The notes: generated from the sequence alone by a model not told the origin. A DNA stretch of 64,000 bases from Candidatus Eiseniibacteriota bacterium (GCA_041946735.1 JBHGAY010000010.1:1-64000), one strand, 5' to 3'. Counted from the first letter of the stretch, positions 1 through 64,000 are shown. Made by a program: numbers and translations.

Positions 1-441
1 TTCTCCTGGCAGCCGTTCACGAACCTCATCGTGAACTTCTACAACCAGTCCTGCCCGCCCAACCAGGTCGCCGACTACTCCTACACGGTTCCCTATGCTG
101 ACCTCAACGCGACCCAGGTCTACGCGGGTAGCTGGTACGTCTACCAGTGCACCGCTCCGCTCACTCCGCCCGTCGTGCTCGGCTCGGCCATGTCGATCGG
201 TGGCATTGTCGACCTGAACTGGGGCCAGAACCCTCCGTACGCTGGCCTCGCGATCACCGATTACGTGTTCTACGGCTGTGAGCTGTACTGGGATGCCGAG
301 TACTGGGGATACTCCCGCTGGATTCCGGGCTCCCAGTACTTCGGTACGCAGGTCGACCTCGCGTACTGCCTCCAGACCGGCGTGCCTCCTATCGCGACGG
401 AGGAGTCGAGCTGGGGTCAGGTGAGGAGCCTGTTCCGCTAG
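1..441 (+). CDS. Secreted/surface protein, 5'-truncated by the window edge, ending in a 'PIATEESSWGQVRSLFR' tail
   Basis: Frame is open from base 1 (FSWQPFTNLIVNFY...) to TAG at 441. Composition is Tyr/Trp/Cys/Pro-rich and beta-strand-like. Two hairpins follow the stop. Confidence 0.8.
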   Translation, partial: FSWQPFTNLIVNFYNQSCPPNQVADYSYTVPYADLNATQVYAGSWYVYQCTAPLTPPVVLGSAMSIGGIVDLNWGQNPPYAGLAITDYVFYGCELYWDAEYWGYSRWIPGSQYFGTQVDLAYCLQTGVPPIATEESSWGQVRSLFR

Positions 442-459
442 TTCGAGCTTCCGACCAAT

Positions 460-530
460 CGCCGGCTTTCGAGCCGGCGTGAGGAGTGGGACGGCCGGCT
501 GGGTTTCGACCCCGCCGGCCGCCTCCTTCT
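460..530 (+). terminator. Twin TTCG-loop hairpins (terminator or 3' stabilising structures) between convergent genes
   Basis: CGCCGGCT-TTCG-AGCCGGCG at 460-479 and CGGCCGGC-T-GGGT-TTCG-ACCC-C-GCCGGCCG at 492-521, followed by CCTCCTTCT. Confidence 0.6.
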
Positions 531-578
531 GCGCCGAGGAGTTCGAGTCCTGAAGTCCTGAAGCGCCTGTTCGACGGA

Positions 579-1166
579 TCACAGCTTGTCCGCATCCTCG
601 CGAAGGGCGCGGTAGGCAGCGACCAGTCCGTCGATCTGATAATGGGCGTTCAGTCCGCTGGGGTTCGGGAGAACCCACAGCCGCGACCCTCCCAGCTTCT
701 CCTCCTGCAGTCCCACCTCCGCTCGCGCACGCTCGAACGCCTTGCGATAGGCGTCGACTCCGAGGATTGCGGCGATATGCGGCGCGAAGCGGACCGTCTT
801 GCGCTCGAGAACCTTCGCTCCGCGCCGCAGCTCGTCTCTGGTCAGCTCCGCCGCGGATGCAGTCGGGCGTGCGACGAGATTCGTGATCCCGCAACCGAAG
901 CGGAGTAGCTCGCGCTCCTCGGACGGCCGGAGAAGGCGATCAGTGAATCCCGCCTTCCAGAGGGATGGCCAGAACCGGTTGCCCGGCCGCGCGAAGTGAT
1001 GGCCCGCAGCCGCGGTGTAGAGCGACGGGTTGATGCCGCAGAAGAGCACGCGCAGGCCCGGAGCGATCACATCGGGCACCGTGCGCCCGGCAGCGGCCGC
1101 GGCTGCGAGGTCCGCTGCGGTCGGCCGCCGCTCGGACGGTTGCCTGGGGCTCGGTTCGCTTCTCAC
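579..1166 (-). CDS. mug: G/U mismatch-specific DNA glycosylase (UDG family 2)
   Basis: Motifs VLFCGINPS, GHHFARPGNRFW, GITNLV and LPNPSGLNAH. Confidence 0.93.
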   Translation of the reverse strand: MRSEPSPRQPSERRPTAADLAAAAAAGRTVPDVIAPGLRVLFCGINPSLYTAAAGHHFARPGNRFWPSLWKAGFTDRLLRPSEERELLRFGCGITNLVARPTASAAELTRDELRRGAKVLERKTVRFAPHIAAILGVDAYRKAFERARAEVGLQEEKLGGSRLWVLPNPSGLNAHYQIDGLVAAYRALREDADKL

Positions 1167-1175
1167 GCCGACAGT

Positions 1176-1209
1176 CTAGTGCAGCGTCCGTCCTCCTAGT
1201 GCAGCGTCC
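1176..1209. repeat. Perfect 14-bp direct repeat CTAGTGCAGCGTCC x2 with a 20-bp period
   Basis: Copies at 1176-1189 and 1196-1209, in the divergent intergenic region just upstream of mug. Confidence 0.85.
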
Positions 1210-1358
1210 ATCCGCGGTGGCGGTGGCTCTCTCCCTTCGATGCACTCCGCGTCGCTCTTTCCCTTCAACGGGCACCGTGGCAGGAGCGTCTAGACGTGCG
1301 AGCCGGGGGACGGTCCCGCCGGAAAGCGGGAAGGATGCGAACAACAGGAAGGTGCCCC

Positions 1359-4049
1359 ATGAAGCTTTGGATCGGGCCTCGCGCGAGAGCGAACGGGCAA
1401 ACGAGCGGTCGAGATCTCCTGGGGCGCGGGGCGGCGCATCGCTCCGATGCCGTTGCGCGGGCAATCCTCTTGTTGCTCGCGATCCTCGCCTTCCCCGCGG
1501 GGCGCGCGCTTGGATCGTTCGCCGCGTTCCTTCCACCATCCGATGCGGGAAGCGGCGCAGCGAGTCCCGCGCCACTGGCAAAGGGGGCGGTCCCGGCTGT
1601 CAACGCCTACCTGGTTCCACAGGGGAACGAGATCCGCCTCGACGGGCGGCTCGACGACGAGGCCTGGGAGCATGCGGAGTCCGCCTGCCGTTTCCGGATG
1701 TGGCATCCGGATCGGGGGACCGCTCCGTCCGAGACGACCGTGTTCAAGATCGCCTATGACCGCGAGGCCCTCTACTTCGGCGTCGCCTGCATGGAGAAGG
1801 ATCCGTCGAAGATCACGCAGCGCCTTTCGCGGCGCGATCGCGAATCGGGCTCCGACGAGGTCAGCATCTACCTCGATCCCTACTTCGACCAGATGACCGG
1901 CTACAGCTTCCAGGTGTCGCCGCTCGGCGTGCAGCGCGACAGCTACGTCTTCAACGACGGCGAGGAAGATCCCGACTGGGACGCGGTCTGGGAGGCGGAG
2001 ACGTTCGAGGACGCGGATGGCTGGTATGCGGAAGTGCGGGTTCCCTTCTCGTCGATCCGCTACCGGCCCGACAGCGGGACGTGGGGCCTGCAGGTCTTTC
2101 GCGTCATGCATGGCCGCGGAGAGCAGGACTCCTGGGTCACATGGGACCGGGAGACGCCCGGATTCGTCAGCCGCTTCGGGCACCTGGTCGGAGTGAGCGG
2201 GATTCCGGCTCCGCGACAGATCGAGGTCCTCCCGTACGCCGTGGGGCGCGTCACCGATCCATCGGCGCCCGGCCCAGAGAAGAGAGAGACGTTCGAAAAC
2301 TTCGGGGCGGACGTGAAGTTCGGGATCACGGCCGACCTGACGCTGAACGCGACGATCCAGCCCGACTTCGGACAGGTCGAGGCCGATCCTGCCGTGCTGA
2401 ATCTGTCTCCCTACGAGACCTTCTATGAGGAGAAGCGGCCGTTCTTCGTCGAGGGGAGCCGCTTCTTCCAGCACCCGGCGTTCCAGCTCTTCTACTCCCG
2501 GCGGATCGGAACCGGGAGCGAGAACTCCCGCATCCGCTATGCCGCCAAGCTGACCGGCAAGACTTCGCACGGGATCACGGTCGCCGGACTCGCGGCGGCC
2601 GCGGACGAGACCGATCCGGGGCGAGCGCACAACCTCTTCCGAGACGGCTCGCGGGGTTCGCGCTACCTGGTCGGCCGCATCGGCAAGGAGTTCGAAGGAG
2701 GGAAGGGCAGCATCCACTTCCTGCAGACCGCGGTCCAGCATGACGCGTCGCGCGAGCTCTACGGCGACCGCGCCTCGCGCGAGGCCTACACCTCCGGCAT
2801 CGACTGGAACCTCTTCCTGCACGATCGCGCATGGGCCCTGTCCGGTTCGGCAGTCGGGTCGATCCTCGATCCGGAGAAGATCGCCGGTACGGCGAAGGAG
2901 CCGGGGAACATCTATGGAACCGGGGGCAACCTGGTTTTCCAGAAGTCCGGCGGCGATTTCCGGGGATCGGTCTCCGGACGCTGGGAGAGCGACCATCTCG
3001 ATCTCAACGACATCGGCTACCTGAACGCCGCCGACGAGATGAACGCGGGACTCTGGCTGCAGTATCGTCTCCACCCGAAACAGGGGACGGGCCTCTTCAC
3101 GAACGGGAACCTGAACTACAACCTCAATGGCAGCTGGCTCTACGGATCGAGGACCGGCTACGACCTGGCGACCGGAGAGAAGGTCTGGCGCTACGGGAAG
3201 GGCCATCCGGGATTCCAGACCACCAACGTCAATGGCTGGGCGCAACTCCGCTCCTTCGCCGAGGTCTGGTTCGGCCTGCAGTACAACCGCTGGGGGACGC
3301 AGCGCTACGAGACACGCAACACGGTGCTCACGAAGGACGGGCGGCGTGTCGCGATCGCCGGCGGAGGACCTCTGCTGGGAGAGCCGGCGACCTATGGCGG
3401 CTGGCTCGGCGCGAGTTCCGATACCCGCAGGCGCCTCGTCGGGAGCCTGGAGGGGAACTACTACTACGACGTGGCGCACAATATCCAGAACACGCTGACC
3501 GGCACGGCGACATGGAATCAGACGAGCGCGCTGCATCATCAGCTCTCCGCGCAGTACTCCTACCGGCGGGACGACACCCAGCACATCGACAACTTCGAGA
3601 ACCCAGGCGGCGGGATCGGCGGCGTGAGCTATGTGTTCGGGATGATCCGCCAGCAGACGCTCGACCTGACGTTGCGGACGAGCCTGCTGTTCGACCGCCG
3701 CCAGTCGCTCGAGATCTATGCGCAGCCCTTTCTGACATCGGGGCGATTCTCGATGCCGCGGGAACTGGCTCGAGCGGACAGCTATCACCTCGTCCCCTAC
3801 CAAGCGGAAGGCTTCGACGTCTCCAACAGCGACTTCCGCTACGCCTCGGTCAACCTCAATGCGGTTTACCGCTGGGAGTACCGTCCGGGCAGCGCCCTCT
3901 TCCTCGTCTGGACCCATTCGCGGGCGAGCTATGAGGAGCGGGCCTTCGCGGGCGAGAACTTCGATACCCGGCTCGCCGGGGATGCCCTGTTCCGCAACGA
4001 GCCCGAGAACCTCTTTCTGGCCAAGATCACCTACTGGTTCTCCATCTAG
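1359..4049 (+). CDS. CBM9-like / DUF5916 outer-membrane protein
   Basis: N-terminal IRLDGRLDDEAW..YDREALYF..DPDWDAVW..GWYAEVRVPFSSIRY (CBM9/DOMON-like). TIQPDFGQVEAD..NLSPYETFYEEKRPFF..LFYSRRIG is typical of DUF5916. C-terminus LAKITYWFSI is barrel-like. Start uncertain (ATG 1359 after AGGAAGG). Confidence 0.85.
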   Translation: MKLWIGPRARANGQTSGRDLLGRGAAHRSDAVARAILLLLAILAFPAGRALGSFAAFLPPSDAGSGAASPAPLAKGAVPAVNAYLVPQGNEIRLDGRLDDEAWEHAESACRFRMWHPDRGTAPSETTVFKIAYDREALYFGVACMEKDPSKITQRLSRRDRESGSDEVSIYLDPYFDQMTGYSFQVSPLGVQRDSYVFNDGEEDPDWDAVWEAETFEDADGWYAEVRVPFSSIRYRPDSGTWGLQVFRVMHGRGEQDSWVTWDRETPGFVSRFGHLVGVSGIPAPRQIEVLPYAVGRVTDPSAPGPEKRETFENFGADVKFGITADLTLNATIQPDFGQVEADPAVLNLSPYETFYEEKRPFFVEGSRFFQHPAFQLFYSRRIGTGSENSRIRYAAKLTGKTSHGITVAGLAAAADETDPGRAHNLFRDGSRGSRYLVGRIGKEFEGGKGSIHFLQTAVQHDASRELYGDRASREAYTSGIDWNLFLHDRAWALSGSAVGSILDPEKIAGTAKEPGNIYGTGGNLVFQKSGGDFRGSVSGRWESDHLDLNDIGYLNAADEMNAGLWLQYRLHPKQGTGLFTNGNLNYNLNGSWLYGSRTGYDLATGEKVWRYGKGHPGFQTTNVNGWAQLRSFAEVWFGLQYNRWGTQRYETRNTVLTKDGRRVAIAGGGPLLGEPATYGGWLGASSDTRRRLVGSLEGNYYYDVAHNIQNTLTGTATWNQTSALHHQLSAQYSYRRDDTQHIDNFENPGGGIGGVSYVFGMIRQQTLDLTLRTSLLFDRRQSLEIYAQPFLTSGRFSMPRELARADSYHLVPYQAEGFDVSNSDFRYASVNLNAVYRWEYRPGSALFLVWTHSRASYEERAFAGENFDTRLAGDALFRNEPENLFLAKITYWFSI

Positions 4050-4101
4050 CGCGGGCTGGGGGATGGACGGAGCGAGGAGAATGCGCCATGGATACCCGCC
4101 G

Positions 4102-4191
4102 CCAGTCCGCTTGGCCTCCCCGGTACGCCTGGCCTGCCCGGTACGCCTGGCCTGCCCGATCCGCCCGGCCTTTCCGGCCCGCCCGGCCTGC
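4102..4191. repeat. Five degenerate 18-bp tandem repeats (consensus CCGGTACGCCTGGCCTGC)
   Basis: Units start at 4102, 4120, 4138, 4156 and 4174. The second and third are identical. Confidence 0.85.
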
Positions 4192-4238
4192 CCTGCCTGC
4201 CCTTTCGATCAAGGGATTCCTGGGCTACCTTTTCGCCT

Positions 4239-4264
4239 TGAACGAAACGACCCCGCGGTCCGTC
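4239..4264 (+). promoter_or_regulatory. Putative autoregulatory ECF-sigma promoter, TGAAC-N17-CGTC
   Basis: Matches the general ECF pattern (-35 AAC, -10 CGT) and lies 40 nt upstream of the ECF sigma gene. Confidence 0.6.
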
Positions 4265-4304
4265 TCAGCTTCCGTGGGGAGCGCAGTCCCCGGGAGGTCC
4301 TGTC

Positions 4305-4877
4305 TTGGAGTCGATGACCGACGAGCAACTGGTGGTCCTGACCCAACAGGGCAACTCCCACGCCTTCAACAGCCTCACAGCTCGTTGGCAAGACAGCGTT
4401 TACCGGTTCGCTTACCGCAATCTCGGGAATCCGGAAGACGCGAGGGACGTCTGCCAGGAGGCCTTGCTGAAGGCCTACCAGAACATCGAGCGACTGCGGG
4501 AAGGGGCGAAGTTCCGCGCCTGGGTGCACCACATTGCCCTGAACCTCTGCCGGGATCGCTACCGCTCCGCCGCCGGGCGCACGGAGACCCTCCCCTACGA
4601 GGAGGAAGGGATCGAGTCGTTCCGGCTGGGAGCGGGAGGCCGGGAGGACGGGGCGGCCAGCCGGGCGGACCGAGCCGGTCTGTTCCACGCGATCGAGAAC
4701 GCGCTGCATGCGCTGCCGATCGAGCAGCGCTCGGCCATTCTTCTCCGCGAGTACCACGGATTCACGTCGGAGGAGATCGCCGATATCACCGGGGTGCCGT
4801 CGGCGACGGTGCGGTCCCGAATCTTCTATGGGCTGAAAGGGATTCGCAAGCGCCTGCGGGAACGAGGAGTCGAGTGA
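4305..4877 (+). CDS. ECF RNA polymerase sigma-70 factor
   Basis: DARDVCQEALLKAY, KFRAWVHHIALNLCRD and LPIEQRSAILLREYHGFTSEEIADITGVPSATVRSRI. GGAGGT precedes TTG 4305; alternative ATG at 4314. Confidence 0.95.
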   Translation: MESMTDEQLVVLTQQGNSHAFNSLTARWQDSVYRFAYRNLGNPEDARDVCQEALLKAYQNIERLREGAKFRAWVHHIALNLCRDRYRSAAGRTETLPYEEEGIESFRLGAGGREDGAASRADRAGLFHAIENALHALPIEQRSAILLREYHGFTSEEIADITGVPSATVRSRIFYGLKGIRKRLRERGVE

Positions 4878-4938
4878 GCATGCCACGGCACGACTCCCGG
4901 CCGGCATCGCGGCCGGGATCCGAGAGGGAGCGATAGAG

Positions 4939-5838
4939 ATGGACAGGAACAGAGAAGAGCAGAAGAGACCGCCGGGAAGCCCCCTCGACCCTCGGTGGGA
5001 GAAGCTCGTCGCGCTGCTCTACGGAGAGCTTCCGCCCGAGGAGGAGCAGTCGCTCCGGATGGAGATCGAGAGCGATGCCGCGCTGCGCGCCGAGTGGGAG
5101 GAGATCTCGGGCGCTCGCAGCCTCCTTCAGAGCTGGGAGGTGCCGGAGACGGCAAAGGAGCCGAGCTTCGTGTTCGTGACACCCGAGCCGGCCCGGCGGC
5201 GGAATGGCTCGGCGCGATCGGCCGCTACCGGATGGCGCGAGCGGCTGTCCCGTCTCCTTCCTTCCGCACCCTGGGCCATCGCTGCGACGGCGACGGCCGT
5301 GATGCTCCTCGCGGTGAGCGGAGCGAGGATCGATCGGTATGACGGCGGCTTCGCGCTCCGCTTCGGCGCGCGCCCGCAGGCGGTCCCGACGATGGCGGAG
5401 AGCGCCCAGCCTTCGGCAGGCGCCACGCCCGCCTCGATGCCGTTCGTGCTCCCCGCATCGGGGACGCTCGGGGCGCTGGGAACGAACCCGGTGCAGACCG
5501 TCCGAGGAGACGATTCCCGTTACGTGACGAAGGAGGCGTTCGACAGCTATTCCCAGGGGATGACCCGCACTCTGGTCGCGTTGCTCAACGAGTACACGCT
5601 CCAGCGGGACCGTGAGATGGGCCAGGTCCTCCGGGTGGGGTTCGACGGCTTCTCGCAGAAGCAGTCGACTGACTACGAGGATCTGAGGCAGCGTCTCGAA
5701 GATCTGCGGGTCGCCTTCGCGCAGCAGCAGCTCCAGACGGACACGCAGCTCGAGTATCTCATGCAACACACGGAGCAGGAGGCCCTGCAGCCGGAAAAGG
5801 GAACCCCTCTGGAGGGTTCGGAAGGAGTCGGAAAGTGA
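4939..5838 (+). CDS. Membrane-anchored anti-sigma factor (ASD-like N-terminus lacking zinc ligands)
   Basis: Directly follows the ECF sigma. LVALLYGELPPEE..RAEWEEI anti-sigma-domain pattern, one TM segment (PWAIAATATAVMLLAV) and a helical C-terminal region. Confidence 0.8.
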   Translation: MDRNREEQKRPPGSPLDPRWEKLVALLYGELPPEEEQSLRMEIESDAALRAEWEEISGARSLLQSWEVPETAKEPSFVFVTPEPARRRNGSARSAATGWRERLSRLLPSAPWAIAATATAVMLLAVSGARIDRYDGGFALRFGARPQAVPTMAESAQPSAGATPASMPFVLPASGTLGALGTNPVQTVRGDDSRYVTKEAFDSYSQGMTRTLVALLNEYTLQRDREMGQVLRVGFDGFSQKQSTDYEDLRQRLEDLRVAFAQQQLQTDTQLEYLMQHTEQEALQPEKGTPLEGSEGVGK

Positions 5839-6596
5839 TGAGTCACGCGCCGCGCCATCGAAATGCGAATCGGATGCCGATCCTCCGGGCTGTCGCCTTG
5901 GCGCTGCTCGCCGCGATCGCCGGAGCGCTCGCCGCCGTCGCCGCCGGAGCGGCGCCGGGATCAAGCGATCCCCGGCCCGAGAAGATGCTCCGGCAGATCG
6001 GAGTGATGGAGAAGATCATCGACAAGGTGCTCCTCGAGAGTCCGAACTTCCTCGTGAGCCGGGGCGACAACGCGCGTGGGCTCTACCTGGACAGCTTCGG
6101 CGCGGTCTTCACCTTCGACGCTTCGATGACCACTCCGCGCTTCGCCCTCGAGAACTACTTCCAGAACCTCGGAGAGCGCTTCGAAGTCTCGACCGACGAC
6201 AGCGGCGGGACCGTCATCCGGATCAAGACGAGAGAGCTGGAGAAGGACGCGAAAGAGCTCGAGGCGAAGGCGAAGGACCTGGAGATGCAGGCCAAGAAGG
6301 CGGAGGCGAAAGCACGCGCCATGGCTGAGGATGCCGAGGGCGCGAAGGGCGTCGTCTACGAGAACGCGAAGGCTGAGCTGGTGCAGGTCCTCCTCGACTA
6401 TGGCGACACGATGACCGCCCTGCGGGCCGGTCAGACGCTGCTGGTCGCCGCGTTCTTCCAGGGAGCGGGACCGTTCGAGGAGAAGCGCCCCACGCACCTC
6501 GTCGTCAGCGCGAAGATCGACGACCTCCGCGCCTACTCGGACAGGGAGATCACCGAGGAGGAGGCGCGCTCGCGGATCAAGATCGACGAGTACTAG
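5835..6596 (+). CDS. Exported hypothetical protein with a central coiled coil
   Basis: GTGA overlap with the anti-sigma stop. Hydrophobic signal-like N-terminus. ELEKDAKELEAKAKDLEMQAKKAEAKARA heptads. Confidence 0.75.
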   Translation: MMSHAPRHRNANRMPILRAVALALLAAIAGALAAVAAGAAPGSSDPRPEKMLRQIGVMEKIIDKVLLESPNFLVSRGDNARGLYLDSFGAVFTFDASMTTPRFALENYFQNLGERFEVSTDDSGGTVIRIKTRELEKDAKELEAKAKDLEMQAKKAEAKARAMAEDAEGAKGVVYENAKAELVQVLLDYGDTMTALRAGQTLLVAAFFQGAGPFEEKRPTHLVVSAKIDDLRAYSDREITEEEARSRIKIDEY

Positions 6597-6824
6597 ATCG
6601 TCCTTTCCGAAGGGCGGGGGTCTGCGAGTCGCCGTCGCGCCGGGGTCCGATCGACGGCCTCATCGAGCTCCCGCCCGATCTGCGTCCTCCGCTGCTGCTT
6701 CGTGCCCATCTCGCGTCCGGCTGCTCCTCCGCGATCCAGCCTTGTCCCCCGTCGTGCTGGCGTTGGCCCGTCCTGCCGTGGCACCATCGCCGGCAGCGAA
6801 GGCTGGATGTCTTGGTAGGAGGGT

Positions 6825-7658
6825 ATGGTGGGACGAGATCCGAGAGAGGAGCGGAAGCGGGGGGCGCCGAGCGCAGCGGAGGCGCCGGGGCGCGCGATGG
6901 CCGAGCTGTTCGACCTGCTTGCCCCGGCCTACGAGATCATCGCCTCGGATGCCCGGATACGGACGGAGATCGATGCTCTCGAGCCGCAGCTCCGGGCCCT
7001 CGGAATCGGGACGCTGCTCGACGCCGGCTGCGCGGTTGGCGGGCACAGCCGGGAGCTGGCGCGGCGAGGGTTTTCGGTGGCTGGCATCGACCGGTCGGCG
7101 GCGATGATCGCCGAAGCCCGAAAGAGGACCGGCCGCTCGAAGCTCGGGATCCGCTTCGTCCAAGCGGACCTCACGGACGCTGCCCGGATCGCGGGCGCTC
7201 CATTCGATGCGATCCTATGCCTCGGGAACACGATCGGCTCGCTGAGGACGGAGCAGGAGCGCCGCGCCGTCCTGCGAAGCTTCTGCGCCGGCCTACGTCC
7301 GGGTGGCTTGCTCGTCCTGCAAATGCGAGACCTTTCCGCGGTCCGCGACAAGGGGCATGTCTTCCCCGTCCGCTCCGCGCGCAAGGGACGGAGCGAATGG
7401 ATCCTGCTGAGGGAACAAGAGCCGGCCGGCGGGAAGATCGTCTTTCGCACGACACTCCTCCATCGGCGTTCCGTGCGGGAGGAGTGGCAGGCGTTCCGCT
7501 CCTCCTCGGTGCTGCGGATCGTCCCTGCGAAGGGCTGGATCGAGCAGCTTCGCCAGGCGGGATTCGTGCGGGTGCGAGCGGCGTCCGATCTCCATGGGAC
7601 TCCGCGTGCGAGGACGGGAGGAGCGGATCTCGTCCTGTTCGCGAGGGCCGGCGCTTGA
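6825..7658 (+). CDS. Class I SAM-dependent methyltransferase
   Basis: LLDAGCAVGGH, AGIDRSAAMI, FVQADL, FDAILCLGNT and LRPGGLLV. Start may be ATG 6897. Confidence 0.9.
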   Translation: MVGRDPREERKRGAPSAAEAPGRAMAELFDLLAPAYEIIASDARIRTEIDALEPQLRALGIGTLLDAGCAVGGHSRELARRGFSVAGIDRSAAMIAEARKRTGRSKLGIRFVQADLTDAARIAGAPFDAILCLGNTIGSLRTEQERRAVLRSFCAGLRPGGLLVLQMRDLSAVRDKGHVFPVRSARKGRSEWILLREQEPAGGKIVFRTTLLHRRSVREEWQAFRSSSVLRIVPAKGWIEQLRQAGFVRVRAASDLHGTPRARTGGADLVLFARAGA

Positions 7659-7833
7659 CTTCGATCGGACGGTGAATCGTCTGCCTCCTCGCCCTCCTGC
7701 CGCGCGACCCGTTACTCTCCTTCGTTCTCGAGACCGAGCGGCCGGGCGAACGACCGGCGGGTCCGCGACCCGTCCGCCCGCGCTCGTCTCGTCGAGTCCG
7801 ACCGGGTCGCTCGACAGGAGGAGGTCCGTTGCG

Positions 7834-8631
7834 ATGAAGGGGAGATTCGTTCTGCTGCTCGCCGCGCTCGCAGGCGCCGCTTCGGGGATTGTCGCCACCG
7901 TCTCGCACGGGGCGATCCACACGGAGACGGTCGAGTATCGACAGGGCGACACGGCCCTGGAGGGATACCTCGCTTACGACGACGCGAAGACCGGCAAGAG
8001 GCCGGGCATCCTGGTGGTCCACGATTGGCTCGGAGTGGGCCCGTACGTGAAGCATCGTTGCGAAATGCTCGCGCAGCTCGGGTACGCCGCCTTCGCGCCC
8101 GACATCTACGGAAAAGGGATCCGCCCGAAGGGTCCGGAAGACGCGGCAAAAGTGGCGGGCATCTACGCGGGGGATCGGGACCTGATGCGGGCGCGCGCGA
8201 AGGCGGGGCTCGAGAAGATGGAGAGCTTCGATGTCGTGGACCCGAGCCGGGTCGCTGCGATCGGGTACTGCTTCGGCGGGGGAGTCGCTCTCGAGTTGGC
8301 TCGGTCCGGCGCGGATCTCGACGGGGTGGTGACCTTCCACGGAACTCTCGACACGCCGCGCCCGGCGAAGCCGGGGGAGATCAAGGCGAAGGTCCTCGTC
8401 CTGCATGGCGCGGACGATCCCTACGTGCCCCTCGACCAGGTTCACAAACTGATCGATGAGCTGAAAGGCGCGAATGTGGACTGGGAAGTGAACCTCTATT
8501 CCCACGCGGTGCACAGCTTCACGATACCGGACGCCGGCAACGATCCCTCGAAGGGGGCGGCATACGATGAAGAGGCGGATCATCGTTCGTGGGAGGCGAT
8601 GCGGTCGTTCTTCGGCGAGATCTTTCCCTAG
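7834..8631 (+). CDS. Secreted dienelactone hydrolase family protein
   Basis: AGGAGGAGG then ATG 7834. Signal peptide. GYCFGG nucleophile elbow, HGADD and AVHSF triad motifs. Confidence 0.92.
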   Translation: MKGRFVLLLAALAGAASGIVATVSHGAIHTETVEYRQGDTALEGYLAYDDAKTGKRPGILVVHDWLGVGPYVKHRCEMLAQLGYAAFAPDIYGKGIRPKGPEDAAKVAGIYAGDRDLMRARAKAGLEKMESFDVVDPSRVAAIGYCFGGGVALELARSGADLDGVVTFHGTLDTPRPAKPGEIKAKVLVLHGADDPYVPLDQVHKLIDELKGANVDWEVNLYSHAVHSFTIPDAGNDPSKGAAYDEEADHRSWEAMRSFFGEIFP

Positions 8632-8858
8632 AATCGGGAGAATCGGGAGGATTCCGGCGCCAGCCAGCCGTTCTCGCGAACGAAGCTCAGCATGCGCAAG
8701 CGGGAGGATCGACTCCCGCGCGAATCGATGAAGTCCGTGAGCCTCCTCTCCTTCGTTACGAACGGATGAAATCCGGTGGAGAGATGCTGGCCCTGCCTAT
8801 AGTCGGAATTGGCGACCCAGTCGGAGTCTCGAGCGATCTGAGACAGAGTCGGCGCCAT
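8628..8858 (-). CDS. Candidate 76-aa small protein divergent from glgX
   Basis: GGAGGAG-AGC-ATG. Fills the intergenic gap and shares a CTAG stop overlap with the hydrolase gene. No recognisable motif. Confidence 0.4.
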   Translation of the reverse strand: MAPTLSQIARDSDWVANSDYRQGQHLSTGFHPFVTKERRLTDFIDSRGSRSSRLRMLSFVRENGWLAPESSRFSRF

Positions 8859-8945
8859 GCTCTCCTCCGAGTCGACAGGCGCGGCGGCCTTCGCATGGCG
8901 TGCGCCGCCCCAGGATCCGACGGAACGTAACCCGGGAGGGTCTCA

Positions 8946-11105
8946 TTGTCCGATTCCACTGTCCGCGTCTGGCCCGGCAGCCCCGTTCCGCTCGGAGCGA
9001 ATTGGGACGGAGCGGGCGTCAACTTTGCCCTCTTCTCCGAGAACGCGACCGCCGTCGACCTCTGTCTGTTCGAATCGCCGGATGCAGAGCGCGAGTCGGC
9101 GCGCATCCGCATGCCGGAGCAGACCGACCTGGTCTGGCACTGCTACCTGCCCGATGCCCGCCCGCGGCAACTCTACGGCTATCGGGTGCACGGTCCCTGG
9201 GAGCCGGAGAAGGGGCACCGCTTCAATCCGAACAAGGTAGTCTTCGACCCTTACGCCAAAGCGGTTGGGCGCGAGCTGCGCTGGGCGGACGAGATGTTCG
9301 GCTACCGGATCGGCGATCCGGAGGCCGACCTCGCTTTCGACGAGCGCGACAGCGCGGCGTTCGCCCCGCTCGCGATGGTCGTCGATCCCGCATTCACCTG
9401 GGGGGACGAGCGATCTCCGAACGTAGCCTTCCGAAACACGCTCATCTACGAACTGCACGTCAAGGGGTTCTCGAAACAGAACCCCCGCGTTCCGGAGCGG
9501 GCGCGCGGGACCTACGCGGGACTTGCTTCGGAAGAGTCGATCCGCTATCTCCACGACCTCGGGATCACCGCGGTCGAGCTGATGCCGGTCCATCAGTTCC
9601 TGAACGACCGGCATCTCGTCGAGAAGGGGCTCGGCAATTACTGGGGCTACAACACCTACGGATTCTTCGCGCCGCATCTCGGCTATTGGTCGGGCGATCC
9701 GGCAGTCGACGTCGTGACCGAGTTCAAGATCCTGGTCCGCAACCTGCACCAGGCCGGGATCGAGGTGATCCTCGACGTGGTGTACAACCACACGGCGGAA
9801 GGCAACGAGCTGGGGCCGACGATCACGTTCCGCGGAATCGACAATGCCTCGTACTACAGGCTTTCGGCCGAGAACTGCCGCTACTACCAGGACTTCACCG
9901 GCACCGGCAACACCCTGAACATGCGCCACCCGCGAGTTCTGCAGCTCATCATGGACAGCCTGCGGTACTGGGTCACCGACCTGCATGTCGACGGCTTCCG
10001 CTTCGATCTGGCAAGCGCGCTTGCCAGGGAGCTTCATGAGGTCGACAAGCTGAGCGCCTTCTTCGATATCATCCACCAGGATCCGATTCTCTCTCGCGTA
10101 AAGCTGATCGCGGAGCCGTGGGACGTCGGCGAGGGAGGCTACCAGGTCGGCAACTTCCCGGCGGGTTGGGCCGAATGGAACGGCAAGTACCGGGACGCGG
10201 TGCGCCGCTTCTGGCGCGGGGATGGAGGGGCGGTCTCGGAGTTCGCGACGCGAATCGCCGGCTCGAGCGATCTGTACGAGAAGAGCGGTCGCCGTCCCCA
10301 TGCGAGCGTCAACTTCGTCACGGCGCACGACGGCTTCACGCTTCACGACCTCGTCAGCTACAACGAGAAGCACAACGAGGCGAACAAGGAAGACAATCGC
10401 GACGGCGAGGGCAACAACCTGAGCTGGAACTGCGGCGCCGAGGGCCCCACCGACGATCCGGAGATCCTCGCGCTGCGCGCGCGTCAGATGCGGAACTTCC
10501 TCACCACGCTCCTCGTATCGCAAGGGATGCCGATGCTGTCCCATGGGGACGAGATGGGCCGGAGCCAGAACGGGAACAACAACGCCTACTGCCAGGACAA
10601 CGAGCTGGCCTGGATGTCGTGGGATCTCGACGAATCGAAGAAGCGGCTTCTGGAGTTTACCCGCGGGCTGATCCGCTTGTGGCGCGAGCAGCCGGTCTTC
10701 AAGCGGAGGAGCTTCTTCCAGGGAAGAAGCATCCGAGGCAGCGAGGTCCACGACATCGTGTGGCTGGATCCGAGCGGCCAGCAGATGTCGGACGATGCGT
10801 GGAACGCCGGGTTCGTCCGGGCGCTCGGCGTGCTCCTCGGCGGCGACACCGGAGAGGTCGACGAGAAGGGGGACCCGATCGTCGGCGACACGATCCTCGT
10901 CCTCTGGAACGCGAGCGCCGAGGAGATCCGCTTCCGGATCCCGAATCAGCAGACGGGGGCCTGGGAGCGTGTCGTCGACACGTACGAGGAACAGGCGCCA
11001 CCAGAACAGGTCGCGGGCAACGAGGAGTATGTCCTGCGGGCACGCACCACCGCCGTCTTCCGCGTCCCCCGTGTGAGGACGGACCAGGGGGACTCGGGTC
11101 GATGA
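8946..11105 (+). CDS. glgX: Glycogen debranching enzyme / isoamylase (GH13)
   Basis: [45 protein letters not shown] and [10 protein letters not shown]. Confidence 0.96.
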
Positions 11106-13246
11106 GCCGGCGCTCGCGCGAGGCCGCGAGCGCTGCAGGCGAGGGGCTCCCGCGGCCGGAGGAACTGCACCCGTCCCGCGCGGCTGTCTCCGGCATGAAG
11201 CTCGGGGACAACCGCGCGAGGGCGGAGAGGATCGCGATCGAGCGGATCCATCCGGAGATCGAAGGCGGCCGGTTTGCGGCGAAGCGCGCGATCGGCGAGA
11301 CGTTCGTGGTCGAGGCGGACGTCTTCGCCGACGGGCACGACGAGGTCCGCGCCGTGCTCCTGTACCGATCCGAGCGGCGAGACCCCGCCCCGGAGAACTC
11401 CCGAGCCGGGAGCTTCGCCTGGGCGGAGATACCGATGGAGCCGATCGGCAACGACCGCTACCGCGCCTCGTTCCGTCCGGACGCGCTCGGCCGGCACTGG
11501 TACACGGTCGCAGGATGGATCGACCCCTTCGCGACCTGGCGCAAGGGGATCCTGAAGAAGATCGAGGCCAAACAGGACGTGGACGTCGACCTCCGGATCG
11601 GCGCGGCGCTGGTCGAGGAGGCGGCGGCGAGGGCGACGGGAGAGGATCGCGAGTTCCTCGCATCCTGCGCGCGCAAGCTCCGCGGGGACGGCGGGGACGG
11701 AGCGGATGGCGCGGCTCGCGGGAGGATCGCCGCGAGCGCCGAGCTGATGGATCGGATGGCGCGGTGGCCCGACCGGAGCGGAGAGGCGCGTCGCGATCCC
11801 CCCTTGCCGCTCGTCGTCGACCGGGAGCGCGCTCGCCATGGCGCCTGGTACGAGATGTTCCCTCGCTCGGTCTGGGGGGCGCAAGGCGAGCACGCGACTT
11901 TCGCGGATTGCGAGAAGCGGCTTCCCTACATCGCGTCGCTCGGCTTCGACGTCCTCTATCTGCCCCCGATCCATCCGATCGGCGTCGCGCATCGCAAGGG
12001 CCGCAACAACACGCCCTCGGCAGGGCCGGACGATCCCGGGAGCCCGTGGGCGATCGGATCGGCGGAAGGCGGCCATGATGCGGTGCATCCCCGGCTCGGG
12101 TCGCTCGCCGACCTGCGCCGGCTGATCGCGCGCGCACGCGAGCACGGGATCGAGATCGCGCTCGATCTCGCGCTGCAGACCTCTCCCGATCATCCGTGGA
12201 CGCGCGAGCATCCGGAGTGGTTCCGGCGGCGGCCGGATGGGACGATCCAGTACGCGGAGAATCCTCCCAAGAAGTACGAGGACATCTACCCGATCGACTT
12301 CGAGTCGGCCGACCGGGACGCGCTCTGGCGGGAGGCGCGGCGGATCGTCCGGTTCTGGTGCGATCAGGGGATCCGCATCTTCCGCGTCGACAACCCGCAT
12401 ACGAAGCCGTTCGCGTTCTGGGAATGGTTGATCGAATCGATTCGCGAGGAGCACCCCGACGTGCTGTTCCTCGCCGAAGCGTTCACGCGGCCGAAGATCG
12501 TCTACCGTCTCGCGAAGCTGGGATTCAACCAGTCGTACAACTACTTCCCGTGGCGAAACTCCAAGTGGGAACTGACCGACTACTTCACGGAGCTGACCCG
12601 CGGCGAGGCGCGCGAGTACTTCCGGCCGAACCTCTGGACGAACACGCCGGACATCCTCACGGAGTACCTGCAGGTGGGCGGGCTGCCAGCGTTCCGTGTG
12701 AGGCTCGTCCTCGCCGGGCTTCTGGGCGCGAGCTACGGCATCTATGGCCCCGTCTTCGAACTGGGGGAGAACCTTCCGTCCAAGCCGGGGAGCGAGGAGT
12801 ACCGGGATTCCGAGAAGTACGAGATCCGGCACTGGGACGTCGACCGCGCGGATTCGCTGGCGCCGCTCATCCGGGAGGTGAACCGGATCCGCCGGGAGAA
12901 CCCGGCCCTGCAGCGTGACGCGGGGCTGCAGTTCCACCCGATCGACAACGACCGGATGCTGGCGTTCACGAAGGAGTCGGAGGACCGCGCCAACGTGGTG
13001 CTCGCTGTCGTGAATCTCGATCCCCGGAATGCGCAGTCCGGGTGGCTGCATTTCCCGCTCGAGCCGCTCCGGCTCGACCCGCGCCGCCCGTTCGCGGTAG
13101 AGGATCTGCTCGAGGGGACGCGGACCCTATGGCAGGGGAAACGGAACCTGGTGCGCCTCGATCCGGCGCTCGGGCCGGCGATGATCGCGCGGATCCATCC
13201 GCACATGCGAACCGAGCAGGACTTCGAATACTTCCTCGGATCTTGA
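11102..13246 (+). CDS. glgE: Alpha-1,4-glucan:maltose-1-phosphate maltosyltransferase
   Basis: [54 protein letters not shown] and NTPDIL. ATG 11102 overlaps the glgX stop. Confidence 0.95.
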
Positions 13247-13360
13247 GGAGGAGCGCGAAGAGACGCGCGGAGAGGTTGGGCGAGGCGGGGCGGGGCGAGG
13301 CGACGCGAAGGGTATGCGGCGCGAGAGAGAGACAGAGACGCAACGCGAGGGGCGCGGAGG

Positions 13361-16300
13361 ATGGCCAACGGCATGGTCGAGAATGGACAGGAAAAGGATC
13401 ACGGCCCGGAAGATCCGCTCTGGTACAAGGACGCGATCCTCTACGAGGTGCACGTCCGCGCGTTCTCCGACAGCGACGAGGACGGGATCGGCGATTTCCG
13501 CGGCTTGACCGGCAAGCTCGACTACCTCAAAGACCTCGGAGTCACCGCGATCTGGCTGCTGCCGTTCTATCCGTCCCCACTGCGCGACGACGGCTACGAC
13601 ATCGCGGACTATGAGGGGGTGCATCCGTCCTACGGGACGATCGGCGAGTTCCGCGCCTTCCTGCGCGAAGCCCACCGGCTGGGGATGCAGGTGATCACCG
13701 AGCTGGTGATGAACCACACATCCGATCTGCACCCGTGGTTTCAACGCGCCCGGCTCGCCGCGCCCGGCAGTCGCCACCGCGACTACTACGTATGGAGCGA
13801 CTCGCAGGAGAAGTACGCGGACGCGCGGATCATCTTCAAAGATTTCGAGGTGTCGAACTGGACGTGGGACCGCGACGCGAAGCAGTTCTACTGGCACCGC
13901 TTCTATTCGCATCAACCCGACCTGAACTTCGACAATCCCCGGGTGCACCGCGAGATGCTGCGCCTCGTCGACTTCTGGCTCGGGATGGGCGTCGACGGGC
14001 TGCGGCTCGACGCGATCCCGTATCTGTTCGAGCGGGAGGGGACGAACTGCGAGAACCTTCCCGAGACGCACGCGTTCCTCCGATCCCTGCGGCGGCATGT
14101 CGGCGCGAAGTTCCGCAACCGTATGCTGCTTGCCGAAGCGAACCAATGGCCCGAGGACGCTGTCGCCTACTTCGGAAACGGGGATGAATGCCATATGGCG
14201 TTCCAGTTCCCGGTGATGCCGCGAATGTTCCTGTCGATGAGGATGGAGGATCGCTTTCCGCTTCTCGACATCCTGCAGCAGACGCCGGCCATCCCGGAGA
14301 ATGCGCAGTGGGCGGTCTTCCTGCGCAATCACGACGAGCTGACGCTGGAGATGGTGACCGACGAGGAGCGGGACTACATGTACCGCGTCTATGCGCAGGA
14401 GAGGCAGGCGAGGCTCAATCTCGGGATACGGCGCCGCCTCGCTCCGCTCCTGGACAATCACCGGCCGCGCATCGAGCTGATGAACGGCCTGCTGTTCTCG
14501 CTCCCGGGCACTCCGGTCCTCTACTACGGCGACGAGATCGGAATGGGAGACAACATCTACCTCGGGGATCGAAACGGCGTGCGGACGCCGATGCAATGGA
14601 GCGGAGACCGAAACGCCGGCTTCTCGCGGGCGAATCCGCAGCGCCTCTACCTCCCGGTCATCATCGACCCCGAGTACCACTTCGAGAAGGTGAACGTCGA
14701 GAGCCAGCTGAAGAACCGCCACTCCCTCCTGTGGTGGATGAAGCGGCTGATCGCCTTGCGGAAGAACTACAAGGCGTTCGGCCGCGGCTCCCTGAAGCTC
14801 CTCTATCCGCGCAATCCGAAGATCCTCGCCTTTCTGCGGGAGTACGAGAACGAGAAGATCCTCGTGATCGCGAATCTCTCCCGCTTCACGCAATACGTCG
14901 AGCTGGACCTCCGCGAATATGCCGGCATGGTGCCGGTCGAGCTGTTCGGCCGCACGCAGTTCCCTCCCATCGGCGAGACGTCGTACCTCATGACGCTCTC
15001 GCATCACGCCTTCTACTGGTTTGCGCTCGAGAGAGCGCAGGCGCCGGTCGAAGCGTCGGCGGAGCGCAAAGCGGACCTTCCCTCGATCCGCCTCCGCGGA
15101 GAATGGGACTCGCTCTTCGAGGACGGAGACAGGTCGAAGCTCGAGGCGCTGCTTCCGCGCTACCTGGCCGGCAAGCGGTGGTTCGCGGGGAAGGCGCGGA
15201 CCGTGCAGGGCGTGGAGCTGCTCGACGCGATCGAGATGCCGGGAGCCTTCGCCGCAGGCATCGCGACGGGCGGAACCGCGGCGCCGGGCGCAACCGCGGC
15301 GCCGGCCGCGGCCGCGGCAGCGGGCATGGCCGGCGCATCAGCAGGCGCCGGCACCGCGGCGGGCATCGGAACGAGCATGGGGACGGGCGCCGGCGGCGGC
15401 GCCGGTCCCGGATCGTCGCGGTCCTCCTTCTTCGTCCTCGTGCGGGTCGATTACACGGAGGGAGACTCCGAGAACTACTTCCTGACTCTCGGCTACGTGA
15501 CGGGGGAGGAGGCCGAGAAGGTGCGGGCGTCTTCGCCCACGCTCGTTCTCGCTCGTCTGACGGCGAACGGTCGGGAGGGATTGCTGATCGAGTCGATGGC
15601 CGAGGAGTCCTTTTGCGAATCTCTGCTGCGCGCGATCGAGCGACGCCGCCGCTTCGGCAGGGAAGGGGAGGTGCAGGGCCGGCCGACCGCCTCGTTCCGC
15701 GCTCTTCGCGGCGATCCGGCCGAGCCCCTCCCGGTGAAGGTGACCGGTGGCGAGCAGAGCAATACCTCGATGGTCTACGGAGATCGGTTCATCCTGAAGC
15801 TCTTCCGGAAGATCGACGAAGGGGTGAATCCGGACCTGGAGATCGGGCGGCATTTGTCCGAAAAGGTGCGATATCCCAATACCCCGCTCGTCGCCGGCTC
15901 GATCGAATACCGGCGCCCGGACGCCGCCGAGCCGATGACGCTCGCGATCCTGCAGCAGTTCGTGCCGAACGAAGGCGATGCGTGGCGCTACACCCTCTCG
16001 AGCCTCGCCGACTATTTCGATCGAGTGCAGGCGGCCCGCCATGATCTGATGCGGCCCGACCTGCGGCAGGCCTCGGTGGTCGATCTTGCCCGCGCCGATC
16101 CCGATCCGAAGAGCTTCGACCTGATCGGTCCGTACCTGAGCATGGTCCAGCTCCTCGCCGAGAGGACGGCGCAGCTCCACATCGCGCTCGCGGCCGACGC
16201 GCGCGATCCGAACTTCGCCCCCGAACCGTTCGGCGCGCTGTATCAGCGCTCCCTCTATCAGTCGATGCGGACGCTCACCGTCCGGTCGATGGAGCTGCTG

Positions 16301-16897
16301 CGACGCCGGCTCGCCTCGCTTCCGGACGCGATTCGTGGCGAGGGGGAGGAGATCCTGCGGGCGCAGCCGAAGATCGAGCAGAAGTTCCAGCGGCTCCTGC
16401 AGGGGAAGATCAGCGGGCGGCGGATCCGCGTGCACGGCGACTATCACCTGGGGCAGGTGCTGTTCACCGGGAAGGACTTCCTGATCATCGATTTCGAGGG
16501 AGAGCCGGCGCATTCGTTGGGAGAGCGGCGGATCAAACGCTCGGCGTTGCGCGACGTCGCGGGGATGCTGCGGTCCTTCCACTACGCGGCGTACACCGCG
16601 CTGGCGACGGAGGCGGAGCCGGGAGGGGTGGCACACTCCGCCGATGGAGTCGAGCCGATCGAGCCCTGGGCCCGCTGGTGGTATATGTGGGTGAGCGCGG
16701 CGTTCCTCCGCCGCTACCTCGAGCGCACCGCCGGCTCGGGGCTTCTCCCCTCGACCGATGAGGAGTTGAAGATCCTGTTCGACTGCTATCTGATGGAGAA
16801 AGCGGTCTACGAGCTCGCCTACGAGCTGAACAACAGGCCGGACTGGGTGCGCATTCCGATACAAGGGATCCAGCAGGTCCTGACGGAGGTGGCGTGA
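13361..16897 (+). CDS. treS: Trehalose synthase fused to maltokinase (TreS-Pep2/Mak)
   Basis: GH13 motifs WLLPFYPSPLRDDGYD, GLRLDAIPYL, LAEANQW and FLRNHDELTLEMV. Kinase motifs EQSNTS, RIRVHGDYHLGQVL, IIDFEGEP and RDVAGMLRSF. Confidence 0.96.
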   Translation: MANGMVENGQEKDHGPEDPLWYKDAILYEVHVRAFSDSDEDGIGDFRGLTGKLDYLKDLGVTAIWLLPFYPSPLRDDGYDIADYEGVHPSYGTIGEFRAFLREAHRLGMQVITELVMNHTSDLHPWFQRARLAAPGSRHRDYYVWSDSQEKYADARIIFKDFEVSNWTWDRDAKQFYWHRFYSHQPDLNFDNPRVHREMLRLVDFWLGMGVDGLRLDAIPYLFEREGTNCENLPETHAFLRSLRRHVGAKFRNRMLLAEANQWPEDAVAYFGNGDECHMAFQFPVMPRMFLSMRMEDRFPLLDILQQTPAIPENAQWAVFLRNHDELTLEMVTDEERDYMYRVYAQERQARLNLGIRRRLAPLLDNHRPRIELMNGLLFSLPGTPVLYYGDEIGMGDNIYLGDRNGVRTPMQWSGDRNAGFSRANPQRLYLPVIIDPEYHFEKVNVESQLKNRHSLLWWMKRLIALRKNYKAFGRGSLKLLYPRNPKILAFLREYENEKILVIANLSRFTQYVELDLREYAGMVPVELFGRTQFPPIGETSYLMTLSHHAFYWFALERAQAPVEASAERKADLPSIRLRGEWDSLFEDGDRSKLEALLPRYLAGKRWFAGKARTVQGVELLDAIEMPGAFAAGIATGGTAAPGATAAPAAAAAAGMAGASAGAGTAAGIGTSMGTGAGGGAGPGSSRSSFFVLVRVDYTEGDSENYFLTLGYVTGEEAEKVRASSPTLVLARLTANGREGLLIESMAEESFCESLLRAIERRRRFGREGEVQGRPTASFRALRGDPAEPLPVKVTGGEQSNTSMVYGDRFILKLFRKIDEGVNPDLEIGRHLSEKVRYPNTPLVAGSIEYRRPDAAEPMTLAILQQFVPNEGDAWRYTLSSLADYFDRVQAARHDLMRPDLRQASVVDLARADPDPKSFDLIGPYLSMVQLLAERTAQLHIALAADARDPNFAPEPFGALYQRSLYQSMRTLTVRSMELLRRRLASLPDAIRGEGEEILRAQPKIEQKFQRLLQGKISGRRIRVHGDYHLGQVLFTGKDFLIIDFEGEPAHSLGERRIKRSALRDVAGMLRSFHYAAYTALATEAEPGGVAHSADGVEPIEPWARWWYMWVSAAFLRRYLERTAGSGLLPSTDEELKILFDCYLMEKAVYELAYELNNRPDWVRIPIQGIQQVLTEVA

Positions 16898-19134
16898 GCC
16901 TGCGGCGCGACGATGAGCTTCTACGTCCCCTGCAGCTTCTCGCACGCTCGCACGGGATCCAGACGGAATACCGGGACGTGTTCGGGCGCGAGCGCGTTGC
17001 CGACGCCGAAACCTTGCTCGCCGTGCTGCGCACGCTCGGCGCGCCCCTCGGGCGGCCGGAGGACGCGCGCGAGGCGCTGCACGAACGGCGCCTGCAAGGC
17101 TGGCGGCGTCTCTGCGAACCGGTCGGCGTCGCGTGGGACGGGAAGGCTAGCGGCATCGAGGTTCGTCTGCCCGGAGGAGATGCGGGCGGTGGCGGGCGCG
17201 GCGGCGGTGGCGGCCGCGAGCGGATCGGTTACGAGCTGCTCCTCGAGGACGGAGGCGAGGTGCGCGGGTCTGTCGCGCTCGGCGATCTCACGCCCGATGT
17301 CGTGCCGGTCGGCGGAGAGCTGTTCCGGCGCTATCGTGTCGATCTTCCCGACTCCCTTCCGCTCGGGTACCACCGGCTCCGGCTCGACGTCGCATCGGGC
17401 GCTTGCGATCAGATGCTGATCGCCGCGCCGGCGCGCGCGTTTCCGTCCGAAGGCGATCCTCCGTTGCATACCTGGGGGATCTTCCTGCCGCTCTACGCGC
17501 TGCGCACGGCGCGAAGCGAGGGGACCGCCGACCTCCGGGATCTTCGCGACTTGATCCGCTGGGTGAACGCGAAAGGAGGGGGATTGGTCGCGTCGCTGCC
17601 GATGCTTGCCGCGTTCCTCGACGACCCGTTCGAGCCCTCTCCCTACTCGCCGGTCAGCCGCCTGTTCTGGAACGAGCTGTACCTCGACCTCGAAGCCGCG
17701 TGCGATCTCGCCGGCCGGCCGGAGGTGGCGGTCCAGCGGCTATCCTCCGAGCAGCGCCGCGCCGAATCGGCCGCGCTCCGCCGGGAGGATCTGGTCGATT
17801 ACCGGCGCGCGATGGCGCACAAGCGTCCGATCCTCGAGGAGCTGGCGCAGTCCTTCTTCGACGAAGGAAGAGACCGCAGCGATCCCGACTATCGGAGCTA
17901 TCTGGAGCGCGCTCCGAGAGCGGAGGACTACGCGCGGTTCCGCGCCACGGTCGAGCGCCATCACGCGACATGGCAGGCGTGGCCGGAGCGGCAGCGCGAT
18001 GGGACGCTCCAGGACGGGGACTTCGATCTTGCGGCCATGCGCGCCCACCTCTTCGCCCAGTACGCGCTCGATCGCCAGTTCCTCGATCTCGCGGAGACGA
18101 CTCGTCGCAGCGGTCCCGGCCTTTATCTGGACTTCCCGCTCGGAGTCAATGGCGGAGGCTACGACGTCTGGCGGGAGCGCGATTCGTTCGCGATCGGCGC
18201 TTCGGGAGGCGCTCCGCCGGACCTCTTCTTCCGCAAGGGGCAGGACTGGGGCTTCCCGCCTCCGCATCCGGAGCGGATCCGCGAGACCGGCTATCGCTAT
18301 CAAATCGATTCGCTGCGCCGGCATCTCCGCTATGCGGGGGTGCTGCGGATCGATCACGTGATGGGACTCCATCGTCTCTACTGGGTGCCGTGGGGGATGG
18401 AAGCGACGCGGGGAGCCTACGTCCGCTATCACGCGGACGAGCTGTTCGCGATCCTCGCTCTTGAATCGAGGCGGGCCGGATCCATGGTCGTGGGAGAGAA
18501 TCTCGGGACGGTGCCGAAGGAAGTGAACGAGGCGATGGAGCGCCATGGGATCCGGAAGATGTTCGTCCTGCAGTACGAGATCGTCGAGAGTGCCCAGGAG
18601 CTGCCGGCCGTGGTGCCGCCCGATTCGGTGGCGAGCGTGAATACGCACGACATGGCCACCTTCCGGTCGTTCCTCGAAGGGCTCGACATCGCGCGGCGCG
18701 TGGAGCTGGGCTTCCTGTCGGAGGAGGCGGCGGAGGAGGAGCGGGCCGGGAGGCGGCGGGTGCGGTCGAAGCTCGTCGAGTCCCTGTCGCAAGCCGGATG
18801 GATCGAAGGGCTGGCGGGGGACGATCCGGGCACGCGGACGATCCTCGAAGCGTCGCTCTCCTACCTGGCCGCGAGCGAGTCGGAGGTCGTGGTGGCGAGC
18901 CTCGAGGATCTGTGGCTGGAGGCGCAGGGGCAGAACGTGCCCGGGACCACGCAGGAGCATCCGAACTGGCGGAGGAAGGCCCGCTACGACCTGGAGGGGC
19001 TCGACCAGTTGCCGGCCGTGACGCAGCTCCTCGCGCGCATCGACAGGCTGCGCGGGGAGCGCGATGGCGAGGCGGGCCGGAGCGGAGAGCGCGATCGCGA
19101 GGAGGGCCGCCGCGAAGGAGAATCGGGAGCATGA
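16894..19134 (+). CDS. malQ: 4-alpha-glucanotransferase (amylomaltase, GH77)
   Basis: PSPYSPVSR, GAPPD..GQDWGFP, LRIDHVMGL, GENLGTVP, NTHD and NVPGT..PNWR. Confidence 0.94.
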   Translation: MSLRRDDELLRPLQLLARSHGIQTEYRDVFGRERVADAETLLAVLRTLGAPLGRPEDAREALHERRLQGWRRLCEPVGVAWDGKASGIEVRLPGGDAGGGGRGGGGGRERIGYELLLEDGGEVRGSVALGDLTPDVVPVGGELFRRYRVDLPDSLPLGYHRLRLDVASGACDQMLIAAPARAFPSEGDPPLHTWGIFLPLYALRTARSEGTADLRDLRDLIRWVNAKGGGLVASLPMLAAFLDDPFEPSPYSPVSRLFWNELYLDLEAACDLAGRPEVAVQRLSSEQRRAESAALRREDLVDYRRAMAHKRPILEELAQSFFDEGRDRSDPDYRSYLERAPRAEDYARFRATVERHHATWQAWPERQRDGTLQDGDFDLAAMRAHLFAQYALDRQFLDLAETTRRSGPGLYLDFPLGVNGGGYDVWRERDSFAIGASGGAPPDLFFRKGQDWGFPPPHPERIRETGYRYQIDSLRRHLRYAGVLRIDHVMGLHRLYWVPWGMEATRGAYVRYHADELFAILALESRRAGSMVVGENLGTVPKEVNEAMERHGIRKMFVLQYEIVESAQELPAVVPPDSVASVNTHDMATFRSFLEGLDIARRVELGFLSEEAAEEERAGRRRVRSKLVESLSQAGWIEGLAGDDPGTRTILEASLSYLAASESEVVVASLEDLWLEAQGQNVPGTTQEHPNWRRKARYDLEGLDQLPAVTQLLARIDRLRGERDGEAGRSGERDREEGRREGESGA

Positions 19135-20978
19135 TGGAGAGGACTCTCGGCGCGGTCTATCAGGGGGATGGCCGTTGCCGCTTCCGCGTCTGGGCGCCTC
19201 GCGCGAAGCAGGTGGAGGTGCATCTCCTCGGCGCGACCGACCGCTTCGTCGAGATGTCGCCGCGTCCCAGCGGCTACTGGCAGGTGACGGCCGACGGCGT
19301 CGCTCCGGGCACCCGCTATCGCTACCGCCTGGACGGCCAGCGCGAGCTGCCCGATCCTGCTTCGATCAGCCAGCCGGAAGGCGTTCACGGTCCTTCGCAG
19401 GTCTTGGATCCCGGCTTCCCCTGGAAGGACTCCGCATGGCCGGGGCTCGTTCTCGACGATTACGTGATCTATGAGATCCATGTCGGCGCGTACACGCCTC
19501 AAGGGACCTTCGACGCGATTCTCCCGCACCTTCCGGAGCTGCAGGACCTCGGGGTGACGGCAATCGAGATGATGCCGGTCGCCCAGTTCCCGGGCGAGCG
19601 CAACTGGGGATATGACGGCACCTATCCGTTCGCGGTGCAGAACAGCTATGGAGGGCCGCAAGGGCTGAAGCGCCTCGTCGACGCGTGCCATCGCGCCGGA
19701 ATCGCGGTGGTGCTCGACGTCGTCTACAACCATCTGGGTCCCGAGGGGAACTACCTCTTCGAATACGGGCCGTACAACAGCCGGCGGTACAAGCCGACCT
19801 GGGGAGATGCGCTGAACTTCGATGGCCCGGGGAGCGACGAGGTGCGCCAGTTCTTCATCGAGAACGCGTTCCACTGGCTGCGCGACTATCACGTGGACGC
19901 GCTGCGTCTCGACGCCGTCCATGGGATCTACGACTTCTCGGCGCGCACCTTCCTTCAGGAGCTGGCCGGCGACGTGCACGATCTGGGGAAGCAGATGAAC
20001 CGGCATGTCTACCTAATCCCCGAGAGCGACTTGAACGATGCGCGGCTGGTTCTCAGGCCCGAAATCGGCGGCTTCGGCCTCGACGCGCAATGGAACGACG
20101 ACTTCCATCATGCATTGCACACGCTGCTGACCGGGGAGCGGATGGGGTACTACCGCGACTTCGGGGAGCTTTCGTACCTCGCGCGCGCCTTCCGCGAGGG
20201 GTTCGTCTATTCCGGCCAGCGGTCGACGTACCGGAACCGGCGCCACGGAAGCTCTTCCCGGCTCGTTCGCGCCGACCAGATGGTCGTCTTCATCCAGAAC
20301 CACGACCAGGTCGGCAACCGGATGCGCGGCGAACGGATCGGGCGCCTCGTGGAGGAGGCGCGGCTCCGGCTGGCGGCGGCCGCGGTCATCCTCTCGCCCT
20401 ACCTTCCGCTTCTCTTCATGGGAGAGGAGTGGAACGAGACGGCCAGTTTCCCCTACTTCATTCAACACGGCGATCCCGGGCTGATCGAGTCGGTGCGCAA
20501 GGGACGGCAGCAGGAGTTCGCCGCCTTCGAATGGGAGCAGGAGCTGCCGGATCCGCAGGCGAACGAGACTTTCGAGGGGGCGAAGCTCCACCACGAGCTG
20601 AAGGAGCAGGAGCCGAACGCCGCGCTCCGCCGCTTCTACAAGGAGCTGCTGCGGGTGCGGAAGGAGATCCCGGCGCTCTCCCATCTCAGCAAGGACGACA
20701 TGGACGTGCTCGGACTCGAGGGGGAGAAGCTGCTCGTCGTCCACCGCTGGAAGGAGCGGAGTCAGGTCTATCTGCTCTTCAACTTCTCCAACCGTGCCGA
20801 GAGGGTGACCATCCCGGGATTCGGAGGGACGTGGGAACGGATCGTCGATTCGGAGGATCGGCGCTGGGGGGGCAGCGGGAGCGGCTCGCCCGAGACGCTC
20901 GACTTGCGCTCCTCGCTTCCGATCGAACTGCCTCCGCTGTCGTGTCTGGCCTACGCGAGTCGCGCGTGGAGGCTGTGA
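19131..20978 (+). CDS. treZ: Malto-oligosyltrehalose trehalohydrolase
   Basis: FRVWAP, PDPAS..QPEGVHGPS, RNWGYDG, DVVYNHLGPEGNYL, LRLDAVH, QWNDDFHH, IQNHDQVGNR and LFMGEEW. Confidence 0.95.
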   Translation: MMERTLGAVYQGDGRCRFRVWAPRAKQVEVHLLGATDRFVEMSPRPSGYWQVTADGVAPGTRYRYRLDGQRELPDPASISQPEGVHGPSQVLDPGFPWKDSAWPGLVLDDYVIYEIHVGAYTPQGTFDAILPHLPELQDLGVTAIEMMPVAQFPGERNWGYDGTYPFAVQNSYGGPQGLKRLVDACHRAGIAVVLDVVYNHLGPEGNYLFEYGPYNSRRYKPTWGDALNFDGPGSDEVRQFFIENAFHWLRDYHVDALRLDAVHGIYDFSARTFLQELAGDVHDLGKQMNRHVYLIPESDLNDARLVLRPEIGGFGLDAQWNDDFHHALHTLLTGERMGYYRDFGELSYLARAFREGFVYSGQRSTYRNRRHGSSSRLVRADQMVVFIQNHDQVGNRMRGERIGRLVEEARLRLAAAAVILSPYLPLLFMGEEWNETASFPYFIQHGDPGLIESVRKGRQQEFAAFEWEQELPDPQANETFEGAKLHHELKEQEPNAALRRFYKELLRVRKEIPALSHLSKDDMDVLGLEGEKLLVVHRWKERSQVYLLFNFSNRAERVTIPGFGGTWERIVDSEDRRWGGSGSGSPETLDLRSSLPIELPPLSCLAYASRAWRL

Positions 20979-21129
20979 GCCGCTAGCCCTTCGACCGGCC
21001 GGCCTTCGGCCGGCCTGCACGCTCTCCGTCTCTATGAATTCGTCGTCACGTGGACTTCGCTCTGGCGTTCGCCTCGCGCCTCATGAGAATCTTTTCGCGA
21101 TCCATCGGAGCGCGGATTGCGGAGGGCGA

Positions 21130-21582
21130 ATGCGCCAGGCTCAGCTCTTCTCCGTCCTGTTTGGCGTAGTCCTCGGCATCGCCGGGGGGCTCGGCCTTAC
21201 CACCTTCCTCTACGCGAGGGGGACTTCGTACCTCACGAACGATCCCGACGCGTGCCAGAACTGCCACGTCATGCGGGAGCAGTACGCGGCGTGGCAGAAG
21301 TCCAGCCATCACGCCGTCGCCGTCTGCAACGATTGCCACGCCCCTCACGAGCTGGCGGGCAAGTATGCGACGAAAGCGACGAACGGTTTCCGGCACTCCT
21401 TCGCGTTCACGTCCGGGGACTTCCCGGAGCCGATCCAGATCACGGAGCGCAACCGCCGGATCACCGAGGCGGCCTGCCGCTCCTGCCACCAGGAGATCGT
21501 CGAGGGGATCGAGGGGCACGGCGGCGCTTGGGAGGAGATCTCCTGCCTCCGCTGCCATCGCTCGGTCGGGCACATGCACTGA
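21130..21582 (+). CDS. nrfH: Cytochrome c nitrite reductase small subunit (tetraheme, NapC/NirT family)
   Basis: N-terminal TM helix and four CXXCH motifs (CQNCHVM, CNDCH, CRSCH, CLRCH). Lies directly upstream of nrfA. GGAGG precedes ATG 21130. Confidence 0.93.
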   Translation: MRQAQLFSVLFGVVLGIAGGLGLTTFLYARGTSYLTNDPDACQNCHVMREQYAAWQKSSHHAVAVCNDCHAPHELAGKYATKATNGFRHSFAFTSGDFPEPIQITERNRRITEAACRSCHQEIVEGIEGHGGAWEEISCLRCHRSVGHMH

Positions 21583-21624
21583 TCGTTCCCGGCCGTCACG
21601 GCCCGGGATGGGGAGAGCAATCGG

Positions 21625-23097
21625 ATGCGAAGTACGACGCGCTGGATCCTTCTGGCGGCTGTCGTGACGGCCGCCGTGGCTGCGGGCACGACCGCGCTGC
21701 TGATCAGCATCTTCGAGCACAAGCAGGAGGCGAGAAACCCGTTTTATCGGGTCGTCGAGCTGAACGACGACGTCTCCGATCCGGCGGTCTGGGGGAAGAA
21801 CTTCCCGCTCCAGTACGACCTGTACAAAAGGACCGTCGATCAGGTGCGCACCCGCTTCGGGGGAAGCGAGGCCGTTCCGCGCACGCCGGACGACGTCGAT
21901 CCGCGCAGCGTGGTCTCTCAGTCGCGTCTCGAGGAGGACCCGCGCCTGCGGACGATGTGGGCCGGCTACGCCTTCGCGGCCGATTTTCGCGAGGAGCGCG
22001 GCCACGCCTACATGCTCGACGACCAGTCGTTCACTGAGAGGCAGCGCGTCGCGAAGCAACCGGGCACCTGCATCCATTGCCATGCGTCGGTCTTCGTCCC
22101 CTATCGCAAGCTCGGCGACGGAGATCTCTTCCGCGGCTTCGAGCGGATGAACGCGATGGATTACTCGGAGGCGAGGAAGCTGGTCGAACATCCAGTGGCG
22201 TGCATCGACTGCCACGATCCGGCAACGATGCAGCTGCGCGTGACTCGCCCAGGATTCCTCGAAGGGATCCGCGTCTGGAAGGCCTCGCAGGGGATCGCAG
22301 GCTATGACGTGAACCGCGACGCGACGCGACAGGAAATGCGCGCGTTCGTCTGCGGGCAGTGTCACGTCGAGTACTACTTCCAGGGGAAGGAGAAGCGGCT
22401 CGTCTACCCGTGGAAGAACGGCCTGCGCGTCGAGCAGATCCAGGCGTACTACGACTCGATCGGCCACAAGGACTGGACCCATGCGAAGACAGGGGCTGCC
22501 GCGCTGAAGGCGCAGCATCCGGAGTTCGAGATGTGGAATCAGGGGATTCACGCTCGCTCCGGGGTCGCCTGCGCCGATTGCCACATGCCTTACCGGCGCG
22601 CCGGCGCATTGAAGATCAGCGACCACCACGTCCGCAGCCCGCTGCTCAACGTGGCTGCCGCCTGCCGGACGTGCCATCCCTGGCCGGAGGAGGAGCTGCG
22701 CGCGCGGGCCGAGCAGATCCAGGAGAGGACGCACGCTCTGCGTGATCGGTCGATGGACACTCTGGTCGAGCTGATCGACGAGATCGAGCAGGCGCGGGCG
22801 AGCGGCCGTTCCGACGAGGCGGTGGCGCGTGCGCAGGATCTCCAGCGGCAGGCGCAGTTCCGCCTCGATTTCGTCGAGGCGGAGAACTCGAGCGGCTTCC
22901 ATGCTCCCGGAGAGGCGGCTCGCATTCTCGCCGAGTCGATCGATCTCGCGAGACAGGGACAGATCGCCCTGCGGGACGGGGCGCGCTCGGTGCCCGGCCG
23001 GGACGCCGAGCCTGCGGCCGCCGAGGCTGCGGCCGCCGATGGCTCGGTCCCCGATGGTGCGCCCGCCGGGCGCGCGGCTTCATCGGCGGGACTCTAG
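21625..23097 (+). CDS. nrfA: Ammonia-forming pentaheme cytochrome c nitrite reductase, CXXCH-type heme 1
   Basis: WAGYAFAADFREERGHAY; five heme motifs CIHCH, CIDCH, CGQCHVEYYF, CADCHMPY and CRTCH; KAQHPEFE; AENSSGFHAP. Confidence 0.95.
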   Translation: MRSTTRWILLAAVVTAAVAAGTTALLISIFEHKQEARNPFYRVVELNDDVSDPAVWGKNFPLQYDLYKRTVDQVRTRFGGSEAVPRTPDDVDPRSVVSQSRLEEDPRLRTMWAGYAFAADFREERGHAYMLDDQSFTERQRVAKQPGTCIHCHASVFVPYRKLGDGDLFRGFERMNAMDYSEARKLVEHPVACIDCHDPATMQLRVTRPGFLEGIRVWKASQGIAGYDVNRDATRQEMRAFVCGQCHVEYYFQGKEKRLVYPWKNGLRVEQIQAYYDSIGHKDWTHAKTGAAALKAQHPEFEMWNQGIHARSGVACADCHMPYRRAGALKISDHHVRSPLLNVAAACRTCHPWPEEELRARAEQIQERTHALRDRSMDTLVELIDEIEQARASGRSDEAVARAQDLQRQAQFRLDFVEAENSSGFHAPGEAARILAESIDLARQGQIALRDGARSVPGRDAEPAAAEAAAADGSVPDGAPAGRAASSAGL

Positions 23098-23332
23098 GAA
23101 CCGGCGCGCCCGGCTCGTCCCGTCCCCTTGCGCGTCGCGGCGCATCCCGGCGACTCGCGGAATTCCTGCTCGCGATCTTTGGCGAGCGATGCCGGCGTGC
23201 ATTCTCTCTCCGCCCTCTCCGGCCCTGGACTCTCTCCTCTCGATCGTGGATCATGGGGCGGCGCGTTACCGCGCTTCGGCCGCGTTCGGACGGGTCCCCT
23301 TGCTGCCGCCAACGGGTTCCCGCAGGAGAGAG

Positions 23333-24247
23333 ATGAGGATCCTGATCAGCGGATCCTCGGGTCTGATCGGGACCGAGATGGTCCGGGCTCTGACGACTCG
23401 AGGAGACAGCGTCCTACGGCTCGTGCGCCGAGGCCCGGCGCGCGCCGGGACGACCGTCCTCTGGGACCCGGGCGCCGGGAAGCTCGACCCCCGTGAAGTG
23501 GAAGGGGTCGACGCCGTCCTGAACCTCTCGGGAGAGAACATCGGCGGCGGGCGCTGGACGCGGGAGCGCAAGCGCCGCATCCTCGAAAGCCGCGTGCGCT
23601 CCACTTCCCTCCTCGCCTCGACCCTCGCGCGCCTCGACAGGCGCCCGCAGGTCTTCGTCAGCGCGTCGGCGATGGACTACTACGGCGACCGAGGGGACGA
23701 CCCTCTCACCGAGGAGGCGCCTCCCGGCGCCGGATTCCTCTCCGACGTCGTGACCGCGTGGGAGCAGGCGGCCGATCCCGCCAGGCAGGCGGGGATCCGA
23801 GTCGCGCATCCGCGATCCGCGATGGTCCTCTCCGGGAAAGGAGGGGCGCTTGCTCCGCTGCTTCGCGCCTTTCGCCTCGGCCTGGGTGGTCCGATGGGGT
23901 CCGGCCGGCAGTTCTGGAGCTGGATCGCGATCCAGGACGTCGTCTCGGCCCTGCAACTGCTGATCGACCGCGCGGACCTGTCCGGCCCGTTCAACCTGGC
24001 GTCGCCCGCCCCGGCGCGGCAGAGGGAGTTCGCTTCCACGCTCGGCCGCGTGCTCGGGCGCCCGGCCTTCCTGCCGGCCCCGGGCTGGGGTCTGCGCATC
24101 CTGCTCGGAGAGATGGCCGGCCCCCTGCTGCTGCACAGCAAGCGGCTGGTCCCCGCGCGCCTGCAGTCAGCCGGCTATCGCTTCGTCCATCCCGAGCTCG
24201 AATCGGCCCTGCGGGCGGCGATCGAGGAGGATGGCGGGGGAGGTTGA
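23333..24247 (+). CDS. TIGR01777 family NAD-dependent epimerase/oxidoreductase
   Basis: MRILISGSSGLIG, NLSGENIGGGRWT, SRVRST, GLGGPMGSGRQFWSWI and GPFNLASP. Confidence 0.92.
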   Translation: MRILISGSSGLIGTEMVRALTTRGDSVLRLVRRGPARAGTTVLWDPGAGKLDPREVEGVDAVLNLSGENIGGGRWTRERKRRILESRVRSTSLLASTLARLDRRPQVFVSASAMDYYGDRGDDPLTEEAPPGAGFLSDVVTAWEQAADPARQAGIRVAHPRSAMVLSGKGGALAPLLRAFRLGLGGPMGSGRQFWSWIAIQDVVSALQLLIDRADLSGPFNLASPAPARQREFASTLGRVLGRPAFLPAPGWGLRILLGEMAGPLLLHSKRLVPARLQSAGYRFVHPELESALRAAIEEDGGGG

Positions 24248-24341
24248 TGTCGGCGATGGGACGGCGCTGGGGAGGGAAGGGGGCCCGGCCGGCGGGACGA
24301 CGGAAATCCGGGCATTCGCAACCGCGCGATCGCACGGCCGC

Positions 24342-24393
24342 ATCCGCAAGGAGGATCCGCAAAGAAGATCCGCCAGAAGGATCCGCAAGGAGG
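24342..24393. repeat. Four 13-bp tandem repeats (ATCCGCAAGGAGG-like)
   Basis: Units ATCCGCAAGGAGG, ATCCGCAAAGAAG, ATCCGCCAGAAGG and ATCCGCAAGGAGG. Confidence 0.85.
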
Positions 24394-24533
24394 ACACGAC
24401 GAGCCAAGGACGAGTCGGCCGCGCTCGGACTCGCATCGATCCACGGTTCGGCGCAACCCCACGAGGTGGGGCGGGCTCAACGGGCCGGGATCTCATCCGC
24501 AAACGGAACGGGACGAGGGAGGAGGAGCGCGAG

Positions 24534-25673
24534 ATGGACTTTCGTTTGAGCGAGGAGCACCGGCTGATCCAGGAGACCGCGCGGGATTTCGCCGAGAAGG
24601 AGCTGCGCCCCCGGGCGGCGGCTGTCGACGCGGAGGCACGTTTCCCGGCGGAGTCGGTGAAGAAGCTGGCCGAACTGGGATTCCTCGGGATCTTCGTCCC
24701 CGAGGAGTACGACGGCTCCGGTCTCGACCAGCTCTCCTACGCGATCATCGTCGAGGAGCTCTCGCGTGCCTGCGCGGCGACCGGCGTGATCGTCAGCGCG
24801 CACAACAGCCTCGTCTGCTTTCCCCTGCTCCGCTTCGGAACCGACGACCAGAAGGACCGGTATCTCCGGAAGTTGGCGCGCGGCGAGGTTCTCGGCTCCT
24901 TCGCCCTCACCGAGCCCGAGGCAGGCTCGGACGCCGCCAGCCAGCGCACCGTAGCGACATCCGACGGCAGCGATTTCCTCCTGAACGGCTCGAAGATCTT
25001 CATCACGAACGCGACGGTGGCGGAGGTCTTCATCGTCTTCTGCCTTACGGACCCCACCGCCGGCGTGCGTGGCATCTCGGCTCTGATCGTGGAGCGAGGA
25101 ATGCCGGGCTTCACCGTGGGGCGCAAGGAAGAGACGATGGGGATTCGCGGATCGGGAGCCTGCATGCTGAGCTTCGAGGACGTGCGCGTCCCGCGGGCGA
25201 ATCTCCTGGGCGAGGAGAATCGTGGCTTCCGGATCGCGATGGCGACGCTCGACTGCGGAAGGATCGGCATCGCGGCCCAGGCGGTTGGCATCGCGCAAGC
25301 CTGCCTGGACGAGTCGGTTCGATACGCGAAGGAGCGGCGCCAGTTCGGAAAGCCGATCGGGAGCCTGCAGGCGATCCAGTGGATGATCGCCGACACGGCG
25401 ACGGAGCTGGCAGCGGCGCGCCTTCTGACCTACCAGGCGGCGGTCAAGAAGGATTCCGGGGAAGAGGTGACGCTCGAGGCTGCGCAGGCGAAGCTGTACG
25501 CCAGCGAGGCGGCGGCGCGCGCGGCGCATCGAGCCGTCCAGGTGCATGGAGGATACGGCTACACGAAGGAGTTCGCCGTGGAGCGGCTCTTCCGTGACGC
25601 GCGGATCACCGAGATCTACGAAGGAACCTCGGAGATCCAGCGTGTGGTCATCGCGAGCCAGGTGCTGCGCTGA
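24534..25673 (+). CDS. Acyl-CoA dehydrogenase (short/branched-chain type)
   Basis: FALTEPEAGSD, LNGSKIFITN, GRIGIAAQAVG, QVHGGYGY and RDARITEIYEGTSEIQR. GGAGG precedes ATG 24534. Confidence 0.96.
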   Translation: MDFRLSEEHRLIQETARDFAEKELRPRAAAVDAEARFPAESVKKLAELGFLGIFVPEEYDGSGLDQLSYAIIVEELSRACAATGVIVSAHNSLVCFPLLRFGTDDQKDRYLRKLARGEVLGSFALTEPEAGSDAASQRTVATSDGSDFLLNGSKIFITNATVAEVFIVFCLTDPTAGVRGISALIVERGMPGFTVGRKEETMGIRGSGACMLSFEDVRVPRANLLGEENRGFRIAMATLDCGRIGIAAQAVGIAQACLDESVRYAKERRQFGKPIGSLQAIQWMIADTATELAAARLLTYQAAVKKDSGEEVTLEAAQAKLYASEAAARAAHRAVQVHGGYGYTKEFAVERLFRDARITEIYEGTSEIQRVVIASQVLR

Positions 25674-25756
25674 GCTTCGCGGCGCTCGGGCGTCACACGC
25701 CGGGCGGGTCGCCATCGACCCGCCGGCGATCGTTCGCTAGATCCGGAGGTGATTCG

Positions 25757-28471
25757 ATGCGTCGTCTGCTCGATCGAAGCTCGCCTGGCAGCACGGGTCG
25801 TCGGCCCATGGGGGCCGCCGTCCTGCCGCTCCTCGCGGCGCTTGCGTTGTCGTCGCTGCTCGTCCTCTCGCCGCTTCCCGTGCTCGCGGACGACGGTTTC
25901 CTCCACGGGGAGAAGTCGGACGGGTCGGGTCCGAGCGAGCCGGACGACGGACTGAAGGCGTTCGACGAAGTCGTCTCGGGGCTGGAGCGGACCGATGGCT
26001 TCTTCCCGATCTACCGAGACCGGGACCGCGGAAAGCTCTACCTCGAGATACCGCCGGAACAGCTGGGGCAGGAGTTTCTGCTCGCCATCACGCGGTCCGG
26101 CGGCGACGGAGATCTCTTCGACAACGCGGCGATGCTCGATTCCTACGTTTGCCTCTTCCGGCGCGAAGGGAAGAAGGTGCAGCTGTACCGGCCGAACCCC
26201 TCGTTCGTGGCTCCGGGAGACTCGGCGTTCGCCCGCGCGATCGAGCGCGGCGTTTCGGGGAGCGTGGTCATCGCCTTGGACCTGGCGGCGCGCCCGCATC
26301 CCGAGCGCAAGTCGCTGCTGGTCGACCCTTCTCCTTTCCTGCTTCAGGACAACGGCTGGGTGGCATCCTCGCTGCGCGACCATCCTTCCGGCTACCGGCT
26401 CGACGGCGGGTCGAGTTACGTGGATCGCATCCAGTCCTTCCCGAAAAACCTGGAGATCGATGCGGTCCTCACCTTCCGCACCGACATCCCCAAGGCTCCC
26501 ATGCCGAACGTCGTCGACTCGCGCAGTTTCTCCCATCGCTATCACTACAGCCTCGTCGAGACGCCGCCGGCCGGATACGTTCCGCGGCTCGCGGACGATC
26601 GGGTCGGCCACTTCCTCACGATGCTGCAGGACTACTCGAACACGCGGAGCGAAACGCCCTACGTTCGCTACGTCGATCGTTGGCGGCTGGAGAAGAAGGA
26701 CCCGGCGGCCGCGCTCTCTGAGCCGGTGCAGCCGATCGTCTACTGGATCGAGAACACGGTGCCGGTGGAGTACCGGGACGCAGTTCGCCGGGGCATCCTC
26801 AACTGGAACCGGTCCTTCGAGGCGGCCGGCTTCAAGAACGCCATCGTCGTGGAGCAGATGCCGGACACCGCCACCTGGGACCCCGCCGACCTCCGCTACC
26901 ACGTGGTCCGCTGGATGCTCCAGCCGGGGGCTTCCTACGCGGTCGGTCCGTCGCGCACCGATCCACGAACGGGAAAGATCCTCGACGCCGACATCCGGGT
27001 GTCGGCCGACATCGCGCGCGTCGTCTACCGCGAGTGGACCGACCAGGTCGCTCCGATCTCGATGGGACCGGGGGTGGACCGCGCCGGCTTCGAGACGCTC
27101 GAGCGCGTCTACGCAGAAGGGATGGCGAATCAGGCATCGTTCGGGCTGGGTCTCGCCGGCGCTCGCGGCCTGTTCGATCCGGACAGCCCGGAGGGGAGGC
27201 GCTACCTTGACGCCTACATCGAGGGGCTCGTCTGTCACGAGCTCGGCCACACCCTCGGCCTCCGTCACAACTTCAAGTCGAGCACCGTCAACGACCTCCA
27301 ACAGCTCCAGGATCCGGACCGGACGCGGCGGGTCGGCATCACCGGCTCGATCATGGACTACACGCCGGTCAATCTCGCGTCGGCCGGGCAGACCCAGGGC
27401 GAGTACTGGCAGACGGGTCCGGGCGCCTACGACGACTGGGCGATCGAGTATGCGTATCGTCCCTTCGGAGCGTCGACGCCCGACGCGGAATGGGACGAGC
27501 TGCAGGCGATCGCATCGCGCGCTTCCGAGCCCGAGCTGGCCTACGGCACCGACGAGGACGCCAGGGGATACTCCTCCATCGGGATCGATCCGACGGTCAG
27601 CCTCTTCGACCTCGGCTCCGACCCGATCGCATGGGCGGGTGTTCGGCTCGACCTCGCCAACGAGCTATGGGGGAAGATGGACTCCTACCTCTCGAAGGAC
27701 GGAATGCGCTACGTCCGCTATCGCCAGGTCTTCTCGCAAGGCCTGGGCGAGTACACGATCGCGGCGATGATCGCTTCGAAGCACGTGGGAGGGGTCTATC
27801 ACCATCGCGATCACATCGGCGATCCGGGTGGAAGGATTCCGTTCCAGCCGGTCCCGGCGTCGAAGCAACGCGAGGCTCTCGACTTCCTCGCGACGCGGAT
27901 CTTCTCGGAGAGCTCCTTCCGGATTCCGCCGGAGCTGCTCAACAAGATCGCTCCGGAGCGCTTCCCGACCTTCGAAGGCCAGCTCTGGTACACGCAGCGG
28001 ATCGATCCTCCGATCCATGGGATGGTGCTCGCGCTCCAGCAAGGGCCGCTGGCGCGACTGTTCGATCCCGTCACCTTGAGCCGCATCCAGGATTCGGAGC
28101 TTCGCTTCGCGCCCGGAGAGGAGCCGTTCCGGATGATCGAGATGTTCCGCGAGCTGCGGAAGGCGATCTGGAGCGAAGCGGATCAGGGCCGGCCCGTCTC
28201 GAGTTTCCGGCGCAACCTGCAACGCGCGCACCTCAATCATCTCGTCCAGCTCGTGATCTCCCCCGAACCTGGGACCCCCGAGGACGCCACGACGCTGGCG
28301 CGCGCCGATCTGAAGGCGATCCGGGCGGCCTGCGAGCGTGGGGCGGGTAACGCCGGGCTCGACTCCATGACCCGCGCGCACCTCGACGAGACGCGCGACC
28401 GGATCGGCTCGATCCTCGAGGCTCCCGTGGTGCGGTCCGCTCCGGATCCGCGAGCGGGACCGCGGACCTGA
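25757..28471 (+). CDS. Exported zinc metalloprotease (DUF5117/DUF4953, EcxA-like metzincin)
   Basis: HELGHTLGLRHNF zinc motif, SIMDY Met-turn, PRLADDRVGHF and GAYDDWAIEYAY. Signal peptide. Confidence 0.92.
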   Translation: MRRLLDRSSPGSTGRRPMGAAVLPLLAALALSSLLVLSPLPVLADDGFLHGEKSDGSGPSEPDDGLKAFDEVVSGLERTDGFFPIYRDRDRGKLYLEIPPEQLGQEFLLAITRSGGDGDLFDNAAMLDSYVCLFRREGKKVQLYRPNPSFVAPGDSAFARAIERGVSGSVVIALDLAARPHPERKSLLVDPSPFLLQDNGWVASSLRDHPSGYRLDGGSSYVDRIQSFPKNLEIDAVLTFRTDIPKAPMPNVVDSRSFSHRYHYSLVETPPAGYVPRLADDRVGHFLTMLQDYSNTRSETPYVRYVDRWRLEKKDPAAALSEPVQPIVYWIENTVPVEYRDAVRRGILNWNRSFEAAGFKNAIVVEQMPDTATWDPADLRYHVVRWMLQPGASYAVGPSRTDPRTGKILDADIRVSADIARVVYREWTDQVAPISMGPGVDRAGFETLERVYAEGMANQASFGLGLAGARGLFDPDSPEGRRYLDAYIEGLVCHELGHTLGLRHNFKSSTVNDLQQLQDPDRTRRVGITGSIMDYTPVNLASAGQTQGEYWQTGPGAYDDWAIEYAYRPFGASTPDAEWDELQAIASRASEPELAYGTDEDARGYSSIGIDPTVSLFDLGSDPIAWAGVRLDLANELWGKMDSYLSKDGMRYVRYRQVFSQGLGEYTIAAMIASKHVGGVYHHRDHIGDPGGRIPFQPVPASKQREALDFLATRIFSESSFRIPPELLNKIAPERFPTFEGQLWYTQRIDPPIHGMVLALQQGPLARLFDPVTLSRIQDSELRFAPGEEPFRMIEMFRELRKAIWSEADQGRPVSSFRRNLQRAHLNHLVQLVISPEPGTPEDATTLARADLKAIRAACERGAGNAGLDSMTRAHLDETRDRIGSILEAPVVRSAPDPRAGPRT

Positions 28472-28495
28472 GGGGGGTGGGAGGCGCTGCTGCGT

Positions 28496-29500
28496 TCAGC
28501 CCAGGGTGCGGCGGGGCGCAGCGACCGCCGCCTCGGGGCCCGAGGAAGCGGGCGCGATCCAGCGAACGATCCGGACGACGATGGCGGCGACCAGCATACG
28601 GGGGACGGTGATCCAGAACAGGCTCGCGCCGCAGGCCGCGAGCAGGGCGCTGTCTTCGAAGAGGGAATGAAAGAGACCGATCGAGACGTTCAGGTCCCGC
28701 AGATCCTGCGGCCTGTAGCGGTCCCCTTCGCGGGCCTCTTCCATGAGGAGGCCCGAACCGTAGGCGAGCCCGAGGACGATCGCCGTGATCCATAGGAAGG
28801 CGACGGCGCCGGACAGCCCCATGAAGCGCAGCAAGGGCCGCAGAGGCCGGGCGAGACGCCGGTAGACGTCGTGAGCCGCCATCCACTCGGTCGCGAGCAT
28901 GAGGCCGATCAGGATCACGAATACCTTGAGCGCCAGGCTGCCTGCGCTTCGAAGCCAGCCGAGCAGGAACGGCCCGAAGCCGAGCGTTGCCTGGACAGCC
29001 GCCGAGGGCTGCGCGAGTGAGGGAGCGGCGCCTTCGCGCACGGTCGCCACCGCCACGATCCATCCCAGGACTCCGCCGGTCACGAGCCGCACGATAGCCA
29101 TCAGCCACCAGGGCGTACCGGTCCGGTGCTGCACCGTCGCCTCGACGGGAAGGTTGTGCGCCGTCAAGGTCATCACGGCCAGGACGGTGATCTGGCCTGC
29201 CGACAACGGCAGGATCGCCATCGCCGCGACCGCTCCGTAGATACCTACGAGCCAACCGGAGACGAGAATCACCGCGGACTCCCCAGGGACCCGCCAGAGC
29301 TGCATGAGAGGACCGAGCAGGTCCCCGATCTTGTCGAGGAGCCCCAGCCAGTCCAGGAGGCTCACGGCGAACGACAGGGGCAGGATGATCCGCAGGAGGA
29401 AGATGGCGGTGCGGGTGCCACGCCGGAGTGCGCGACTGTAGGAAGGCCGGGGGACGCGGCTCGTCGTCTCGCCGGGGGTGGTGGCCTCGAAGTTCTCCAG
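28496..29500 (-). CDS. Nucleoside-recognition (Gate) domain membrane protein, probably CTG-initiated
   Basis: Multi-TM protein with AHNLPVE, GLAYGSGL and HSLFEDS. The frame stays open upstream of GTG 29365 through a further hydrophobic helix (AIFLLRIILPLSFAV) to a CTG at 29500 behind AAGGAGG. Confidence 0.8.
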   Translation of the reverse strand: MENFEATTPGETTSRVPRPSYSRALRRGTRTAIFLLRIILPLSFAVSLLDWLGLLDKIGDLLGPLMQLWRVPGESAVILVSGWLVGIYGAVAAMAILPLSAGQITVLAVMTLTAHNLPVEATVQHRTGTPWWLMAIVRLVTGGVLGWIVAVATVREGAAPSLAQPSAAVQATLGFGPFLLGWLRSAGSLALKVFVILIGLMLATEWMAAHDVYRRLARPLRPLLRFMGLSGAVAFLWITAIVLGLAYGSGLLMEEAREGDRYRPQDLRDLNVSIGLFHSLFEDSALLAACGASLFWITVPRMLVAAIVVRIVRWIAPASSGPEAAVAAPRRTLG

Positions 29501-29652
29501 GGTCGGTCGATCCTCCTTCGGGAGTGGAGGTTACACCGGCCTTTCATGGAGGACAAACGAAGACGGCGCGCCTCGATCGAGACGCGCCGCCGATCCGTCT
29601 ACCCCAGCCTGCGAACGGCAGAGCCGGTGCCCCTGCTTGTCGACGGTCGGGG

Positions 29653-30345
29653 CTAGGAGCGCTTGCGGCGGATCCGGGTCGCGAGACCCATCGCGCCGAA
29701 CCCGAGACCGAGCAGCGTCAGCGTCGCCGGCTCGGGGATCGGGTTGACTCCGTTGACCTCGACGACGAGGTCGTTGAAGTCCTGGTCGCCGGGAGCCATG
29801 TCTTCCCACGCGACGATGTAGTTGCCGAGGACATTGTCGGGATGGCCGACGTTGTCGATGATCCGATAGGTGACCATGTGGTCGCCACTCGGACCGTTGT
29901 CGGCGTCCTTCGAAGACCAGTACTGATCGGTGGTCAGGTTGTGAAGCCCGAACCGGAACAGGTAACCGGTGACGTTGTGGTTGAAGACCGCGTCCCCGTT
30001 CACCAGGTAGCCGTAGAGCGAGGTGGAGAAGAGGGACTGGAAGCTTCCACCGTCCTCGCCGGTGTAGAAGCCGAACTCGTGCGAGTCGCTAGCCCACTTC
30101 GCGACGGCCTCGGCATGTCCGTTCGGGTCGTGCCAAATCATGTCGGTCTGGGCGCCCGCGTCGTGAATGCGCAGCAGGTTCCCCCAGCCGTAGAGGTAGT
30201 TGAGAATGTCCGTAGCTCCATTCCCTTCCAGATCGTACTCGGTCGGGTTCGGCACCACTGTCGTGTAGCTCGCGCCCGCGATGGACGGGATCAGCAAGCA
30301 GCCGGCGGCGGCCAACGCCAGTAGCGCCATTCCTGGTCTCTTCAT
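29653..30345 (-). CDS. PEP-CTERM sorting-domain protein with a DUF4114-like segment
   Basis: Signal peptide; IVAWED..GDQDFNDLVV; C-terminal IPEPATLTLLGLGFGAMGLATRIRRKRS (PEP, TM, basic tail). Confidence 0.93.
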   Translation of the reverse strand: MKRPGMALLALAAAGCLLIPSIAGASYTTVVPNPTEYDLEGNGATDILNYLYGWGNLLRIHDAGAQTDMIWHDPNGHAEAVAKWASDSHEFGFYTGEDGGSFQSLFSTSLYGYLVNGDAVFNHNVTGYLFRFGLHNLTTDQYWSSKDADNGPSGDHMVTYRIIDNVGHPDNVLGNYIVAWEDMAPGDQDFNDLVVEVNGVNPIPEPATLTLLGLGFGAMGLATRIRRKRS

Positions 30346-30415
30346 GAGGCTCTCCTTTCCACGGTCTTCCGCCGATCGGAAGCGGGATCCCCGGATGGGA
30401 CAGACCCGGGGAGTT

Positions 30416-30458
30416 ACAACTGTACAAGCGAAGGAGGCTTTGTGTCAACAATGTACAA
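30416..30458 (-). promoter_or_regulatory. Sigma-70 promoter TTGACA-N18-TACAGT with two overlapping TTGTACA(G)TTGT boxes
   Basis: Minus-strand TTGACA at 30448-30443 and TACAGT at 30424-30419. Plus-strand repeats ACAACTGTACAA (30416-30427) and ACAATGTACAA (30448-30458), in an AT-rich patch. Confidence 0.7.
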
Positions 30459-30711
30459 AAACGGGGACGTTTCGCCTTCTTCATCTCTGAGGAAGAGGCC
30501 GCCTGCGTGGCCCTGGCTGGCTATGGGTGTAACATTCCACGGCCCGGAAGGGGGTAGGCCCAGGCCGGGGAGATCGACCCGCCCATAATTGTCCTTTCTC
30601 CGGCTCCCGAGACCGTCGAGACGCTTGCAGGGAGGTTGGGTCGGGGCGCCTCTGGCGCGGGGTAGCCCGTCGCGGCGAGGCTACGGTTCCGTCATCCCCC
30701 GGCAAATGGAT

Positions 30712-32733
30712 TCAGCGGACGTAGATGAAGCGCCGGCACTGCTCCGCGTTCAGCGCGCCTCCGCCCTGATCGAGCAGCCGGCGGAGCTGCTGGGTCTGAG
30801 GGGACCAGGGCGTCCTTCGGAACGATTCCTCGATCCGTTCTCGTAGTCCCGCCTGGTCTCCCCGGCACCCGGCGAGCAACGCAAGACCGAGAAGCGCGCG
30901 CGGCTGCGAGGGATCGAGCGAGAGGGCTTCGCGATAGGCCTCTTCGGCTGCCCGGTCCTGGCCGGCTCGCCGCAGCAGATCGCCCCAGGTGGCCAGGTGC
31001 TCCGAATGCCGGGGCTCGGAGGCTACCATGCGGCGGCCTTCCTCGAACGCCAGGTCGTCCCGCCCGGCCAGGACGGCGGCAAGCGCGGCGCCATGATGCG
31101 CGAAGGCGGGGAGTCCGCCCGCCCGGGCCACTTCATCCGCGTAACGGGCGAGGCCGGTCGCGACATCCTCGCCGTTGCGTGCCGATCGGCTCATCTCGAG
31201 TCCGGCGGCCATGCGGTAGCTGATCCGGTCCTGGGGGTCGGATCGGATCGCATGCAGGGCGTCGTCGATCGCCGCCTCCTGGTGTCCCGCCTGCACGTCG
31301 GTGGTGAGGAGGAATCTCCACGTCTCCGCGCCGCTCTCCCGGCCGAAGAGCCGCGGCTCGGAGGCGACCCGGCGGATTCGTGCCTGCGCGGGACCGGGGC
31401 GGTGATTCGAATCGATCCAGAAACCGGCATGCAGGAGCCCGGTCAGCAGGAGTGCGCCGGCCAGGGCATCTCGGCCAGCCCGTCCCTGCCGTGAATCGCG
31501 GAGCGTCTCCGCGGCGCCAAACGCCGCCCACACGCCGATGGCGAGCGCGGGGATGGCGAAGACGTCCCAGTCCCGGACGAAGCCGAGCTGCGGATTCGCG
31601 GCGAGCAGGAACAGGGCGGGGCCGATCGCTAGGACCGAGAGGAACGTCCCTCTCGGCGCTTCGGGTCGCCGGTAGAGAGCGAGAAGAGCCGGAAGCACTG
31701 GAACGACGAGGAGCAGGACGTTGAGGACCTCGAGCAGGTGCAAAGGGGAGTCGATGCCATAGGCGGTTCGAGATGTCCACTGCCCGAGGGGCGGGAGAAA
31801 GCTGCCGCCGCGGCGCGCTTCGCGAACGAGATCGCCGAACGGGTAGCGCAGGATCGCCAGGGCGAGAAGCGTGAGAATCGGTAGCAGCAGAAGCGCAAAG
31901 GCCGCTTCACGGCGCCGGCCGGACCGATCGACGCGCCAGAGAAGGTAGAGGAAGGCGGGGGCGGCGAAGATGATCTGCGCGTGCGCGACAATCGCGAGCG
32001 CATAGGCGGCGGCCACGAGCCACGCCCGCCCCGAGGACAAACCGCCTGCAGGCTCGCGCCGCCCTTCCAGCCGTTCGAGGGCGAGCGCGGCAAAGACCAG
32101 GAAGAGCGCCACTCCGACGCCGTAGTACTCCGCGTACCCGGAGTACAGCTGCAAGACGCCACCGGTGACGACCGCGGAGAGCACGAGCAGACGAGCGGCG
32201 TCTCCCTCGTCGGATCGCGAAGGCCCGGAAGGTCCCAACCGGATCAGCCGCGCCGAAGCTGCCAGGTAGATCGCGCCGAAGAGAACGCCGAGGGCCGAGA
32301 AGGTTGCGTGGGCGGAGAGCCCGAGGGGAGCCGAAACGTGAGCATGGACCGCGCGCACGATGCCTTGAGCGAGGGGCTCCCGGTGGGCGCCGCCTGCGAC
32401 GCGCACCCCCTTCTCGAGGGCGGCGAGATAGGTCTGCGTGTCGCCCAGCAGGATGTTGCGCGAGCCGAGCAGGAGCAGGACTCCGAGGAGGAGCGCTCCC
32501 AGCGAAGCCGTGGCGGCCCGGGATCGAGAGAGCCGGCACGCGAGAAAGGCGGAGCGGCGCGCTACGGGTGGGAGGAGAACGACGGCGAAGAGAACGATGC
32601 CCAGCACGCGGAGCCACGTGGAGCGGTCGGTCAGGGAGTCGAGGCCCCAGAGCCACGGAGACGGCAGGAAGGTTGCGGCTGCCCGCACGAGGAGCAGGCC
32701 GATCAGTGCCGCGTAGGCGATCCGGAGGCGCAC
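30712..32733 (-). CDS. Polytopic membrane protein with C-terminal TPR repeats
   Basis: More than ten hydrophobic segments, luminal motifs LLGDTQTY and RDWDVF, and TPR-like ATWGDLLRRAGQDRAAEEAYREALSLDP. Confidence 0.75.
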   Translation of the reverse strand: MRLRIAYAALIGLLLVRAAATFLPSPWLWGLDSLTDRSTWLRVLGIVLFAVVLLPPVARRSAFLACRLSRSRAATASLGALLLGVLLLLGSRNILLGDTQTYLAALEKGVRVAGGAHREPLAQGIVRAVHAHVSAPLGLSAHATFSALGVLFGAIYLAASARLIRLGPSGPSRSDEGDAARLLVLSAVVTGGVLQLYSGYAEYYGVGVALFLVFAALALERLEGRREPAGGLSSGRAWLVAAAYALAIVAHAQIIFAAPAFLYLLWRVDRSGRRREAAFALLLLPILTLLALAILRYPFGDLVREARRGGSFLPPLGQWTSRTAYGIDSPLHLLEVLNVLLLVVPVLPALLALYRRPEAPRGTFLSVLAIGPALFLLAANPQLGFVRDWDVFAIPALAIGVWAAFGAAETLRDSRQGRAGRDALAGALLLTGLLHAGFWIDSNHRPGPAQARIRRVASEPRLFGRESGAETWRFLLTTDVQAGHQEAAIDDALHAIRSDPQDRISYRMAAGLEMSRSARNGEDVATGLARYADEVARAGGLPAFAHHGAALAAVLAGRDDLAFEEGRRMVASEPRHSEHLATWGDLLRRAGQDRAAEEAYREALSLDPSQPRALLGLALLAGCRGDQAGLRERIEESFRRTPWSPQTQQLRRLLDQGGGALNAEQCRRFIYVR

Positions 32734-32850
32734 GGCGGCGAGTGTAGCCGATCGTCCGCCAGCCTCGGACTCAGACGTCCGGAGAGATCCGAAAAAGGAG
32801 GAGCAGGCGGAGCGCCGGGAGGATGATCCGGCGGGGGAGCGGGCGATCGG

Positions 32851-33054
32851 CTACTCCTTCTTGCCGGCGACCCGCACGCTCACCTGGTACTCGGCGATCG
32901 ACCCTCCGTCGATCCGGCCGCGCACCTCCTTCACCTCGAACCAGTAGACCTTTTCGAGCATCCTGCCTGCTTCGGTCACGGCCGCCTGGACCGCCTCCTC
33001 GATCGAGCGAGGGCTGGTCCCGACCAGGTCGGCGAACTGGAAAACTCCTGCCAT
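32851..33054 (-). CDS. Dodecin family flavin-binding protein
   Basis: 67 aa: LVGTSPRSIEEAVQAAV..WFEVKEVRGRI..EYQV. GGAGGAG upstream of ATG 33054. Confidence 0.92.
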   Translation of the reverse strand: MAGVFQFADLVGTSPRSIEEAVQAAVTEAGRMLEKVYWFEVKEVRGRIDGGSIAEYQVSVRVAGKKE

Positions 33055-33315
33055 CGGTCGCTCCTCCCGCCTGCTGGGCGGCTCTGGGTTCTGACTCTTC
33101 CCCGGCTGCCTCCCCTCTCTGCCGACCGCGCGGCGGGCTATTTGTGGACGGCCCCGGGGAGGGTTGCGGGCGTCCGGGCGCGCGGGCAAGCAGAGAACCC
33201 CAGCATCCGACGAGGGATACGGGACACCCGACAGGCGCAGACGTCGCGACGCCGAAGATAGCATGCGCAGTTTCCGGAGGCTTTTTCTCTTGCGCTGTTC
33301 TTGCGTGCCGTGGAA

Positions 33316-33331
33316 TCATACAAACGTATGA
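33316..33331. promoter_or_regulatory. Palindromic operator TCATAC-AAAC-GTATGA overlapping the TetR start codon
   Basis: Perfect 6-4-6 inverted repeat whose right arm contains ATG 33328. Confidence 0.7.
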
Positions 33332-33942
33332 AACAGGAGAAGGCGACCCGGGATGCTCTGATCGACGCCGGAATCCTCGCGTTCGCGCGGCGCGGCTTCG
33401 AGGGGGCATCGATCCGGGAGATCACGAAGGCGGCGGGAGCCAATCTGGGAGCAGTGACCTACCACTTCGGCGGCAAGCAGGAGTTGTATCTCGCGGTCCT
33501 CGAGAGGCTGACCGCGTCCTTCCGCGAGGCGATCGAGGAGGAGCGGTCCCGTCCGATCCCGCCGATCGAGAGGATCGAGTCGGTCGTCCGTCTCCTCTTC
33601 GCCCACCTGTCCTCGCGGCCGGCCGTCGGCGCGCTGCTCCTTCAGGAGCTGTCGGTGGAGCGCCCGATCCCGAGCCCGATCCGAGCGCTCATGGAGACGA
33701 ACGTCGGGACCCTCCAAGGCCTCATTCGTCAGGGCCAGACGGACGGATCGATCGCTGCGGGGGACTCCGAACTGATGGCGCTCAGCGTCGCCGCGCAGCC
33801 GATCTACTACGTGCTCGCCCTCAAGCCGCTTCGCGAGGTGATCGGGATCGACCCCCGCGATCCCGCCGCGTCCGAGCGGATCCTCGATACCATCCTCGCC
33901 CTCGTTCGAAGGAGCCTCGAAGCTCCGGGGAGATCGCGATGA
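33328..33942 (+). CDS. TetR/AcrR family regulator (CecR/YbiH-like context)
   Basis: TRDALIDAGILAFARRGFEGASIREITKAAGANLGAVTYHFGGKQELY helix-turn-helix. First gene of the efflux operon. Confidence 0.93.
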   Translation: MKQEKATRDALIDAGILAFARRGFEGASIREITKAAGANLGAVTYHFGGKQELYLAVLERLTASFREAIEEERSRPIPPIERIESVVRLLFAHLSSRPAVGALLLQELSVERPIPSPIRALMETNVGTLQGLIRQGQTDGSIAAGDSELMALSVAAQPIYYVLALKPLREVIGIDPRDPAASERILDTILALVRRSLEAPGRSR

Positions 33943-35513
33943 CCTTTCGTCCTCCTCTCTCGCGGCGCCTATGCGTCGTGACGCTCCTCGCCGGCCTTCC
34001 TTGGGCGGCGCACGCGGTCACGGAGGGTCCCACCGGGCCGCCCCGTGCGCCGTCGGCCGCTGCCGCACCGGCCGCCGCCGCACCGGCCGCTGCCGCACCG
34101 GCCGCCGCCGCACCGGCCGCTGCCCCGCCGGCCGCTGCCCCGCCGGCCGCCGCCCCGCCGGCCGCCGCCCCGCCGGCCGCCGCCGAGCCTCTCGCCCCGG
34201 CCGAGAGAGCTGCCGCCGGCCGGGCGGAAGCCCCGGGCCCCACCAACGTTCTCCGGCCCGCCGACGCGGTGCGACTGGCGCTGACCCACGACCCGTCGAT
34301 CTCGGCGGCGCGCGAGGGGGCGGCCGGCGCTGCCGCCGCAGTGTCGGAAGCGCAAGCGGATGGCTGGCCCTTCCTGCGCCTCGCCGGCGCAGCTACCCGC
34401 TACCAGAAGCCGATGCTCGTCACGCCGATTCACGGCTTGGGTGGCGGGTCTTTGCCTCCGTTCGACCGGACGATCCTCACCGGCTCGGCGACGCTCGGCT
34501 ACCTGCTCTTCGATGGGGGAGGACGAGGCGCCCGCGTCGGCGAAGCGCGACATGCGGAATCCTCTGCTGAGGCGGCCGTGCGCGAGGCGGAGCAGGCGAC
34601 GATCGCGGAGGTGCTCGCCGCCTACCTCGACGCGCGGGCAGCGGGCGAGGCGGTGCAGGCGCACGACCTCCGCATCGAGGCGCTCCGCTCGGAGCGCGAG
34701 CGGGTCTCCCGCCGCCTGATCGAGGGGAAGGCAGCGCGAGTCGAGCTGCTCCGCGCCGAAGCGGCGGTCGCGGCCGCGCAGGCGGACCGCGAGGCTGAGG
34801 CGGCGGGGCTCGAGGTCGCCGAACGGCGCCTGGCGACCTTGATCCAGGAGCCGGTCGATTCAACCCGCTTCTCCCGGCTCATCGCCGTATCGCTTCGCGA
34901 CGGCGGGATCGAGGATCGCAACCGCCTCGTGCAGCGGGCGCTGGACTCCAACGCTTCCGTCGCGCGCCAGCGGGAGGAGGCACGCGCAGCGGGCTCGAGA
35001 CGGGACGCCGTCGCAAGCCGGCGCTGGCCGGAGGTTCGCCTCGCCGGCAACCTGCTGCTCTACAGCAATGCCGAGGATGCGGACGCCGAGGAGTGGAATG
35101 CGGGCGCCCAGCTCAGCGCTCCGCTCTTCACCGGGGGAGCGATCTCGAGCGCGATACGCCGGGCCGAAGCGGGGGAACGGGCGGCTGCCGCGCGCCTGCG
35201 CGCGACCGAGGACCGGGTCCGTAGCGAGATCGATCGCGCGCTGGCCGCTATCGAGGAGACGCAGGCTCGCGTCCGAAGCCTGGAGACCGCGGTCGCGAGC
35301 TACGAGGAGGTCGCGCGGATCGAAGCGCTGTCGCTCGAGGCGGGATCGGCGACGCAGAACGACTACCTGCAGGCCGAAGCGCAGCTTCTTCTCGCCCGAG
35401 CGAACCGCATTCGGGCAGCCAACGCGGAAGTCCAGGCGCGCGTCGCGCTCGCGCGTCTGATCGGCGTTCTCGATCCCGCATGGATCGAGGAGAGCCTGGA
35501 GGCGAACCGATGA
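33939..35513 (+). CDS. TolC family outer-membrane efflux protein with an Ala/Pro linker
   Basis: Signal peptide; AVRLALTHDP, YLLFDGG, APLFTGG and final VALARLIG; operon context. Confidence 0.9.
   Translation: MTFRPPLSRRLCVVTLLAGLPWAAHAVTEGPTGPPRAPSAAAAPAAAAPAAAAPAAAAPAAAPPAAAPPAAAPPAAAPPAAAEPLAPAERAAAGRAEAPGPTNVLRPADAVRLALTHDPSISAAREGAAGAAAAVSEAQADGWPFLRLAGAATRYQKPMLVTPIHGLGGGSLPPFDRTILTGSATLGYLLFDGGGRGARVGEARHAESSAEAAVREAEQATIAEVLAAYLDARAAGEAVQAHDLRIEALRSERERVSRRLIEGKAARVELLRAEAAVAAAQADREAEAAGLEVAERRLATLIQEPVDSTRFSRLIAVSLRDGGIEDRNRLVQRALDSNASVARQREEARAAGSRRDAVASRRWPEVRLAGNLLLYSNAEDADAEEWNAGAQLSAPLFTGGAISSAIRRAEAGERAAAARLRATEDRVRSEIDRALAAIEETQARVRSLETAVASYEEVARIEALSLEAGSATQNDYLQAEAQLLLARANRIRAANAEVQARVALARLIGVLDPAWIEESLEANR
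34054..34184 (+). repeat. In-frame 15-bp tandem repeat, 8 full units, encoding (AAAAP)4(AAAPP)4
   Basis: CGGCCGCYGCC(G/C)C(A/G)C units directly visible from 34054. Confidence 0.92.
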
Positions 35514-36529
35514 ACCATCGAGTCAAGGGCGGACGTCGCGCGCTCCTGCTGGCGCTGCTTCTCGGTCTCGCCGCCGTGGCCGCAGTCCTGTTGTGGGGAC
35601 GTGGCAGAGACGCCGAAGGACTGCGCGCCTCGGGGACGATCGAGGCGACCGAAGCGAGGCTGGGGTTTCCGAGCCCCGGAAGAATCGAAGTGGTGGAAGT
35701 CCGCGAGGGGGAGACGGTCGCCCGGGGGCAGCAGCTCGCCCGTCTGGACCGGCAGGAAGCGCAGGCGCGCCGCGACCAGGCGTTGGCGCAGCTGGAGAGC
35801 GCCCGGGCCGTGCTCGCGGAGCTGGAGTCGGGCAGCCGCCCGGAGGAGATCGCGCAGGCGCGGGCTGCCCGGGCGGCCGCCGTCGAGAAAGCGCGGGACG
35901 CGGAGCGTGACCTCGTGCGGACCCGCTCCCTCGAGGAGGCGGGCGCGACAAGCCGGGAATCGCGCGACAAGGCGGAGCTGGCGGTGGAGGTCGCGAACGC
36001 GCAGCTCCGCACCGCGGAGGAACAGCTCCGGCTCGTCGAGGCCGGACCAAGGAAGGAGCGGATCGACGCGCAACGGGCCGGGGTGGAGCAGGCCGAGGCG
36101 GCCGTCGAAGCGTACGAGGCGGCGCTGCAGAATCTGACGATCGTCGCGCCGTTCGACGGCATCGTGACCGTGCGCGGAGCGGAGGCCGGCGAGATCGTTC
36201 CGGCGGGCGCCGCCGTCCTCACCCTCATGAACCCTGGCGACCGGTGGGTGCGGATCTACGTGCCTGAGACGCGCATCGGCGCGGTGCGGCTCGGCCACCC
36301 CGCGCGCATCACGACCGACACGTTTCCCGACCGGCGTTACACGGGAGAGGTGTCGTTCATCGCGTCGGAGGCGGAGTTTACGCCGAAGTCGGTGCAGACG
36401 AGCGAAGAGAGGGTGCGGTTGGTCTACGCGGTCAAGGTGCGGATCGTCGGCGACGCGGCCAACGAGCTGAAGCCGGGCATGCCTGCAGACGTAGTGCTGC
36501 CGGCGGTCGATGGGGAAGGAGGCCGCTAG
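35510..36529 (+). CDS. HlyD/YbhG-like periplasmic adaptor
   Basis: TM anchor; ASGTIEA, VREGETVARGQ, IVAPFDG, EAEFTPKSVQT and LKPGMPAD. Confidence 0.93.
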   Translation: MNHRVKGGRRALLLALLLGLAAVAAVLLWGRGRDAEGLRASGTIEATEARLGFPSPGRIEVVEVREGETVARGQQLARLDRQEAQARRDQALAQLESARAVLAELESGSRPEEIAQARAARAAAVEKARDAERDLVRTRSLEEAGATSRESRDKAELAVEVANAQLRTAEEQLRLVEAGPRKERIDAQRAGVEQAEAAVEAYEAALQNLTIVAPFDGIVTVRGAEAGEIVPAGAAVLTLMNPGDRWVRIYVPETRIGAVRLGHPARITTDTFPDRRYTGEVSFIASEAEFTPKSVQTSEERVRLVYAVKVRIVGDAANELKPGMPADVVLPAVDGEGGR

Positions 36530-36530
36530 G

Positions 36531-37514
36531 GTGCCGGATTCCTCCCCGGGGTTCGTTCGCGCCGACTCGCTCACGCGCCGGTTCGGCGACATCCTCGCCG
36601 TGGACCGGCTGTCGTTCTCGGTCGATCGAGGCGAACTCTTCGGTCTCGTCGGCCCCGATGGCGCGGGCAAGACGACCACCCTGCGGATGCTGGCCGGGGT
36701 GCTGCGGCCGACGAGCGGCGAAGCGTGGCTCGACCGGCTGTCGATCGCGCGCGATCCCGAGAAGGGGAAGCAGCGGATCGCATACATGCCGCAGCGTTTC
36801 GGCCTGTATGGCGATCTCACCGTCCTCGAGAATCTCCATTTCTATGCGGACCTCTACCGCGTCCCGCGCCGGGAGCGGCCGGAGCGGCTCGAGCGGCTTT
36901 TCCGCTTCTCGCAGCTCGCTCCGTTCCAGGACCGCCTGGCGGGCCGGCTTTCCGGAGGGATGAAGCAGAAGCTGGCGCTGTCCTGCGCGCTGATCCATCA
37001 GCCGGAGGTCCTGCTGCTCGACGAACCGACCTTCGGAGTCGACCCGGTTTCGCGGCGCGACCTGTGGCTGATCGTCCATGAAATGGTGGCGAGCGGCGTG
37101 ACCGTGATCGCCTCGACCGCCTATCTGGACGAGGCGGAGCGGTTCGACCGGATCGCGCTGCTGCATCACGGGGTCGCGCTCGACGTCGCGGCGCCGGCGG
37201 ATCTGATCGCATCGATCAAAGAGGAGATCCTCGAGGTCCGGGTGGACCGCGTCCGGGAGGCGAAGGCTGCCGTCGAGCGGCTGGCCGGCGTGCGGCGGAC
37301 GACGATCTTCGGCGAGCGGCTGCACGTGACGATGGCGGGGAGAAGCGGCGGTGGGGCGGCGGGCGCCGCGGCGGGCGCCGCCGCCGCCGCGGCCGCAGCG
37401 ATCGAGGGGGCGCTCGAGCAGGCGGGCTTTGCGGTCCAGTCGGTCGGGCGCGTGGAGCCGTCCCTCGAGGACCTCTTCATCGAGCGGGTCTCGGGCGAGG
37501 AGAGCCGCGAATGA
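36531..37514 (+). CDS. ABC transporter ATP-binding protein 1 (YbhF N-half-like)
   Basis: GPDGAGKTT, LSGGMKQK and LLLDEPTFGVDP. Start is GTG 36531 or ATG 36510. Confidence 0.93.
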   Translation: MPDSSPGFVRADSLTRRFGDILAVDRLSFSVDRGELFGLVGPDGAGKTTTLRMLAGVLRPTSGEAWLDRLSIARDPEKGKQRIAYMPQRFGLYGDLTVLENLHFYADLYRVPRRERPERLERLFRFSQLAPFQDRLAGRLSGGMKQKLALSCALIHQPEVLLLDEPTFGVDPVSRRDLWLIVHEMVASGVTVIASTAYLDEAERFDRIALLHHGVALDVAAPADLIASIKEEILEVRVDRVREAKAAVERLAGVRRTTIFGERLHVTMAGRSGGGAAGAAAGAAAAAAAAIEGALEQAGFAVQSVGRVEPSLEDLFIERVSGEESRE

Positions 37515-38461
37515 GCGGGAACGAGGCGGCCCCGGCGATCGAGGTGCGGGAGCTGACGAAGCGCTACGGCAGGTTCGTCGCGGTCGACCGCGTCAGCTTC
37601 GAGGTGCAGGCGGGGGAGGTCTTCGGCTTCCTCGGTCCGAACGGGGCGGGAAAGACGACGACGATCAAGATGCTCGCCGGGCTGGTGGCACCGAGCGGCG
37701 GGAGCGCGCGAGTGGCGAGCCGCGACGTGCGGCGCGAGACCGAAGCGGTCAAGCGCTCGATCGGCTACATGTCCCAGCTCTTCTCGCTCTACCCCGATCT
37801 CACGGTCGGCGAGAACATCGCGCTCTTCAGCGGACTCTATGGAGTCCCTCACGACCGGCGGGCGCGACGGCGCGACTGGGTGATCTCGATGGCGGGGCTC
37901 GAAGGGAAGGAGGGACGGAGAACCGGAGATCTGCCGCTGGGCTGGAAGCAGCGCCTGGCGCTCGGCTGCGCGATGCTCCACGAGCCGCCGGTCCTCTTTC
38001 TCGACGAGCCGACCTCGGGCGTCGATCCGATCTCGCGCCGGAGCTTCTGGGACCGGATCTACGAGATGGCTGGACGCGGGACGACAGTCCTCGTCTCGAC
38101 CCACTACATGGAGGAGGCGGAGTACTGCCATCGCCTCGCGCTCATGAACCGCGGTCGGCTGGTCGCCGTCGACTCCCCACGATCGCTCCGCGAGGGGATG
38201 CGCGAGCCGATCCTCTCGCTCCGCACGTCGAACAGCGCGGCGGCGATCGAGGCGGTGCAAGGCCTCGAGGGGGTGCTGGAGGCGGGAATGTTCGGCCGCG
38301 CGGTGCACGTGATCGTCGCGCCGGGAGAGACCCCCCGGCTGCGCGGACGGATCACGGAAGCGCTCGCCGCCGCCCGCGTCGAACTGCAGGCGGTCGACGA
38401 GGTCGAGCCGAGCCTCGAGGATCTCTTCATCGCGCGCATCCGCGCGGCGGAGCGGACGTGA
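37511..38461 (+). CDS. ABC transporter ATP-binding protein 2 (YbhF C-half-like)
   Basis: GPNGAGKTT, LPLGWKQR, FLDEPTSGVDP and STHYMEEAE. Confidence 0.94.
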   Translation: MSGNEAAPAIEVRELTKRYGRFVAVDRVSFEVQAGEVFGFLGPNGAGKTTTIKMLAGLVAPSGGSARVASRDVRRETEAVKRSIGYMSQLFSLYPDLTVGENIALFSGLYGVPHDRRARRRDWVISMAGLEGKEGRRTGDLPLGWKQRLALGCAMLHEPPVLFLDEPTSGVDPISRRSFWDRIYEMAGRGTTVLVSTHYMEEAEYCHRLALMNRGRLVAVDSPRSLREGMREPILSLRTSNSAAAIEAVQGLEGVLEAGMFGRAVHVIVAPGETPRLRGRITEALAAARVELQAVDEVEPSLEDLFIARIRAAERT

Positions 38462-39660
38462 GCTTGCGGGTCGATCCGGTCCGGCTGGCGGCGATGGCGC
38501 GGAAGGAGGCGATCCAGCTCTCGCGTGACGCGCGCAGCATGATCCTGGCCTTCCTGCTCCCCGTGCTGCTGCTGATCCTCTTCGGCTACGCCATCCAGTG
38601 GGAGGTGGAGTCCGTGCCGGTCGCCGTGCTCGATCAGGACCGGACGGCGCGCAGCCGGGAGCTGGTCGATCTCTTCCGGGCGTCGCGTTCCTTCGTCCTC
38701 CTGGGGCATCTCGAGGATGCTGCGGAGATCGACCCGTTGCTCACGTCGGGGCGCGCCGCGCTGGTCCTCGTGATTCCGCCCGGCTTCGCTGCCGACCTCG
38801 AGACGGGCCGGCCGGCGCCGGTGCAGGCGATCGTCGACGGTTCCGACGCGAACACCGCGTCGATCGTCCTTTCCTACGTTCAAGGGATCACGCAGAGCTA
38901 CGGGCAGCGGGTTCGTCTTGCCGCGCGGGTGCCGGGAGGGGCGGGCGGACCGACGGCCGGAGGAGCGGGCGGAGGAGCGGGTGGGATGCCGGCGAGAGCG
39001 CCGCAGCCGGGGAGCGGGGCGGTCACCGCCGAGACGCGCATCTGGTACAACGAAGAGCTGAGCAGCCGCAACATGATCGTTCCGGGGCTCGTCGCCGTGA
39101 TCATGATGATCATCGCCGCGATCCTCACCTCGCTGACCATCGCTCGCGAGTGGGAGCGCGGCACGATGGAGCAGCTCGCCTCGACGCCCGTCACGCGGCT
39201 CGAGGTGATCGTCGGCAAGCTCCTGCCGTATCTCGCGATCGGGATGATCGACGTCGCGGTCTGCACGATCTTGGGCGTCGCGCTCTTCGGTGTGCCGTTC
39301 CGCGGCAGCCCCTGGCTGCTCGCCGTCCTCTCCTTCTTCTTCCTGGCCGGCGCCCTCGGGCTCGGGATCTTCATCTCTTCGGTCGCGCGCACGCAGCTAC
39401 TCGCCACGCAGATGGCGATGGTCGCGACGTTCATGCCCGCCTATCTCCTCTCGGGATTCATGTTCTCGATCGACGTGATGCCGGCTCCGCTGCGGCTCGT
39501 CACCCTGGTCGTGCCTGCGCGCTACTTCCTGGTCGTCACCCGCGGGATCTTCCTCAAGGGGGTCGGCGTGGATGTGCTGTTCGTGCCGGGACTGTCGATG
39601 GTCGCGTTCATGGCGGCCGGGCTTGCGCTGGCCGTCCGCGGCTTCCGCAAGGAGCTGTGA
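38458..39660 (+). CDS. ABC-2 permease (YbhS-like)
   Basis: RKEAIQLSRD, LFGYA, VDGSDAN, IAREWERGTMEQL and LSGFMF. Confidence 0.92.
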   Translation: MSLRVDPVRLAAMARKEAIQLSRDARSMILAFLLPVLLLILFGYAIQWEVESVPVAVLDQDRTARSRELVDLFRASRSFVLLGHLEDAAEIDPLLTSGRAALVLVIPPGFAADLETGRPAPVQAIVDGSDANTASIVLSYVQGITQSYGQRVRLAARVPGGAGGPTAGGAGGGAGGMPARAPQPGSGAVTAETRIWYNEELSSRNMIVPGLVAVIMMIIAAILTSLTIAREWERGTMEQLASTPVTRLEVIVGKLLPYLAIGMIDVAVCTILGVALFGVPFRGSPWLLAVLSFFFLAGALGLGIFISSVARTQLLATQMAMVATFMPAYLLSGFMFSIDVMPAPLRLVTLVVPARYFLVVTRGIFLKGVGVDVLFVPGLSMVAFMAAGLALAVRGFRKEL

Positions 39661-40901
39661 TGGCGGGAGTGAATGGAACGGAGGAAAGGCGGGCCGCGAC
39701 GCGCCGCGCTCGCTGGTGGCGGCTCTCCGGCCCCTTGCGGTCGGGGACCGTCGAGCGAACCGGGCAAATGGTCCGCAAGGAGCTGCTTCAGACCCTTCGC
39801 GATGCGCGGCTGCGCCGGATGCTCATCCTCGCCCCGCTCGTCCAGCTGATCGTTTTCGGTTACGCCGTTTCGACCGACCTGCGGCAGACGAAGACGATCG
39901 TGGTCGACCAGGACCGGACCAGCGCGTCGCGCGAGCTGATCGAGGCCTTTCAGGCATCCGGGTACTTTCGCGTCGTCGGGTGGTCGGACCGTCCCGGCGC
40001 GATCGTCGAGGCGCTCGACCGCGGCCGCGCCGTCCTCGGATTGCAGATCCCGCCCGGATTCGCTCGCGATGCCGCGCGCGGCGAGGCGAGGGTACAGATC
40101 CTGATCGACGGGACGAACTCGAACACGGCAACCCTCGCGCAGTCCTACGCGATGCGGATCGTCGGCCAGTACGGCGCTTCGATCGCCCGGGGGGGCGGAG
40201 GCGCAGGTGTTCGTGCGCTCGCGACGCCGGGGGTGGGGCAGGCCGCCGTCGCGATCCCCTCGCTCGACCTGCGGGAGCGCGCCTGGTTCAACCCGGGACT
40301 CGTCAGCCGCAACTACAACGTTCCGGCCGTCGCCGGCTTCATCACGCTGCTGTTCTGCCTCCTGCTGACCTCGCTCGCCGTCGTGCGGGAGCGGGAGCTG
40401 GGCACGCTCGAGCAGCTTCGCGTGACGCCGCTTCGCCCTTCGGAGCTGATCGCGGGAAAGACGATCCCATTCGGACTGATCGGCCTGCTCGACCTCGCGC
40501 TCGTGCTCGCCGTCGCGATCCTCTGGTTCGGAATCCCGTTTCGCGGGAGCTTCCTGCTTCTGCTCGGCGGCAGCGTGCTGTTCCTCGTCTCGGCGCTGGG
40601 GATGGGTCTCCTCGTATCGACCCTGGCGAGCACGCAGCAGGAGGCGTTCATGGTCACCTTCCTGATCCTGATGCCGACGATCCTGCTCTCCGGCTTTCTG
40701 TTCCCGGTAAAGAGCATGCCGCTCGTCTTCCAGTGGGCCACGCTCCTGATTCCGTTGCGCCACTACCTCGACGTCGTGCGCGGGGTTTTCTTGAAGGGGG
40801 CGGGATTCCGCGTCCTCTGGCCGCAGCTGCTCGCGCTCGCCGTGATGGGCGTCGCGTTCCTCGGGATCGCGGTCGCCCGCTTTCGCAAGCAGACCGGGTA
40901 G
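39660..40901 (+). CDS. ABC-2 permease (YbhR-like)
   Basis: RKELLQTLRD, IDGTNSN, WFNP, VRERELGTLEQL and LSGFLFP. Confidence 0.92.
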   Translation: MAGVNGTEERRAATRRARWWRLSGPLRSGTVERTGQMVRKELLQTLRDARLRRMLILAPLVQLIVFGYAVSTDLRQTKTIVVDQDRTSASRELIEAFQASGYFRVVGWSDRPGAIVEALDRGRAVLGLQIPPGFARDAARGEARVQILIDGTNSNTATLAQSYAMRIVGQYGASIARGGGGAGVRALATPGVGQAAVAIPSLDLRERAWFNPGLVSRNYNVPAVAGFITLLFCLLLTSLAVVRERELGTLEQLRVTPLRPSELIAGKTIPFGLIGLLDLALVLAVAILWFGIPFRGSFLLLLGGSVLFLVSALGMGLLVSTLASTQQEAFMVTFLILMPTILLSGFLFPVKSMPLVFQWATLLIPLRHYLDVVRGVFLKGAGFRVLWPQLLALAVMGVAFLGIAVARFRKQTG

Positions 40902-40953
40902 GCCGGGTGATGCGAGCCCCCGGACGGTCTGGACGGGAGCGTCCGTTGGGCGA

Positions 40954-42372
40954 TCAGTAGCGCGCGACCGAGGGATCGACCTCGACCGCCCACGCGTCGA
41001 TGCCGCCCGCGAGGTTCGACACCCGGCGGAATCCCGCCTTCCTCAACAGGAGGGTCGCGTAGGCGCTTCGGCCGCCGCTGTGGCAATAGACCACGTAGGA
41101 GCGGGCGGGATCGAGCTCGTGGAGGCGCGCGGGGAGATCCCCGAGCGGAATCAGACGCGAGCCGGGGATGTGGGCGATCGCGGCCTCGTACGGTTCCCGC
41201 ACGTCGAGCACCTCGGGCGCCGACCCGTCCGCCGAGCGCAGCAGCCGGTCCAGCTCGCGCGGGCGGATGTCGACCGGGTACTCGTCGACCGGGTCGTTCG
41301 GATGCCCCGGGGCTGCAGACTCGCCCTGGCGCCGCAGGAGATCGTCTCCGGCCGGCGTTGTGCCGGCGGCCGGCGTTGTGCCGGCGGTCGCAGCCGCGTG
41401 CGTTCCTTCCTCCCGCCCGCAGTAGGCGTCGTAGTCGATCAGCTCCCGGATCGTCGGGTCGGTCCCGCAGACCGGGCAAGAAGGGTCCTTCCTGACTTGC
41501 AGTTCGCGGAAGGAGAGATCCAGCGCGTCGAACAGCATGAGACGGCCCGGCCGCCGGGAAACGGGCGCCCCCTCGCCCTCGCTGTCGCGGTCTTCCTCGC
41601 CCGCGACGCCGCCCTCGCCCGCGGCCTCGCCGTCTCCCGCGCCGGCCCCGGCGACAAGCCTGAGCCCGAGGGCGTCCCCGGGCCTGAGCCCGGAGTCGTC
41701 ACCAAGCCCGAGCAGGAGCTTCAGCGTCTCGAGCGCCTGCAGCGAGCCGAGGATTCCGGGAAGCACCCCGAGCACTCCGGCATCCGCGCAGCTCGGCACC
41801 GATCCGGCGGGCGGCGGCTCGGGGAACAGGCAGCGGTAGCAGGGGCCGCGCTGGGCGTCGAAGACGGCGAGTTGCCCTTCGAAGCGGAAGATGCTCGCGT
41901 AAACGTACGGCTTGCGCAGAAGAGCGCACGCGTCGTTGACGAGGTAGCGCGTTGCGAAGTTGTCGCTACCGTCTGCGACGACGTCGTAGTCGGAGAGTAT
42001 CTCCATCGCGTTCGCGCTCGTCAGGCGCACCGGGTGACAGACGATCTCGATCTCCGGATTCAGGTCGGACAGCCGCTCGCTCGCGGCCTGCAGCTTGGGC
42101 TTGCCGACGTCGCTCGTCCCGTACAGGATCTGCCGCTGAAGATTCGTGAGGTCGACCTCGTCGAACTCCACGAGGCCGATCCGGCCGACCCCTGCGGCCG
42201 CCAGGTACAGCGCGAGCGGCGAGCCGAGCCCTCCCGCTCCGACGCACAGAACGGAGCTTCGGGAGAGTCGCTCCTGCCCTTCCCGTCCGATCTCGGGCAG
42301 GCTGAGATGGCGCCGGTAGCGAAGCATCTCGCGATGAGACAGCGGCCGGTCGTGCAAGTCCACGTCCTCCAC
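40954..42372 (-). CDS. moeB: MoeB/ThiF adenylyltransferase fused to rhodanese (MoeZ/MoeR-like)
   Basis: RYRRHLSLPEIG, VGAGGLGS, NLQRQIL, DNFATRY, CYRC, PSCADAGV, CPVC and rhodanese YCHSGGRS. GTG 42372 follows GGAGG. Confidence 0.93.
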   Translation of the reverse strand: MEDVDLHDRPLSHREMLRYRRHLSLPEIGREGQERLSRSSVLCVGAGGLGSPLALYLAAAGVGRIGLVEFDEVDLTNLQRQILYGTSDVGKPKLQAASERLSDLNPEIEIVCHPVRLTSANAMEILSDYDVVADGSDNFATRYLVNDACALLRKPYVYASIFRFEGQLAVFDAQRGPCYRCLFPEPPPAGSVPSCADAGVLGVLPGILGSLQALETLKLLLGLGDDSGLRPGDALGLRLVAGAGAGDGEAAGEGGVAGEEDRDSEGEGAPVSRRPGRLMLFDALDLSFRELQVRKDPSCPVCGTDPTIRELIDYDAYCGREEGTHAAATAGTTPAAGTTPAGDDLLRRQGESAAPGHPNDPVDEYPVDIRPRELDRLLRSADGSAPEVLDVREPYEAAIAHIPGSRLIPLGDLPARLHELDPARSYVVYCHSGGRSAYATLLLRKAGFRRVSNLAGGIDAWAVEVDPSVARY

Positions 42373-42606
42373 CTCCGTCGGTCCTCCGATCGTCAGCCGG
42401 ATGTTCCTTCGCTCCACGGCGGGAAATGCGAGCTTTCCTACGCCCGGAGCATGCGCGCCTCCCGCGCCTCTCCCGAACCTTCCCGAGCGTTCCCAAGCTC
42501 CCGAACCTTGACGGTAGCATCCCGGTCCTGCCCGGCCCAATGGGGTGCCCGGCCGCAGATCACGTTGAGGCGCGGGTGGCTTGCCAGCCGGGCCTGCATC
42601 CAGCGG

Positions 42607-42646
42607 CGAAAGAGAAGCTCCCCTTCCTCGCTGGAGGAAGGGGAGC
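42607..42646 (-). terminator. Rho-independent terminator downstream of the S1-repeat gene
   Basis: Perfect 13-bp stem GCTCCCCTTCCTC/GAGGAAGGGGAGC (42617-42646) with a 4-nt loop, followed on the minus strand by TTCTCTTTCG. Confidence 0.75.
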
Positions 42647-42766
42647 CGCTTCTCGGGATCGCTTCAGCCTCGCGTCAGCCTGCAACCGGCCCGATCGGCC
42701 TCACGAATCGGCGCGAGATCCGCTGGCGCGAGATCCTCGAGATCCGCCGGGTCGAGTCCCGCCGGG

Positions 42767-44251
42767 TCAGGCCCGGCCGTTCGCTCCGCCCTGCAGCGCG
42801 CGTCGCAACGCTTCGGCCATCGCGCTGCCGCTGCCGCGCGAAGCCTGCTGCTGGGAGGGCGAGGTGGCAGCATGCGAAGGGTTGGCCGAGGGGATCGCGA
42901 GGCGGATTCGTCCCTTCTCGTCGATCTGCTGGATCACCACCTCGAGCTTCTCGCCGCTCGGATACCGCTTCGCGAGGTCCCCGCCCTTCGGGACTCCGGT
43001 CTCCTCGACAGGCAGCAGGCCGCTGACCCGCGGGCCGAAGCCCGGCAGGTCGACGAAGATCCCGTACGGCTTGTGCGTGCGGACGAGCCCCTCGACCACC
43101 GAGCCGACCTTCATCACGACGGCCTCGTGCGGATCGGCCGCGTCGCGCATCGACAGTCCGATCCGCCTCCGCGGGACATCGACGCGAAGCACGCGGACCT
43201 CGACCTCCTGGCCTTCCTTCAAGGCCTCGCGAGGATGGGTGATCGGCTCGCTCGTGATCTCCGAAACGTGGACGAGCCCCTCGATCCCCGGGAGGATGCG
43301 GACGAACGCCCCGAAATCGGCGATGCGGACCACCTTGCCCGATCGCTTCTGGCCGGCCTGGACCACCTCCTCGATGTGGTTCCAGGGATCTTGCTGCGCG
43401 GCCTTGATGGACAGGGAGATGCGGTCGCGGCCCTTCGGATCGGTGCCAACCTCGAGCACCCGCACGCGCACGCGATCACCGATCTTCAGCGCGTCCTTGG
43501 GATGATTCACCCGGTCGTGGGAGATCTCCGACACGTGGACCATCCCGTCGAGGCCCCCGAGGTCGACGAAGGCTCCGAAGCTCTCCATTCGGACGACGGT
43601 ACCGTCGCGCTCCTCGCCGGCCTTCAGCTCGGACCGCATGCGCGCCGCGATCTCGGCCTTCTGCTGCATTTGGACCGCCTTGCGGGAGACGACGACGCGG
43701 CGTCCGCCATCCGCCAGCTCCAGGACGCGGAACTCGAGGGTCTTGTGGACGAAGACGGACGGGTCGGGACAGTAGGCGATGTCGACCTGGGAGACCGGGC
43801 AGAAGGCCCGCACGCCCGCGATCTCGACCTCGAGGCCGCCCGCGTTCAGACCCACCACCTTCCCCTGCACCGGCGTTCCCTCGGATTGGGCCTGCCGCAG
43901 GACGGTCAGGGCCTCGTTCGGGGCTGGCGTGAAGCTCGGCGCGAGGACGATCCCATCGTCGCTCGACACCACGTATGCCTCGATCCGATCCCCGATGCTG
44001 ACGCGCAGCGAGCCGTCGGCGTCCTTCAGGTGCTGTGTCTCGATGGTCGCTTCACTGCGCCCGCCGTAGTCCGCGAAGCTCCATTCCTCGCCGATCGACC
44101 GGATCGTCGCGTGGAGTTTCTGGCCGACCGCGGGAGTCGGCAGAACGCGCGTATCCGCCGCCATCGCGGCGAGGAACTCGGGCGAATCGTTGACGCGCGC
44201 TTCCTCTCCCGATGTGTTGTCGTGTCCGTTGTTGTTGCCGCTCTCGTGCAT
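42767..44251 (-). CDS. Ribosomal protein S1-like protein with five S1 domains
   Basis: Repeats such as GTVVRMESFGAFVDLGGLDGMVHVSEIS and GKVVRIADFGAFVRILPGIEGLVHVSEI; RAFCPVSQVD. AAGGGGAGG upstream. Confidence 0.9.
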   Translation of the reverse strand: MHESGNNNGHDNTSGEEARVNDSPEFLAAMAADTRVLPTPAVGQKLHATIRSIGEEWSFADYGGRSEATIETQHLKDADGSLRVSIGDRIEAYVVSSDDGIVLAPSFTPAPNEALTVLRQAQSEGTPVQGKVVGLNAGGLEVEIAGVRAFCPVSQVDIAYCPDPSVFVHKTLEFRVLELADGGRRVVVSRKAVQMQQKAEIAARMRSELKAGEERDGTVVRMESFGAFVDLGGLDGMVHVSEISHDRVNHPKDALKIGDRVRVRVLEVGTDPKGRDRISLSIKAAQQDPWNHIEEVVQAGQKRSGKVVRIADFGAFVRILPGIEGLVHVSEITSEPITHPREALKEGQEVEVRVLRVDVPRRRIGLSMRDAADPHEAVVMKVGSVVEGLVRTHKPYGIFVDLPGFGPRVSGLLPVEETGVPKGGDLAKRYPSGEKLEVVIQQIDEKGRIRLAIPSANPSHAATSPSQQQASRGSGSAMAEALRRALQGGANGRA

Positions 44252-44594
44252 CTCATCCTCCCCTTGGGCGAATCCGGGCTAGAGACTACCAGATCCGGCG
44301 GAGGAGTCGGAGAGGTGAGATGGAACCTCCATCGTCCGGATCATTTGCGGCGCGGCTGTTGCTTAGCGACGATGCACGGCGACCGCGAAACCGTTTGGCG
44401 TGCCGATCAAGGCGGTGGTAGAACGAACCGCGGGCCGAGCCCCTCCCCGGGCGGGAGAGGTGCCGGCCCAGTGGTGGGGATCGGCGCGGAGGGCGCGGAC
44501 CTGCGCCCGACGATCCGGCGATGCGCGCTCTCCAGCCCGAGGACGGCGGTCGAGAGCGCGGGCTGGTGAGTCGAGCCCCGGGCGGGAGGGGCGT

Positions 44595-46781
44595 ATGCAG
44601 CGCGAGTCCGATTCGGCGGAGCCCTCGTTGCCGCGAGCGCTGCGGCTGCTGCGGGCGGCGTCGCTGCTTGTGCTGCTGCTCCTTCCGGCCGCGCTCGCGG
44701 CGCCGGCGCTCGCTGCCTCCGCATCGCCCACGGCGGCCCCGCCGTCCGACTCGCTGGCCGCATGCATCGCGGCTGCGGGCGATTCTTCACGCTGGGAGGG
44801 AGCGGGAGCCGTCCTCGTCTTCGATCGCACCACGGTCGATCTCGAGCCGACGGGCCTCGGCCACGTCCGCCGTCGCGCGCTGGTGAAGATCCTCACCGAG
44901 GGGGGAGCGCGCGAGCAGGCGACACAGCGCTTCGACTACGATCCGGCCTCCAACCTGATCCGGATCGAGAAGCTCGTCATCCATCGCGGGGACGGATCGC
45001 TCGAGCCGGTCGATCCTGCCTCCGCCGTGGACCTTCCCGCCCCGGCGGACATGATCTACTGGGGCGCGCGGATGAAGATCCTCTCGATGCCGCGCCTGGC
45101 GATCGGTGACGCGATCGAGCTCGTCACCTACAAGAAGGGATTCCAGATCGCCTACCTCGACGGCGCGGCGTGGGAGGCGGAGGGTGGCGCCGGCGGAGAG
45201 GATGCCTCGGCCGGCACGAGCGAAGAGGATGTCTCGGGCCGTGCGAGCGGAGCCGGACCCTCGGTTGCCACCTCCATGGCGCAGGGCGTCGAGGTGGCCG
45301 ACGACGAGAAGTACCTCCCGCCCATGCGCGGGCACTTCTACGACGTCGTGACCTTTCAGGAGTCCCTCCCGATCGTCGAGAAGAGCTACACGCTGCGCAC
45401 GCCGCGCGACAAGCCGGTGCAGTACGCGACCTACAACGGGGCGCTCCGCTCCTCGCTTACGTTCGCCGACTCGCTGCTCGTCTATTCCTGGGAGGCGCAC
45501 GACGTCCCGGCGTTCGTCGAGGAGCCGCGAATCCCGGAGAGGACGGACATCGTCCCGAAGGTCGTCCTCGCGACGGTGGAGAGCTGGCAGGAGAAGTCCC
45601 GCTGGTTCTTCGAGATCAACGACCCGGTCTTCGCCAGCGACGAGGGGATCCGCGCGAAGGTCGACCAGCTGACGCGCGGTCTCCAGAGCGACGACGAGAA
45701 GATGGCCGTCCTGCTGCACTGGGTCGCGCAGGAGATTCGCTATGCCGGGCTCTCGATGGGCAAGGGGGAAGGTTACACGCTCCATCCCGGAACGATGACC
45801 TACGCCGACCGGTGCGGCGTGTGCAAGGACATCGCCGGAATGCTGGTGACGATGCTCCGCGCCGCCGGCTTCTCCACCTACCCGGCGATGACGATGGCGG
45901 GGGCGCGGGTCGAGGCGATCCCCGCCGATCAGTTCAACCACTGCGTCGTGGCGGTCGAGCGGCCGGACGGCTCCTACACGATGCTCGATCCCACCTGGGC
46001 CCCGTTCGATCGCGCGACCTGGTCGCGATTCGAAGGAGAGCAGCATTACGTCATCGGAAGCCCGCGCGGGGAAGGACTGTCGCGGATCCGTTCGTTCTCG
46101 CCCGAGGAGAGCCGCCTGCGCGTCGACGCCGTCTCGCGCCTGCATGCGGACGGCACGCTCGAAGGACGGCTCGACCTCCTTGGCCAGGGGGCTTCGGATT
46201 CGCGCCTGCGGGGCCTTCTGTCCGATGCGCCGGCGGCGGACTTCGACGGGGCGATCGCGGATCTGCTCGCCTCGCTCGGCCCCGCGATCGAGATCGTCTC
46301 GGTCGAGGCGTGCGATCCCCGCGACTTCTCACGGGACGCATCGATCCGGATCGACTTCCGCGTTCCGAGCTATGCCTCGGCCGGCGACTCGCTGCTCGCC
46401 TTCCTGCCGCCGGCCGCTCGCGTCGTCTCCGAGCAGCCGCGGCTTTGCCGGATGCTGTCGTTCGGAGAGGGAGAGGAGGGAAGGAGCGAGCGCAAAAGCG
46501 AGGCGCTGCTCTGGTTCTCTCAGGAGCTTCTCGCGACCGACCGCATCACGCTGCCCCCCGGCTTCCGGTGCTCCGGCCCGCTCGACACGCTTCGCGTCGA
46601 TCACGATGCCGCCTCCCTCGCGGCGCGCTACCTCCCCGGCGGAGGGTCGGCGCGAACCGAGCTTCGAGCTGTGACGAGGAAGCGGACCATCCCCGCCTCG
46701 GAATGGGCGGGCGGCGCGGAAGCAGTCGATTCGCTCCGGGCGTTCGCCGAGCGGATCCGTCTCGCAAGGCGGGGACGGTGA
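44595..46781 (+). CDS. DUF3857 plus transglutaminase-like exported protein, catalytic triad intact
   Basis: Signal/TM segment; VKILTEGG and IGDAIE (DUF3857-like); WVAQEIRY, GVCKD, FNH and LDPT (Cys-His-Asp). Confidence 0.9.
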   Translation: MQRESDSAEPSLPRALRLLRAASLLVLLLLPAALAAPALAASASPTAAPPSDSLAACIAAAGDSSRWEGAGAVLVFDRTTVDLEPTGLGHVRRRALVKILTEGGAREQATQRFDYDPASNLIRIEKLVIHRGDGSLEPVDPASAVDLPAPADMIYWGARMKILSMPRLAIGDAIELVTYKKGFQIAYLDGAAWEAEGGAGGEDASAGTSEEDVSGRASGAGPSVATSMAQGVEVADDEKYLPPMRGHFYDVVTFQESLPIVEKSYTLRTPRDKPVQYATYNGALRSSLTFADSLLVYSWEAHDVPAFVEEPRIPERTDIVPKVVLATVESWQEKSRWFFEINDPVFASDEGIRAKVDQLTRGLQSDDEKMAVLLHWVAQEIRYAGLSMGKGEGYTLHPGTMTYADRCGVCKDIAGMLVTMLRAAGFSTYPAMTMAGARVEAIPADQFNHCVVAVERPDGSYTMLDPTWAPFDRATWSRFEGEQHYVIGSPRGEGLSRIRSFSPEESRLRVDAVSRLHADGTLEGRLDLLGQGASDSRLRGLLSDAPAADFDGAIADLLASLGPAIEIVSVEACDPRDFSRDASIRIDFRVPSYASAGDSLLAFLPPAARVVSEQPRLCRMLSFGEGEEGRSERKSEALLWFSQELLATDRITLPPGFRCSGPLDTLRVDHDAASLAARYLPGGGSARTELRAVTRKRTIPASEWAGGAEAVDSLRAFAERIRLARRGR

Positions 46782-48817
46782 TGCGCCCGCGCCCGCGCCT
46801 GCTCGCGCGCCCGCTGCGCCGACCGCTCCGGCTGCGTCGACCGCGTCGACCGCGTCGACCGCGCCGACCGCGCCGGTCGCGCCAACCCGAAGCCGCCCGG
46901 CTGCGCGTCGCTGGCTGGCTGCTCGTCGTCGCGGCGTCTGCGATGGTGGCGATCGCGCCCGGCGAGGCGCGTGGGCAAGCGGATCCGCCCCTCGGTCCCG
47001 CCACCAGCGCCCTCGTCGCGTCGCCCGAAGGCCTCCGCCTCGGAGACGGCGCCGACGACGTCCTGCTCTATCGCGGCGTGTGGATCCGCCTGCGCGAAGA
47101 CGGTCGCGTCGAACGGCGGGTTCGCGAGGTCCGGCGCTTGCGCACCGACCTCGCGATCGCGCACCTGGGCGACACGCGAGCCGCCTACGACACGACCCGG
47201 CAGGAGATCGAGATCCACGTCTGCCGGACGATCCAAAAGGGCGGGCAGGAGTCGCCCGCGCTGCCTCGCGCATGGAATCGCGTGACCCCCGAGAGGGTTG
47301 CGCGCTGCCCGGAACGCGCCGGGCTGCAGGAGGTCGTGATCAGCTTCCTCGGGGTCGAGCGCGAGTGCGTGACCGAGCTGGATTACACCGTCCGGGACCG
47401 CGAGGCGTGGCGGCCTTGGCTGGAGGGCGTGGAGCTGCTCACCGCCGCTTCGCCGGTTCTCTCCGCCGAGATCCGGATCGACGCGCCGGCCCTTCGTGCC
47501 CGCCCGGCCGGCGTTCATGCGACGCGCGGATGGACGGAGGTCGAGCCCGGCGTCTGGCGCGCCGGGCCGCTGCCGGCGCTTCCTGACGAGCCCGACGCGC
47601 CCGACCGTCCTCTGCTCGTCTACTCGACCTGCCGCTCCTGGGACGACCTGGCTCGCTGGCTCATCGGCCGGCTGGATGACGCCGCGCAGGCGGACTCCGC
47701 GATCGGCGCATGGGCTGGGGGAGATCTCCCGAGCGGCCGTCCTCCGATCGAGGATCGCGAACGGTGGGAGCGGATCGGCGCGCTCGTCGCCGACCGGACG
47801 ATCCCGGCCGACGGCGGGGATCTCGACTGGTTTCTCCCGATCCGCCTCGCGTCGCGCACCTTCGCCTCCTCGTGCGGCAATCCCCTCGATCGCGCCGCTC
47901 TTGCGCTCGCCGCCGCGCGGGCATCGGGGCTCGGCGCGCGCCTCCGCGCCGTTCCGGCCGGCCCGATCGCGAAGGAGGTTCCCGCGTTCGCCTCGCTCGG
48001 CGAGTTGCTCCTGCAGACGTCCTCCGGAACCCTCTCGCTGCGGCACGGCGCCCTGGTGAACCGCCCCGGCGGCGCGCGCGTCTCGGAGGTCTTGGAGATG
48101 TCCGAAAAGGCGGCCTCGTGGATCGAGCTTCCCGCGCCTGCTGCCCGAAGCCGGCTGCGCGTGCGCATCGTCGAGTCGGCCGAGGGGGAAGAAGAAGGGA
48201 CGGTACGCGGCGAAATCTGGCTCCGCCTCTCGGGAGCCGCTTCGGACGGATTCGAGGAGCGGCGACTCCGCCAGGCGATGGAGTCGCTCGCCGCGACGAT
48301 CGTGGAGGGAGGCAAGCTCGCGGGACTGCGCATCGACCGCCTGGGGGCCGACTCGATCGCGGTCCTCGGCTCGTTCCTCGGTTCGGGCGTGGGGCGGCCG
48401 ATCCCCGGAGGGAGCGGCGCCCGAATCCTCGAGATCCCCGAAGCGCCGGGCGCCTCGGAGTTCCTGCCGCCGGCGCGCTCGCTGCGCCGGTCCTCTCGCG
48501 CCGCTCCGCTGCTCTTTCCGGCGCTCCTCACGGAGGAGGTCGACCTCCGCCTCGAGCTTCTCCCCTCGACGCGGATCCGCGCGCTTCCCGCTCCCGCCGG
48601 CACGCAAACGACGAAGGCCGCCGGCGAAGCGATCCTCTTCGAGACCGCGATCGAGGAGCGGCCGGCCGGCTCGACCTCGACTACCCTCCTCTACAGGCGC
48701 CGGCTTGCGATCCGCGATAGGACGGTCGAAGCCTCCGCCTTCCCGCAGGCGCGCGAAGCCCTCCTCCTCCGATCCACGGAATCGGCGAACCGGATCCTGC
48801 TCGAGCGGGTGCCGTAA
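46781..48817 (+). CDS. DUF3857 protein with a degenerate transglutaminase-like domain
   Basis: Coupled to the upstream gene (GTGATG). VVISFLGVERECVTELDY and STCRSWDDL. Has GNPLD where the paralog has GVCKD. Arg/Pro-rich leader. Confidence 0.78.
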   Translation: MRPRPRLLARPLRRPLRLRRPRRPRRPRRPRRSRQPEAARLRVAGWLLVVAASAMVAIAPGEARGQADPPLGPATSALVASPEGLRLGDGADDVLLYRGVWIRLREDGRVERRVREVRRLRTDLAIAHLGDTRAAYDTTRQEIEIHVCRTIQKGGQESPALPRAWNRVTPERVARCPERAGLQEVVISFLGVERECVTELDYTVRDREAWRPWLEGVELLTAASPVLSAEIRIDAPALRARPAGVHATRGWTEVEPGVWRAGPLPALPDEPDAPDRPLLVYSTCRSWDDLARWLIGRLDDAAQADSAIGAWAGGDLPSGRPPIEDRERWERIGALVADRTIPADGGDLDWFLPIRLASRTFASSCGNPLDRAALALAAARASGLGARLRAVPAGPIAKEVPAFASLGELLLQTSSGTLSLRHGALVNRPGGARVSEVLEMSEKAASWIELPAPAARSRLRVRIVESAEGEEEGTVRGEIWLRLSGAASDGFEERRLRQAMESLAATIVEGGKLAGLRIDRLGADSIAVLGSFLGSGVGRPIPGGSGARILEIPEAPGASEFLPPARSLRRSSRAAPLLFPALLTEEVDLRLELLPSTRIRALPAPAGTQTTKAAGEAILFETAIEERPAGSTSTTLLYRRRLAIRDRTVEASAFPQAREALLLRSTESANRILLERVP

Positions 48818-49349
48818 GCCTCGCGGTCGGCCGACTCGCTGTTGGTCGCGGGTCGTCGCCCGCGAGGGAAGGTTCGATAAGCCTCAGGCGTCCAGCGCAC
48901 CGTCGCGCTTCGTGCGTCTGAATGCCCCCTCGTTCTGACAACTGATAGCAGTAAACGGAGATGGCGTCACCGTCACGCGACGGCGCGTCCAGGCTTTCTG
49001 CTTGACCATTCCCGGCTGTTCGAGGAAGATCCGCTCTGTCGGTGGCTGGAGCCTCCAGCCATTCCGCCCTTCGGCTTGGAGCATGGTTGGAGCGAAGAGA
49101 CGCGGCGCATGAAGCGCCGCGCGAATCCGGAGCGGTTCTCACGGTTCGATCCTCGGTCGTCCGCTAGTTGCCCTCTCGAGATTCGTTCCTCGAAACGATG
49201 CAGGGAGCCGATGCGTTGTCGTTCCCGCGTCTCTTGCGGAGGCGGCAGCCGAGTCACGTCCGGAATGGGTATGGGTATACGGATACGGATGGCGGACCTC
49301 GCGAGGCCCGTCATCGGGTCGGCGATCGTGCCGTTCGGAAGGAGTCAGG

Positions 49350-49640
49350 ATGGGTACGAACCTCTTCGTTGGCAATCTCCCCTATGCAGCGACCGAGCAG
49401 GACTTGATCGATCTGTTCAGCCAGGTCGGATCGGTCGTTTCCGCTCAGGTGATCTTCGACCGCGAGACGCGCCGGTCGCGCGGTTTCGGATTCGTTCAGA
49501 TGGCCGACGAGGAGGCCGCGTCTGCTGCGATCCAGCGATTCCACCAGTCCGACGTGCTGGGACGGCCGTTGACGGTCAACGAGGCGAAGCCTCGCGCCGA
49601 CCGCGGCGGCTCGGACGGCGGCTGGGGTCGACGGTACTAG
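49350..49640 (+). CDS. RRM RNA-binding protein with a Gly-rich tail
   Basis: RNP2 LFVGNL, RNP1 RGFGFV, GRPLTVNEAKPR. AAGGAG upstream. Confidence 0.95.
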   Translation: MGTNLFVGNLPYAATEQDLIDLFSQVGSVVSAQVIFDRETRRSRGFGFVQMADEEAASAAIQRFHQSDVLGRPLTVNEAKPRADRGGSDGGWGRRY

Positions 49641-49719
49641 TCGCGACCGAGCGAGGAACGGGAGGCGGGGCCGGGTGGCCTCGCCTCCGTCGTTGAGGCC
49701 TGAACCGGGGGGATGAGGA

Positions 49720-50004
49720 TTGAGGAAGCAAAGGCCGTTTCACCCGAAGAAGCGCCGCCCGACTCCGGAGGAGCAACCGACTCCGCCGGCGAAAGAGAAC
49801 GCGATCATCATGGAGGGAGTGGTTCTCGAGACCCTTCCGAACACCCAGTTCCGGGTCGAGGTCGCCGGCGGCCATCTTGTTCTGGCGCACATTTCCGGGA
49901 AAATGCGTAAGCATTTCATCCGCATCCTCGTCGGTGACAAGGTGCTCGTCGAGCTGTCGCCTTACGATGTGACGCGAGGGCGGATCACCTACCGCTTCAA
50001 GTAA
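49720..50004 (+). CDS. infA: Translation initiation factor IF-1 with an N-terminal extension
   Basis: [65 protein letters not shown] start uncertain. Confidence 0.95.
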
Positions 50005-50295
50005 GCCCGGAGGGGATGTCTTCCCGGCGACGGGAAGGCCTCCGAGCGCCGGTCAGCTGCCCGATCCGCACTCGGTCCTCGCGATGGACCGGGCTCTGCG
50101 CACCGTCTTTCTCCCCGGGCCTTGGCAGAAGAGAAGCTTCTACTCTCCCTAAGATCATTCCTTGTGACAACCTTCCCTTTCTCTTCTCTCTATCGACGGG
50201 TAACGAGTAAGCTGAGCATCGCTGCCAAGTGCGTCCCCGGCCCGCAATCCTCAGCAGGGCCGGAAGCGAGCTGCCGTCCAATTGGGGGGTAGAAG

Positions 50296-51237
50296 ATGAT
50301 CAGGCCCCATCGAGTCGTAGGGGGTTTGCTCGGGCTCGCTGTCGGAGACGCGCTGGGCGTTCCGGTCGAGTTCGAGTCGAGAGAACAGAGGAGAGAGGAT
50401 CCGGTCCGCGAGCTCCGCGGAGGCGGCGTGCACGATCAGCCTCCCGGGACGTGGTCCGACGATACCGCTCTCACTTTTTGCACCGTCGAGGCGCTGCTCG
50501 GCGAATACAGCCTGGAGCGACTCGGCGGGCTTTTCGCCGGTTGGCTGCAAGAAGGCCGATGGACCGCGCGAGGAGAGGTGTTCGACGTCGGCGAAACGAC
50601 CCGCCAGGCGATCGAGCGGATCATCCGAGGCGTCTCTCCTCAGGTGAGCGGGTCGATCGACGAATCGAGCAACGGCAACGGCTCGCTCATGCGGATCCTG
50701 CCGGTCGCGCTCGCCTTCTCGCGATGGTCGATTCCATTGATGCTCGATCGCGTGCACGAAGCCTCGCGAATCACGCACGCGCACACGCGGTCGCAGATGG
50801 CGTGCGGCATTCTTTCCCTGATCGTCCGCAACCTCGTTTTTCAGCGCCCGGCCGGCGCTGCCTACCGCTACGCGATGGAAGACGCGGTGAAGTACTACGC
50901 GCAGCCGCCCTGGCGGATGGAGAGGCGAACCTTCTCACGGATCCTTCGCGGTTCGCTCGCCGACGTCCCGGCTGATGAGATCCTTTCCGGCGGCCACGTC
51001 ACCGAGACGATCGAGGCGGCGGTCTGGTCCCTGGTCACCACCCGCAACTACCGTGACTGCGTCGTCAAGGCGGTGAATCTCGGCGGCGACACCGACACGG
51101 TCGCCGCGATCGCCGGCGGATTGGCCGGTATCGCCCACGGGATCGACACCATACCGAAGGAGTGGCTCGACTCCCTCGCTCGGAAGGACGAGCTGCTCGC
51201 GCTCGCGAATCGTTTCGCCGTCGTCCTCTCTGCCTGA
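50296..51237 (+). CDS. ADP-ribosylglycohydrolase (DraG/ARH family)
   Basis: AVGDALG, WSDDT, GNGSLMR, ITH and NLGGDTDT. Confidence 0.95.
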   Translation: MIRPHRVVGGLLGLAVGDALGVPVEFESREQRREDPVRELRGGGVHDQPPGTWSDDTALTFCTVEALLGEYSLERLGGLFAGWLQEGRWTARGEVFDVGETTRQAIERIIRGVSPQVSGSIDESSNGNGSLMRILPVALAFSRWSIPLMLDRVHEASRITHAHTRSQMACGILSLIVRNLVFQRPAGAAYRYAMEDAVKYYAQPPWRMERRTFSRILRGSLADVPADEILSGGHVTETIEAAVWSLVTTRNYRDCVVKAVNLGGDTDTVAAIAGGLAGIAHGIDTIPKEWLDSLARKDELLALANRFAVVLSA

Positions 51238-51356
51238 GAATCGGGAGGGTGACGGCAGAGAACTCCTCCTCGGCCGGGCGCGACTCCGCGCCCGGATCGC
51301 AGCCCGGATCGCCGCGTGGCGGGCGGGGCGTGTTGCGTCTGTCCCGGCAATCGCAC

Positions 51357-52598
51357 ATGTTCCGTCCGTTGCACGCGCTGCAGCAGTTGCGCTCGTCTTC
51401 CGGGCGGAAGCTCCTGTGGGTCGCGCTGCTCTACTTCGCGCAAGGGCTCCCGTTCGGCATCTTCCAGGAAGCGCTCCCCGTCTACTTTCGCGTCCATGGC
51501 GTGAGCCTGAAGCAGATCGGCTTCTTCTCGCTGCTCGGGCTTCCGTGGAGCGCAAAAGTCTTCTGGTCGCCGCTCGTCGACCGCTTCGGCCGGATGCAGG
51601 TATGGATTCTCGTTCCGCTGCTCGCCATGGCGGCGCTCCTGCTCGCGATCCCTTCGCTCGATCCTGCCCATCCCTCGCTCTGGCTCTGGACGGCGCTCCT
51701 CGCCTTCACGATGGCGTCGGCGACGCAGGACATCGCGATCGATGGCTACACGATCGGCTTCGTCGATCGCCGCCAGATGGGGACCGCCAACGGCATTCGA
51801 GTCTCCGCGTACCGGGTCGCCTTGATCCTCGGCGGCGGTGGCCTCGTCGCTCTGGCCGGCACGCTCAGCTGGCGGACGCTCTTCGCCGTTACGGCGCTCG
51901 TCTTCGTCGCGCTCGCCGCCTCGGTCGCGTTCACGCCGCGCATCCCGCGCGACCCGGCAGAGCGGCGCGATCCGATCCGTCCGTTGCTGCGGTGGCTCCG
52001 ACGGCCGGCCGCTCCCGCCGCGCTCGCGTTCATCCTCGTCTACAAGCTGGGCGACAGCGCGATGGGACCGATGGTCCGCCCGTTCTGGGTGGACCGCGGC
52101 ATGAGCCTCTTCGAGATCGGGATGATCACGACCACCTTCGGCGTCTTCGCGTCGATCGTCGGCGCGCTCGCCGGCGGGTGGCTCACCTCGCGGATCGGAA
52201 TCCTGCGCGGCTTGTGGGTCCTCGGCCTCTTCCAGGCGATTTCGAACCTGGTCTACGCCGGCGTCGCATTGGCCGGCGGAGGACGCGCCGGGATCTACAC
52301 CGCTTCGCTCTTCGAGTCGTTCTCGAGCGGCCTCGGGACGGCGGCGTTCCTCGCCTTCCTCATGTCGATCTGCGAGCGGGACCATGCGGCCACGCAGTAC
52401 GCGCTGCTCTCCGCTCTCTTCGGGTTCACCCGCTCGATCGCCGGAGGACTGAGCGGCTGGGGGACCGAGCGGATGGGCTACGCCCCCTACTTCGCCTTCA
52501 CGTTCCTCCTCGCGCTGCCCGCGTATGCGCTGTTGCCCTGGGTGAGCCGCTACCTGCGGGCCGCGCGCGCCGAGACGGAAGGAGAGGCGGGCGGCTGA
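51357..52598 (+). CDS. AmpG-like MFS transporter
   Basis: LYFAQGLP, LPWSAKVFWSPLVD, SATQDIAIDG, YKLGD and ATQYALLS. Start uncertain. Confidence 0.9.
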   Translation: MFRPLHALQQLRSSSGRKLLWVALLYFAQGLPFGIFQEALPVYFRVHGVSLKQIGFFSLLGLPWSAKVFWSPLVDRFGRMQVWILVPLLAMAALLLAIPSLDPAHPSLWLWTALLAFTMASATQDIAIDGYTIGFVDRRQMGTANGIRVSAYRVALILGGGGLVALAGTLSWRTLFAVTALVFVALAASVAFTPRIPRDPAERRDPIRPLLRWLRRPAAPAALAFILVYKLGDSAMGPMVRPFWVDRGMSLFEIGMITTTFGVFASIVGALAGGWLTSRIGILRGLWVLGLFQAISNLVYAGVALAGGGRAGIYTASLFESFSSGLGTAAFLAFLMSICERDHAATQYALLSALFGFTRSIAGGLSGWGTERMGYAPYFAFTFLLALPAYALLPWVSRYLRAARAETEGEAGG

Positions 52599-52776
52599 CC
52601 GGCCGCGGCGCCGCCTCCGCTCGCGCGGTTTCCCCGCGGGATGATCTCCCCGGCGCCCGCTGGCGCCGTACGTCCGCTAGACTAGGCGTAGAGCAGGGCC
52701 GCGAAGGTCCAGCCATCGAATGCGAGCGAATCTGCTGCCTTGCGAACGTGCGAATGGTTGCGACCAAGGAGGCAAC

Positions 52777-54105
52777 ATGACAGGTCCTTCCGCCCGGCTC
52801 TCCCCGAGGCGTTCCTTCCTCGACAGGCTCGGCGTCCTCCCGGCTTTCCTGCTTCCCCTGCTTCCCCTTCTTCTCCTGCTTCCCATGTTGTCCCTGATTC
52901 TCTGCTCCTGCGAGGTGTCGCGGCGTGACATGGACGGGGATCGCGCAGCCCGAGCCGACACACTCAGCGACGTGTCGACACCCGCCGGCGGCTTCGATGA
53001 GAGCGACAGCGCCGCAATCGAGATGGGGAGGTTCGACGAAAGCTGGAAGGGGCCGGCTGGCTCTTGGCGTCCGCGCGGGACGGGCCGAGACTCCTCCGCC
53101 TCGGGCATGGCGAGGGCCTTGGCCGCCGCCGCTCCGTTCGACTCGACGGATGCGTTCTCGATCCTCCGCTTGCAGATCTCGCTCGATCGAGCCCGATTCT
53201 CGCCGGGCGTCGTGGACGGCCGCTGGGGGAAGAACACCGCGAAGGCGGTCTACTGGTACCAGCGCGCCCATGAGCTCCAGGCGACCGGGGTGCCCGATGC
53301 CGCGACTCTTCGCAGCCTCGAAGGGACGGAGGCGGGCGCCGCGTCGCTGGACCCTTTGGCGACCTACACCGTCCAGGCGTCCGACCTGATGGGGACGTTC
53401 GTGGACGTTCCATCTGACATCTACGAGAAGGCGAAGCTGTCCTGCCTCTGTTACCAGTCTCCTGCGGAACAGATCGCGGAGCGCTTCCACACGACCTGGC
53501 GCGCCCTGGCTGCCTGGAACCAAGGGATCGATCTTTCCAGGCTCCAGAGGGGGACGGTCCTACGCGTGCCACGCGTGGAGCCGATGCGCCTGCCGGGCGC
53601 CGGCGAGGACGTCGCGGAGAGGCAGACATCCGGCACGAGGCCGGCGCTGGGCGCGCCCGGCGCCGCGGGCTCCGCGGAAGGCGCCGCCCCTCCGACGATC
53701 GCGCGCGTGGTCGTCTCGAAGAAAGGCTTCTATACCCTCGCGCTCGATCCCCAGGGACGGATCCTCTACGAGTTCCCGTCGACCGTCGGATCGAAGTACG
53801 ACCCGTCGCCGAGCGAGACAGTCGAGGTCGATGCGATCGCCTGGAATCCCCACTTCCACTATCAGCCCGCGCTCTTCCACGAGGTGCCCGACACCGACCC
53901 GGATGCGATGCTCCCGCCTGGACCGAACTCCCCGGTCGGCCTCGTCTGGATCGACCTCTCGAAGCCGCACTATGGGATGCACGGGACGGCCTCGCCGGAG
54001 ACGATTGGGTACGTGACCTCGCACGGATGCGTCCGCCTGACCAATTGGGATGCGATCTTTCTGGCGCAGCATCTCTCCAAGGGGACGCCGGTCGAGTTCC
54101 AGTAG
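52777..54105 (+). CDS. L,D-transpeptidase with a peptidoglycan-binding domain and a LysM-like segment
   Basis: FSPGVVDGRWGKNT..YQ (PG-binding); IAERFHTT..WN (LysM-like); PGPNSPVG..YGMHGT..SHGCVRL catalytic motif. AAGGAGG precedes ATG 52777. Confidence 0.94.
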   Translation: MTGPSARLSPRRSFLDRLGVLPAFLLPLLPLLLLLPMLSLILCSCEVSRRDMDGDRAARADTLSDVSTPAGGFDESDSAAIEMGRFDESWKGPAGSWRPRGTGRDSSASGMARALAAAAPFDSTDAFSILRLQISLDRARFSPGVVDGRWGKNTAKAVYWYQRAHELQATGVPDAATLRSLEGTEAGAASLDPLATYTVQASDLMGTFVDVPSDIYEKAKLSCLCYQSPAEQIAERFHTTWRALAAWNQGIDLSRLQRGTVLRVPRVEPMRLPGAGEDVAERQTSGTRPALGAPGAAGSAEGAAPPTIARVVVSKKGFYTLALDPQGRILYEFPSTVGSKYDPSPSETVEVDAIAWNPHFHYQPALFHEVPDTDPDAMLPPGPNSPVGLVWIDLSKPHYGMHGTASPETIGYVTSHGCVRLTNWDAIFLAQHLSKGTPVEFQ

Positions 54106-54246
54106 TCCCGCTCGGTCTCGTCGCGGCGTGGCGGGGGGGCGCGGAATCGAGCCGGGGCCGCCGGGGCCGCCGAGCGGGGGGCGGGTGGCGGCGGCCGGCC
54201 GGCTCGTTGCTCCGGTCCGGCTGCACCGTTTATCGTCCCTCCACGT

Positions 54247-56004
54247 ATGCAGCCGCAGCGCAAGCGAAGAGGGAAGGAAAGGATCGGGGCGAATCCTCGC
54301 TCGCTCCTCACGGGTGGGGCGCGCGAGCTCGCGATCGTCGCCGGTCTCGCGATCCTCCTCTACGTGAACCTCCTCGGCAACGCGCTCGTGTTCGATGACG
54401 CGGAGCTGATCCGCAAGAACGAAGCGCTCCACCGCCCGTTCGATCTCGAGGCGATCTTCGGCGAGAGGTACTGGGGGAGCGTGGTCGAGAACGACACGCT
54501 CTACCGGCCGCTGACGAGCCTCACCTTCGCCTGGAACTATGGGCTGAACCGCGCGCTCGGACTGCCGGGCGACGCGCCGGCCGGCTATCACGCCGCCAAC
54601 GTCCTTCTCCACGGGATCGTGAGCGGTCTCGTCCTGCTCCTGCTGCGGCGCGCCGGGATGCGACACGGGGGCGCGCTCGCCGGCGCGCTGCTGTTCGCGT
54701 CGCTGCCGATCCACACCGAGGCGGTCGCGTCGGTCGTCGGCCGCGCCGATCTTCTCGCCGCGCTTTTCGGGATCGTGTTCCTCCTGGCGCACCGCGGACG
54801 GTGGCGCCTGGCGGCCGCGCCAGCGGCGCTCCTTCTCGCTCTCTTCTCCAAGGAGTCCGCGGTCGCCTTCGCCGTGGTGGCCCTCTGGGGCGACCTGCTC
54901 CTCGGCGCTCCGGACCGCGGTCTCGCCCGATACGCTTCCTACGCTGCGGCGATCGCGCTCTGGCTCGCCGTCCGGACTGCCGTCGTTCACGGCACGACGA
55001 TGAAGATCCTTCCGCTCGACAACCCGCTCGTGACCGCCGCGGCAGCCGATCGGATCGCGACGGCTGGCGCCGTCCAGCTCCGCTACCTCCTCCTCGAGCT
55101 GCTGCCGGTCCGGCTCTCCTCCGACTACTCGCTCGCGCAGATCCCGCTCGCCCGCCCGTTCGCTCCCGCCTTCCTCGGCTTCGTGGTCGTCCTCGCTGCC
55201 GCCGCGTTCGCCGTCTGGCGCCTGCGCCGTTCGGCTCCGCTCGGCGCCTTCGCGATCGGTGCGTACGCGATCCTCTTTCTCCCGGTTTCGAACTTCCTCG
55301 TGACGATCGGGACGATCCTCGGGGAGCGGCTCGCCTACGCGCCGTCGATCTTCCTCTGCGCGATTCTGGGGCTGCTCGCCGTCGCGCTCGAGATTCGGAT
55401 CGGCAAGCGGGGGACCGTCGCCCTCGTCGCGACCATCCTCGTCCTCTTCGCGGGCCGCACCGTCGCGCGGAACTCGACGTGGAAGAGCGAGGACTCCTTC
55501 TACCGGACGCAAATCGCGACCGCCCCGAACAGCGCGAAAGCAAACTTCAACTTCGCTCGCTTGCTTCAGGAGCAGGGAAAGTCGGGCGAAGCGATCGAGC
55601 GCTACCGGCGAGCCGTCGCCATCTGGCCGAACTACGTCGACGCCTGGAACAACCTGGGGGCCGTGCTGAAGGACTCCGGGCGGTTCGACGAGGCCGTTCC
55701 GGCGCTGCGCCGGGCGGCGCAGATCCAGCCCAGCTATCCACGGCCCTACTTCAACCTCGGTCAGATCTACCACCTGCGGGGAGACTTCGACGCCGCGATG
55801 GAGATGTACCGCATCGCGGCGCGGCTGAATCCACGCAACGCGGCGATCCTGTCCAACATGGCGGCGATCCACTTCGATCGCGGCGAGTGGGACGAGGCCG
55901 AGGCGCTCTGGCGCCAGGCGCTTGCGATCGACCCTGCCTACGAGAACGCGCGCCGAAACCTGCAGCAGCTTCAGGACGAGCGGAAGCGGACCGCGAGGCC
56001 GTAG
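54247..56004 (+). CDS. TMTC-like GT-C membrane glycosyltransferase with TPR repeats
   Basis: VFDD, YRPLT, YHAANVLLH, HTEAVASVVGRADLL, LFSKE, SSDYS and ERLAYAPS, then about four TPRs. Confidence 0.85.
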   Translation: MQPQRKRRGKERIGANPRSLLTGGARELAIVAGLAILLYVNLLGNALVFDDAELIRKNEALHRPFDLEAIFGERYWGSVVENDTLYRPLTSLTFAWNYGLNRALGLPGDAPAGYHAANVLLHGIVSGLVLLLLRRAGMRHGGALAGALLFASLPIHTEAVASVVGRADLLAALFGIVFLLAHRGRWRLAAAPAALLLALFSKESAVAFAVVALWGDLLLGAPDRGLARYASYAAAIALWLAVRTAVVHGTTMKILPLDNPLVTAAAADRIATAGAVQLRYLLLELLPVRLSSDYSLAQIPLARPFAPAFLGFVVVLAAAAFAVWRLRRSAPLGAFAIGAYAILFLPVSNFLVTIGTILGERLAYAPSIFLCAILGLLAVALEIRIGKRGTVALVATILVLFAGRTVARNSTWKSEDSFYRTQIATAPNSAKANFNFARLLQEQGKSGEAIERYRRAVAIWPNYVDAWNNLGAVLKDSGRFDEAVPALRRAAQIQPSYPRPYFNLGQIYHLRGDFDAAMEMYRIAARLNPRNAAILSNMAAIHFDRGEWDEAEALWRQALAIDPAYENARRNLQQLQDERKRTARP

Positions 56005-56006
56005 CG

Positions 56007-56444
56007 CTACAGCGGGTGAGCCGGCCCACCCGCGATCGTGTCGCCCCCCGCGCTGGTCAGACGTGCGCTTACGGTAGTCAGATAACGCAGGACGAGTGTC
56101 GCTTGACGCGAGTCGAGCTTCGCCCGAGGCGCCATCCTCTCCATCACCGGTTCCCACCGCTCGGTAGCAACCGCCTGCGGGCGGGGGAGCTGGTGGCATC
56201 CGGCGCACTTCAGGAGATAGAGACGGTACCCCTCGTCCATGTCGGCGGCCGTCGCGCCGGGCCATCGCGCCGCCGCCCATGCGTCGTCGAGCGGGGTCGG
56301 CTCGAAGCGGGCCGCGGCGCAGGCGAGGATCGCGGCGGCGGCGACCGCGGCCGCGAGCGGCAGAGCCGCCGGGAACGGCAACCGCGTCGCGGGCGGCAGC
56401 GCCGCCGCGCGGCGCAACCGGACGATGCGGAGCGCCACCCTCAC
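56007..56444 (-). CDS. Small monoheme c-type cytochrome, possibly a lipoprotein
   Basis: GTGA overlap with the upstream stop. Hydrophobic leader ending ILAC. GYRLYLLKCAGCHQL, then WEPVMERM (candidate axial Met). Confidence 0.82.
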   Translation of the reverse strand: MRVALRIVRLRRAAALPPATRLPFPAALPLAAAVAAAAILACAAARFEPTPLDDAWAAARWPGATAADMDEGYRLYLLKCAGCHQLPRPQAVATERWEPVMERMAPRAKLDSRQATLVLRYLTTVSARLTSAGGDTIAGGPAHPL

Positions 56445-57352
56445 AGATCCACCCCGAGCAGCAGCCGCGCTTCGACCCGCTCGTGCCGCGCAAGGTCCAG
56501 GCCGTCCTTCGTCTTGCCCTCGAAAGCGGCGATCTGCGCGAGGACGGTCGCCGTCAGCCAGAACGAATCGGCCGCGTAGCGGAACACCGGCCCCGTGAAG
56601 AGGACGCTGCTTTCCAAGCCCTCCCCGGCGGGGATTTCGTTGACGCTGCGAACCTCGATGCCGCCGGCGACCGCGGGACCGACGAAGCGGCAGATGCCCA
56701 GGTCGCCCTCGAGCGCCGCCTCCCGCTCGGTCTCGGCCGCCGCGTAGTCCCACTCGTGCTCGAAGACCGCGTTGAACGCGCCGTACCAGTCGCCTCTGCG
56801 GGAATCGAGGATCAACTTCCCCTCGATCTCCGACTCCGCTGGACCGAAGGACGGCTCGACGTAGAGCGCGACACCAAGCGGCTGCGCCACCGGATCGGCG
56901 AGTTTGTACTTCCACTCCAGGCTGATTCCGTTCCATTCGAACTCGGAATCGCGCGTTCCTCCCGCGTCCTCTCTCTGGATGGCGGTCCAGTTGAGGTAGA
57001 AGGCGGCTTGCAGCCGGTCCGTCACTCCCGCCTCCAGCTCGAGGCGATGGTCGACACGCGCGTAGAAGCGCTCCCTTCCGAGGCGGAAGGTGGTCCACGG
57101 CTCGAGCTCGACGGCGCCCTCGTTCAGGACGTCGGAGCCGTAGACGTATCCGAAGTTGCGGATCGACGCGCTCGCCGGCTCCGCGCCGATCGTGAGGGTG
57201 AACGTGAGCGCGACTCCGAGCGCAACCACGAGTCCGGGCGCGAGCCCGAGTCCGAGCGCGAGCGCGCGCCCTAGCGCGAAGACGCGCGGGAGCGCGGGGG
57301 CAAGTGGGGAGAAGGCGACACTCGCTCTGATTGGCCTTGCGATCTTTGACAT
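56441..57352 (-). CDS. Putative outer-membrane beta-barrel protein (DUF6662-like)
   Basis: GGTGGAGG-ATG. Long leader, then RNFGYVYGSDVL..ELEPWTT..RLELEAGVTDRLQ..EWKYKL..ALYVE. Alternating amphipathic strands; ends ARLLLGVDL. Confidence 0.75.
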   Translation of the reverse strand: MSKIARPIRASVAFSPLAPALPRVFALGRALALGLGLAPGLVVALGVALTFTLTIGAEPASASIRNFGYVYGSDVLNEGAVELEPWTTFRLGRERFYARVDHRLELEAGVTDRLQAAFYLNWTAIQREDAGGTRDSEFEWNGISLEWKYKLADPVAQPLGVALYVEPSFGPAESEIEGKLILDSRRGDWYGAFNAVFEHEWDYAAAETEREAALEGDLGICRFVGPAVAGGIEVRSVNEIPAGEGLESSVLFTGPVFRYAADSFWLTATVLAQIAAFEGKTKDGLDLARHERVEARLLLGVDL

Positions 57353-57441
57353 CCTCCACCTTCTTTCCTGGTGCCCTCTCGGCGGCAGGCGAAGCTGACG
57401 CGAGGCGGGGGTTCGGGTAAGGGCTCGGGGTGCAGGACCGC

Positions 57442-57477
57442 TGGCCTCTGGCTTCTGGTCTCGGGGCTCCTGGCTTG
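57442..57477 (-). repeat. Five tandem heptamers in the mRNA leader: CAAGCCA-G-GAGCCCC-GAGACCA-GAAGCCA-GAGGCCA
   Basis: Plus-strand TGGCCTC, TGGCTTC, TGGTCTC, GGGGCTC and TGGCTTG at 57442, 57449, 57456, 57463 and 57471. Confidence 0.8.
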
Positions 57478-57526
57478 TCGGCAGCCTCCGGCGAGGGAGG
57501 CGGGATTGGCGACGGAATCGCCGCCC

Positions 57527-57775
57527 CTAGGTCCGGATTCGTGAAGATGCGGGTTCGATGCCGATCTCGATCTCCACCGTGCGCTTGCAGCGGCGGCATT
57601 TGAGTTCGAGGACGGAGCCCCGGCGTATCGCAAGGAGGCTGCCGCAGGCGCAGCGGACATCGCTCCCCGGCAGGGATGCGGACGCCTCTCCGCAGTGGTC
57701 GCAAAGCAGTCTGTTCCCTCGGGAAAGGGGAGCTCGTTTCTGGGGGCTCGTCTTCTCGGTCGGTCCGTCGAACAA
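57527..57775 (-). CDS. Com-family (phage Mu Com-like) zinc-finger protein
   Basis: DVRCACGSLLA..VLELKCRRCKR pattern plus an extra CDHC. GGGAGG lies 7 nt before TTG 57775. Confidence 0.8.
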   Translation of the reverse strand: MFDGPTEKTSPQKRAPLSRGNRLLCDHCGEASASLPGSDVRCACGSLLAIRRGSVLELKCRRCKRTVEIEIGIEPASSRIRT

Positions 57776-57797
57776 CGCCTGTCCTCCCTCTTACCTA

Positions 57798-57814
57798 TTG
57801 AGACAAGGTCTCAA
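57798..57814. promoter_or_regulatory. Perfect palindrome TTGAGAC-AAG-GTCTCAA, Fur-family-box-like
   Basis: 7-3-7 inverted repeat 22 nt upstream of the Com-like start. Shares the TGAGA..TCTCA arms and 15-bp core geometry of TGAGAATnATTCTCA-type boxes. Confidence 0.65.
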
Positions 57815-58156
57815 CACAACGCAACCTGCGGAGACTACCGGCGGCCGGGCCGATCGTCAAGGGACGGACGAAAGGATTTCGCGGAGGATCGCCGCGCCGC
57901 CAGCGCGGAGCCGGCAGTGCGCAGCCGCCCGCGGGCAGCCGCCCGCGGGCGCCGCCAGCGCGCGCGCCGCCAGCGCTCAGTCGGCAGCGCGCAGCCGCCC
58001 ACGCGCTGTCTCCCTGGAGCGCGGCCACGGCGCCGGGCGCTCCCCTGAGGCGTCGCACCGCCGCAATGGGGCCGTGCCGAGTTGAATTGCCATGCGAGAG
58101 GACTAGGCTTGGCAGTGGGCGATCCGACGGGGCGGACGCCCAAAGGGAGGTTCGAA

Positions 58157-58828
58157 ATGCGCGGCACGAGCTTCTCGAGATCTCGGCCGCTCCATGCGGC
58201 CCACACCGCCCGGCTCTTTTCCCTCCTCGTCGCTCTCGGCTCGTTGCCTGCGGGGCAAGCGGCGCTCGCCGAGGAGCAGACCTGGTCCTTCCAGACGGAG
58301 ACATGGCAGCTCGAGATGGGTCGCAAGCCGGTGCCCCCCATCCCGCTCGAAGCTCCGGAAACGATGGAGCAGATGAAGTCCAAGCCGGGCATGCTGGCGT
58401 ACCTCGCGTCCAATGGCAATCTCGTCGTGCAGCGGGTTCGCGACACGCAGGAGACGATGGTCTGGTTCTCCGGGAGAATCGGACCGATCGCAAGCCTGGA
58501 CGAGCATGCCGACGATACGTTCCTCTGGCCGCAGACCCATCGCCTCGTGCTCCTCATCTCCGGAGGCGGAGTCGTCCCGGTCCGCGAGATTCTCGCGATG
58601 AAGGGGTTCACGCTATCGACATTCGCCTGCCAGATCGCGTTCCTCTATCCATCCAAGAACCCGATCGCGTACCGGGACATCATGATGGAATCGCCGAGAG
58701 GGAAGATCTGCTCCATCTACCTCGGATTCCCGAAGACCTTCGATCCGACGAAGGCCGAGGAGATCGATCTCCTTCCCAAGGAGGACGTCGAGAAGAAGGA
58801 CGCCGGGAAAGGGGGTGACGGCCAGTAG
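58157..58828 (+). CDS. Exported hypothetical protein
   Basis: GGGAGG precedes ATG 58157. Signal peptide ending ALA-EE. Coding-like codon usage; no recognised domain. Confidence 0.7.
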   Translation: MRGTSFSRSRPLHAAHTARLFSLLVALGSLPAGQAALAEEQTWSFQTETWQLEMGRKPVPPIPLEAPETMEQMKSKPGMLAYLASNGNLVVQRVRDTQETMVWFSGRIGPIASLDEHADDTFLWPQTHRLVLLISGGGVVPVREILAMKGFTLSTFACQIAFLYPSKNPIAYRDIMMESPRGKICSIYLGFPKTFDPTKAEEIDLLPKEDVEKKDAGKGGDGQ

Positions 58829-58841
58829 CCACCAGCGCGCG

Positions 58842-60803
58842 TCAGCCTGCGCTCGGCGCTCCGGCGGCTTCCGCCTCCGCTTCGCCGGCGAGATGGCTCC
58901 GCTTCTGCTCGATCAGGAGGAACTGGCGGTAGACGTCGCAGCGCCGGGCGAGTTCGTCGTGCGTCCCCTCGTCGACGATCCGGCCGTGGTCGAGCACGAG
59001 GATCCGGTCCGCTCGTCGGATCGTCGCGAGCCGGTGCGAGACGAGGAAGACCGTGACGCCGTGGAACGTTTCGGCGAGGGCGTTCCAGAAGAGGTCCTCG
59101 TGCCGGGCGTCGAGCGACGCCGTGCAGTCGTCCATCAAGAGCAGGTCGGGACGGCCGGCAAGGGCACGGGCGATCGCGATCCGCTGCTTCTGTCCGCCGG
59201 AGACGAGGGCGCCTCGCTGTCCGAGCTGCGTCGCGATCCCGTCCTTCATTCGCTCGAGATCGGGGCCCATCTGCGCCACCTCCAGGCACCGGCGCACCCA
59301 TTCGGGATCCGCGTCGCGACCAAAGGAGACGTTTTCCTGGACGGTCTCGGAGAAGAGGAGGGATTCCTGGGGGACGTAGCCGAGCCGGCCGCGCAGCGCT
59401 CCCCACTCGATCGCGCGGAATGGGCGTCCATCGATCGTGTACTCCCCTTCCTGCGCGGGGAGGAGCCCCGCGAGTAGTCGGAGCAGCGTCGACTTGCCGC
59501 TCGCGACCGGGCCGACGATCGCGATCCGCTCGCCGCGCGAGGCGGCGAAGCACACGCCGTCGAGCGCCGGCGGAAGGTCCGGGCGGTAACGGAAGCCGAC
59601 CGAGGCGAGCTCGATCCGCGCAATGCCCGCTCCGTCGCCGGAGACGTCGCGGGCGGCGATCCCGGCTTCCTCCGGAGCGCCCGGGGCGGCGCTGCGCCGC
59701 GCGCGAGCCGGAAGCGGCTCCGTCCCGTCACGTAGGGTCGAAACCGGGTGGCGAAGCACCTCGACCTCGCGATCGATCGAAACGAACGCCTGCTTCGCCG
59801 TCACGAAGAGGTTCGGCAGGTCCATCATCGGGTAGATCAGCATGTCGAGGTAGACGTAGAACGCGTAGAGCGTCCCGAGCGAGAGCCGGCCGTCGAGCAC
59901 GGCGAGGCCTCCTACCGACAACACGATGACCTGGCCGATCCGGCTCGCGATGTTGTCCATCTCGTGCACGAGCACGACGAGCTTCGCGAGGCGCAGCTGC
60001 AGTCCGATCCGCCGCTGGAGAATCCGCTCGAGGCGGTGGACCTGTCCGGCCTCGCCGTTGAACGCCTTGACGATCCGCACGCCGGACAGCGCCGCTTCGA
60101 TCGTGTCGTTCGTTTGCGAAACCGCCTCCTGCTGCTTGCGATAGGTGTTGCCCAGCTCCTTGCGCGCCACGTAGAAGACCCAGAGCATCAGTGGCACCGG
60201 GATCATGGCAAGGAGCGCCAGCCGCCAGTCGAGCAGCAGCATCGCCGCCACGCAGAAGAGGAACTTCGAGAGCGAATCGACGAAACGGAAAACGCCCGAG
60301 CAGCCGAACCAGGCGATGCGCGGGTACTCCGCGATGTCGTCGGTCAGCCGCGTCACGAGGTCGCCCGTGCGGAAGCGGGAGAAGAAGGTGAAGTCCTTCT
60401 CCAGGATCGATCCGAAGACGCGCTCGCGAACCCCCTTCTCGAGCTTGAGGTTCATCCAGGCTCGGAAGCCGGGGTAGAAGCCGGCGATCGTCCGTCCGAT
60501 CGCGATCAGCCCCAGGATCCCTAGGAGTCGGTAGAGGGTCGCGTTCTCCGGGCGCGAGGTCGAGAGCGACGCGTAGACTCCGTCGATCACCTTGCGAAAG
60601 ACGAGCGGGTAAGCGATCGCGACGGCGCTCGAGACGAGCGTGAAGAAGAAGAGGAAGACGAGGAAGCGCAGATGCGGCTTCCAGAATGCGTGCAGCCAGG
60701 CGATGCGCTGCCGTGTCGTGAGGAGAGGCGTCTTCTCCTTCTCCGGCCCGTCCGTCCGGTCGTCCCGCTCCGCGGGGCCGGGGTGCGCGTGCGAGGCGCT
60801 CAT
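58842..60803 (-). CDS. ABC exporter half-transporter (TMD-NBD) with a degenerate Walker B
   Basis: RTGDLVTRLTDD, GPVASGKST, VSGGQKQR and LLMDDCTASLD. Confidence 0.93.
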   Translation of the reverse strand: MSASHAHPGPAERDDRTDGPEKEKTPLLTTRQRIAWLHAFWKPHLRFLVFLFFFTLVSSAVAIAYPLVFRKVIDGVYASLSTSRPENATLYRLLGILGLIAIGRTIAGFYPGFRAWMNLKLEKGVRERVFGSILEKDFTFFSRFRTGDLVTRLTDDIAEYPRIAWFGCSGVFRFVDSLSKFLFCVAAMLLLDWRLALLAMIPVPLMLWVFYVARKELGNTYRKQQEAVSQTNDTIEAALSGVRIVKAFNGEAGQVHRLERILQRRIGLQLRLAKLVVLVHEMDNIASRIGQVIVLSVGGLAVLDGRLSLGTLYAFYVYLDMLIYPMMDLPNLFVTAKQAFVSIDREVEVLRHPVSTLRDGTEPLPARARRSAAPGAPEEAGIAARDVSGDGAGIARIELASVGFRYRPDLPPALDGVCFAASRGERIAIVGPVASGKSTLLRLLAGLLPAQEGEYTIDGRPFRAIEWGALRGRLGYVPQESLLFSETVQENVSFGRDADPEWVRRCLEVAQMGPDLERMKDGIATQLGQRGALVSGGQKQRIAIARALAGRPDLLLMDDCTASLDARHEDLFWNALAETFHGVTVFLVSHRLATIRRADRILVLDHGRIVDEGTHDELARRCDVYRQFLLIEQKRSHLAGEAEAEAAGAPSAG

Positions 60804-62734
60804 GAGGCGATCGCTCCGCTTCGGAACTGCAGGTCGAAGAGGTCGCGGTAGATCCCGTCCTTCGCGTACAGCTCTTCGTGGCTTCCTTCCTCGACGAGGC
60901 GGCCGCCGTGGAGGACGAGGATCCGGTCGGCGCTGACGATCGTCGCTAGCCGGTGAGCGATGATGAGCGAAGTCCGCCCGGCCAGGAGCCGGTCGAGAGA
61001 CCGCTGCAGCCGCCGCTCGGTGGCCGGATCGACCGACGAAGTCGCCTCGTCGAGCACGAGCAGATCGGGATCGGAAACGATCGCCCGGGCGAAGGAGAGA
61101 AGTTGGCGCTCTCCCATGGAGAGGTTCGCTCCCCCCTCGGCGAGTGGCTCGTCGAGGCCCTTCGGCAGCCGCGCGATCAGCTCTTCGGCCCCCACGATCC
61201 GTATGGCCTTCGCGATGCGATCACCATTTCCATCGCCATCGCCCTCGCCATCTCCCTCGCCCTCGCCAACCATCGCGCCGCCGCTTCCGTCCCCACCCGC
61301 CGTGGCCGGCGGGCCGCCGTTTCCGTCCTCGTCGTCCGGGCACTGCGCGCCCCCGCCGGCCCGAACGGGCTCGTTCATCGCCCGGAGGTTTTCCGCCACG
61401 GTGCCCGGGAAGAGGTGGATGTCCTGCAGAACGAGACCGAGCTTCGAGCGCCAGGCCTTCTGGGTGTAGTCGCGGATGTCGACGCCGTCGAGCGTGATCG
61501 TCCCTTCGGTCGGTTCGTAAAAGCGGAGCAGGAGGTTCGTGATCGTCGTCTTGCCTCCGCCCGACCATCCCACCACGGCGACCTTCTCGCCGCGCCGGAT
61601 CCGGAACGAGATGGAATCGAGCGCCCGTGTCCCGCTGTCGTAGGCGAAGGAGACATTCTCGAACGCGACCTCGCGCCAGTCCTCCGGGATCGCCTGTCGG
61701 GCGCCGGGCCGGTCAGGTGTCCGCGAGGGCGTGTCGAGGACGCCGAAGACGCGGTCGGCGCTCGCGAACGCTTTCTGCAGGAAGTTGATCTGCTCGGAGA
61801 ACATCGCAAGCGGCCAGAAGACGCGCCGCGTGTACTCGATGAACAGCACCAGCGTTCCGACCGAGATCACGAAGCCGAAGATCTTGCCGGAGCCGATGAA
61901 GAGGATCACGATGACGGCGCAGACCTCGATGGCGGTGAGCAGACCGAAGAAGCCGTACTCGTAGAGCGCCGCGTTGCGCTCGGCGACGAGCTTGTCATCG
62001 TTCAGGCGCGCGAGCCGCTCCGCCGCCCGGCGCTCGTAGCCGTACATCTGCAGGATCGGCACCCCTTGCACGTACTCCGCCACGAAGGTGGAAATCCGTG
62101 CGTACAGCCCGCGCACGCGCCGGTAGAGCCCGCGCATCCAGCGGAAGAAGAAGATTGTGCCGGCGACGATCGGCGCCGCGAGGGCGAGGATCGTGACGGT
62201 GATCCGCCAATCGGTCGCGAGCATCACGGCGATCGTGCCGAGCACGAGGATCGACGTGCGGAGGATCGCGATGCCTACCTCGGAGAAAAGCGCCTGCAGC
62301 CGTTCGGAGTCGGATTCGACACGGGCGAGCAGCTTTCCCGGCGGATTCTTGTCGAAGTAGGCGAGCGAGAGACCGAGCAGGTGCCGGAAGACGCGGCGCT
62401 TCAGCTCGGTCACGACGGCAAGCCCCATCCTCGTGAGGACGACCACCTGGAAGTACCCGGCGATCGTCCCCACGAGGAAGAGACCGAGGTAGAGCGCGGC
62501 GCTGTGCATGATCCCGCTCGCGGAGTGCGCGCTGATGTCGCGGTCGATCAGCCGGCGCAGGACGATCGGCCCCAGCAGGTCGGAAGCGACGGCGACCAGC
62601 ATGAGGGCGAGGCCCAGGGCGAAAAGGCCCCGATGCGGGCGCATCAGGGGGGCTGCTCGGCGGCCTACCTCGCGGAGCGGGAGATGACGGACGTACGCTT
62701 CGTCCTCGGGACGTTCCTCGTCATCCCACCACAT
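60800..62734 (-). CDS. ABC exporter half-transporter (TMD-NBD) with a consensus Walker B and a degenerate signature
   Basis: GKLLARVESD, GWSGGGKTT, LSMGERQ, LVLDEATSSVD and IAHRL. Confidence 0.94.
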   Translation of the reverse strand: MWWDDEERPEDEAYVRHLPLREVGRRAAPLMRPHRGLFALGLALMLVAVASDLLGPIVLRRLIDRDISAHSASGIMHSAALYLGLFLVGTIAGYFQVVVLTRMGLAVVTELKRRVFRHLLGLSLAYFDKNPPGKLLARVESDSERLQALFSEVGIAILRTSILVLGTIAVMLATDWRITVTILALAAPIVAGTIFFFRWMRGLYRRVRGLYARISTFVAEYVQGVPILQMYGYERRAAERLARLNDDKLVAERNAALYEYGFFGLLTAIEVCAVIVILFIGSGKIFGFVISVGTLVLFIEYTRRVFWPLAMFSEQINFLQKAFASADRVFGVLDTPSRTPDRPGARQAIPEDWREVAFENVSFAYDSGTRALDSISFRIRRGEKVAVVGWSGGGKTTITNLLLRFYEPTEGTITLDGVDIRDYTQKAWRSKLGLVLQDIHLFPGTVAENLRAMNEPVRAGGGAQCPDDEDGNGGPPATAGGDGSGGAMVGEGEGDGEGDGDGNGDRIAKAIRIVGAEELIARLPKGLDEPLAEGGANLSMGERQLLSFARAIVSDPDLLVLDEATSSVDPATERRLQRSLDRLLAGRTSLIIAHRLATIVSADRILVLHGGRLVEEGSHEELYAKDGIYRDLFDLQFRSGAIAS

Positions 62735-62873
62735 GGAGCGTACAAGCTACGCCCCGCCGTTCGAGTTGACAACCGTTTCCTTCTCCTCGTCGCGTCTGTT
62801 GCCGCTCGCGAGGGCCGGCCGTAGACTCGCCCGGATCCCGTTCGGGGACGAGCGGGGAAGGGGAGGAGCGCCG

Positions 62874-64000
62874 ATGTTCGCCGACGCCTCGTCGCATCGA
62901 TCCGCGTCCCTGACGCGTCGCGGCCGACTCGCCGGGCCGCGTTCGGGCCCATCCCGAGCCCCTGCCGCTGCGGTGGTCGCGGCGTTCGCCTGCCTGCTCG
63001 TCGGCGGCTGCGTGGCGAGCGGGCCGCGAGTCTCCGTGCCCGCCGGCGCGGCCGTCCCCGCCCCGGGCTTGCCGCCCGCCCGCGCGCAGCGGGGCCTGAC
63101 GATCCTGCACACGAACGACACGCACGGCAGGCTCCTTCCGTTCGACTACCCCGCGCCGGCCGACACCGGATCGGTGCTCGCGAAGCTGCCCGCCATCCGA
63201 GACGTCGGAGGGATCGCGCGGCGGGCGACCCTCGCGCGGTCGATCCGCGAGCAGGCGGGCGCGCGCGGGCAGCGCGTCTGGCTCGTCGACGCCGGGGATT
63301 TCTGCGACGGGACGCCGTTTTCGACGGAGTACCACGGCGAAGCGGACATGGCGGCGATGAACGCCGCCGGCTACGACTACGGCATCCTCGGGAACCACGA
63401 GTTCAACGGGACGATCGCGCATCTGGAGAAGCTCGTCTCGCTCTCCGATCACCCGATCCTGTGCGGGAACGCCTGGATCGACGCGACGGCGCGGCCGGTC
63501 GCCGTCCCGATGCTGATTCGAGAGATTGGGCCGGTGAAGGTCGGACTGATCGGCCTCGTGACGCACGAGGCGGCGTCCTACCCCGCCGCCCGCGAGGGGA
63601 TCACCGTGGAGGACGAGGTCGCGCATGCGCGCCGGCTCGTGGCGGAGCTGAGGCCGCTGGTCGACGTCGTCGTCCTCTTCACCCACGTCGGCGAGGAGGT
63701 GGACGAGCGGATCGCGCGCGAGGTCCCCGGCGTCGACGTGATCGTTGGCGGGCATTCGCATACCCGGCTGCCGCAGGGCGTGCTCGTCGCATCGTCACGG
63801 CAGGAGCGCGGGCCGTCCTCCTCTTGCGATCCGGGCGGGACGATCGTCGCCCAGGCCTTCCAATGGGGTGGAGAGCTCGGCCGCCTCGATCTCGCCTTCT
63901 GCGACCGGCCGCGCCCGGGCATCGACCGTTATGAGGCGAAGCTGCTGCCCGTCACGAGCGCGCTCCCGGAGGATCCGGCGGTGCGGGAGATCGTCGAGCG
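62874..64000 (+). CDS. Bifunctional metallophosphatase / 5'-nucleotidase family lipoprotein, 3'-truncated (absent from the ORF track)
   Basis: Manual translation from GGAGGAG..ATG 62874 gives lipobox-like LVGGC, LTILHTNDTHG, LVDAGDF, LGNHEF and IVGGHSH. Frame is open to the window end. Confidence 0.92.
   Translation, partial: MFADASSHRSASLTRRGRLAGPRSGPSRAPAAAVVAAFACLLVGGCVASGPRVSVPAGAAVPAPGLPPARAQRGLTILHTNDTHGRLLPFDYPAPADTGSVLAKLPAIRDVGGIARRATLARSIREQAGARGQRVWLVDAGDFCDGTPFSTEYHGEADMAAMNAAGYDYGILGNHEFNGTIAHLEKLVSLSDHPILCGNAWIDATARPVAVPMLIREIGPVKVGLIGLVTHEAASYPAAREGITVEDEVAHARRLVAELRPLVDVVVLFTHVGEEVDERIAREVPGVDVIVGGHSHTRLPQGVLVASSRQERGPSSSCDPGGTIVAQAFQWGGELGRLDLAFCDRPRPGIDRYEAKLLPVTSALPEDPAVREIVE

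Follow-up and report, generated by a model that had tools for sequence, protein, structure and literature searches.

A conserved, repeat-built leader element behind Com-like zinc-ribbon genes is a candidate RNA target and carries extra heptamers in one bacterial leader

Leader-RNA-binding proteins such as TRAP, which recognizes GAG/UAG repeats, and the antiterminators of the BglG/SacY type choose between a fold that terminates the transcript or blocks its Shine-Dalgarno sequence and a fold that leaves it open, and the sites of the TRAP type are arrays of short repeats. The textbook example of an mRNA-remodelling translational activator is Com of phage Mu, which acts on the mom message, and the system has been treated as a phage curiosity. 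The Mu record places the Com site just upstream of the mom start. According to those passages of the SELEX study of the Com zinc finger that concern the site (PMC6483171), the selected RNAs carried GAG(N)2CC, mostly twice (868 of 999 sequences), flanking a stem of 3-4 nt of variable sequence; Com recognizes CC(N)2-3GAG, in which GA is crucial, RNA with two motifs was bound better than RNA with a single motif, and the natural site adjoins the translation-inhibition structure of mom. Genes resembling com have also been noted before the lectin-like bacteriocin (llpA) genes of Pseudomonas, where the passage concerned calls their regulatory role unexplored (PMC6240691).

We analysed the leader of a locus in a 64-kb stretch of DNA (the window), part of a 4.9-Mb genome, in which a mini-gene resembling com precedes a gene of the DUF6662 family (Table 1). 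Our data point to a chromosomal Com relative with its own conserved RNA site. The spacer between the two genes (57353-57526) displays no codon-position GC bias, whereas both flanking genes do, and it is rich in C (69 C vs 55 G), the stretch 57380-57446 having ~20 C vs 8-9 G per 40 nt. Upstream of the mini-gene, the promoter-like sequence has the arrangement TTGACGATC ... TAG.GT that is also found upstream of the DUF6662 orthologue in the relative G004; a sigma-70 consensus scan called no promoter in 56300-58300, TTGACG-17-TAGTCT included. The palindrome that follows could be an operator or a 5' RNA hairpin, and its block at 57798-57814 is kept at the G004 orthologue. Palindromes of the form TGAGAC-N3-4-GTCTCA likewise lie between promoter and first gene in L009 (~1336-1352) and L010 (~494-510), and the G037 orthologue is preceded by TGAGGC-N5-GCCTCA, altered on both arms and adjoining a gene that, read by eye from the sequence, resembles a putative DtxR/FeoA-type regulator. 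Upstream of other Com-like genes, GAG(A/G)C-N3-7-G(T/C)CTC occurred somewhere in 12 of 78 loci, at no consistent position. No Fur box was found at the locus.

The 303-aa DUF6662 protein is a probable secreted or outer-membrane protein, to judge by its predicted N-terminus. Tandem repeats are found on either side of the leader: an in-frame 18-nt repeat of 4.1 copies (57206-57279, TRF) lies within the hydrophobic N-terminal region and adds length to the presumed signal peptide, and a 14-nt unit, GCCGCCAGCGCGCA, is repeated 7.4 times at 57896-57999, just upstream of the promoter and 420 nt upstream of the heptamers (TRF score 115). The frame behind the DUF6662 gene (56010-56429, minus strand) ends in a CxxCH-containing stretch with a sub-threshold match to dihaem cytochrome c (PF09626, E 0.0013, 20.2 bits vs a cutoff of 22.2) and may be a third gene of the operon; a 565-aa ORF listed over the same positions was rejected as a high-GC artefact.

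Table 1. Positions of the features described at the Com-like/DUF6662 locus, counted from the first letter of the window.
Feature	Coordinates	Strand	Evidence
Promoter-like TTGACG (57860-57855), 17 nt, TAGTCT (57837-57832)	57832-57860	minus	read from sequence; putative
Palindrome TTGAGAC-CTT-GTCTCAA, 17 nt, between promoter and Com-like gene	57798-57814	minus	read from sequence
Com-like zinc-ribbon gene, 82 aa, TTG start behind GGGAGGA	57527-57775	minus	ORF call
Leader/spacer, 174 nt, exactly from Com-like stop to DUF6662 start	57353-57526	minus	ORF bounds
Heptamer array: CAAGCCA-G, then four tandem GARNCCN units	57442-57477	minus	sequence, TRF, pattern count
Extra 5' units without counterpart in other loci	57457-57473	minus	strict unit count
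Conserved element (match to model R1)	57416-57456	minus	45.3 bits, E 3.3e-6; alignment A2 of 53 copies
Apical hairpin: GGT (57439-57437) pairs ACC (57431-57429), loop CCTGC	57429-57439	minus	stem covariation
Shine-Dalgarno GGTGGAGG (57360-57353) directly before ATG (57352-57350) of DUF6662 gene	57350-57360	minus	read from sequence
DUF6662 gene, 303 aa, long hydrophobic N-terminus	56441-57352	minus	PF20367, E 1.5e-7, 31.6 bits, cutoff 27

The mini-gene product has 31 metagenomic homologues, eight of which are named 'phage FluMu protein Com' by JGI. The core common to them is RCACG...LELKCRRCKR, invariant in the part RCACG...ELKCRRCKR, and the invariant cysteines form C42-x-C44 and C60-xx-C63, the first pair being CxC and not CxxC as in Mu Com; most relatives, not all, have an additional N-terminal CxxC. 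Aligning the family profile A1 with Mu Com by hhalign gave a probability of 87.3% (E 3.8e-6) over 27 columns, in which C44, C60 and C63 fall on Mu C9, C26 and C29. Among the PHROGs families, phrog_6417 ('translational regulator') is matched by 19 of 32 relatives and phrog_13819 ('gpCom') by 10 of 32, the window's own protein matching neither at E 0.01 or better. Searching the latter against Pfam and NCBIfam yielded no match above threshold, only sub-threshold zinc-ribbon noise; PF10122 (Zn_ribbon_Com) did not match it at E up to 1 and matched a single one of the 32 relatives, below the cutoff (E 0.004), and a PDB sequence search with the family profile returned weak, unrelated zinc ribbons and no Com entry. 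The protein is called Com-like on the strength of the profile comparison and of its relatives. The gene is present in a single copy in its own genome, and the family is found at 267 places in the species-representative genome set (genome_contigs). We examined 80 of these 267 loci, which come from Sorangium isolates and from MAGs labelled Myxococcota, Nitrospirota, Rokubacteria/Methylomirabilota, Binatia, Acidobacteriota, Elusimicrobiota and others.

The spacers behind the Com-like genes have in common a block of ~27 nt with the consensus CAGCGGCCAGCGGTC-nn-GAGCCCAGAGCCC (alignment A2, 53 copies), which is built of two CC-N1-2-G(A/C)G units at 7-nt spacing, a 3-bp stem with a loop of 5-9 nt, another unit and CCC, the blocks GGCC.G.G and CC.G.GC being invariant. 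The copy of the window, GGCCAGCGGTCCTGCACCCCGAGCCC at 57446-57421, has the core GGCC-A-GCG-GTC...ACC-CC-GAG-CCC and comprises the array's last heptamer, the 13 nt that follow it and a further GAGCCC. It presents all the parts by which we define the element, namely GGCC-M-GMG, a covarying 3-bp stem with its loop (here GGT:ACC) and CC-M-GMG-CCC, on the sense strand and less than ~160 nt after the Com-like gene; the element starts 71 nt after the stop codon. The covariance model R1 has this element as its single match in the 4.9-Mb genome and a scan of the 64-kb window gave only 57416-57456, at a score of 45.3 bits that is partly by construction, the window's copy being in the seed alignment.

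The apical stem stays paired through GGT:ACC, GAC:GTC, GAT:ATC, GGC:GCC and GGA:TCC. Among the aligned copies, 98.1% of cells are paired and 39 cells are changed on both sides, a level that none of 500 shuffles attained and that slid controls did not approach (57% at most); these figures overstate the case, since the sequences compared are related, and the seed copies were picked by a regular expression, written after the spacers had been seen, that restricts three of the six stem columns. In 12 model-aligned copies, 10 of which lay outside the seed alignment, the stem was 100% paired. RNAalifold adds outer GGC:GCC pairs, which are almost invariant and for that reason say little, the stem itself being only 3 bp; one compensatory change in the outer helix was found among further copies. 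Rfam gave no relevant match at E up to 1 in 56000-59000 of the window and none at E up to 0.1 in eight other element-bearing loci, and full-text literature searches on the element returned only work on Mu and the review PMC6240691, not the element itself. Two other identities were considered and rejected, a sigma-54 or ECF promoter by eye, as the spacing from GG to GC is wrong by one position and the 'GAAC' positions show the covariation of a stem, and a REP-like repeat because the element is single copy in the genome.

The element accompanies the Com-like gene rather than the cargo, as we call the gene downstream. Matches to R1 lie 8-163 nt (median 63) behind the Com-like ORF, on the same strand, in 54 of the 80 loci, nine of these 54 being outside the seed alignment, and only ~6 matches occur elsewhere in the 404 kb searched on both strands. 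The initial annotation, which saw in the leader behind the Com-like gene a repeat-built target, was thus right in that a conserved element of GAG/GCG and CC parts is present there across phyla. No element was detected in the other 26 loci, which include all eight from Sorangium. In the window's own genome the only Com-like gene lies next to the only element, as it does in four of five other whole genomes; the fifth contains two of the genes and four of the elements in a stretch of 11 kb. In this fifth genome the copies in L078 are at 2741-2781, 4664-4704 and 5109-5149 and the cluster (G044:C4, 217031-228401) includes a cupredoxin gene, one element copy standing ~8.7 kb from the nearest Com-like gene. 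None of seven DUF6662 loci that lack a Com-like gene (L009-L015) has the element. The closest DUF6662 orthologue, in G004 (63% identity), keeps promoter and palindrome and has neither mini-gene nor element, and no R1 match at E 0.01 or better was found in 40 relatives of the window's genome under strict filters, with 150 candidates scored per genome. The module is thus sporadic in this lineage and looks as if it had been inserted between promoter and cargo.

The minus strand at 57477-57442 reads CAAGCCA-G-GAGCCCC-GAGACCA-GAAGCCA-GAGGCCA, and these heptamers, the further GAGCCC (57426-57421), the Shine-Dalgarno sequence and two pyrimidine stretches are all present exactly where the initial annotation had placed them. 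As a repeat the array is modest: TRF gives it a weak score of 31 (57441-57474, period 7, 4.7 copies, 70% matches). Three or more GARNCCN units in tandem occur only once on both strands of the 4.9-Mb genome, in this very array, the pattern having been defined after the array was seen. Period-7 arrays of equal quality (at least 16/21 self-matches) number 71 genome-wide vs ~34 expected, and 35 in the first 2 Mb vs 14 in a 2-Mb first-order Markov simulation, and a bare period-7 repeat is not significant at the scale of the 64-kb window. The array is more than chance because of homology, its last unit and the next 20 nt matching the model of the other Com-like leaders.

Read in the frame of the family, the array consists of CC-N1-2-GRR units at 57473-57467, 57466-57460, 57458-57453, 57451-57446 and 57444-57439. 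By a strict count the window has four units 5' of the stem, and the other loci have one (26 loci), two (23 loci) or three (5 loci), so that the expansion to four is unique to the window among 55 copies. The proposal of an RNA target array therefore holds in part: covariance modelling of homologous leaders recovered the last heptamer, the hairpin and the further GAGCCC as conserved, not the array as a whole. Because the three or four heptamers upstream of these parts are found in none of the other 54 loci, conservation cannot vouch for a multivalent array. These extra heptamers are probably lineage-specific slippage products, copies of the first unit of the element, and might serve as additional binding sites. 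The array is unchanged in a near-identical strain present in X2, an independent metagenome run. The Com-like protein was matched in only four of the 40 relatives of the window's genome, mostly weakly, and none of the 40 has an R1 match, so there is no close relative by which the expansion could be dated. A simple satellite, taken as many near-identical tandem copies, often beside other heptamer arrays and with no tie to a particular gene, is not what the array represents, its four to five units all differing from one another.

Such satellites do exist elsewhere. A metagenome scan for at least three tandem units produced only pure (GGCCAGA)n satellites among the matches listed, with 4 to >10 perfect copies, and none of 80 fetched satellite loci (L161-L240) had a Com-like gene or a full element. 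These satellites are common in metagenome contigs and often abut other heptamer arrays, of GAGTCAC or GATAACT units for example. A scan of viral sequences with the bipartite pattern gave 63 loci, mostly low-scoring matches inside coding DNA, none with an A1-type gene within 600 nt. Three identical viral contigs (L153, 591-631; L117 and L136) match the element at 45.3 bits with three perfect and three degenerate units in front of a phage head-protein gene (phrog_240), and their six units show that slippage does expand the unit of the element. No A1-type gene was detected in these three contig fragments. Before the viral element lies a 65-aa ORF containing C-x5-H and C-x-C, in which hhalign detected no homology to the Com-like family (probability 0.3%).

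The distance from the element to the start codon of the cargo ranges from 16 to ~170 nt, and the element is found next to two kinds of expression platform. In eight loci (L044, L048, L052, L063, L072, L074, L078 and L087) a terminator-like hairpin, with a T-run behind it, has the start of its 5' arm in the last unit of the element, the first copy in L086 being, by eye, a ninth case. Elsewhere complementarity to the ribosome-binding site is seen: duplexes of the element with the site of its own locus averaged -18.2 kcal/mol vs -16.6 in cross-locus pairings (start codons from GC3-validated frames, n = 46), with a permutation p of 0.0004 whose significance the relatedness of the sequences overstates. 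In a myxobacterial subgroup GCGTCC of the element faces GGACGC directly before the ATG. In the window, bases 57437-57429 (TCCTGCACC) are complementary to the Shine-Dalgarno sequence of the DUF6662 gene in eight of nine positions and are paired with it in the MFE fold; the Shine-Dalgarno sequence is predicted to be mostly paired (unpaired probability 0.20). The anti-Shine-Dalgarno fit of the window is not specific, as its duplex ranks only 21st of 46 among the cross-locus pairings.

The apex of the element is the best anti-Shine-Dalgarno 14-mer of the leader (-16.2 kcal/mol), and the two pyrimidine stretches that had first been put forward as partners are weaker, at -13.0 and -11.9 kcal/mol. 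As to the broader suggestion of gated ribosome access, in the family the element tends to pair with the ribosome-binding site or to sit in a terminator arm; the leader of our locus as a whole folds no more stably than shuffled sequences (z +0.98 and +0.75).

The cargo, surveyed by Pfam on 63 downstream proteins and by clustering, consists mostly of outer-membrane proteins. The largest group is a family of 19 members of ~400-530 aa, mostly without a Pfam match, that looks porin-like from its hydrophobic N-terminal stretch, aromatic C-terminus and two weak porin matches; all 19 loci have the element. DUF6662 proteins are the cargo of six loci including the window, all with the element, and the order of Com-like gene, element and DUF6662 homologue recurs in L042, L048, L072, L076 and L084. 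Further cargo comprises TonB-dependent receptors, porins of the OprB, Porin_O_P and BBP2 families, FeoA, ExbB, cupredoxin, multicopper oxidase and PLP decarboxylases. In four myxobacterial loci (L019, L022, L067 and L068) the first gene after the element encodes another small protein with cysteines (90-101 aa), for which Pfam gave no match, and a larger gene comes next.

Based on these data we lean, on balance, towards a protein-RNA switch in which the leader holds the cognate RNA site of the Com-like protein. As long as no protein is bound to the mRNA, the apex UCCUGCACC of the element would pair with GGUGGAGGA, the Shine-Dalgarno sequence of the DUF6662 gene, and close the ribosome-binding site, whereas the Com-like protein, made from the same transcript, would bind the element in its hairpin form and hold the anti-Shine-Dalgarno sequence away, freeing the ribosome-binding site for translation of the outer-membrane gene, a logic like that of Com on mom. 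In relatives of lower GC, where the element lies in the 5' arm of an intrinsic terminator, binding of the protein would give read-through. The likeness to the Com target suggested in the initial annotation is corroborated by the SELEX motif GAG(N)2CC, which is bipartite and flanks a stem of 3-4 nt in the portion of PMC6483171 that describes it, and the difference in spacing that the same annotation pointed out is confirmed, 7 nt here vs 9-10 nt in that motif. A more far-reaching reading, which we consider speculative and rather improbable, is that Com-like protein and heptamer-unit element form a widespread and undescribed switch that controls outer-membrane and metal-uptake genes post-transcriptionally in several phyla (Myxococcota, Nitrospirota, Methylomirabilota, Binatia, Acidobacteriota and others), with the number of units as a gain control tunable by slippage; more units would recruit more copies of the protein and thereby re-set the threshold of the switch, this lineage having ~7 units and one phage group six.

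Could the element work without the Com-like protein? It might be a cis-acting RNA, a terminator or anti-Shine-Dalgarno module whose reader would be Rho, an RNase, a small RNA or a metal ion; in that case the cysteine-rich mini-protein could be a co-regulated metal-binding or metal-sensing product of a possibly metal-controlled operon. The terminator arms that overlap the element, the metal and uptake cargo (TonB-dependent receptors, FeoA, ExbB, cupredoxin and multicopper oxidase), the operator-like palindrome before the operon together with the putative DtxR/FeoA-type gene beside the G037 orthologue, and the C-rich, G-poor stretch after the element, which is like Rho loading sites, would all suit such a module. 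We regard it as unlikely, since the element tracks the Com-like gene and not the cargo (it is absent from the seven DUF6662 loci that lack the gene), gene and element stand once each and side by side in the window's genome and in four of five other whole genomes, and the units resemble the measured target of a homologous protein. It is very unlikely, in our estimate, that the element acts as DNA, as a direct-repeat operator or a promoter of the downstream gene to which a transcription factor, perhaps even the zinc-ribbon protein, would bind. The element is strongly conserved, GGCC.G.G and CC.G.GC being invariant blocks, and is a direct repeat of half-sites, and annotation pipelines sometimes name Com relatives DNA-binding regulators; yet the orientation of the element is strictly that of the transcript, its variable positions keep pairing complementarity rather than sequence, of which a DNA site has no need, the 7-nt spacing of the units does not fit the helical repeat, no -10-like block is conserved at a fixed distance while that to the start codon varies as widely as described above, and the overlap with terminator stems points to a role as RNA.

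The extra heptamers call for a judgement of their own, for they could be neutral, a tandem duplication made by slippage in a repeat-prone locus that abuts the conserved element and has no effect on binding or expression. That these units are unique to the window's copy, that the 14-mer (x7.4) and the 18-mer (x4.1, inside the next gene) are close by, that period-7 arrays reach only ~2x the Markov prediction, that the three identical viral contigs display a fresh expansion to three perfect copies of the unit, and that pure (GGCCAGA)n satellites occur widely all agree with this reading. The points on the other side are not strong: the extra units have diverged from each other and yet all keep CC and G-R-R in phase, their predicted unpaired probability exceeds the average of the leader (0.47 vs 0.41), and two-motif RNA was the better ligand in the SELEX work, as far as the relevant passages of PMC6483171 report. 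We therefore take neutrality of the extra heptamers to be a serious possibility, somewhat short of probable.

The switch that we favour for the conserved element itself accounts for the odd heptamers of the window as an expanded copy of that element. Should binding be confirmed, it would be a new module by which a protein and its RNA site regulate cell-envelope and uptake genes of little-studied phyla, and DUF6662 would gain a regulatory context as well. The pair is also compact enough for study and engineering, comprising a region of 27 residues that aligns with the Mu Com zinc finger and a site of ~30 nt.

Among the described systems, the TRAP and BglG/SacY-type proteins have folds unrelated to that of the Com-like protein. 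The com-like mini-genes of Pseudomonas resemble ours in being chromosomal and immediately before a non-phage cargo gene, the llpA genes; unlike the window's protein their products are true PF10122 members, taxa and cargo are different, and the passage of PMC6240691 that treats them describes no RNA element such as the one found here. The closest counterpart is Com/mom of phage Mu. In both, a small four-cysteine zinc protein (putative here) is encoded directly upstream of the controlled gene on what would be one transcript, an RNA site (a candidate here) lies between the two genes beside a structure that masks the ribosome-binding site, this RNA site consists of GAG and CC elements arranged about a very short stem, and the protein cores can be aligned. 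The differences are in the details: our locus is chromosomal and not phage-borne, the cargo is an outer-membrane or uptake protein instead of a DNA-modification enzyme, and the site is in the intergenic spacer after the stop codon, whereas that of Mu is inside the com reading frame. The units are 7 nt apart and not 9-10 nt, the GMG units flank the stem and in Mu sit in its loop, the translation-inhibition structure is replaced by a terminator in some lineages, and the protein of the window, which unlike Mu Com has no PF10122 match, begins its zinc ribbon with a CxC knuckle.
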